A stretch of DNA of 39,285 bases from Sulfurimonadaceae bacterium (GTDB taxonomy: Bacteria > Campylobacterota > Campylobacteria > Campylobacterales > Sulfurimonadaceae), in assembly GCA_041548245.1 (NCBI GenBank), contig JBFESZ010000009.1:1-39285 (forward strand), in the 5' to 3' direction. Below the pieces are notes generated by a model. The model did not search any database. It was not told the origin of the DNA and was given only the letters and a program-made list of their open reading frames with translations. Shown in pieces: positions 1 through 39,285 of this stretch. The first letter of the stretch is position 1; each line of letters begins with the position of its first letter. A program made the position numbers and the translations under genes.

Positions 1-1193
1 AAGAAGTTAAGACCTATCGTCGTTATTGTCTCTTCTGCCTTAGGATCACTCCCGTTTGCCAGCCTCTCTTTTTTATTATAACTATCATACTGGACAAAAA
101 CCGGTAATTTGTATTTTGAGTTCATCGTATGCAAGACATCGTATTCGGCGTTGACAAAATATCCTGAAGCCTTATCAAGAGCTAATTCATATGCATTGTT
201 TTTGTTTAGACCGCCAGTCTCGGTCTGTGCATACAAGGCTTTTAGTTTAGCACCTGAATTCTCATACATAGTATGCACTTCATAGGTCAAGGCGGTAGAA
301 CCGCTCGCTTCACCCTGTCCGGCTGCACCGTAGTAGACAGATCCGCCAAGAAGAAGACCTTCAACACCGCTGTAGTCCAATCGAGCGATACCGGCTACAC
401 GGTTCATCGCTCCTTTCTCTTGCGAACCAATACGACCATTTCTTGTCGTTGTCGTGTCCTGATCTGCAGGATCTAAAGGAGTATGCTTAACAGTATAATC
501 AATCGCATTGACTATACCTAGATTATAGTTCAGACCTGTTTCACCGACTCTACCATAGGCCATCACACCGTTTTCATGCCATGTAGAAGGGATAATCTGA
601 GTCTCCGTTTGTGGACGTTGAATCGTATTGAACAGAGTAGGTTCGTGACGCAGGTTTGTCAGACCCATCGGTACTAACAGGTGTCCCACCTGGATATTGA
701 AGTTTTCATGAAGCAGGAAGTCAAGGTACATGAACTCGACAACCACTTTACCACCACTGTCGGTACTGCCGTGTTCGACTTCCAATTCGACATTAAGCAC
801 GACATTGTCATCAAACTTATAACCGATATATGGGACGAAACGATAGACATCGGCAAAATTATCAGCATTATCCGGAGCTGCATAATACATCTCACCGTAC
901 CCACCGATTGAAAGCGGTGATTTTGAGTAGTATACCTTTGAAGCGGCAGCACCCATTCCATTATGCGATTTGTCTGTATTAACCACATTGAAGTTAAAAC
1001 CTGTTTTGAGATCAGCTGTCTCTTCGATAAGTGTATTGGCTACCTCAGCGGTTTCTTGGTTCTGTTTTTCAACCTTGTTAAGACGTTCAGTCAAAGCTTT
1101 AAGCTGCGCTCTTAGTTCATCAGTCTGTGCATCTGCCATAAGTGATGTTGATAAAGCCGAAGCCACTACCATTGATAGCATTGTTTTTTTCAT
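1..1193 (-). CDS. Outer-membrane porin-like beta-barrel protein, probably iron-regulated (3' end beyond window; not in ORF track)
   Basis: Manual translation from ATG at 1193 (SD AGAGGG upstream): signal peptide MKKTMLSMVVASALSTSLMA, coiled-coil N-terminus, then SIGGYGEMYY, RFVPYIGYKF, ELEVEHG...VVVEFMYLDF, HEPTLFNTIQRP, IIPSTWHENG. The same frame reads ...TIGLNF at the window edge. Confidence 0.8.
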   Translation of the reverse strand, partial: MKKTMLSMVVASALSTSLMADAQTDELRAQLKALTERLNKVEKQNQETAEVANTLIEETADLKTGFNFNVVNTDKSHNGMGAAASKVYYSKSPLSIGGYGEMYYAAPDNADNFADVYRFVPYIGYKFDDNVVLNVELEVEHGSTDSGGKVVVEFMYLDFLLHENFNIQVGHLLVPMGLTNLRHEPTLFNTIQRPQTETQIIPSTWHENGVMAYGRVGETGLNYNLGIVNAIDYTVKHTPLDPADQDTTTTRNGRIGSQEKGAMNRVAGIARLDYSGVEGLLLGGSVYYGAAGQGEASGSTALTYEVHTMYENSGAKLKALYAQTETGGLNKNNAYELALDKASGYFVNAEYDVLHTMNSKYKLPVFVQYDSYNKKERLANGSDPKAEETITTIGLNF

Positions 1194-1214
1194 TGTATTA
1201 ACCCTCTTAATTAC

Positions 1215-1301
1215 TGATAATTGTTATCAATATTGTTTTAAATATGACGAAATAGTACTGATATTTGTTATCAAAGTCAACAGTAATGGTAATAGTTATC
1301 A
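1215..1301. promoter_or_regulatory. Three Fur/PerR-type 7-1-7 boxes upstream of the porin gene
   Basis: TGATAATTGTTATCA (1215-1229), TGATATTTGTTATCA (1259-1273) and TGGTAATAGTTATCA (1287-1301), compared with consensus TGATAATnATTATCA. Confidence 0.75.
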
Positions 1302-1342
1302 AAATATTGACAAAAAAGAGGCTAGAAATATATTGAGTGTGT

Positions 1343-1369
1343 AAAAACAGGACATAAATTGTCCTGTTT
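1343..1369 (-). terminator. Probable intrinsic terminator after the 1394-1780 gene
   Basis: 10-bp stem AAACAGGACA/TGTCCTGTTT with a 5-nt loop, running into a T tract on the minus strand. Confidence 0.55.
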
Positions 1370-1393
1370 GAGAAAATGAGCTTCTTGTATTTT

Positions 1394-1780
1394 TTAAAAA
1401 AGTGCCATGTAGAGAAGATAGGGATAGAGCATCAGGCCCATAGTAAGCATAATGGGATGTAGGGGAAGCTTGAGCATAGTCTTCATCTCCACGCTTAACT
1501 CATCCAGAACAAAGTGCTTGTGAATGAGTTGGACCTTAAAGATGATGTCAATACTTTTTATGAGCAAAATAGCCAATACCCAAAGATTGTATTGAGTGAT
1601 GTAAAAGATATATAGTCCGAGGATATAACTTGGATGCATCAGATAGAGAAGATAGGGGCTTTTAATGTAGTAATGGTATATTTTTTGCAGCATGACCAAA
1701 AGAGTCGGGGACTTTTGCCAGATCATCTCGTAAAGTTCTGCGATGATAAAAAGAATAAAGAGTATAAGTTCATAAGACAT
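1394..1780 (-). CDS. Hypothetical membrane protein
   Basis: 128 aa with about 4 hydrophobic segments; no family recognised. Confidence 0.75.
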   Translation of the reverse strand: MSYELILFILFIIAELYEMIWQKSPTLLVMLQKIYHYYIKSPYLLYLMHPSYILGLYIFYITQYNLWVLAILLIKSIDIIFKVQLIHKHFVLDELSVEMKTMLKLPLHPIMLTMGLMLYPYLLYMALF

Positions 1781-1822
1781 GTGAAATGATAGTATAATTC
1801 CATCAATAAACGAAGGAAATCA

Positions 1823-2542
1823 ATGTCATTATTTTACACCGATGAAGAAGGCGCACGTGTCTGTGTACAGGATTTTTACCCAGAAGAGAACATTTACGAA
1901 GAGAAAACAACACTTCTGTATGTATTTATAAAGTTTGACGGGGATGATGAAGAGCTACTGCTCATAGAGCAAAGATTGCTGGAAAAGTGTAAAAAGCTTC
2001 ATCTCGATTATGTCGGATGGAGAGTGTTTGAAGATTGGTTGGAGTTCTATTTCTACGGTGAAGAGGCAAAGGGCTTCGAGAATGCTCTTAATGATGCACT
2101 CAAACCTGAATATCTTTTTGAAAGCGGACATCGCAAAGACAAGAAGTATGAGACCTATTATAAGATGTTGATGCCCAATGTTCAGGAGTTCCATAATATT
2201 CAAAGTGAAGAGATCATTGCCGATCTGCAAGATGCCGGCGATGACCTGGAAGCTGAACATCGAATAGAGTTTTATGCTATGTTTATGACCTCAGGCCAGA
2301 GAAAACGTTTTATTGAGGCTATTGAAGAGGCAGGTTTTAGTTTCTTGCAGGAGTTTCTTGATGAGAAGGCTGAAGACGATTTTGTCTATGGGGTTGTGTT
2401 CTACAAGCTATCACCGATCAGTATAGAACTTCTTAATTCACATACCCAAGACATCTTTCCACTTATCGAAGCAGAGCATGGCCGTTATGAAGGCTGGGGA
2501 ACAGAGTCTTTGACGGCTATGGAAATGCAAGAGAGCGAATAG
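1823..2542 (+). CDS. DUF695-like / RraB-like domain protein
   Basis: Acidic 239 aa; YVGWR..EFYFY, D..YETY N-terminal half; IIADLQDAGDDL...H.IEFY and GRYEGWGT C-terminus typical of RraB-like domains; SD AAGGA. Confidence 0.7.
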   Translation: MSLFYTDEEGARVCVQDFYPEENIYEEKTTLLYVFIKFDGDDEELLLIEQRLLEKCKKLHLDYVGWRVFEDWLEFYFYGEEAKGFENALNDALKPEYLFESGHRKDKKYETYYKMLMPNVQEFHNIQSEEIIADLQDAGDDLEAEHRIEFYAMFMTSGQRKRFIEAIEEAGFSFLQEFLDEKAEDDFVYGVVFYKLSPISIELLNSHTQDIFPLIEAEHGRYEGWGTESLTAMEMQESE

Positions 2543-2590
2543 TTGTTTTTTTATAGTTCCATGCTTTAGTGAGTTATTAGACATCATTAA

Positions 2591-2599
2591 TGCTACAAT
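2591..2599 (+). promoter_or_regulatory. Extended -10 promoter element for aas
   Basis: TGCTACAAT matches the TGnTAnAAT sigma70 element; about 40 nt upstream of the ATG, with SD AGAGGG between. Confidence 0.5.
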
Positions 2600-2638
2600 A
2601 CTCCCGCTAATTCAACCAATTTAGAGGGTGATATACAT

Positions 2639-5600
2639 ATGTTTGTAAAAGATAGTATCTGGAAAATCAGGGGGCTTCTGCCCTATATTGTGGTGGTTTT
2701 TTTAAACGCGTTCACAGACCTTGGTCATAAAATCATCATCCAGAACACGGTTTTCAAGATCTACGACGGCCAGACTCAGATAATTCTTACGGCCATTGTC
2801 AATGCATTAATCCTCATTCCCTTCGTCCTGCTCTTTACACCTTCAGGTTTTCTCTCAGATAAGTATACTAAAAACAGGGTGATGCGTTATGCCGCATGGG
2901 CGGCTGTGGTGATCACCTTGGGCATTACTCTCTCATACTATCTTGGCGAGTTTGAACTGGCTTTTTTTCTGACATTCATACTGGCAGTCCAATCGGCTCT
3001 GTATTCACCGGCTAAATACGGCTATATCAAAGAGTTGGTCGGGAATAGATATCTGACACTTGGAAACGGGATAGTCCAGGCAGTTACGACGGTGTCAATT
3101 CTTGCGGGTATTTTTGTCTACTCTATATTTTTCGAAGCGCTTTTGTCCCAGAAGGAGTATGCTGACGCGACTACAATATTAAAACATATCGCACCTATCG
3201 GTTGGGCTTTGGTCTTGGGTTCGGTCATTGAGCTGCTCCTTGCATACAGACTGCCAGACACGAAGGTTAAAAGTAATCTTCGATTTAATCTAAAAAAATA
3301 CTATAGCGGAGAGTATCTAAAGACAAATATCAAAGCCATCACACAAGAGAGTGTCATCTTTCACTCAATTATCGGTCTGTCACTTTTCTGGTCGGTCTCA
3401 CAAGTCGTTTTGGCTAGTTTTCCTGCTTATGCCAAGGAGAGTCTGGAAGTGACCAATACGGTGCTGGTCCAGGGGATGATGGCACTTGCCGGTATTGGGA
3501 TTGTTATTGGTTCAATTGTGGCAGGAAAGGTTTCGAAGGACTACATCGAGACGGGGAGTATACCTTTGGGTGCCCTGGGTATTACAGTGACGCTTTTATT
3601 GCTTCCTTTACTTAGAGATCTTAGTATGCATGGTCTAAACTTTTTTGCTTTTGGCTTTTTTGCCGGCCTGTTTATTGTCCCTTTGAATGCCTTGATACAG
3701 TTTAATGCCAAAGAACACGAACTTGGATTGGTTATTGCCGGAAACAATTTTATTCAAAATATCTCTATGATCGCATTTTTAGCATTGACCGTACTCTTCG
3801 CTGTTTTTGGTATGGATAGCATCGGGCTTTTTTATTTGATGTTGATTGTTGCCTTGGTAGGTTCGGTCTATGTGATTGCTTATATTCCCCAGTCATTGGT
3901 CATATTCTTGATTTCTTCACTGCTGTCACGGCGTCTTAAGATTGAAGTTTTAGGGTTTAATAACATTCCTCAAACTGGAGGAGTGTTACTTTTAGGCAAT
4001 CATATCTCATGGTTGGACTGGGCGATTGTACAGATGAGTATACCCAGAGCGGTACGGTTTGTGATGGACAGGTCGATTTACGAAAAGTGGTACCTCAAAG
4101 CATTTTTGGACTTTTTCAATGTCATTCCAGTCTCATCACGCGGTGCGAAAGAGGCCGCCGTCAAGGTAAAAGAGCTTTTGGATGCGGGTGAGGTGGTCTG
4201 TATCTTTCCGGAAGGAAGTATCAGTCGTACGGGCCAGCTATCCGAATTTAAGAAAGGCTTTGAACTCATGGCCAAAGATGCAAATGCAGTGATTGTGCCT
4301 TTCTATTTAAGAGGAATGTGGGGAAGCCGTTTTTCACGTTCATCGGCTAAGTTCAAAGCAACAAAAAAGAGCAGAAAACGCGAAGTGATTATTGCTTTTT
4401 CACAGCCAATAGAGGTTGATGCTACGGCACAACAGGTCAAACAGAAAGTGTTTGAACTCTCACTGACTTCCTGGGAACACCATACTCAGTCTCTTCCATC
4501 CATGCCTCGAGCCTGGGTCAAGACAGCCAAACGATTTGGCAATGATTTCTGTATGGCAGACTCAAAAGGCAACAGCCTCACTTTTACGAAAACTCTGGTA
4601 GCAACGATGCTGTTTTCAGGCTTGATAAAAAGAGTAGAAGAGCAAAACATCGGTATATTGATGCCGACTTCCTCGGCAGGTGCCATTATCAATATGGCTG
4701 CGTTGATGGCAGGCAAGACAGTAGTGAACCTTAACTATACTGCTTCGATAGGTTCAGTATGCTCATCCATAGAAAAAGCACAGATTAGTACGATTTACAC
4801 TTCAAAGATGTTCGTTACGAAGCTTAAAGCGAAGGGCATTGATACGGATAGTTTGCTGAAGAATAAGCAAGTCGTCTATCTTGAGGAATCAAAGGCAGAT
4901 ATCTCAAAGTTTAAGTCAATAGTCACTCTCCTCATTGTTAAACTTTTGCCGGCGTTCATACTAGAAAGAGTCTATGTTAGAAAGGCTTCCAATGAGGAAG
5001 TGGCCGCTATTTTGTTCAGTTCGGGCTCAGAAGGTGAACCAAAGGGTGTCATGCTGACGCATAGAAACTTTATATCAAATATCAAACAGATTGCAGATGT
5101 CTTAAATGTGCGTAGTGAGGATGTTATTTTGGCTTCATTGCCGCTGTTCCATGCTTTTGGCCTGACCGCGACAACTTGGTTGCCACTTATTGAAGGGGTG
5201 CCGATGGTATGTCATCCTGATCCTACCGATGCTGTTGGTATAGCCAAAGCAACAGCGAGTTACAGAGCAACTATTATGTTCGGAACCTCTACGTTCTACA
5301 GGCTTTACACTCGAAACAAAAAAGTGCACCCTTTGATGTTTGAAAGCCTTCGTATCGCTGTGTCGGGAGCTGAAAAATTAAGTCCCGAAGTCAAAGATGC
5401 CTTTAATTCAAAATTCAACAGGAACATACTGGAAGGATATGGGGTGACAGAGTGTGCACCTGTAGCCAGTGTCAACCTTCCCGATGTACTTGAAACTGAC
5501 GGGTTTACAGTACAGGTCGGCAATAAGGAGGGAAGTGTAGGTATGCCACTTCCGGGTACGGCATTTAGGATTGTCGACCCGCATAGTATGCAGGAATTGA

Positions 5601-6097
5601 AAGTTGATGAAGATGGGCTTATCCTAATTGGCGGGCCACAGGTGATGAAAGGCTATTTGAATGATGAGCGTAAGACAGCGGATGTGATGGTTGAGATCGA
5701 TGGTGTTAGATGGTATAAGACGGGAGATAAAGGTCATATTGATGCTGATGGGTATCTCTTTATTGTCGATAGGTATTCACGCTTTGCAAAACTCGGTGGT
5801 GAGATGGTCTCATTAGGCGCCATAGAGTCTGAAATAAAAAGGTATATCAATAGTGATGAGGTGGAGGTGTTGTCAGTGAGCCTTCCTGATGAAAAGAAGG
5901 GTGAGAAAGTTGTTTTGCTCGTTCACGGATATCCCGATGCGTCCGGTTTGAAAAGAAATCTCATCGATTTCGGGATGAATCCTTTATGCATACCATCAGA
6001 GATCTATGATGTGCAGCAGATTCCAAAACTTGGTTCAGGCAAAAGCGACTTTTCGGCAGCAAAACAATTGGCTCTAGACATAGAGGGTGCACAGTAG
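2639..6097 (+). CDS. aas: Acyl-[ACP]--phospholipid O-acyltransferase (LplT-like MFS + acyltransferase + acyl-ACP synthetase fusion)
   Basis: N-terminal MFS helices (YSPAKYG), acyltransferase NHISWLD and FPEG motifs, AMP-binding FSSGSEGEPKG, YGVTE, YKTGD. Confidence 0.93.
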   Translation: MFVKDSIWKIRGLLPYIVVVFLNAFTDLGHKIIIQNTVFKIYDGQTQIILTAIVNALILIPFVLLFTPSGFLSDKYTKNRVMRYAAWAAVVITLGITLSYYLGEFELAFFLTFILAVQSALYSPAKYGYIKELVGNRYLTLGNGIVQAVTTVSILAGIFVYSIFFEALLSQKEYADATTILKHIAPIGWALVLGSVIELLLAYRLPDTKVKSNLRFNLKKYYSGEYLKTNIKAITQESVIFHSIIGLSLFWSVSQVVLASFPAYAKESLEVTNTVLVQGMMALAGIGIVIGSIVAGKVSKDYIETGSIPLGALGITVTLLLLPLLRDLSMHGLNFFAFGFFAGLFIVPLNALIQFNAKEHELGLVIAGNNFIQNISMIAFLALTVLFAVFGMDSIGLFYLMLIVALVGSVYVIAYIPQSLVIFLISSLLSRRLKIEVLGFNNIPQTGGVLLLGNHISWLDWAIVQMSIPRAVRFVMDRSIYEKWYLKAFLDFFNVIPVSSRGAKEAAVKVKELLDAGEVVCIFPEGSISRTGQLSEFKKGFELMAKDANAVIVPFYLRGMWGSRFSRSSAKFKATKKSRKREVIIAFSQPIEVDATAQQVKQKVFELSLTSWEHHTQSLPSMPRAWVKTAKRFGNDFCMADSKGNSLTFTKTLVATMLFSGLIKRVEEQNIGILMPTSSAGAIINMAALMAGKTVVNLNYTASIGSVCSSIEKAQISTIYTSKMFVTKLKAKGIDTDSLLKNKQVVYLEESKADISKFKSIVTLLIVKLLPAFILERVYVRKASNEEVAAILFSSGSEGEPKGVMLTHRNFISNIKQIADVLNVRSEDVILASLPLFHAFGLTATTWLPLIEGVPMVCHPDPTDAVGIAKATASYRATIMFGTSTFYRLYTRNKKVHPLMFESLRIAVSGAEKLSPEVKDAFNSKFNRNILEGYGVTECAPVASVNLPDVLETDGFTVQVGNKEGSVGMPLPGTAFRIVDPHSMQELKVDEDGLILIGGPQVMKGYLNDERKTADVMVEIDGVRWYKTGDKGHIDADGYLFIVDRYSRFAKLGGEMVSLGAIESEIKRYINSDEVEVLSVSLPDEKKGEKVVLLVHGYPDASGLKRNLIDFGMNPLCIPSEIYDVQQIPKLGSGKSDFSAAKQLALDIEGAQ

Positions 6098-6136
6098 ATT
6101 GAACGGTTTAACCAAAGTGTAAAAGCTGTTGTTGAT

Positions 6137-6167
6137 CTTTATTGAGCTTGTGCTAATAAAGGTTTTT
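6137..6167 (+). terminator. Possible intrinsic terminator after aas
   Basis: CTTTATT-G-AGC/GCT-AATAAAG stem followed by GTTTTT; AT-rich, so weak. Confidence 0.4.
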
Positions 6168-6247
6168 ATATAATCATAAATATCAACTCTCTGTAGTGAT
6201 ATCTTTAAGCGTTATCGCTCCATAGGGTCTTAAAACAAATATAAAAG

Positions 6248-6703
6248 TTGGTGACAAAAAGTATGATAACAACGATAGAGGAGTTGCGAAAGAGAAGGCG
6301 ACTGATGTTCTATATTCTCCTGCTTATAGCATGTATAGGGATGCTTGTAGACTATCTCTTTGAAATTGAACCGGTTGGATATTTTGAAGATGAAGCTATC
6401 AACCTTTATCTTGTCTACTTTCTTATCGGATATAAAGTGATTGAACTGAATGTTCTCTACTTTTTCTTTTATCACAGGCATTTGTTAAAATACTTTGATG
6501 TTGAGCATGATGATGAACTTTTAAAGAAGTTTAACAAAAATGCAAAACGATTCTTTATGCTTGTACCTCATGGAAGTGTGATATTCGGTATTATCTCTTA
6601 TAAACTGACTGCGGAGTTGGGATATTTCATACTCTTCCTCTTCATTGCTTCAATAGCGCTCCATCTGGTCAAGCCAAAGAAGATATTTGATCATAAAAAA
6701 TAG
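6248..6703 (+). CDS. Hypothetical membrane protein
   Basis: About 146-151 aa with 4 hydrophobic segments; start may be ATG at 6263. Confidence 0.7.
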   Translation: MVTKSMITTIEELRKRRRLMFYILLLIACIGMLVDYLFEIEPVGYFEDEAINLYLVYFLIGYKVIELNVLYFFFYHRHLLKYFDVEHDDELLKKFNKNAKRFFMLVPHGSVIFGIISYKLTAELGYFILFLFIASIALHLVKPKKIFDHKK

Positions 6704-6791
6704 CTCTCATATTGATTTTACTCTAGCTAAAGAAGAGCAAAATATATTATAATTACTCTTATCGAGCTACACGATGATGACTGGAGAAATA

Positions 6792-7160
6792 TTGGCACTT
6801 AATAAACCAAAATATACACTTTTCAAAAACACGACTTATGCTTTGGCGGGTCTTGTAGACATAACAAAACATGAGAGTTCTTTTAAGCTTCAAATACTTC
6901 TGTTTGTCGTTATGAATGCAGTGGCATGGTTTTTGCCTCTGGCTTTTCATCTTCAAGTCATACTTTCATTATCACTTTTTATCCCTATTATGGCTGAAAT
7001 CACCAACAGCGCAATAGAGAGAGTGGTCGATCTCGTAACCTTAGAATATCATGAGCTTGCTAAGCGCGCAAAAGACGCTGGTGCAGCACTGGTCTTCTTA
7101 AGTCTTGTCCTGACAGGTGCTATTTGGGCAGCTGTTTTATATATGGAATTTATCCAGTAG
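6792..7160 (+). CDS. dgkA: Diacylglycerol kinase
   Basis: EITNSAIERVVD and AKRAKDAGAA motifs; TTG start chosen for the GGAG SD upstream. Confidence 0.9.
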   Translation: MALNKPKYTLFKNTTYALAGLVDITKHESSFKLQILLFVVMNAVAWFLPLAFHLQVILSLSLFIPIMAEITNSAIERVVDLVTLEYHELAKRAKDAGAALVFLSLVLTGAIWAAVLYMEFIQ

Positions 7161-7177
7161 CATTCAAAGGAAAAATA

Positions 7178-8359
7178 ATGGCACATGTATTGATCATTGG
7201 CGCAGGTGGCGTAGGTAGAGTTGTAACACATAAGTGTGTGATGAATAAAGATGTTTTTACAAAAATCACATTGGCGAGCCGTCGTTTGGAATCGTGTAAG
7301 GTAATACAAGAAGAGCTCCCTTCCGGTAGCGTAGATATTAAACAGATAGATGCGGATAATACGGAAGAACTTGCTGCACTTATTGAAGCGATCAAAGCTG
7401 ATCTTGTCATCAACGTGGCGCTTCCTTATCAGGATCTTACGATAATGGACGCCTGTCTCTTGACCAATACACCATACTTAGATACAGCAAACTATGAACA
7501 TCCGGATGAGGCCAAGTTCGAGTACAAAGAGCAGTGGGCAAAGCATGATGCTTTCAAAGAGAAAGGCTTGATGGCTCTGCTTGGTAGCGGATTCGATCCG
7601 GGAGCGACCAATGTCTTCTGTGCGTATGCACAAAAGCACTATTTTGACGAGATACATACCATTGATATTCTTGATTGTAATGCAGGAGATCATGGATATC
7701 CATTTGCGACAAACTTCAATCCGGAGATCAATCTGCGTGAAGTCTCTGCAAATGGCCGTTATTGGGAAAACGGTGAATGGATCGAGACGAAACCGATGGA
7801 GATCAAGATGGTCTGGGATTACCCTGAAGTGGGTCCAAAAGACTCTTACCTTCTTTATCATGAAGAGATGGAATCACTCGTCAAGCATATCAAAGGACTT
7901 AAACGTATCCGTTTCTTTATGACTTTTGGCCAATCTTATCTTACGCATATGCAGTGTTTGGAGAATGTCGGGATGCTGGGCATTGAAGAGGTAGAGCATA
8001 AGGGGATGAAGATCGTTCCGATCGAGTTTTTGAAAACACTTCTTCCTGATCCTGCATCTTTGGGGCCTCGTACCAAAGGAAAAACGAACATAGGTATTGT
8101 TGCCGAAGGTATCAAAGACGGTAAAAAGAGAAAGATCTATATCTATCAAGTGAGTGATCACGAACAGTGTTATGCAGAGGTTAAATCGCAGGGAGTATCG
8201 TATACGACAGGTGTACCGGCTATGATCGGTGCTAAACTGATGTTAGAAGGAAAATGGACAGGCAAGGGTGTCTTCAACATGGAACAACTTGACCCGGACC
8301 CGTTTATGGAAGAGATGAATACCCAGGGTCTTCCATGGAAAATTTTAGAGCTTGAGTAA
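7178..8359 (+). CDS. Carboxy(nor)spermidine dehydrogenase/synthase (saccharopine dehydrogenase family)
   Basis: IIGAGGVG Rossmann motif, YLDTANYE, GSGFDPG, FATNFNPEINLRE; next to nspC; SD AAGGA before ATG 7178. Confidence 0.9.
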   Translation: MAHVLIIGAGGVGRVVTHKCVMNKDVFTKITLASRRLESCKVIQEELPSGSVDIKQIDADNTEELAALIEAIKADLVINVALPYQDLTIMDACLLTNTPYLDTANYEHPDEAKFEYKEQWAKHDAFKEKGLMALLGSGFDPGATNVFCAYAQKHYFDEIHTIDILDCNAGDHGYPFATNFNPEINLREVSANGRYWENGEWIETKPMEIKMVWDYPEVGPKDSYLLYHEEMESLVKHIKGLKRIRFFMTFGQSYLTHMQCLENVGMLGIEEVEHKGMKIVPIEFLKTLLPDPASLGPRTKGKTNIGIVAEGIKDGKKRKIYIYQVSDHEQCYAEVKSQGVSYTTGVPAMIGAKLMLEGKWTGKGVFNMEQLDPDPFMEEMNTQGLPWKILELE

Positions 8360-9014
8360 TACGGTTTGTCCTTTATGTCACAGTAGTGACACTAGATTAT
8401 ATAATGAGCATAAGACAGGTGAATACAGGCAGTGCAAGAACTGTCTGCTTGTATTTGTCCTGCCTGAACATCGTTTGGATGCGGAAGCTGAAAAAGAACG
8501 TTATGATTTACACACTAATTCACCGGATGACATAAACTACAGAAAGTTTCTTTCAAAGGTATATGAACCTGTAGTTACGCGTATAGCAAAAGGTTCTTTG
8601 GGGTTGGACTTTGGCTCCGGTCCTGGACCGACCTTGTCCAAAATGTTTGAAGAGTTCGGCTACACAATGAACATTTATGATCATTTTTACGCGAAAGACG
8701 AAACAGTCTTAAGTGTCCAGTATGACTTCATCACTTCTACCGAGGTAATTGAACACCTGTATGATCCACATGCTGTCTTGGACCAGCTATGGGCCATGCT
8801 GAAAGAAAAAGGGGTGTTGGCCTTGCTGACACAACCTTATCCTGCTGAAGAGAAGTTTGGTGACTGGTATTACAAGAATGACCCAACGCATGTCTGCTTT
8901 TTTTCGCCATATACGATGCATTGGCTTGAAAAAAGATGGCAGGCTAAACTTGAGATAATTGGCAAAGATGTCTTTATCTTTACTCGGAGAGACGATGGAA
9001 ATAGAACTAAATAA
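8352..9014 (+). CDS. Class I SAM-dependent methyltransferase with N-terminal Zn ribbon
   Basis: CPLC...CKNC, LDFGSGPG (SAM motif I), TEVIEH, WYYKNDPTHVCFF. Confidence 0.88.
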   Translation: MSNTVCPLCHSSDTRLYNEHKTGEYRQCKNCLLVFVLPEHRLDAEAEKERYDLHTNSPDDINYRKFLSKVYEPVVTRIAKGSLGLDFGSGPGPTLSKMFEEFGYTMNIYDHFYAKDETVLSVQYDFITSTEVIEHLYDPHAVLDQLWAMLKEKGVLALLTQPYPAEEKFGDWYYKNDPTHVCFFSPYTMHWLEKRWQAKLEIIGKDVFIFTRRDDGNRTK

Positions 9015-10137
9015 AGTAGAAAAGACACCGGTATATATTTGTGAGCTTGAAAAACTACGATCAAATCTTGAGCTGCTTGATTATGTACAGAAAGAATCGG
9101 GTGCCAAGATTATTCTGGCTCTTAAAGGCTTTGCAATGCATGCTACCTTCGATCTGGTAGGAAAGTATCTGCAGGGGTGTACGGCAAGTGGATTGCACGA
9201 GGCAAAGCTGGCGCGCCAATATATGAATAAAGAGGTGCATACTTATTCGCCGGCATTCAAAGAAGAGGATATTGCTGAGATTGCTTCGATCTCGGATCAT
9301 ATGGTATTTAATTCTCCTAATCAGCTTTACCGTTTTTATCAAAAGGTAAAATCGGTAAATCCGGAAATTTCACTCTCATTACGGGTGAATCCTGAATGTT
9401 CATCTTCGCCTGTTGACCTGTATAACCCATGCGGACTCTATAGCCGTCTGGGTACTACCTATAAAAACTTTGATGAGAAGGTATTGGAGCATATCGATGG
9501 TCTTAATTTTCATGCCTTATGTGAGCAAGACACATCCGCATTGGAAGATGTTCTTCACGCCTTTGAAGAGAAGTTTGGTGAATACATACCGCAGATGAAA
9601 TATGTCAATTTCGGGGGCGGGCATCATATTACCAAGAAAGGGTATGATGTGGCGAGACTGATCGAGATCATCAAGGGATTTAAAAAACGCTACGAGGGTA
9701 TTGAAGTCTATTTGGAACCGGGTGAGGCTGTCGGATGGCAGACAGGTGTCCTGGTCTCGACGGTATTGGACATTGTCGATAATGGAATGAAGATCGCGAT
9801 ATTGGATACATCCGCCGAAGCACACATGCCTGATACCCTGGCAATGCCATATCGAGCAGAGGTCAGAGGCGCATCCGAGGCTGGAGTGAAGGCCTTTACC
9901 TACAGGCTCGGTGGAAATACCTGTTTGGCCGGTGACATTATGGGTGATTACTCTTTTGATAAGGAACTTCAGGTTGGTGATAAGGTCGTCTTTGAAGACC
10001 AAATCCATTACACATTTGTCAAGAACACGACATTTAACGGAATAGTTTTGCCTTCATTGGCTCTATGGAATGAGAAGAATGAGCTAAAGCTTGTCAAGGA
10101 GTTCGGATACGAGGATTACGCGAACCGACTCTCTTGA
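8995..10137 (+). CDS. nspC: Carboxynorspermidine decarboxylase
   Basis: LALKGF (PLP lysine), YNPCG..SRLG, FHALCEQ, NFGGGHHIT, EPGEA, TCLAGD, YTFVKNTTFNG; SD GGAG before ATG 8995. Confidence 0.93.
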   Translation: MEIELNKVEKTPVYICELEKLRSNLELLDYVQKESGAKIILALKGFAMHATFDLVGKYLQGCTASGLHEAKLARQYMNKEVHTYSPAFKEEDIAEIASISDHMVFNSPNQLYRFYQKVKSVNPEISLSLRVNPECSSSPVDLYNPCGLYSRLGTTYKNFDEKVLEHIDGLNFHALCEQDTSALEDVLHAFEEKFGEYIPQMKYVNFGGGHHITKKGYDVARLIEIIKGFKKRYEGIEVYLEPGEAVGWQTGVLVSTVLDIVDNGMKIAILDTSAEAHMPDTLAMPYRAEVRGASEAGVKAFTYRLGGNTCLAGDIMGDYSFDKELQVGDKVVFEDQIHYTFVKNTTFNGIVLPSLALWNEKNELKLVKEFGYEDYANRLS

Positions 10138-10143
10138 TGGGGT

Positions 10144-11757
10144 TTAAGCTACCTTGTTGGCAATAAAACAGGGTATATTGATGAGGAAACAGGCTCCCTC
10201 TTTATATTTTGTATCTAGTTGGATAGTGCCGTTAAGGTGTTGTGTGACAAGGTTATAGGTGATGTTAAGTCCCAAACCGGTACCTCCTCTATTACGTTTG
10301 GTTGTGATAAAAGGCTCAAATATTTTATCGCTCACGGCCTCATGGATTCCTTTACCTGTGTCTTTAAAGACAATAGAAACTCTTTCATCATGACGTCTGG
10401 TCTGTAATATGATCTTTCCTTCCTGATCTGGATCAAAAGCGTGTAAGAGAGCGTTTTGAAGCATATTGACAACGATCTGTGAGATTGCACCTGGGTAAGA
10501 GTGCATCTCGATAGGGCTTTCGTCTAAGTCCAATACCAGCTCTACTGGACGATGTTTGAGCTCACTCTTAAAGGTCGAAATGACTTCTTTTAAATAGGTA
10601 TTGAGTTCAAAGCTTCGTATCTCTTCGCTGCTTTGATCCACAGAGATCTTTTTGAAGTTTTTGACGAGTTGCGCTGCACGATCAAGGTTTTTCATCAGAA
10701 TCTCATCGGCTTCACCAAGGGTCTCAATAAAACTTTCCAAAGAAGATTTGCTCAACTTGTTTGCTTCAAGCATCTCCTTGATATTTCTGATCTCATTTTT
10801 GAAGATGGACGCTGCAGTGATAGAGATACCAAGTGGCGTATTGACCTCATGGGCGACACCAGCAACGAGATTTCCCAAAGCAGACATTTTTTCTGATTCG
10901 ATCAGTTGGGCCTGAGTGTTTTGCAGACGGTTGAAACTTTCTTGAAGTTCGAGAGTACGGGTTTTGACCCTGTCTTCAAGTTCATTCGTTAAACGTTCTA
11001 GGTGTGCTTGGTACGTACGCGAAATAGTCTCAGCTTCTTCTCGTTCACGACCGCGCTGCTGAATCTTGTCAAGCATGGTATTGAAATCATCATAAAGTTG
11101 ACCAACCTCGTCTTGATACTGTTTCTGGGCGCGAATACTATAATCTTCGCTTAGTGATATCTCTTGTGCTGTTTTGGCAAGCGTGATAATCGGTGAAGTG
11201 ATGTATTCTTGTATCTTGTAAATTATGAGCAGGGATGTAAGGCTTAGTACGGCCATAAGTCCGAGCAGAAAAGTCCCGTATTTGATCAATGTCTGCGAAA
11301 TTTCGCGTGTTGAGACATAAAATACAATCGTACCGTAAGTGTGATCCTTGTATGTTATGGGCTGAATCAGAAGGAGTTCATCTTCGAGCTCTTTGGTTGA
11401 AGCAGACAAAGAATCTATACTCTGTGGTAGCAGTATCTCCTTTTTGGCGTCTTTTAAATAGCTGGTATACATTTGCAAGCTACTGTCATAAATGACGGCA
11501 GCCTTGATGTTAGCAATCGTATTGAGCTTTGACAATACCTCTTGAGCTCCAGTTTTGTCATCAAATATAAGTGGGGTAACAGCATAGTCAGAGATGAGTT
11601 TTGCATGAAGTCTAGCCTGTTCGGAAAGCTCTGTCTTTGCACGATTGTATTCTATAATAAACATGAAAGATGAGAAAGTTCCCAAGGCCAGGATGAGCAA
11701 AACGATAATCGATATGATGAGCTTTGACTTGATGGAAAAGTCAGAAAACCTGTTCAT
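10144..11757 (-). CDS. Membrane sensor histidine kinase (CHASE8-like periplasmic domain, HAMP, HisKA, HATPase)
   Basis: Two TM helices; periplasmic PLIFDD..GAQEVLS.L...IKAAVIYD resembling the YfiN sensor; HAMP DEVGQLYDDFNTML; H-box AHEVNTPLG; N, G1, F and G2 boxes (NALLHAF, DTGKG, FEPF, GTGLGL). Confidence 0.92.
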   Translation of the reverse strand: MNRFSDFSIKSKLIISIIVLLILALGTFSSFMFIIEYNRAKTELSEQARLHAKLISDYAVTPLIFDDKTGAQEVLSKLNTIANIKAAVIYDSSLQMYTSYLKDAKKEILLPQSIDSLSASTKELEDELLLIQPITYKDHTYGTIVFYVSTREISQTLIKYGTFLLGLMAVLSLTSLLIIYKIQEYITSPIITLAKTAQEISLSEDYSIRAQKQYQDEVGQLYDDFNTMLDKIQQRGREREEAETISRTYQAHLERLTNELEDRVKTRTLELQESFNRLQNTQAQLIESEKMSALGNLVAGVAHEVNTPLGISITAASIFKNEIRNIKEMLEANKLSKSSLESFIETLGEADEILMKNLDRAAQLVKNFKKISVDQSSEEIRSFELNTYLKEVISTFKSELKHRPVELVLDLDESPIEMHSYPGAISQIVVNMLQNALLHAFDPDQEGKIILQTRRHDERVSIVFKDTGKGIHEAVSDKIFEPFITTKRNRGGTGLGLNITYNLVTQHLNGTIQLDTKYKEGACFLINIPCFIANKVA

Positions 11758-12260
11758 TTGATGACCTCATGGGCAGATTTAAGCAAGAGATAGCTTATTT
11801 TGATATCAGCTTGCTGGGCTGCTCTATTATTGATGACGTATTTAAAGCGGTTGTCAACCAGGAACATGGTAATCATGACATTATTGTCAATATACTCTTT
11901 ATTGTCAGTAACGGTCAACATGGCTCTTCCGGAGATCTGCTTTAAAGTTTTTACAATATCGCGTGTGTTTTTTCCAATAAACAAGAGATTGCATTGCGGT
12001 ATTTTCTGATTTTCGCCTAAGCGTATAATATTGACATCTTTCTTACCGAATTTTTTATTTTGGTAGATATGTTCAAGTGCATTGGCAAAGTCTGTGTTGT
12101 TTAAAACACAGATGGTAAACTCCAGACTCTGTTCTGTTTCTGGCCACTCGATGAGACGAGTAAACTTCTCCAAGAAAACAGCTTGTACCTGTGTCGGTGT
12201 TACAGCATGTGCTTGACATGAAAGGAATAGTGCTAAAACAAGTACTGGCAGATGCCTCAT
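11754..12260 (-). CDS. YfiR family periplasmic protein
   Basis: Signal peptide (AHA|V), AVFLEKFTRLIEWP, FTICVL, CNLLFIG, LTVTD, INNRAAQQADIKISYLLL. Confidence 0.88.
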   Translation of the reverse strand: MRHLPVLVLALFLSCQAHAVTPTQVQAVFLEKFTRLIEWPETEQSLEFTICVLNNTDFANALEHIYQNKKFGKKDVNIIRLGENQKIPQCNLLFIGKNTRDIVKTLKQISGRAMLTVTDNKEYIDNNVMITMFLVDNRFKYVINNRAAQQADIKISYLLLKSAHEVIK

Positions 12261-13981
12261 AAGAGAGGGTCCTCTTCATGGGATAGGGTGGGTTTAGGCT
12301 CACTGATATAGTAGCCTTGAGAGTACTTGATATCAAAACTCTTGACAAGTTCAAAGATCTCCTTGTCACAAACAAACTCGGCTACAAGGTCGATACCTAC
12401 ATTATTGGCAAAGTAGACGATGCTGTCAACCATTTTGTAAGAGAGGGGGTCCTTGAGGTTTTTGATAAAGGAACCGTCAATCTTGATGGAATCAAGTTGT
12501 AGATTCAAGATATTGGCAAAGTTTTGACACTCAGCGCCAAAATCATCAAGAGAAATTTTACAACCTAATGATTGCAGACGGGCAATATTGTCTCGGGCAT
12601 TTGGAATATTGTTAAGTGAGTTGTTCTCCAAGATTTCCAAAATTAAACGCGAAGGTGTGATGCCGTTTGCTTCAAGTACACTGCTGACAAAGTCGGCAAA
12701 ACCTTTATCCTGTAGATCATGACTGGTGATATTGATTGAGAAATCAAGTTTGTTTTCAGCGAACACTTTGGCACTTTTTTCGAGCATTACATAGGTGATC
12801 TTTGTCAGTAGGCCTGTCTCTTGCGCCACACTTAAAAAAGCAAAAGGAGAGATGACTTTCTCATCTTTGATCATACGTACCAAGCACTCATACTTTTCTA
12901 TTTTCTTGGTTCGGTTGTTATATATCGGTTGAAAATAGGGGATTATTCGCTCTTCTTTTAGCGCATGCTTGATCTCTCTGAACCATTCGATATTGTTCTG
13001 AATCTGCTGCAGAACATGCATCTTTGTACTGTAGCGCTGTACTCTGTTCGAACTGATAAGGCGTGCTTCTTTTATAGCCAGGTCAGCCTTGTTGACAAGG
13101 TCCTCCGACTCATTTTCAACGATTCCTACAGTAAAGGTAATGTTGAAATCAATATCCTCATGGGTAAAGTTATTGTTCATAAACCTTTTTTGAATAAGCG
13201 AAACTACCTCGTCAGTTTCTTCAGCAGACGAATGTGTACGTAAAAGTAGAAATTCGTCAACACCGATATGATAGAGCCTGTTGCCGGTTGACTCAAGCAG
13301 ACTCAGTGATTTGGCTATCTCTTTGATGACATAGTTTCCCTGTTCATATCCGTACAGGTCATTAATGTGACTGAACCTGTCAATGTTCAAGAGGATAATT
13401 GTTACCTTTTCAAGTTCCAGCAGGTCATCGTGAAGTTTGTGCCTGTTGTAAAGTTTTGTCAAAGGGTTTTGCAATACCTCTTTGTAAAGTGTCGCTTTTT
13501 CCAGATTGGCTTTTTCAATATCGGAGTAGTTGATAATAGCCATCTTGACAGAGCTGTATAGTCTGTCTGCATTGAGTTCAGTTTTTTCTTTGTAGTCGTT
13601 GATATCATAGTTGTCTATGACGAATTTTTCAGGAGCAAGCCCGGATTGTCCTGTGCGGATAACTATACGAAGGTTTGGATTGAGAAGGACCTGCCTGATG
13701 TACTTTGTCAGCTCCAGACCGGCATCGGCTGTCTCCATGACCACATCGATAAGTGCCACATGATAACTGTTGTCATGCTCAAGCAGTTCGCGGGCCTCTT
13801 TGGCGGAATATACTGAGGTGAAGCTCAAAGGCCTCTCATCCACCTTCATGTTTTTGAGTGCAAGCTTTGTGACTTCGTGGATGCCATGGTCATCATCCAC
13901 AATGAGTATTTTCCATGGCTTTTTGGCAACGACAGCAGGTTTAACCTCTTCGTCCTGAAAAAGAAATTCATCCATTCCCAC
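12257..13981 (-). CDS. Response regulator with REC + degenerate GGDEF + EAL domains (probable c-di-GMP phosphodiesterase)
   Basis: REC: ILIVDDD, LIDVVME, IRTGQ, YKEK. GGDEF reads GVDEF. EAL: YECLVR, SIN, LEILE, DDFG, IKIDGSF, AEFV, QGY. GTG start with AAGGA SD. Confidence 0.9.
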   Translation of the reverse strand: MGMDEFLFQDEEVKPAVVAKKPWKILIVDDDHGIHEVTKLALKNMKVDERPLSFTSVYSAKEARELLEHDNSYHVALIDVVMETADAGLELTKYIRQVLLNPNLRIVIRTGQSGLAPEKFVIDNYDINDYKEKTELNADRLYSSVKMAIINYSDIEKANLEKATLYKEVLQNPLTKLYNRHKLHDDLLELEKVTIILLNIDRFSHINDLYGYEQGNYVIKEIAKSLSLLESTGNRLYHIGVDEFLLLRTHSSAEETDEVVSLIQKRFMNNNFTHEDIDFNITFTVGIVENESEDLVNKADLAIKEARLISSNRVQRYSTKMHVLQQIQNNIEWFREIKHALKEERIIPYFQPIYNNRTKKIEKYECLVRMIKDEKVISPFAFLSVAQETGLLTKITYVMLEKSAKVFAENKLDFSINITSHDLQDKGFADFVSSVLEANGITPSRLILEILENNSLNNIPNARDNIARLQSLGCKISLDDFGAECQNFANILNLQLDSIKIDGSFIKNLKDPLSYKMVDSIVYFANNVGIDLVAEFVCDKEIFELVKSFDIKYSQGYYISEPKPTLSHEEDPLL

Positions 13982-14066
13982 AATAGTCCTTTAATCAGCT
14001 AATTAAACAATAATACCAGAAAAATAGCATAAGTAAAATTAATCTTGTATAAGCTGATAAAGCCTG

Positions 14067-14995
14067 TTATTTTTTATTTTTTTCTATCTGATTTAATGCA
14101 GCTTTGACGGCATTGATATAACTTTTCAGTGAAGGTTTTTTGTCTTCATATGCGATATCAAATGCTGTGCCATGATCGACTGAAGTTCTGATGATAGGCA
14201 AGTTCAATGAGATGTTGATACTCTCATCGAAATAAAGTGCCTTGAGTGGAATCAGACCTTGATCATGATACATGGCAACATAGTATTGATACTCTTTGCG
14301 CATAGCGCTAGTAAAGGCGGTATCAGGAACCACAGGACCTGCAAATAGCTCTTTTTTAAGCTTTTTGTTCGCTGCTATGATCGCTTTGGTGATCTGTTTC
14401 TCTTCATTTCCCAAGACACCGCCGTCACCAGCGTGTGGGTTTAAACCGAGGACTGCGACTTTTTTGGCATGGATGTCCTTACTCAGATCAAGTAAAAACT
14501 GCGTTATCTTCTTTGTCTTTATCTGCTTTGGTACTTTTGCCAAAGGTGTGTGTTCAGTGTAAAGCGCCACATACATCTTTTCGCACCCCAGCATCATGAT
14601 GGCTTCGCGATCAAAATAGGAGCGGAGCATATCCGTGTGCCCTTTATACGCAAGACCTGCTTTGGCCCAGGCCTCTTTGTGGATAGGCAGTGTCACAAGC
14701 GCATCGGCAATCTGCTTTTCACAAAGTTTAATGGCTTTTTTAAAGGAATTATAACTGTATTTTCCACTCTTTTTATCGACCGTTCCAGCTTTGATGCTGA
14801 AGTCTCCATTGACAGGAAAAAGTACCATGTCGGCAGGTTTGACTAGTTTGAGTTTTTTACAGGCCTGATCAAGCATAGTCTGGGAGATACAGTAGATCGG
14901 CTGAGATATTTTTGATATCTCTTCATGGGATCGGAGAGCGATCTCTATTCCGATGCCGTTAAGATCTCCTACACTTATTGCGATGGCAGGTTTAC

Positions 14996-14999
<4 letters not shown>
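14067..14999 (-). CDS. pdxA: 4-hydroxythreonine-4-phosphate dehydrogenase
   Basis: GDLNGIG, GHT, LNPHAG, MYHDQG, RTSVDHGTAFDIA. Confidence 0.95.
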
Positions 15000-16901
<1,902 letters not shown>

Positions 16902-16976
16902 TTATAACTTTCTTTTTTGTTGCAATTATACTACAATCACAAAATAGCCAACGGCCAATTGATCAAAGAGGTAGTG

Positions 16977-18383
16977 ATGAAAAAGATTTTAATTCTTACT
17001 GATGGTGCGACAGGACGACATTTTGTTGAACGTGTTGCAGATACCTACAGCAGTGAAAACATCTATTATGTCGTCTCTATGAACAAACTTGAGATAGAAA
17101 ATGCAAAGCCTTCACAGTTCAAGTTCTATCAGTTCGATCCGACCAGTCTCTATAAGCTTTCAAACCTTCTGAAAATGGAGTTTGTACAAGTCGTAATGGC
17201 CCTTAAAAACCCGGTTGATGTCGAAGTGAGTGTGAAGAACATCCGCATGGTCAAGTCTCAGCTTCGAATAGTGCTGCTGGATCGTTGGGGACTGGAGTTT
17301 GATGACCCGAATATCATTACAATCAACTCAAGTGATATTCTTGCAAGCCGTCTGCTTGATTATATTCCTAATGTACCTGTTATCGCGCAGAATGTCGGTA
17401 TGGGCGAGGGTGAGATCATCGAGGTCCTTGTACCGTTTGGAAGCTCATTCGTCTATCGTCATATCGGTGCTTTGGAACAGAACAATTGGAAGATCGTCGC
17501 CATCTACCGTAATCAAAGGCTTATCCTTCCTTCGCCTAAGCGTATGATCCAGCCCAACGATCTGCTTGTCCTGGTTGGAGAACCCTCTGTGTTAAAGACG
17601 GTTTACCGAGCCATCAAAAGAGAATTGGGCCAGTTTCCGGCTCCCTATGGCAATAACCTTTATCTTTATATCGATATGGCACTTGAGAGCAGTAAGAGCC
17701 TTCCGAAACTTATTAAACGCTCCAAATATATTCACCGGCATCTGGGCGACAATCTCTTTATAAGGGTGGTGAATGCTTCAGATATCGAAGTTCTTGAGAA
17801 GATCAAAAGTCATCGTAGCGACGAGATAACGATTGAGGTCGATTACACCAGGGGTGATTACAAAGATATAATATTAAATGATATTAGCAAGATGGATGTT
17901 GGTTTGATAATGCTTTCTAGTAAGCTGTTTGCGGTGTCTCCACTACGTCAAACCCTGTATGAGGCAAAAATCCCGGTACTTAAATTGGCCCAAAAACCTT
18001 TTTCCAAACTCAAGGAGAGTATTGTCGTGTTAACGGACAACCGTGATCTTGAAAAAATATCGACTACCGTTTTTGATATTTCGGCACAGCTCTCTTTTAA
18101 TCTTGAACTTTTTGATTTTACACAAGAAAAAAGTGAGGATAAAGAGCGTATTATTGAACATTATGAAAACCTTTCTATCATCTTTTCAAAGTCTATCAAA
18201 ATGATCTCTCAAGAGGTTAACCCGATCCGTTTTTTGAAGCAAAAAGAGAACTTTTTGTATTGTCTGCCATTTACGGACAAGATGTTGGAGCTTCCCCTGT
18301 ACTCATTGTTTTCAACCGATAGTGAAAAATTGTATCATCGGCTTAATGAATATCATCAACTTTTTATTCCTGTACAGCTTTAA
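16977..18383 (+). CDS. COG3400-like TrkA/RCK domain protein
   Basis: RCK_N-like N-terminus, TrkA_C region (GEIIEVLVPFGS...WKIVAIYR...NDLLVLVGEP); usual Campylobacterota position between tgt and aroB; SD GAGG before ATG 16977. Confidence 0.78.
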   Translation: MKKILILTDGATGRHFVERVADTYSSENIYYVVSMNKLEIENAKPSQFKFYQFDPTSLYKLSNLLKMEFVQVVMALKNPVDVEVSVKNIRMVKSQLRIVLLDRWGLEFDDPNIITINSSDILASRLLDYIPNVPVIAQNVGMGEGEIIEVLVPFGSSFVYRHIGALEQNNWKIVAIYRNQRLILPSPKRMIQPNDLLVLVGEPSVLKTVYRAIKRELGQFPAPYGNNLYLYIDMALESSKSLPKLIKRSKYIHRHLGDNLFIRVVNASDIEVLEKIKSHRSDEITIEVDYTRGDYKDIILNDISKMDVGLIMLSSKLFAVSPLRQTLYEAKIPVLKLAQKPFSKLKESIVVLTDNRDLEKISTTVFDISAQLSFNLELFDFTQEKSEDKERIIEHYENLSIIFSKSIKMISQEVNPIRFLKQKENFLYCLPFTDKMLELPLYSLFSTDSEKLYHRLNEYHQLFIPVQL

Positions 18384-18454
18384 TGCAAGGGCTAATCCCT
18401 TTTAAAGCCTTAGTTGAGTATTATCTAGATCAAAATTTTATTAAAGAATAAATC

Positions 18455-19513
18455 ATGAACATCGATATTCTGCTTAAACGTGAAATAGACAATTCATATC
18501 AAGTATATTTGGGCGAACTTCCCGCGCTTGAATTCAAGACGAAAATAGCGATCGTAACAAACCCGACAGTCAGCGGTTATCATCTGGATTATCTGCTTTC
18601 AAAGCTGAGTGCCAAAGAGATCTGCGTGATCACAGTTGAAGATGGCGAGAACTTTAAAACACTTTCGACTATTGAGAACATCCTTAATGAAATGTTCGAG
18701 CATAAATTTAATCGAAGCTCTGTGTTAATAGCATTAGGTGGCGGCGTAATTGGCGATATGACGGGATTTGCGGCAAGCATCTATCAGCGTGGGATCGATT
18801 TTATCCAGATACCGACAACGCTTTTATCTCAGGTCGATGCGAGTGTGGGTGGTAAAACAGGTGTTAACACTGTCTATGGCAAGAATCTGATAGGGGCCTT
18901 CCATCAACCCAAAGCCGTTTACATCGATCCGCATTTCCTATCAACGCTTCCAAAGCGCGAGTATGCAGCGGGAATCGCCGAGATAATCAAGATGGCAGTC
19001 TGTTTTGACAAAGCTTTTTTTCAATGGCTTGAAGAGGCAGACTTGAATGATGGCTCTGTGATCAAAGAAGCGATAGCCAAGTCGGTTAAAACCAAGGCTA
19101 TGGTGGTCTCTCAAGACGAAAAAGAGAAGGGCTTACGCGCTGCTCTTAACTACGGGCATACCTTTGGGCATGTAATTGAGAATGAAACGGCCTATACGAA
19201 ATACTTGCATGGAGAGACTGTTGCCATCGGGATGGTGATGGCCAATGAGTTGGCGATAAGATTAGGTCAAATGGACATTGATGAAGCAGAGCGTGTCAAG
19301 AGGCTTCTACTCAAATATGACCTTCCGGTTGATTATCCGATTGCCGATACAGAGAGTTTTTACGAAGCATTTTTCCTGGATAAAAAAAGTTCCGACACCA
19401 ATATCACATTCATTGTTCCTGAACATCTTGGCGGTGTTGAATTGCGTTCAGATATTGCGAGGGAAATCGTCATAGATGTGTTGAAAACGTTTGCGGAGAC
19501 GAAGAGTGAATAG
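18455..19513 (+). CDS. aroB: 3-dehydroquinate synthase
   Basis: ALGGGVIGD, PTTLLSQVDASVGGKTG, KNLIGAFHQP, LNYGHTFGH, LHGE. Confidence 0.96.
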   Translation: MNIDILLKREIDNSYQVYLGELPALEFKTKIAIVTNPTVSGYHLDYLLSKLSAKEICVITVEDGENFKTLSTIENILNEMFEHKFNRSSVLIALGGGVIGDMTGFAASIYQRGIDFIQIPTTLLSQVDASVGGKTGVNTVYGKNLIGAFHQPKAVYIDPHFLSTLPKREYAAGIAEIIKMAVCFDKAFFQWLEEADLNDGSVIKEAIAKSVKTKAMVVSQDEKEKGLRAALNYGHTFGHVIENETAYTKYLHGETVAIGMVMANELAIRLGQMDIDEAERVKRLLLKYDLPVDYPIADTESFYEAFFLDKKSSDTNITFIVPEHLGGVELRSDIAREIVIDVLKTFAETKSE

Positions 19514-21158
19514 AATCCTGTTTGTTATTCTTATCTTAGCAAGTATCGCATGTGCCAAAGTTGAACAGAAGGTTGATATCAACCAGACACAGCTGGATGT
19601 AAAAAAAGAACAGGAAAAAAATGAACGTCTCGTTCATCTTCACTCCAAGATCGATGAATCAGCAAAGCTTTTGAAGAAAGAAGGTGTGCTGTGGCAAAAG
19701 AGTTATCACTCTTATGTGACCTATCTTGAGGTCGCGCAAGAGCTGCAAGAGGTACGTAAAAAAATCAAAAAGCTTTCAAAGAGCGATACGACCTTTGAAG
19801 CCAGAGATGAGCTAAACGCTTTAGAAACACGTGAACAGATCCTGGCAAATCAGATCACTCTTCTTCAGGGAAAGGAGAATGCCCCTTTTACCGAGCTTAT
19901 CATCCCGGATGAATTGCCTGAACCACCTGAAGTGAGCAATCCAATCAGTATCTTTACCGCTTTGTCCTATATCAAGCTTATTGAGGGAAAGGCCAGTGAA
20001 TATCTGCAGCGTGAGTCAAACCTGCGTGCGTATATTGTCCTTCTTCGTAAAAAGACACGTCTTGAAGCTGAGCTTTCGGCTTTAAGTCAAAATAAGCTTG
20101 ATGAAGATGTCTATCTTCAGGATATGCATATGCTTGGTATCTTTGAAAATGCTCTTGAGACCGTTAATAAAACATCTGCTGTATATGCTCAGCGCATAGA
20201 TGCTGTTGAAGCACAGGTTCAAAAAGGCATAAAGGCCCAGATAGTCAAGCTGTTCAACCTTGGCATTATCATTGTTGTTCTTTTGGTTCTTTTCTTTCTC
20301 AGCAAGCTGATTATAAAAAAATATATAACAGACAACGAGAGGATCTATATGGCACACAAGATGTTGACCTTTGTCAATATCTCATTGATCGTTATTATCG
20401 TTGCTTTTTCATATATCGATAATGTCAGCTATCTTGTTACAGTTTTGGGTTTTGCCTCGGCCGGTATCGCTATTGCGATGAAAGACTGGTTTATGAGTAT
20501 GCTTGGCTGGTTCGTCCTTCTGGTCAGTGGGTCGATTAGCGTTGGAGACAGGATCCGTGTTCTTAAAGAGGGCGTTGAATACGTAGGTGATGTTCTTGAT
20601 ATCTCACTATTGCGTATTACGATACTTGAAGATATTACATTGACTACTTATATGACAAACCGTAGAGCAGGGCGCATCGTCTTTATTCCTAATAATTATG
20701 TCTTTACGACACTTATCGCCAACTATTCTCATGCTACACTTAAGACGGTATGGGACGGGATTGATATTACTATCACCTTTGATTCCAATCATAGAAAAGC
20801 AACGCATATCGCTAAAGAGATCACGCGAAAATATTCTAAAGGTTATACCGACATTACACGTACACAGCTCAATAAGTTGCGAAACCGCTATAGCCTTAAA
20901 AACACCAATGTTGAACCTCGTATCTTCTCTTTTGCCGAGGAAAACGGTGTGCGTATAAGTGCATGGTATCTTACCAATGCCTATGCTACCCTTACGCTTA
21001 GAAGTACGATATCGGTAGAGATTATCGAAGCCTACAATGAGGCTGATGATATTCAGATAGCGTATCCTACACAGATGCTTCATCTGAATGCTTATGAAGC
21101 AAAAAAGCCTGAACTTCCTTTGCCGGAACAAACAGGTGGAGCAAAGGTTGAATGGTAA
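19506..21158 (+). CDS. MscS family mechanosensitive channel with long periplasmic coiled-coil N-terminus
   Basis: Signal peptide, helical periplasmic region, LGFASAGIAIAMKD, GDRIRV, FIPNN; GTG start with GGAG SD. Confidence 0.88.
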   Translation: MNRILFVILILASIACAKVEQKVDINQTQLDVKKEQEKNERLVHLHSKIDESAKLLKKEGVLWQKSYHSYVTYLEVAQELQEVRKKIKKLSKSDTTFEARDELNALETREQILANQITLLQGKENAPFTELIIPDELPEPPEVSNPISIFTALSYIKLIEGKASEYLQRESNLRAYIVLLRKKTRLEAELSALSQNKLDEDVYLQDMHMLGIFENALETVNKTSAVYAQRIDAVEAQVQKGIKAQIVKLFNLGIIIVVLLVLFFLSKLIIKKYITDNERIYMAHKMLTFVNISLIVIIVAFSYIDNVSYLVTVLGFASAGIAIAMKDWFMSMLGWFVLLVSGSISVGDRIRVLKEGVEYVGDVLDISLLRITILEDITLTTYMTNRRAGRIVFIPNNYVFTTLIANYSHATLKTVWDGIDITITFDSNHRKATHIAKEITRKYSKGYTDITRTQLNKLRNRYSLKNTNVEPRIFSFAEENGVRISAWYLTNAYATLTLRSTISVEIIEAYNEADDIQIAYPTQMLHLNAYEAKKPELPLPEQTGGAKVEW

Positions 21159-22408
21159 TGTCAATTTTACCTAAGGTATATATCAAGACTTTTGGATGTC
21201 GTACGAATCTTTTTGATTCTCAGGTTATGCTCTCACATCTTAAAGATTTTGAGATTACACAGAATGAAGATGAGGCGGATATTATTATTGTTAACTCCTG
21301 TACGGTCACCAATGGTGCGGACAGCGGTGTGCGCGGTTATGTCAATGCAGCCAACAAAAAAGGGGCCAAGGTTTATCTTACGGGATGTGGAGCCCATACT
21401 AAAGGCGAGTCTCTCTTTGAAGCCAACAAAGTATTTGGCGTATTTGGGCAATCAGAAAAAGCCAAAATCAATGAGATGCTGAAAAAAGAGAGCAAGTTTT
21501 ATGAAATCGGGGATCTTGATTTTATTGATGACGCTGTAGTTGAAGATTTTGTAGGAAAATCGCGTGCTTTTATCAAGATACAGGAAGGGTGTAACTTTCG
21601 TTGTTCATACTGCATCATACCATTTGTCCGTGGTGATGCCAGGAGTCTTGATGAGCAAAAGATACTCGAACAGATAACACGCCTTGCAGCCAACGGTTTT
21701 GGTGAGTTTATATTGACAGGGACGAATGTAGGCTCCTATGGACAGGGACAAAAGCGCTCCATGGCAGGTCTGCTTAAACGGATGTCGCAGATTAAAGGAG
21801 TCCGTCGTATTCGTATTGGGAGTATGGAACCGATACAGGTGACGGACGAGTTTAAAGAGCTCTTGGGTGAACCATGGTTGGAAAAGCATCTTCACATTGC
21901 TATACAGCACAGCTCTAATGACATGCTGCGTATCATGAATCGAAGAAACAGGGTTGAAAGTGATATTCGACTGTTCAACGAACTGTATGAAAAGGGTTTT
22001 GCAATCGGTACTGATTTTATTGTCGGGCATCCCGGTGAGACAGATGAGATTTGGCAGGAAGCGATGTCTAATCTTAAACAGATGCCGCTTACACATGTTC
22101 ATGCCTTTACTTACTCAAAGCGTGACGGCACACCATCTGCTAATATGAAAGGCGAAGTAAACGGTCTGGTCTCCAAGGAGCGTATGCTTGAACTTAATCG
22201 TATTATCGATGCTAACAATTTCGAGTTTAGAAAAAGACACAAGGTGCCTTTGGAAGTCCTAGTGGAGAGCCAAAAAGATGGCTTTTATACGGGTCTTGAT
22301 CAGTTTTTTAATCGTATAGAGATCAGTTGTAAGCATGACCTTTTAGGTAATTGGATTACTATTGAAGAGTATGAGATCAAAGAGGATATGAATTATGCTA
22401 GACTCTAA
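21158..22408 (+). CDS. mtaB: tRNA t6A37 methylthiotransferase
   Basis: TFGCRTN, NSCTVT, TGC, radical SAM CNFRCSYC-IIPFVRG; context matches the Campylobacterota mtaB cluster. Confidence 0.92.
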   Translation: MSILPKVYIKTFGCRTNLFDSQVMLSHLKDFEITQNEDEADIIIVNSCTVTNGADSGVRGYVNAANKKGAKVYLTGCGAHTKGESLFEANKVFGVFGQSEKAKINEMLKKESKFYEIGDLDFIDDAVVEDFVGKSRAFIKIQEGCNFRCSYCIIPFVRGDARSLDEQKILEQITRLAANGFGEFILTGTNVGSYGQGQKRSMAGLLKRMSQIKGVRRIRIGSMEPIQVTDEFKELLGEPWLEKHLHIAIQHSSNDMLRIMNRRNRVESDIRLFNELYEKGFAIGTDFIVGHPGETDEIWQEAMSNLKQMPLTHVHAFTYSKRDGTPSANMKGEVNGLVSKERMLELNRIIDANNFEFRKRHKVPLEVLVESQKDGFYTGLDQFFNRIEISCKHDLLGNWITIEEYEIKEDMNYARL

Positions 22409-24032
22409 GACAAACCGATGGGTGTTGTATTTTTCTGCAGGCATACTGCTTGGACTTTTTCTTTTTGCGATTCTGCGTGATAACAGTGAACCTATCACAC
22501 TGGACAAAAGTAATGAGTTGCTTGCAAAAGGTCTCGTAAAGCGTGTTGTTCTTGCTGATGAAAAGGTTTACTTTGTTACCGATGGGGAAAGATACCGTAT
22601 CCCAACCGTATTGATTGACAAAAAAGTCCTTTCTCAGGTTCCTGTCGAGACCGGTTCAGGTAATTACGCTGTTCAGATTTTGATGGTATTGACCCTTGTT
22701 CTGATTGTCGGGGGGATTCTTTATCGTCTGAGTATGAAAGAAGCACTAAAAAGTGAAAGTACTCAGTCTGTACATGCTGTTTCGACGGGTCTAAGTGAAC
22801 CTATAACACCTTCTCACTCAGATATTAAGTTTAAGGATGTTGGCGGGATTGCTGATGTTAAAGAGGAACTTGAAGAGATCATAGATTTTTTACGTGCTCC
22901 CAAGAAGTATAAGAACTTTGGGGCAAAGATGCCAAAAGGTGTTTTACTTGTAGGCCCTCCCGGTGTAGGTAAGACTATGATTGCAAAAGCGGTTGCGGGT
23001 GAGGCAAATGTGCCATTTTATTATCAAAGTGGTGCATCTTTTGTACAGATCTATGTCGGTATGGGAGCGAAACGCGTTCGTGAACTTTTTATTCAGGCCA
23101 AGCGCAATGCTCCTTCCATCATCTTTATTGATGAAATCGATGCTGTCGGACGTATGCGCGGTGGCAACCGTAATGATGAACGTGAAGCAACGCTTAATCA
23201 GCTTTTGACTGAGATGGATGGATTTGAGGACTCTTCGGGAGTCGTGGTTGTAGCTGCGACGAATAAGATAGATGTCCTGGATCCGGCACTGCTTCGTTCA
23301 GGCCGTTTTGACAGGCGCATCTTTGTTGATTTGCCGACTCTGGATGAACGTGCAGCTATTTTAGATAAATATTTTGAGAAATTGATTCATGATGTCAATA
23401 CCAAAGAGATTGCCAAGATGACAATCGGTTTTAACGGGGCATCTTTGGCGACATTGGTGAATGAGTCTGCTTTGGAAGCACTACGTCGGAACCGGCATAA
23501 TATTACAATGGATGAAGTTCTGGCTGTCAAAGATAAGGTTATTTTTGGAAAACGAAAGGTTAAGAGCTATAGTGAGGATGAGAAAAAGCTTCAGGCACTC
23601 TATCAATCAGCGAAAGCGTTGAGCGCGTATTGGTTTGAGGTACCTTTTGAGAAGTTTACAATGATCAACGACGGGCTAAAACCTTATGATGTTGATCTTG
23701 TCAGTAAACACAAGCTGCTCTCATATATCAAAGTGATGCTCTCTGGTATGGCAATATGCGAAATATATTATGGTGAGCACTCTAGTAATGTCGAAGAAGA
23801 TCTGAGAGAGGCTAAAAAAATCATACACCTGATCCTTGAGAACTATGGCATGGGTGATCAAATCATACCTTCGCCAAAAGACAGTTCGCATCTTGTTAAC
23901 AGATTATATACCGAAACAAAAGAGTTCCTGAGCGGTATGCAGACACAGATCCAGGCCTTACAACATGAGCTGATGACAAAAGAACAGATTAATAAAGAGC
24001 AGATCAAGAAAGTGATGGATGAAGTTTTATAG
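22395..24032 (+). CDS. FtsH-like membrane AAA+ ATPase lacking the HEXXH protease motif
   Basis: 2 TM helices, GPPGVGKT, IFIDEID, SRH LLRSGRFDR; the HEXXH position reads YQSAK. Confidence 0.88.
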   Translation: MLDSKTNRWVLYFSAGILLGLFLFAILRDNSEPITLDKSNELLAKGLVKRVVLADEKVYFVTDGERYRIPTVLIDKKVLSQVPVETGSGNYAVQILMVLTLVLIVGGILYRLSMKEALKSESTQSVHAVSTGLSEPITPSHSDIKFKDVGGIADVKEELEEIIDFLRAPKKYKNFGAKMPKGVLLVGPPGVGKTMIAKAVAGEANVPFYYQSGASFVQIYVGMGAKRVRELFIQAKRNAPSIIFIDEIDAVGRMRGGNRNDEREATLNQLLTEMDGFEDSSGVVVVAATNKIDVLDPALLRSGRFDRRIFVDLPTLDERAAILDKYFEKLIHDVNTKEIAKMTIGFNGASLATLVNESALEALRRNRHNITMDEVLAVKDKVIFGKRKVKSYSEDEKKLQALYQSAKALSAYWFEVPFEKFTMINDGLKPYDVDLVSKHKLLSYIKVMLSGMAICEIYYGEHSSNVEEDLREAKKIIHLILENYGMGDQIIPSPKDSSHLVNRLYTETKEFLSGMQTQIQALQHELMTKEQINKEQIKKVMDEVL

Positions 24033-24543
24033 CGGTTTTTCTCTTGCAAATGACAAAGATCTCTTTCAGCCGTATATCAAGGAGTCGGAGTTTACACTTT
24101 GTGGTTTCTCATATGGGGCTATTAAAGCTTTTGAAGAAGCATGTCAAAGTACGTGTCGCATTGACACCTTACAACTTTTTTCACCGGCTTTTTTTCAAAA
24201 CAAGAGTGAAAAATTCAAACGTATGCAGTTGATGTACTTCAATAAGGACAAAGAAGCGTACCTCGATAACTTTTCATCATCATGTTTTTATCCGAAAACA
24301 AGGGATCAAAGCGTTCTTTTGGAATCGGGAAGCGAAGCTGAACTCAAGGAGCTTTTGTATTATGAGTGGAAAACAGACAAGCTCAAAGCCTTAGTGGATA
24401 AGGGTATGGAAATTGAAGTTTATCTTGGTAGCGAAGACAAAATAATTGATCCTATCGCAGCAAAAGCGTTCTTTTTACCCTATGCAACGACGTTTATGAT
24501 CAACCATGCAGGGCATACATTACAAACAAGAGAGGAGATATAA
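24019..24543 (+). CDS. bioV: Pimeloyl-ACP methyl ester esterase
   Basis: MKFYSGFSL, GFSYGA nucleophile elbow, LQLFSPAFF, DKII, AGH; position between ftsH-like and mog. Confidence 0.85.
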   Translation: MKFYSGFSLANDKDLFQPYIKESEFTLCGFSYGAIKAFEEACQSTCRIDTLQLFSPAFFQNKSEKFKRMQLMYFNKDKEAYLDNFSSSCFYPKTRDQSVLLESGSEAELKELLYYEWKTDKLKALVDKGMEIEVYLGSEDKIIDPIAAKAFFLPYATTFMINHAGHTLQTREEI

Positions 24544-25074
24544 ATGGATATTAAGATAGGTGTAATCACGGCATCGGACAGAGCAAGCGCCGGGATTTAT
24601 GAAGATATATCAGGTATGGCCATTCAAGATACAATGAAAGAGTACCTTACAAGTGAATTTGAAATTGTTTATCGTTGTATTCCAGATGAGCAGAGTGAGA
24701 TAGAAAAAACGATGATCGAACTGTGTGATAAAGAGGAGTGCTGTCTTGTTGTCACTACGGGTGGGACAGGGCCGGCACCACGTGATGTGACACCAGAGGC
24801 GACTGAGAATGTATGCCAAAAGATGATGCCTGGCTTTGGTGAACTGATGCGTCAAGAGAGCCTTAAGTTTGTACCGACAGCAATACTTTCACGTCAGACG
24901 GCAGGAATACGAGGAAAATCACTGATTATAAACCTTCCGGGTAAACCCAAATCAATTCGTGAATGTTTGGACGCTGTTTTTCCTGCGGTACCATACTGTA
25001 TCGATTTGATTGAGGGGCCATTTCTAGAATGCAATGAAGAGGTGATTAAGCCTTTTCGTCCTAAGGCCAAGTAA
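24544..25074 (+). CDS. mog: Molybdopterin adenylyltransferase
   Basis: SDRASAGIYED, TTGGTGPAPRDVTPEAT, LSRQTAG, NLPGKP. Confidence 0.95.
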   Translation: MDIKIGVITASDRASAGIYEDISGMAIQDTMKEYLTSEFEIVYRCIPDEQSEIEKTMIELCDKEECCLVVTTGGTGPAPRDVTPEATENVCQKMMPGFGELMRQESLKFVPTAILSRQTAGIRGKSLIINLPGKPKSIRECLDAVFPAVPYCIDLIEGPFLECNEEVIKPFRPKAK

Positions 25075-25076
25075 CA

Positions 25077-25571
25077 ATGTTTTTTATAGGGATGATCTAC
25101 CAGTTTAATAGTGACCAAGGTACCGGTCTCATCATGTCATCAGATGGGGAAACAAAAGAGTTTAGTGTTGACAACTGGACAGATGAGAGTCAGACTCCAT
25201 ACATAGGTCTTCAGGTCTTATATGAGTACACAGATAATACAACAAAGATCAGAGTGGCAACTGAGTCTGAAAAGAGTGAAGATAAGCTAAGACAGCAGAG
25301 ACAAAGAGAAGCTGCCAATACCCAGCCCGTAGTGGAGTCTCCGACGATGCCTTCAGACAACAAGTCTCATGATGCTATTAAATCCGTAGATGAGCAGATA
25401 CAGTTTTATAAAGATGAGGGTTTCAACCTGATCAATGATATTGATGAGAATGGTTTACGAAAGGCGAGATTGCGAAGATATGTTATGGGTGAATTTGCAG
25501 AAGTGCTTATCGAGTGTAAAGATAATGATATCACAGTAACGAAAACGCTTAACGGTCAAAAGGTCGACTAG
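25077..25571 (+). CDS. Hypothetical protein with cold-shock-like (OB-fold) N-terminus
   Basis: GMIYQFNSDQGTGLI...G...P.IGLQV.YE resembles CSD-like domains; low-complexity linker; unknown C-terminal domain; starts 2 nt after the mog stop. Confidence 0.7.
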   Translation: MFFIGMIYQFNSDQGTGLIMSSDGETKEFSVDNWTDESQTPYIGLQVLYEYTDNTTKIRVATESEKSEDKLRQQRQREAANTQPVVESPTMPSDNKSHDAIKSVDEQIQFYKDEGFNLINDIDENGLRKARLRRYVMGEFAEVLIECKDNDITVTKTLNGQKVD

Positions 25572-25575
25572 GCAG

Positions 25576-25611
25576 TAGACAGAAAAAGATTAAACGTGTT
25601 TTTTCTATCTA
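25576..25611. terminator. Hairpin between convergent genes (possible terminator)
   Basis: TAGACAGAAAAA...TTTTTCTATCTA, 12-bp arms with one mismatch. Confidence 0.4.
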
Positions 25612-25647
25612 TAATCTATTATATAAAATTTTATATAATAGATTATA
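25610..25647. repeat. Perfect 38-bp palindrome
   Basis: TATAATCTATTATATAAAA|TTTTATATAATAGATTATA, checked base by base; overlaps the xth stop codon. Confidence 0.9.
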
Positions 25648-26413
25648 TGTCTAGTTTAATACCAACAGGACAGTGATCAGAACCCATGACATCTTGCATG
25701 ATGTAAGCATCTTCAAGGCATTCAATGAGATCATCAGAGATAAAGAAATAATCTATTCTCCATCCGACATTTTTTGCGCGGGCACCAGAACGGTATGACC
25801 ACCAGCTGTATTCATCCTCTTTGTCACCGTTAACATATCGAAAGGTGTCTACATAACCATGTTCAAGTAGTTTATCTATCCACTCTCGTTCAATCGGCAA
25901 GAAACCTGAAGTCTTTGAGTTTGCTTTTGGATTTTTCAGATCTATCTCTTTGTGTGCGGTGTTGACATCTCCACAAATAACAATCGATTTTCCATTCTCA
26001 CGTAAAGTATTGCAATGTTCTAGAAAGTCTTCATAGAACTTCATTTTAATCGTAAGTCTTTCATCATCTTTTTGTCCATTGGGAAAGTAGACATTAAAAA
26101 GTACAAAATCACCGAAGTCCTGTTCAATAATACGTCCCTCTCGTCCTAGATCAATTTCATGACGGTTGTGCGTGTACTCAGGTGCCATTGCCGACCATGT
26201 TGCGGTTCCTGAATATCCCTTTTTATCAGCACTATTAACAGCACGCGATACATATTCCAGTTCAAAAAGGTCGTTAGGTATTTGATCTTCTAAGGCTTTG
26301 ATTTCTTGTAGGCAAAGGATATCCGGTTCTCTTTCATCAATCCATTTAAGTGCATCTTTATTCGCAACTGCCCGTATACCGTTAACGTTCCATGAAATAA
26401 TTTCTATTGACAC
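25643..26413 (-). CDS. xth: Exodeoxyribonuclease III
   Basis: SWNVNGIRA, CLQEIK, GYSG, VYFPNG, GDVNTAH, WRIDYF, SDHCP; GTG start at 26413 after AAAGG. Confidence 0.94.
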   Translation of the reverse strand: MSIEIISWNVNGIRAVANKDALKWIDEREPDILCLQEIKALEDQIPNDLFELEYVSRAVNSADKKGYSGTATWSAMAPEYTHNRHEIDLGREGRIIEQDFGDFVLFNVYFPNGQKDDERLTIKMKFYEDFLEHCNTLRENGKSIVICGDVNTAHKEIDLKNPKANSKTSGFLPIEREWIDKLLEHGYVDTFRYVNGDKEDEYSWWSYRSGARAKNVGWRIDYFFISDDLIECLEDAYIMQDVMGSDHCPVGIKLDI

Positions 26414-26660
26414 TGAAAAACCTTTATTCTTTAATTCACACATACGGTGATACTTGTGACGGAATTCTATCGAAGATGATGTGTACCGTGGCTTAATGAA
26501 TATACCCAAATGTTTACTTAAAATGAAACTAATTTACTATAAAAAGAGGGTAGATCTTTTTTACACATCTATCGTTATGGCAGGGGTTTGTAGTGATCAA
26601 TTCGACCTAATTCCGTTTTTTTAGATTATAATAATTTGAAATTATTTCTCAGGAGAGAGA

Positions 26661-27776
26661 GTGAAACGTGAAATTCATATAGAACTGTTCAGGTTTAATG
26701 AGCAAACAGACTATCTTCCATATTATCAAAAACATCTGCTAGATTACAGTGAAGATGATACGATTAATGACTTGCTGATCAAAATGGACAGAATAGATGC
26801 CTTCGGTTTTGATGAAAACTGCAATCTTAAGGTCAATGAACTTTACATCAATGCACGTGAGAAAGTTACTTCAATTGTGCAAAGATGTGGGAATGTAATA
26901 CAGATTAACCCAATCAGTGAATTCAGAGCGAAGAAAGATCTTAAGATAGACAACAGTGACTTTATTGACAAGTTGTCTCTGATTCAAGAATATATCTCGG
27001 CTGAAGAAAACATAGCCTATAGAAAAAGTACTGAGTTGGCATATTATGCTTCAAATACCCTGAACTACAATAGGGACTATATTGGTGACCATGTGCTAAT
27101 TATTGCAGCAGATCTTATTGAACAACGTTTTGAGATTAAAAACAGTATTTTACAGAAGCTTATAGACCATGAAAATGGCATTTGGTTCCATACATCCCTT
27201 GCAAACAGGATGCTGAGCGGTGATGTAGAAGCAAAGATTCAAAAAGTTATTTATTTGGCGAATCAATATATCAAACCAAGTTCAAGGCTTGCGAAAAAGC
27301 TAGCAAGTTTTTGTGATAAAAAGAGTATTAAAAACTTTGAAGAGTCAGGTGCGGCCAAAATTCCCAAAAAAGTCGTTCAACCTTTTGACGGATTCAATAT
27401 TGCTTTGTACAGCGGTGTAGAAGAGAGTCCTTTGAAAAATCTTATCGATGCATCGAAGGCATCATATATACAGATCCCCTCATATAGTGAAGACCTGGCA
27501 CCGTACTCCGTACGTGTAGATGAAAACTTTTCGTATAGGATTGCCGCAGATATTTTAGTGCAGGCAAAAGACAATAACGCTGATTTTGTTCTTGTCAAAA
27601 ATGACGTGACCAGAGAGTTCTTTGACAAGAACCAAAACAAAATGCAAAAGATTGCAGGAAGAGAGCTTGGTCTTAGTGTCATCTCTCAGGATCAGTTTAT
27701 ACAGCTGTTAGAGGGTGAGAAGAATACTCAAAGACTTGGTTTTGATAAACATAAGGTGAAGGTCTCTTTTTTATAA
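26661..27776 (+). CDS. Degenerate SdhB-SdhE(HdrB) fusion homologue lacking Fe-S motifs (possibly DUF5644 family)
   Basis: FRFN..DYLP.Y and RAKKDL.ID..DF align with SdhB in this window; FNIAL, DNNADF and AGRE..L.V align with the C-half of SdhE; only 3 Cys; SD AGGAG before GTG. Confidence 0.82.
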   Translation: MKREIHIELFRFNEQTDYLPYYQKHLLDYSEDDTINDLLIKMDRIDAFGFDENCNLKVNELYINAREKVTSIVQRCGNVIQINPISEFRAKKDLKIDNSDFIDKLSLIQEYISAEENIAYRKSTELAYYASNTLNYNRDYIGDHVLIIAADLIEQRFEIKNSILQKLIDHENGIWFHTSLANRMLSGDVEAKIQKVIYLANQYIKPSSRLAKKLASFCDKKSIKNFEESGAAKIPKKVVQPFDGFNIALYSGVEESPLKNLIDASKASYIQIPSYSEDLAPYSVRVDENFSYRIAADILVQAKDNNADFVLVKNDVTREFFDKNQNKMQKIAGRELGLSVISQDQFIQLLEGEKNTQRLGFDKHKVKVSFL

Positions 27777-27963
27777 TCATTATGCCTTGAAGTGTCTCTC
27801 AAGATTCCATTGCGATCTTGACTGCTTCACTGTCGTATCATTGATATTTTATTGAATTACCCAATATATAAAAAAACTGATCTCTTGAACAGGCTTTATT
27901 AAATAATTGTCTTATACAGGATTTAATGTAAATCGCAATATCATAGGTAAAAAGTGACAGATA

Positions 27964-28812
27964 ATGAAGAATAATCGTGCGACCTTTTTGCTTCTTAATC
28001 TAATCCTCCTTATCACTTCTTCGTACGCCATAGACTTAACTACGCAAAATAGAGTGCAAACAAATGTAGATACCAAAATTACTTTGAAAACACAAGACTT
28101 GATAGAAGTCGGGGTCCAGGCTTATTGGTATAAATATGAAGAAGAGGTAGATGGTGATTTTTTTATGTCTACAGCCGGAAAAAAGTTAGGTTTGTCATTG
28201 ACAGCCACTAAAATTATCGACACAAATATATATCTTATTGGTGATTTTCGTTATGCGGCCGGTGATGTCGAATACAACAGTGATTCGGGTACTGGTGATA
28301 TATCTGAATATATGTATGAGTCGCGTGTTTTAATGGGGATTGAGAAAGTCATTGATGGTATATTCTGGTCTCCCTTCCTCGGTCTTGGATACCGTTATCT
28401 GTTTAATGACTTAAGAAGCTTGGGAAGTGGTGGATATAGAAGAGAAAGCCGTTATATTTATATCCCTGTTGGTCTTACCCACCGTTTCAAACTCAATCAG
28501 AAATCCCGTATTGCCACTACGTTTGAATATGACTACTTTGTAAAAGGCAAGCAGAAGAGTCATCTTTCGGATATTGGACCTGATTGGGCCGCCGTATTTG
28601 GTGATCCGGTGAATGAACAAAAGCATGGCTATGGGATAAGACTTCATACAAGCTACGAGGAGAAAAACTGGTCAATAGGCGTGTTTTATAACTACTGGAA
28701 GATTGAAGACTCAGAAAAAAACTATTATCTTGATCCCCCATTTCTCTACAGTATTGTAGAGCCTAAAAATGAGACAAAAGAGCTTGGCATACAGCTAAAG
28801 TATCGGTTTTAA
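27964..28812 (+). CDS. Outer-membrane beta-barrel protein of unknown function
   Basis: Signal peptide (SYA|I), Tyr/Gly-rich amphipathic strands (GLGYRYL, YIYIPVG), C-terminal LKYRF BAM signal. Confidence 0.82.
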   Translation: MKNNRATFLLLNLILLITSSYAIDLTTQNRVQTNVDTKITLKTQDLIEVGVQAYWYKYEEEVDGDFFMSTAGKKLGLSLTATKIIDTNIYLIGDFRYAAGDVEYNSDSGTGDISEYMYESRVLMGIEKVIDGIFWSPFLGLGYRYLFNDLRSLGSGGYRRESRYIYIPVGLTHRFKLNQKSRIATTFEYDYFVKGKQKSHLSDIGPDWAAVFGDPVNEQKHGYGIRLHTSYEEKNWSIGVFYNYWKIEDSEKNYYLDPPFLYSIVEPKNETKELGIQLKYRF

Positions 28813-28871
28813 GCATCACCTGAGTAAAAATGATAGATTGTTGACTCAAGGTCAAAAGAAAGTGGAGTGAT

Positions 28872-28905
28872 GACATCGGGCCTTGTTGCACCCGATATCT
28901 TTTTT
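28872..28905. terminator. Intrinsic terminator, probably bidirectional
   Basis: GACATCGGG/CCCGATATC stem with a TTTTTT tail on the + strand; lies between convergent genes, just past the sdhE stop. Confidence 0.6.
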
Positions 28906-28909
28906 GAAA

Positions 28910-29788
28910 TTATGCGAAGTTGACTTCTGATACGTGGTGCTGAAGACCAAGTTCTTTGCCATCGATACCAAAGGCAAGACCGATCATCTGTTGCATGTGA
29001 AGAACCGGAAGCTTCACGTCACGGCCGACAGCTTTAGAAGCATGCTCGTACTGCGTATCAAGCTTAAGGTGACAAAGCGGGCATGGTGTGACCATCCAGT
29101 CTGCATTGTTATCCATTGCACCCATAAGTGCATTACCTGTTAGGGTCGCAGCGGTATGCGGAGCCTGAAGCTCTGCATGGAAACCACAACATTTGTTTTT
29201 CTCTTCATAGTCAACGTTTTTACCACCGCAAGCAAGGATAAGATCGTCAAGTGAAGTCGGTGCATAAGCATTTTCGTGACCGTTCGAATCTTCGTGTGTT
29301 TCAGAAGGACGAATGTTGTGACAACCGTAAAATGGTGCTATATTGAACTCTGCAAGTGGCTTGACGACCATCTTTTTAAGGTTGTCAAGACCAAAGTCAT
29401 CGATAATGGCATATAGGAAGTGTTTGATCTCAGATGTACCTTTGTACTCAAGACCGACTTCTGCAAGCTTCTCATTGACTTTTGCTTTCATCTCTGGGTC
29501 ATTGTCAAGACGACGTTTTGTCAGCATTGTGTTGAGCTGACAAGTATTACAGATGGTCACCATTGTCATGCCGCGAGATTCTGCATAACAGATGTTGCGC
29601 GCATTTAAGACAAGTGATAAGAACTCATCATAGTCTTGAAGGTGAGAAGCACCACAGCAGGTCGCTTCTTCCAGAATTTCAAGCTCGATTCCCATCTTAT
29701 CGGCGATAGCCATAGTTGACATCATCTGTTCTGGTGTACTTTGACGTGCAGTACAACCGGTGAATAGTGCATATTTAAGTTTAGACAT
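28910..29788 (-). CDS. sdhE: CCG-domain (HdrB-like) anchor subunit of type-E succinate dehydrogenase/fumarate reductase
   Basis: Two CCG domains: FTGC..TCCG..ICNTC and FYGC..KCCG..PCPLC; no TM helices; follows sdhB. Confidence 0.88.
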   Translation of the reverse strand: MSKLKYALFTGCTARQSTPEQMMSTMAIADKMGIELEILEEATCCGASHLQDYDEFLSLVLNARNICYAESRGMTMVTICNTCQLNTMLTKRRLDNDPEMKAKVNEKLAEVGLEYKGTSEIKHFLYAIIDDFGLDNLKKMVVKPLAEFNIAPFYGCHNIRPSETHEDSNGHENAYAPTSLDDLILACGGKNVDYEEKNKCCGFHAELQAPHTAATLTGNALMGAMDNNADWMVTPCPLCHLKLDTQYEHASKAVGRDVKLPVLHMQQMIGLAFGIDGKELGLQHHVSEVNFA

Positions 29789-29799
29789 TGTTGTACTCC

Positions 29800-30780
29800 T
29801 TAGAACTTAGCTGTAGAAGAGATCTCTACAAGTTTTTTGATCTCATCAAGTTTGTCAGATTTTGGAACAATAAATGGATTGATATGTGCCTTTCCTTTGG
29901 CAATCATCTTCGCGCCGACTTTAAGGTGCTTATACATCCCGTACCCTTTTTCAGAGTAGATTACCAGACCGGCTTCATTTAACTGGCCATGTTTGGCAAT
30001 AGAGTCTTTGAAATAGACAGCGTGACGTGTGGCAATATTGTTAAGCGGCTTGCCTTCTGTAAACACCATATTATGAAGTTTTGTGATCTTCTCAATTGGG
30101 TTGACATCTTTTGGACAAACTTCCGCACACTCCATACATTTAACACAGTCCCAAACACCTTGACCTTCTGCATTGATAACATCAAGACGTTCACGGTGAG
30201 CATCATCACGGACATCAGCTTCAAAACGGTATGCTTTCGCAAAAGCAGCAGGCCCGATGAACTGTTCATTGATCTCAAGAGCAGGGCATGAATAGTGACA
30301 AGCCCCACATTGAATACAGTAGTCGGCTTCAAGGAGTTGTTCTGCCTCTTTAGGCGTGACAATGTGTTCATGTTCAGGGTGTTCTTCAACATCGGAGATA
30401 AGGTAAGGTTTGACCTGATCATGTTTGATCCAGAAGTCTTCCTTGTCAATAATAAGGTCTTTAAGCGCACGCTTGATACTTAGTGGTTCAATCGTCAATG
30501 TAGTACCATAAGTCTCGACAAGCTTCAGTACATTCTCTTTACATGCTAGAATGGCTTTACCATTGACTTTTACTGAACAGATACCACAGATACCGTGACG
30601 GCAAGAACGACGATAAGAAAGCGTACCATCAAGTTCATTTTTGATATGAGTTAAAATATCAAGGATAACATTCTCATGCGTAACATCTACATCATAGTCG
30701 ATATAGGTCGGTAAATAATCCATTTCAGAATTGAAACGGAATACTTTGAAAGTAATTTTTGTAGTAGGTATTGCACTCAT
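29800..30780 (-). CDS. sdhB: Succinate dehydrogenase/fumarate reductase iron-sulfur subunit
   Basis: SCRHGICGIC...AC, CIQCGACHYSCP, CVKCMECAEVCP; C-terminal extension. Confidence 0.93.
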   Translation of the reverse strand: MSAIPTTKITFKVFRFNSEMDYLPTYIDYDVDVTHENVILDILTHIKNELDGTLSYRRSCRHGICGICSVKVNGKAILACKENVLKLVETYGTTLTIEPLSIKRALKDLIIDKEDFWIKHDQVKPYLISDVEEHPEHEHIVTPKEAEQLLEADYCIQCGACHYSCPALEINEQFIGPAAFAKAYRFEADVRDDAHRERLDVINAEGQGVWDCVKCMECAEVCPKDVNPIEKITKLHNMVFTEGKPLNNIATRHAVYFKDSIAKHGQLNEAGLVIYSEKGYGMYKHLKVGAKMIAKGKAHINPFIVPKSDKLDEIKKLVEISSTAKF

Positions 30781-30789
30781 ATGCTCTCC

Positions 30790-32502
30790 TTAGTAACTTC
30801 TGGCTTTTAGCTCATGTTTGCCAAGAACGACATCCATGTAGTCTAGAGTAACATTTCCGTCTTTGTCCATGTACCCCATAGTGTGCTTTAAGAAGTTTTC
30901 ATCATCACGTGTAGGGTAGTCTTCACGATAGTGAGCCCCACGACTTTCTTTACGTGCTAGTGCTGATTGTACGATAAAAGCACAGTAATCTAGCATATGA
31001 CCAAATTCGATTGCTTCTTGCAACTCTGTATTGAAGATTTTTGATTTGTCCGCAATACGGATGTTTTTATAACGCTTGCGCAGTTCTCTGATTACGTCAA
31101 CCTGTTTCTCAAGTGTTTCTTGTGTACGGAAAACACCTGCATTGTCAGTCATTGATTGTTGTAGTTCGTGTCTTAGATCCGAAACTTTTTCCGTACCGTT
31201 GTTTGTAAGGATGAATTCAAGTTCTTCATTCATACGTGCAGCATCAGCTTCAGTCGCCGCACGTAGATCGATACCATCAACCTCTTCAGCCATCGTTTTA
31301 CCAACAAAACGACCAAACAGCAGTGCCTCAAGAACAGAGTTTGCACCTAGGCGGTTTGCACCATGGACTGAAACACATGAGCATTCACCCGCAGCATAAA
31401 AGCCCTCAACGAATTCATCGTTGTTCTTACGTACATGCCCTTTAACATCACATGGAATACCACCCATTGAGTAGTGTGCAGTTGCAGAGATAAGGATAGG
31501 CTCCTTGATCATATCAAGACCTAAGAAGGTGATTGCAAGGTCACGGAGCTCAGGAAGTCTTTCCATGATTTTCTCTTTACCAAGGTGGACAAGGTCAATA
31601 TAGACAGCATCTTTTCTTGGTCCTACACCGCGACCTTCACGGATCTCTTGGATAATAGCACGGGCAACAACGTCACGTGAAGCAAGTTCCATAGCGTTAG
31701 GAGCATATTTCTCCATAAAACGCTCACCTTTAGAGTTAAGAAGACGTCCACCTTCACCGCGTGCAGCCTCAGAGATAAGAACACCGTTTCCTGAAAGACC
31801 GGACGGGTGAAACTGTACAAATTCCATATCTTCAAGAGGAAGACCGTGGCGTGCAACTAAAGAAAGACCGTCACCTGTATTGGCATGGGCATTAGAATTG
31901 ATTTTGAATGAACGTGCATATCCACCTGTTGCAAACATTACGGTTTTAGCGTTAAAGATCGCTTTTTCAGAATTGCGGATGTTATAAGCAGCAATACCGT
32001 ATACTTTACCATTTTCATATAGAAGGTCGGCAGCATACCATTCGTCAAAGAATTTAACACCATAACGATGTGCTTGTTCGTAAATAGTTTGTAAAAGAGT
32101 AAGACCTGTTCTGTCTTTTGCGAAACATGCACGTGGAGATGATTGTCCTCCAAAAGGGCGTTGTGCGATTTTTCCATCTTCAGTACGAGAAAAAGCGGCA
32201 CCCATACGTTCAGCCCAACGGATTGTTTCAGGTGCTTTTTTACACATAAATTCAACACAGTCTTGATCTGCAAGGTAGTCGGCACCTTTTACAGTATCAA
32301 ACTCATGTAGTTCAACACTATCCTCATCACTAAAAGCAGCATTGATCCCGCCTTGTGCTGCACCTGAGTGTGAACGTAAAGGGTGTAGTTTTGTAATTAC
32401 AGCGACTTTTTTGCCAGCTTTTTCTAGCTCTAATGCTGCGGCACAACCTGCAAGACCGGCACCAACAACAATAGCGTCATAAGTATAAATAGGAATACTC
32501 AT
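30790..32502 (-). CDS. sdhA: Succinate dehydrogenase/fumarate reductase flavoprotein subunit
   Basis: [60 protein letters not shown] before ATG 32502. Confidence 0.95.
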
Positions 32503-32668
32503 TCGCAATCCTCCGAAAATATTTTTCATGATTATATCTTCAACATTCTTGTATAAGGTTAAAATAGGCAAAGCTGGGAAGTAAAAAGCTCAATGTTACA
32601 CATAGAAGCAGCTGATTGGGCAGCAAAAAAGTATGAGGGTAGGGTGAACATAAGGGTGTCGGAATGCC

Positions 32669-33877
32669 TTATACTCGGTATTTTTTGTCTCCGCTATCTC
32701 TTAATTGTGCAATCCTGTTACCACCTTGAGATATCGCAGCGTGTAATACCTCTTTTGCATGCGCAATTGTTTGGTCAAGGTTTTTATTTGGTTGTTTGAC
32801 AACAAAACCTCCACTTGCGGTAACCTTGATAGGAATACCATTGTGAGTTTTGAATTTTCCTTCTTCTATACTCTTTCTGATCATCTCACAGTCGTGAAGG
32901 GCAATATCTTTTGTTGCTCTGTTAAGGACGAAAACAAACTGATCATAATCTATACGCCCAAAAACATCCGTATGTTGCTCATATAAGGAGAACATAAAGG
33001 CAACTTTTTTAAGGATATGATTCGCGAAATCTTTTTTGTACTTTTTCTCAATATCTCTTAGACCATCGAGCGAAAAGACACACACTACCAAAGCTGCACC
33101 TGCATTGCCTTTTCGATTTGCAAAAGCATGTAGCAGCCCCTTGTAATTGTTGACCTCAGTCACGGGGTCTATGAAAGCAGGATTTTCTGTAGCTGTCGGC
33201 TTACGGTTCATACGCTTGATGATCATCTCGGCTTCTTCCGTGAGATAGACACGCTCCTTGCTCTCAAGGTCTACCGAGTAAAGTGTCTTAAGATCTTTAT
33301 ATATAAATGAAAGACGACGGGTAAACCATAAGGTCGTCATAAGTGAAATCCCAAAAGCAAGATAAATGATATATTGAAGTATATTGAACTTTTCAGCCTC
33401 ATAAAGCATATGCTTCTCTTCGATCTGATAAATCTTATTCTCATACTCACCTTGTGCATAATCAAGATCTTTCAGACGGGTAGAGAGTTTTTCAAGGCTT
33501 TGGTCATAATAGGCTTCGGCAGCTTGGATATAAAGCTGCTGCTTGCTACTGAGCTCTTCCAAGTCTTTTAAATATTGACTGGCGTGACCAAGAAGATAGT
33601 TGCCTAAGACGTCAAATGCAAAATCCTGCTTCATTTTACTGATGTCATATCGAAGATTGTCAACAATGCCTCTTAATTGAATGTTGCTTAACTGAATATC
33701 GTCTCTGCCTAAAGAGTATGCTTCATTAAGAAGTGCCTTTTGCTCAACTAGTAGGTTCGTTTTTTCAACCGATGAGTTCAATGTGAGTGTAACAGCTGCT
33801 AAAAGACCAAGAATGATTGAGAGGATAAGTAAGGTTGTAGAAAGGTTTTTGAAAATCTGCTTGATAGACCAGCGCAT
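32669..33877 (-). CDS. Membrane protein with periplasmic helical domain and degenerate GGDEF domain
   Basis: 2 TM helices; DPVTEVNN, GRIDYDQF in place of RxGGDEF, VTASGG, GGNR; AAGGA SD before ATG 33877. Confidence 0.82.
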   Translation of the reverse strand: MRWSIKQIFKNLSTTLLILSIILGLLAAVTLTLNSSVEKTNLLVEQKALLNEAYSLGRDDIQLSNIQLRGIVDNLRYDISKMKQDFAFDVLGNYLLGHASQYLKDLEELSSKQQLYIQAAEAYYDQSLEKLSTRLKDLDYAQGEYENKIYQIEEKHMLYEAEKFNILQYIIYLAFGISLMTTLWFTRRLSFIYKDLKTLYSVDLESKERVYLTEEAEMIIKRMNRKPTATENPAFIDPVTEVNNYKGLLHAFANRKGNAGAALVVCVFSLDGLRDIEKKYKKDFANHILKKVAFMFSLYEQHTDVFGRIDYDQFVFVLNRATKDIALHDCEMIRKSIEEGKFKTHNGIPIKVTASGGFVVKQPNKNLDQTIAHAKEVLHAAISQGGNRIAQLRDSGDKKYRV

Positions 33878-34037
33878 AGGCGTCCTTGATAGGTATGAAT
33901 GTTCTTTGGTGGTACATTTTAAACTGCAATCAATTAAATATGACTTAATACCTGTCTGAGACGTATTTATCATCTGTATAAAAGGAATTTTGGGTACAAT
34001 TCTTCATAATTATAATTAATGGATGACGGATAAATTT

Positions 34038-34856
34038 TTGAATAAAGAAGATTTTTTTATTTCTTGTTTTAACTCGAGTAAAATTGGTGATGATGCAGCG
34101 ATCATTGATGAATGGGTCGTGTCAAAGGATGCTTTTTTTGAAAATGTCCATTTTAAGCGTCAATGGCTGGACCTTGATGAGATAGCCTATAAGGCGATGT
34201 TGGTGAACATATCGGACTCTATTGCGATGAATGCTGACCCAAAATACGCGCTTCTCGCCGTAGGTCTGCCTTCATCTCTTAGCAAAACCGACATAAAAAA
34301 ACTCTACAGCGGTTTCGACAGGGCTGCTAAAGAGTACGGCATTGAAATTATAGGTGGAGATACGATCTCAAATACCAAGATAGATATTACTATTACGGTT
34401 TTGGCAAAAACTAAAAAAAGTTTAAAAAGGACTGGTCTGAAAGAGGGCGACATACTTGCTTACACCGGAAGCCTTGGGTCGTCTAAGAAGGCCTTGCACT
34501 CCCTGCTTAGAACAAACAAAGCACGTAAAAGTTCCCGTTTCTTTCAGCCTAAATTACGACAGAGCTTCATTAGAAAAGCCGCTTCTTCTTTGCACTGCGG
34601 CATGGACATTTCAGATGGCCTTTTTGCAGATTTGAGTAAACTATCAAAGGCAAATCGTCTTGGGTTCTCTTTTATCCATCCTATACAAAAAGAGATAGGC
34701 TGTAGCGGTGAAGAGTATGAGATGCTTATAGGCTTCTCGCCTCGGGATAAAAAGAAAATGATGCGTTTGGCACAATCGGAACGTTGTGAGTTGACTCTTT
34801 TTGCAAAGGCCAGACGCAAAACATACAAATCAAAATGCAAGGCACATCACTTTTGA
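34038..34856 (+). CDS. thiL: Thiamine-phosphate kinase
   Basis: IGDDAA, ENVHF, NISDSIAM, IIGGDT, MDISDGL, GEEYE; start TTG 34038 or ATG 34023. Confidence 0.9.
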   Translation: MNKEDFFISCFNSSKIGDDAAIIDEWVVSKDAFFENVHFKRQWLDLDEIAYKAMLVNISDSIAMNADPKYALLAVGLPSSLSKTDIKKLYSGFDRAAKEYGIEIIGGDTISNTKIDITITVLAKTKKSLKRTGLKEGDILAYTGSLGSSKKALHSLLRTNKARKSSRFFQPKLRQSFIRKAASSLHCGMDISDGLFADLSKLSKANRLGFSFIHPIQKEIGCSGEEYEMLIGFSPRDKKKMMRLAQSERCELTLFAKARRKTYKSKCKAHHF

Positions 34857-35956
34857 ATAGAAACTATTATTTAAACCACTCGGCTATACCTTTTCATTTT
34901 GCTCAAAGTCCACGTGACTTTGTGGTTGATGAGATCCCATTGTACGAGTTCAGCGGAGAAGGTGAGCACCTTGTCTTGCATGTACGAAAAAAGAACCTCA
35001 CGACTTGGGAAATGATCGATATTATCTGTGATAGAGCAGGGGTGAAGGCGAAAGAGATAGGGACAGCAGGTCTTAAAGATAAAAATGCTTTGACAACACA
35101 ATATATTTCAGTGCCCGCACGTATTGAAGAGGCCATTGATGCGCTTGATCATCCACAGATAAAAATCTTATCAAAAGTTCGTCATAGCAACAAGATACGT
35201 ACTGGTCATCTCAAAGGCAACCGTTTTTTTATTCGTATTAAAAAAGTTCTTCCTGTGGCAGCACAAAAACTTGACCAGGCCATCAAGCACATCAAACAAG
35301 ACGGTATGCCCAACTATTTCGGGTATCAACGGTTTGGGAATGATGGTGACAACTATCTTATCGGTCAAGAGATTGTCGAGGGAAAACGTAAAGAGAAAAA
35401 CAAGAAGAAAGCACAGCTGTTTGTATCGGCCTATCAATCACATTTGTTTAATCTATGGTTGAGTAGACGAATAGAGATCAGTAAGCTTTGCAGTCTAGAA
35501 GCCCATGAAGCAGCCGAAGTCTTGAACTGGGATGTTTCCCTTGTCAAACAGATCCAAAAGCAGGCACACCCTTTTAAGATGTTGCCAGGTGATCTGTGTA
35601 TGCATTATCCTTATGGTGCGATATTTTATGCTGAGGACTTAGAAGCAGAAGCTGAGCTTTTTTTCAAAAAAGACAGGGCACCGACGGGCCTCCTTCCTGG
35701 CAAGAAGGTCAAAAAAAGCAGGGATATTGCACATACAATCGAGAAAGAGTTCGATGCAATGATGAATGAAGATGGCACACGCCGTTATGCCTTTGTCTTT
35801 CCTGAAGATATTGAAACGGAATACAAAGAAGACAAGGCTTGGTATGAACTTCATTTTACTCTTCCTAAAGGTTCATACGCAACCGTGCTTGTCGAAGAGC
35901 TTGCAAAAAGAGAGATAAGAGAAGAAAAAATTACTTCAAGGAAACAAATTGACTAA
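34853..35956 (+). CDS. truD: tRNA pseudouridine(13) synthase
   Basis: DFVVDE, AGLKDK, GHLKGNRF, PNYFGYQRFG, FTLPKGSYAT; TTG start overlaps the thiL TGA. Confidence 0.95.
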   Translation: MNRNYYLNHSAIPFHFAQSPRDFVVDEIPLYEFSGEGEHLVLHVRKKNLTTWEMIDIICDRAGVKAKEIGTAGLKDKNALTTQYISVPARIEEAIDALDHPQIKILSKVRHSNKIRTGHLKGNRFFIRIKKVLPVAAQKLDQAIKHIKQDGMPNYFGYQRFGNDGDNYLIGQEIVEGKRKEKNKKKAQLFVSAYQSHLFNLWLSRRIEISKLCSLEAHEAAEVLNWDVSLVKQIQKQAHPFKMLPGDLCMHYPYGAIFYAEDLEAEAELFFKKDRAPTGLLPGKKVKKSRDIAHTIEKEFDAMMNEDGTRRYAFVFPEDIETEYKEDKAWYELHFTLPKGSYATVLVEELAKREIREEKITSRKQID

Positions 35957-36773
35957 TAAAAAACACATCACATCAGCTTTATCACAATTATTTGGAAAGT
36001 TCGCCTCCAAGCCTTTTCCAACTCCTGTACAGAAATTTATCAATGCTTCGTATGTAAAACTTATGGGTTTGGATATGAATGACTTTGAACCTTCATCTTC
36101 GTATGAGACACTGAATAAGCTTTTCACACGCCACCTGAGAGAACCACGCAGTTTTAATCATGATGAATCTATCATGATATCACCCTGTGATGCTTTGATC
36201 ACAGAATGTGGCAAACTGCACGATTTTACATCATTGCAGATTAAAGGGATGAAGTACAAGGTCGATGAACTCTTGGGCGACTTTATTGATGCTGATAAAA
36301 AGCACAGAATCAAGAATGGACGTTTTATAAACTTTTACCTCTCTCCAAGCGATTATCACCGTTACCATATTCCTTTGGATTGCCGTATTACTAAAGCCGT
36401 TCATATCCCTGGCAAGCTTTATCCCGTTAATTTTACCTATCTCAATAAACAACCGGATTTGTTTATTGAAAACGAACGTGTAGTCATTGAGTGTTATACT
36501 AAAGATGACCAGCTTTTTTACATGGTGCTTGTGGGTGCGTTAAATGTTGGGCGTATGGAGGTGAGTTTTGAACCAAGCATCAGCACAAACAGTCATATCC
36601 GTGAAAGCATCACTTATGAATATAGTAACCTTGAGATGAAAAAAGGTGATGATTTTGGTTGTTTCCAAATGGGTTCTACAATCGTTTTGATCGCAGAAAA
36701 AATGGATATCTTCGTTAATAGCGGTGAGAAGGTCTCTTTTGCCCAAGATATTTCAAAAACTACAGTGAAATAG
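35949..36773 (+). CDS. psd: Phosphatidylserine decarboxylase
   Basis: LFTR, SPCD, YLSPSDYHRYH, ENER, VGALNVG, FQMGST autocleavage site. Confidence 0.93.
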   Translation: MTNKKHITSALSQLFGKFASKPFPTPVQKFINASYVKLMGLDMNDFEPSSSYETLNKLFTRHLREPRSFNHDESIMISPCDALITECGKLHDFTSLQIKGMKYKVDELLGDFIDADKKHRIKNGRFINFYLSPSDYHRYHIPLDCRITKAVHIPGKLYPVNFTYLNKQPDLFIENERVVIECYTKDDQLFYMVLVGALNVGRMEVSFEPSISTNSHIRESITYEYSNLEMKKGDDFGCFQMGSTIVLIAEKMDIFVNSGEKVSFAQDISKTTVK

Positions 36774-36775
36774 AC

Positions 36776-37861
36776 ATGACAAACTCACAAGTATACATTC
36801 AAAAGCTTTTTTCAGACAAGGAAACCTTTGAAAAAGATGTTTTACATGTAAACTGTGATGAAGACAGAAAAGAAGTGATGTCGCTGATGTGCAAAGAGCT
36901 CTGTACGAATAGTAAAATCTCTCATCAGATTAATTTTTTAAAGATAAAGAGAATTGATGAACTTAGCTTCGAGGGCATCAATATCGCTTTGGTACAGGTA
37001 CTTTTGGCTGAGCTGGTCTCACTGCTCAGGGAAAAACATTATCCTCAAAACGAGATAGACTCCCTAAAGACAAACAAAGCATATCTGAAGTTCTTATATG
37101 AGATTGCACAAAGCTATATGCGTCAATATGGGAGTTTGCTCTATAAAGAAGTTGTTAATACTTTTTTTGAGCTTATAGGTGTGGCAGACAGACCAGAGAA
37201 GATCAGTAAAGTTGTGCATGAGGCTATTATTGGAAACGACACTCACAAATCTCTGCTTGAGCAGCATGGAGGCGGACAGGTACTATATAAAGCAGATCAA
37301 GCTTGGATGCGTGTCAAACAAGCCAGAGATGATAAGAATAGAAAAATACAAGTTCATCAGGTTGAGATTGTGAAACTGGTTAAGCGTGTTGATCAGCTTA
37401 AACTTCATATTTCAGCGATTGCTGCAGCAAAAGCACTGACCTTAAATGAAATCAAAAAAGTGACATCTCAGCTTTTAATCGATATGTTTACGGACGAGGA
37501 TGATATCCAATTGCATACCAAAAAGACGATGTTCTCTTATTTGGGTGATGAAGCTTTGCTTAATGTGATGATCAGTACAGCTCTCTCAGCTAAGAACCTG
37601 ACTAAAGACACCAAGTTGAAAGATGATTTTTCTCAAATAGCGGATTTTTTTAAAAAATGCAAAAGTATCAACTCAAAGACGTTTATTGACACACGCTTTG
37701 AGGAGTTCAAGAAGGAACTACAGTTGAAAAGTGACCAATATAGACAACAGAGACTAAAGCTTCAAATACTACGCGAAAAACCTCTGGATAACTTTGATAT
37801 TACACTCAAGCGGGTGAAAGAGGCAATGGTCTATAATCTACAACACTTGAATATAAAATAA
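36776..37861 (+). CDS. Hypothetical soluble helical/coiled-coil protein
   Basis: 361-aa ORF 2 nt after the psd stop; Lys/Glu/Leu-rich; no motif recognised. Confidence 0.78.
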   Translation: MTNSQVYIQKLFSDKETFEKDVLHVNCDEDRKEVMSLMCKELCTNSKISHQINFLKIKRIDELSFEGINIALVQVLLAELVSLLREKHYPQNEIDSLKTNKAYLKFLYEIAQSYMRQYGSLLYKEVVNTFFELIGVADRPEKISKVVHEAIIGNDTHKSLLEQHGGGQVLYKADQAWMRVKQARDDKNRKIQVHQVEIVKLVKRVDQLKLHISAIAAAKALTLNEIKKVTSQLLIDMFTDEDDIQLHTKKTMFSYLGDEALLNVMISTALSAKNLTKDTKLKDDFSQIADFFKKCKSINSKTFIDTRFEEFKKELQLKSDQYRQQRLKLQILREKPLDNFDITLKRVKEAMVYNLQHLNIK

Positions 37862-37890
37862 TTGAAAATATTTATATTGTTCATCATAGC

Positions 37891-37913
37891 ACCGCTCGAA
37901 TAGCGGTTTTTTT
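37891..37913. terminator. Intrinsic terminator between convergent genes
   Basis: ACCGCT-CGAAT-AGCGGT followed by a T tract that overlaps the ychF stop. Confidence 0.6.
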
Positions 37914-39012
37914 ACACGTTGAATCTAAAGTGCATAACATCGCCATCTTGGACGATGTACTCTTTTCCTTCAAGACGCATTTTTCCTGCTTCTTTTGCCT
38001 TTGCCTCTCCGCCACAGGCGATATAGTCAGCATAACTGATGACTTCAGCACGGATAAATCCTTTTTCAAAGTCATTATGGATAACAGCGGCTGCTTTTGG
38101 CGCCGTAGTATTTTTTCGAATAGTCCATGCACGAACCTCTTTGACACCGGCCGTAAAGTATGACATCAAACCAAGCTTGTCAAAACCTCTGTGAATGATC
38201 TGTGCCAGACCTGATTCGGTGATACCCATCTCTGACAAGAATTCTTTTGCTTCCTCATCATCCATACCAACCAAATCCTCTTCAAATTTAGCACATAGTT
38301 TGATGACTTCAGAGTTATTTGCCTTGGCATGTTCTTGGACCGCCTTGACATATTCGTTGCCTTCACTTAATCCGTCTTCATCGACATTAGCACCATACAT
38401 AATCTCTTTTGCTGTAAGCAGTCGTAATTCCTGATTAAGCTGAGTGAATAGATCATTATCAGCATCCGGAAAGTTACGAGCCATCTTTCCTTCTTCAAGA
38501 AAAGCTATCAAAGAGTGCGCCATCTCCATCAAGGCATTGGCACTTTTATCAGCCTTAGCTTGTTTTTTTAATCTTTCAGCACGATTTGAAAGTGCTTCAA
38601 GATCAGCAAATATAAGTTCAGTTTCAATGATTTCTATATCACGGACTGGATCGATATGCCCCTCTGTATGGACAATATTTTCATCTTCGAAACAGCGCAC
38701 AATATGCAGTATCACTTCTGTTTCACGAATATTGGAGAGAAACTTGTTCCCAAGTCCTTCTCCCTTGCTTGCACCCTTGACCAAGCCGGCAATATCCACA
38801 AAGTCCAAAGTAGAATGCTGTATACGCTCGGGATTGACGATTTTTGCGAGTTCATCAAGGCGGGAGTCAGGTACTGGTACAACAGCTTTGTTAGGTTCAA
38901 TCGTACAAAACGGATAGTTTGCTGCTTCTGCATTCTGTGCTTTTGTCAGTGCATTAAAAGTTGTTGATTTTCCTACGTTAGGTAAGCCTACAAGGCCGAT
39001 ACTAAGTCCCAT
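37912..39012 (-). CDS. ychF: Redox-regulated ribosome-binding ATPase YchF
   Basis: GLPNVGKST, ANYPFCTIEPN, DIAGLV.GAS.GEGLGNKFL, EGKEYIVQDGDVMHFRFNV. Confidence 0.97.
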   Translation of the reverse strand: MGLSIGLVGLPNVGKSTTFNALTKAQNAEAANYPFCTIEPNKAVVPVPDSRLDELAKIVNPERIQHSTLDFVDIAGLVKGASKGEGLGNKFLSNIRETEVILHIVRCFEDENIVHTEGHIDPVRDIEIIETELIFADLEALSNRAERLKKQAKADKSANALMEMAHSLIAFLEEGKMARNFPDADNDLFTQLNQELRLLTAKEIMYGANVDEDGLSEGNEYVKAVQEHAKANNSEVIKLCAKFEEDLVGMDDEEAKEFLSEMGITESGLAQIIHRGFDKLGLMSYFTAGVKEVRAWTIRKNTTAPKAAAVIHNDFEKGFIRAEVISYADYIACGGEAKAKEAGKMRLEGKEYIVQDGDVMHFRFNV

Positions 39013-39022
39013 ATTTTTCCTT

Positions 39023-39285
39023 TTATCCCTCTTGGACGAGTGTTGAATTTGTTGTACTAAAGATATAAAACAGGTATTTAACCGGTTCTAATAGATAAGC
39101 ACTGATGCCTCTTTCTGTCTTGTACCAATTGTCTTCGTTGAAGATGGCATTTGGTGCAGCTGACATCTCTATTCTCACGTTTTCATAACCATTAAGATCA
39201 AGAATTTTTCTAAAGGCATAATGCGCTCTTGAAGTATGATAGGTATCGGTTACCAATATGATATGTTTCATCGGATGTGACTGCA
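39023..39285 (-). CDS. YdcF/ElyC (DUF218) family protein, C-terminal part (5' end beyond window)
   Basis: IILVTDTYHTSRA and LEPVKY motifs; frame is open to the window edge. Confidence 0.75.
   Translation of the reverse strand, partial: QSHPMKHIILVTDTYHTSRAHYAFRKILDLNGYENVRIEMSAAPNAIFNEDNWYKTERGISAYLLEPVKYLFYIFSTTNSTLVQEG

Follow-up and report, generated by a model that had tools for sequence, protein, structure and literature searches.

In the Campylobacterota, whose members include the pathogens Campylobacter and Helicobacter, enzymes of the complex II type have a central place in respiration and in the reductive TCA cycle. The type-E architecture is represented in this phylum by the 8-methylmenaquinol:fumarate reductase (MFR, "SdhABE") of Wolinella succinogenes and Campylobacter jejuni, whose SdhA, in the cited sections of the report, carries a Tat leader and lacks the FAD-linking histidine (PMC2680327). 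A natural fusion of SdhB and HdrB-type parts occurs in TfrB, subunit B of the thiol:fumarate reductase of methanogens, which is a cluster-bearing enzyme subunit modelled over 488 profile positions (NF004898). In addition, the cited sections of another account describe complex II assembly factors (SdhE/SDHAF2 and SDHAF1/3/4) for mitochondria and for E. coli and other model bacteria, with the logic that a non-redox protein attaches to a subunit ahead of its partner or in place of it (PMC10238741).

The DUF5644 family of the same phylum includes Helicobacter pylori HP0468 and an unpublished crystal structure released in 2010, 3KWL, whose entry title reads only as an uncharacterized protein. In the literature that we found, no function is assigned to this family, including HP0468/3KWL and the 371-aa form described below, and no experimental or published link of any member to complex II is made. 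HP0468 turned up in a gastric-cancer GWAS (PMC6090961) and in a flagellar-sheath comparison (PMC9570263), and the cited sections of both draw no link to respiration.

The ghost gene and its family

The window, a stretch of 39,285 nucleotides from a member of the Sulfurimonadaceae, holds sdhABE on the minus strand and, converging with it, a gene on the plus strand that we call ghost. The features are as follows.

26510..26660, no strand: intergenic region between ghost and the divergent xth, with SD and TATAAT within (sequence read)
26661..27776, plus strand: ghost gene, a Cys-depleted SdhB-like and SdhE-like fusion of the DUF5644 family, 371 aa (ORF list, Pfam)
26661..26975, plus strand: residues 1-105, 2Fe-2S-ferredoxin-like domain without the cluster loop (Fer2_3 match, SdhB alignment)
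26976..27275, plus strand: residues 106-205, helical domain (DUF5644), a degenerate 4Fe-4S/third-cluster domain (DUF5644 on residues 109-186, alignments)
27276..27380, plus strand: residues 206-240, variable linker (low pLDDT, low conservation)
27381..27776, plus strand: residues 241-371, HdrB-like C-terminal (second CCG-type) domain without Cys (HdrB-like_C, hhalign to SdhE 124-292)
28910..29788, minus strand: sdhE, CCG-domain subunit of the type-E enzyme (Pfam CCG in two stretches, E 2.8e-23; NCBIfam matches)
29800..30780, minus strand: sdhB, type-E iron-sulfur subunit with 12 ligand Cys (Fer2_3 and Fer4 families; invariant Cys columns in the SdhB alignment)
30790..32502 (or to 32571), minus strand: sdhA, flavoprotein (TIGR01816, 756.7 bits against a cut-off of 727)

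The ghost frame is intact and full-length and begins with GTG. An AGGAG sequence lies 7-11 nt upstream, and a TATAAT lies about 30 nt upstream; a generic promoter scan of 26510..26660 gave a score not above shuffles. The N terminus and length agree with those of relatives of 369-372 aa. SdhA has 570 residues counted from the Met that aligns with relatives. Unlike SdhA of MFR, it shows no twin-arginine leader in the alignment with relatives and keeps the FAD-linking His motif, and the MFR models remain below their cut-offs. The small ORF upstream of mfrABE, mfrX, is by the cited sections not the ghost (PMC3847290). Between ghost and sdhE lies an outer-membrane-like ORF of 282 aa (27964..28812, plus strand) that was absent from the preliminary description.

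Ghost belongs to the Fer2_3 + DUF5644 + HdrB-like_C family of the Campylobacterota. HdrB-like_C (PF22196) matches residues 284-365 above its cut-off (36.1 bits against 33.4); Fer2_3 matches residues 7-102 below the cut-off (E 4e-5), and DUF5644 (PF18712) reaches 21.1 bits against 25 in hmmscan, while the precomputed domains of the same protein list PF18712.8 and PF22196.2. The ghost-family profile matches 3kwl_A at E 2.8e-31 and an undoubted HP0468-like member, itself hit by DUF5644 at 2.6e-48, at 2.4e-29. The nearest Atlas clusters carry the name DUF5644 as well, and the link to this family in the preliminary description was right. There are 164 homologues in the protein collection, and 405 representative clusters match at E<=1e-3. 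With all three parts modelled by Pfam and a crystal structure in existence since 2010, proteins of this kind are already catalogued, and the novelty first attached to the gene was overstated.

Like ghost, HP0468/3KWL is poor in Cys and combines an N-terminal FRF..DY.P.Y motif, the DUF5644 helical domain, and a C-terminal HdrB-like domain. SdhE is covered in full, with both CCG-type domains, by residues 236-495 of the Helicobacter form, which has about 495 aa; the 371-aa form of the window is without most of the first.

Homology to SdhB and SdhE and loss of the cluster ligands

Residues 1 to about 200 of ghost are homologous to SdhB of the window (BLASTP, E 2e-14, 27% over 257 columns), and the last 135 or so to the second CCG domain of SdhE (E 2e-9, 24% over 223 columns). 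Profile-profile comparison gives a probability of 99.7 with type-E SdhB (E 2.1e-25) and 98.6 with SdhE (E 6.6e-16), whereas the match to type-B FrdB is far weaker (E 9e-4, probability 23). The similarity well exceeds chance, and the intact SdhB-SdhE fusion facing sdhABE, as first described, is confirmed. The AF2 model (pLDDT 91.8, pTM 0.86) finds 3KWL as its best Foldseek match in the PDB (E 1.4e-17, TM-score 0.76 normalised to query length). Next come FrdB/SdhB chains at E of about 1e-8 to 1e-5, which reveals the two-domain SdhB fold; among them, the bacterial and vertebrate chains listed have TM-scores of 0.62-0.67 when normalised to target length. HdrB chains match at about 1e-4. Both the SdhB-like and the HdrB-like fold are thus recovered. 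The linker stands apart, with pLDDT of 61-82 in the three 10-residue blocks of residues 211-240 and a mean frequency of the commonest residue of 0.24, against 0.56-0.58 elsewhere in the ghost alignment.

These comparisons support ghost as a fused, cluster-less derivative of type-E SdhB and SdhE, beside which it is encoded, and on sequence grounds sdhB appears as the parent of its N-terminal half and sdhE as that of its C-terminal domain. Unlike these two separate subunits, ghost has both parts in one chain, and it is without the C-terminal extension of SdhB. PF02754 (CCG) has no match on ghost, the first CCG domain being largely absent. Ghost scores 30.3 bits with TIGR00384 (SdhB/FrdB; cut-off 88), and all equivalog models stay far below their cut-offs. 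TfrB has the same domain order in one polypeptide; however, ghost is without ligands and scores only 14.9 bits with NF004898 (cut-off 385), and the two fusions are probably independent because stand-alone ghost halves exist. Ghost matches none of the complex II assembly-factor families in Pfam, NCBIfam, or Foldseek and has no relation to them in sequence or fold.

Ghost contains three Cys, namely C54, C76, and C218. Only C54 falls on one of the 12 SdhB ligands (C68), and its column is Cys in 12 of 36 relatives and is not conserved; the other 11 ligands are substituted or deleted in the BLASTP and profile alignments. At the aligned SdhE positions, BLASTP and hhalign show no CCG-motif Cys, so the loss of 11 SdhB ligands and of all CCG Cys holds as originally counted. 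The first domain aligns to SdhB 7-120 with its Cys loop deleted or substituted. Of the four 2Fe-2S ligands of SdhB, three sit on this loop, which is lost or replaced according to the alignment used; a segment that bears two ligands of the first 4Fe-4S cluster is lost as well. The 2Fe-2S loop of complex II faces the flavoprotein, and with these segments lost or altered the claim that ghost keeps the interaction surfaces is unsupported. In the helical domain, conserved YYASNT and W(F/Y)HTS motifs stand in place of the Cys motifs, with S131 invariant, N132 and S179 nearly so, and His in 30 of 36 rows at the column of H177. Across the family, the 120 homologues listed have 0-6 Cys each (zero in four), no column of the 36-row alignment exceeds 33% Cys, and CxxCxxC occurs in one of 145 further representatives, which is a true SdhB.

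Neighbourhood, selection, and possible roles

In 32 of 79 loci, in addition to the window, sdhABE lies within 10 kb of ghost, directly flanking it in most. Four arrangements occur, two of which look operon-like: ghost convergent with sdhABE; ghost divergent from it with 135-200 bp between; and, with all four genes on one strand, either ghost-sdhA-B-E (gaps of 69-219 bp) or sdhA-B-E-ghost (gaps of 97-140 bp). Short same-strand gaps are found in 18 linked loci, and no terminator-like site turned up on the coding strand of the three same-strand gaps that were checked. Ghost forms a separate convergent transcription unit in the window and in its closest relatives. The arrangement changes at least nine times on the ghost tree, and xth, thiL, and truD stay in the same block across loci, which makes the arrangements local flips inside a conserved block. 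Moreover, the order frdC-frdA-frdB-ghost occurs on one strand in four loci. A single Arcobacter-type clade with the order murA-ghost-F1 accounts for 36 of the 79 loci, none of which has a complex-II flavoprotein gene within 10 kb, and the loci L039 and L060 have no sdhABE despite full 10-kb flanks. To our knowledge, H. pylori has frdCAB and lacks sdhABE. Ghost is repeatedly linked to sdhABE, and HP0468/3KWL, the Arcobacter-type clade, and the frdCAB loci speak against an exclusive tie to it.

For the closest 40 of 95 ghost pairs (75%-99.5% identity), dN/dS is 0.03-0.20 at dS 0.19-1.03, and the ghost alignment has 22 invariant columns and long shared motifs. These values show purifying selection on ghost. 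In the same genome pairs, the dN of ghost is 0.17-0.47, against 0.02-0.13 for SdhA/B/E. A duplicate in decay could have been read from this faster dN and the lost catalytic ligands, but it is refuted by the intact full-length frame, the dN/dS values, the invariant columns, the 405 clusters, and the crystallisation of one family member.

With a probability of roughly 40%, we propose that ghost serves enzymes of the complex-II type, SdhABE and/or FrdCAB, as an accessory protein with no redox role. An sdhB-sdhE pair would have been duplicated in an ancestor within the Campylobacterota and the copy would have lost its cluster ligands, with conserved Tyr, Asn, Ser, and His now at the former cluster motifs. 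Lineages would differ in keeping the parts separate, fused whole, or fused minus most of the first CCG domain, the last being the form in the window. The product would be soluble and would copy the structure of the type-E SdhB-SdhE module without its cofactors, and since it would be unable to carry electrons, any action must be by binding, either as an assembly placeholder or chaperone or as a stabilising or regulatory pseudo-subunit. Binding to a complex-II subunit, the identity of that subunit, and the effect are all inferred. With the described assembly factors it would share only this proposed logic of a non-redox subunit binder (PMC10238741, cited sections). A narrower version, in which a dedicated cluster-less mimic docks on the flavoprotein or on the real Fe-S/CCG subunits and thereby chaperones or gates the assembly of SdhABE and FrdCAB, seems to us unlikely.

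The main competing account, against which we lean while taking it seriously, is that the SdhB/SdhE scaffold was re-purposed for a job unrelated to complex II, such as binding another protein or a small molecule, and that adjacency to sdhABE or frdCAB marks the birthplace of the duplicate and a slow decay of synteny. Synteny extends over the whole xth/sdhABE/thiL/truD block, which makes the linkage no peculiarity of ghost, and the Arcobacter-type clade has its own conserved murA and F1 neighbours. The altered SdhA-facing loops, the faster dN, and the appearances of HP0468 outside respiration in the cited sections (PMC6090961, PMC9570263) point the same way. The altered 2Fe-2S and 4Fe-4S segments, the presence in H. 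pylori, the clade without nearby complex-II genes, the dN, and a linkage that may be leftover birthplace synteny all count against an accessory protein. However, ghost switches side and orientation and yet lies right next to sdhABE in most of the linked loci, the same-strand gaps are short in 18 of them, and a second kind of complex-II operon precedes it in four. A permanent extra subunit of type-E SdhABE only, structural or decoy, would fit the closest homologues and the operon-like orders on either side; it is rendered improbable by the occurrence of ghost in H. pylori and in 36 loci without sdhABE nearby, by its separate convergent unit in the window and closest relatives, and by an evolution several-fold faster than that of SdhA/B/E. 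Metal or cluster binding through His, Asp, or Tyr, with a redox or sensing role, could draw on the conserved S131, N132, S179, and H177, but with no conserved Cys, several ligand-bearing segments deleted outright, and 3KWL entered only as an uncharacterised protein, we give it very little credence.

If the accessory-protein reading is correct, a conserved protein with the shape of an electron-transfer module and no clusters would stand as a clear case of a pseudo-subunit and would point towards a function for an uncharacterised domain whose crystal structure is available. The docking mimic, if true, would be an assembly factor in the form of a pseudo-subunit, a type undescribed for complex II. 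Even if the complex II connection proves wrong, the family illustrates an Fe-S fold that has survived the loss of all its clusters.

The ghost gene, its neighbours and its ancestry

The ghost, an ORF that joins SdhB-like and SdhE-like parts and has lost nearly all the cysteine ligands of their Fe-S clusters, lies close to the sdhABE genes at a locus whose closest relatives are found in Sulfurimonadaceae. Apart from the features below, the window carries the genes of a housekeeping chromosome.

Features of the window
10144..13981, - strand: apparent operon of a GGDEF-EAL protein, a YfiR-like periplasmic protein and a "YfiR-like-associated" histidine kinase
25077..25571, + strand: 164-aa ORF with no NCBIfam match and no counterpart in the 79 related loci
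25643..26509, - strand: xth, exodeoxyribonuclease III, upstream of the ghost and divergent from it
26661..27776, + strand: ghost, an intact ORF of 371 aa with a GTG start
27964..28812, + strand: outer-membrane-like ORF of 282 aa, between the ghost and sdhE
28910..32502, - strand: sdhE, sdhB and sdhA, convergent with the ghost beyond the 282-aa ORF

Inspection of the sequence places an AGGAG 7-11 nt and a TATAAT about 30 nt 5' of the ghost start, and a generic promoter and terminator scan around the gene gave no signal above shuffles. The 282-aa ORF has a signal-peptide-like N terminus, a C-terminal ...YRF and a weak Autotransporter beta-domain match (E 0.0047). Since tblastn finds a counterpart in 0 of the 79 related loci, it is probably a lineage-specific insertion of an outer-membrane protein.

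The neighbouring sdhABE encodes a cytoplasmic-looking type-E enzyme and not the periplasmic 8-methylmenaquinol:fumarate reductase (MFR) of Wolinella and Campylobacter, because its SdhA lacks a twin-arginine leader and retains the histidine that links FAD covalently, and because the MFR models score below their cut-offs. The MFR differs in both SdhA features, according to PMC2680327. An equation of the ghost with MfrX of an "mfrXABE" operon was ruled out, as PMC3847290 assigns mfrX, a small ORF, to the 5' leader.

By BLASTP, the ghost matches the SdhB of the window with E 2e-14 (27% over 257 columns) and its SdhE with E 2e-9. The signal is stronger between family profiles, which pair the ghost with type-E SdhB at a probability of 99.7 (E 2.1e-25) and with SdhE at 98.6 (E 6.6e-16), whereas type-B FrdB from related loci reaches only 23 (E 9e-4). 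Judged by these profiles, the ghost descends from the type-E SdhB/SdhE lineage and not from Frd. Only one of the 12 ligand cysteines of SdhB is retained, C54, which aligns with SdhB C68. Depending on the alignment, the loop bearing C60 and C65 counts as lost or as replaced. The segment carrying C155 and C158 is lost. In addition, C161 and C165 have become Tyr and Asn inside a conserved YYASNT motif, and the third cysteine motif now reads W(F/Y)HTSL.NR. The preliminary description had claimed the double homology, the loss of 11 of the 12 ligands and an intact frame behind a Shine-Dalgarno sequence, and each of these observations holds.

Fold, family and selection

The AlphaFold2 model of the ghost, built from a 36-row alignment, is confident (pLDDT 91.8, pTM 0.86) and weak only at the linker around residues 205-240. 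Its top PDB match by Foldseek is 3KWL (E 1.4e-17; TM-score 0.76 normalised by query length), followed by FrdB/SdhB chains and then HdrB chains, so that both folds with which the preliminary description had proposed a comparison were matched. 3KWL is a Helicobacter pylori "hypothetical protein" released in 2010, and a sequence profile identifies 3kwl_A as a member of the ghost family (E 2.8e-31). A table in PMC9570263 annotates H. pylori HP0468 as a DUF5644 protein. PMC6090961 describes HP0468 as a hypothetical protein of about 495 aa that emerged from a GWAS on gastric cancer and is reportedly up-regulated by H2, and a table in PMC3397514 simply enters 3KWL among structures of unknown function. 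No function for DUF5644, HP0468 or 3KWL was found in the literature searched under those names, and a search on flavinylation and SdhE in epsilonproteobacteria also returned nothing.

Pfam places HdrB-like_C above its cut-off in the ghost, and Fer2_3 and DUF5644 slightly below theirs. A word-indexed search found 164 homologues, and an exhaustive profile search matched 405 representative clusters at E<=1e-3, of which 110 also passed E<=1e-30. The ghost is an ordinary member of this catalogued, functionally uncharacterised family, which bears out the DUF5644 match suggested in the preliminary description. Cysteines number 0-6 per protein among the 120 homologues listed (none in four) and occupy no more than 33% of any column of the 36-row alignment, in which 22 columns are invariant and long motifs are shared. 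A CxxCxxC motif occurs in one of 145 further representatives (P0121-P0265), a true SdhB matching only positions 3-118.

Ghost pairs of 75%-99.5% identity gave Nei-Gojobori dN/dS values of 0.03-0.20 at dS 0.19-1.03 for the closest 40 of 95 pairs, which argues against the neutral decay that the preliminary description had proposed to check. For the same genome pairs, dN is 0.17-0.47 for the ghost versus 0.02-0.13 for SdhA/B/E, and the ghost thus evolves faster than its parents.

Other forms of the family include long fusions with both CCG-type domains (P0228, P0223 and P0251; 482-573 aa). In the Helicobacter-like P0228, residues 236-495 align with the whole of SdhE. Moreover, SdhE-like proteins that are poor in Cys and about 275 aa long (P0237 and P0252; P0237 versus SdhE, probability 98.9) and SdhB-like halves of about 214-245 aa (P0185 and P0197) stand alone. 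The existence of long and stand-alone forms suggests that a duplication was followed by ligand loss, fusion and, in the window lineage, removal of the first CCG-type domain, presumably in that order.

Genomic linkage to complex-II operons

The genome scan found 207 relatives, and 79 loci (L001-L079) were kept. All are from Campylobacterota except L016 (labelled Bacteroidota), L052 (labelled Minisyncoccota) and L045, which has no phylum label. L016 (NVXU02000027.1) is labelled Fluviicola and L052 (JBGSBO010000062.1) Candidatus Paceibacteria. Their ghost loci are of Sulfurimonas and Arcobacter type and have the synteny to match, an indication that the two contigs were mis-binned into these MAGs. 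By tblastn, sdhABE lies within 10 kb of the ghost in 32 of the 79 loci, and four arrangements occur.

Arrangements of the ghost and sdhABE
1: convergent, as in the window
2: divergent, 135-200 bp apart
3: ghost-sdhA-sdhB-sdhE on one strand, gaps 69-219 bp long, seen in 15 loci of Arcobacteraceae
4: sdhA-sdhB-sdhE-ghost, gaps 97-140 bp long, seen in 3 loci of Sulfurimonas

In the tree of ghost sequences, a 43-row clade contains all 33 linked cases (32 loci and the window), and at least nine changes are needed to account for the arrangement labels. Among the ten unlinked rows of this clade, six (L001, L006, L007, L015, L028 and L037) have a flank shorter than 3.7 kb on one side, L005 and L040 likewise have less than 3.7 kb upstream, and the flanks of L039 and L060 reach the full 10 kb. 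In L002, L003, L008 and L020, the ghost stands 3' of frdC-frdA-frdB on the same strand (for example L003:624-5415), about 150-195 bp from frdB, and each frd gene scores above its curated cut-off. Farther downstream, L002, L003 and L008 carry convergent sdhABE genes; L020 stops within the ghost. L013 holds frdCAB, xth and sdhABE together.

The second clade comprises 36 Arcobacter-type loci with the order murA-ghost-F1, and no complex-II flavoprotein gene is present in the flanks of any of them. F1 is a conserved 206-aa ORF of 41 loci (L041-L079, for example L042:11116-11736, and also L023:15406-16029) with no Pfam or NCBIfam match. It lies directly 3' of the ghost in the Arcobacter-type loci. 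In four Arcobacteraceae loci of the first clade it follows sdhABE and a desulfoferrodoxin-like gene, which fits an excision of sdhABE from between the ghost and F1. The genes xth, thiL and truD also remain in the ghost/sdhABE block, and the linkage is therefore partly general synteny. Next to the ghost, xth is found in 20 of the 79 loci, and in L038, L043 and L062 (Sulfurimonas) it lies 3' of the ghost on the same strand, a few bp away; no functional reason for this adjacency is apparent.

Possible roles: accessory protein or re-purposed scaffold

The best single reading, at a probability of roughly two in five, is that the ghost is an accessory protein of complex-II-type enzymes, because of its origin, its lasting place next to sdhABE whichever side and orientation it takes, and its place after frdCAB. 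The main rival sees the ghost as a re-purposed scaffold and its linkage as purely historical; it is favoured by the Arcobacter-type clade of 36 loci and by H. pylori, and we rate it only slightly less likely. The preliminary description had cast the ghost as a structural subunit, assembly chaperone or decoy regulator of the type-E complex; its observation is confirmed, and this interpretation is supported only in part.

Because an SdhB/SdhE-type fold stripped of its ligands cannot move electrons, the ghost must act by binding. In complex-II structures, the 2Fe-2S loop faces the flavoprotein. As this loop is deleted or replaced in the ghost, it is uncertain that the protein could simply dock on SdhA as SdhB does. 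A complex prediction from the SdhA and ghost alignments, run without controls, returned no verdict (score 0.00) and speaks neither for nor against binding. Taken as a whole, the family reads as an SdhB-SdhE module that has no clusters and is linked to complex-II operons, a reading that we did not find in print and that is testable.
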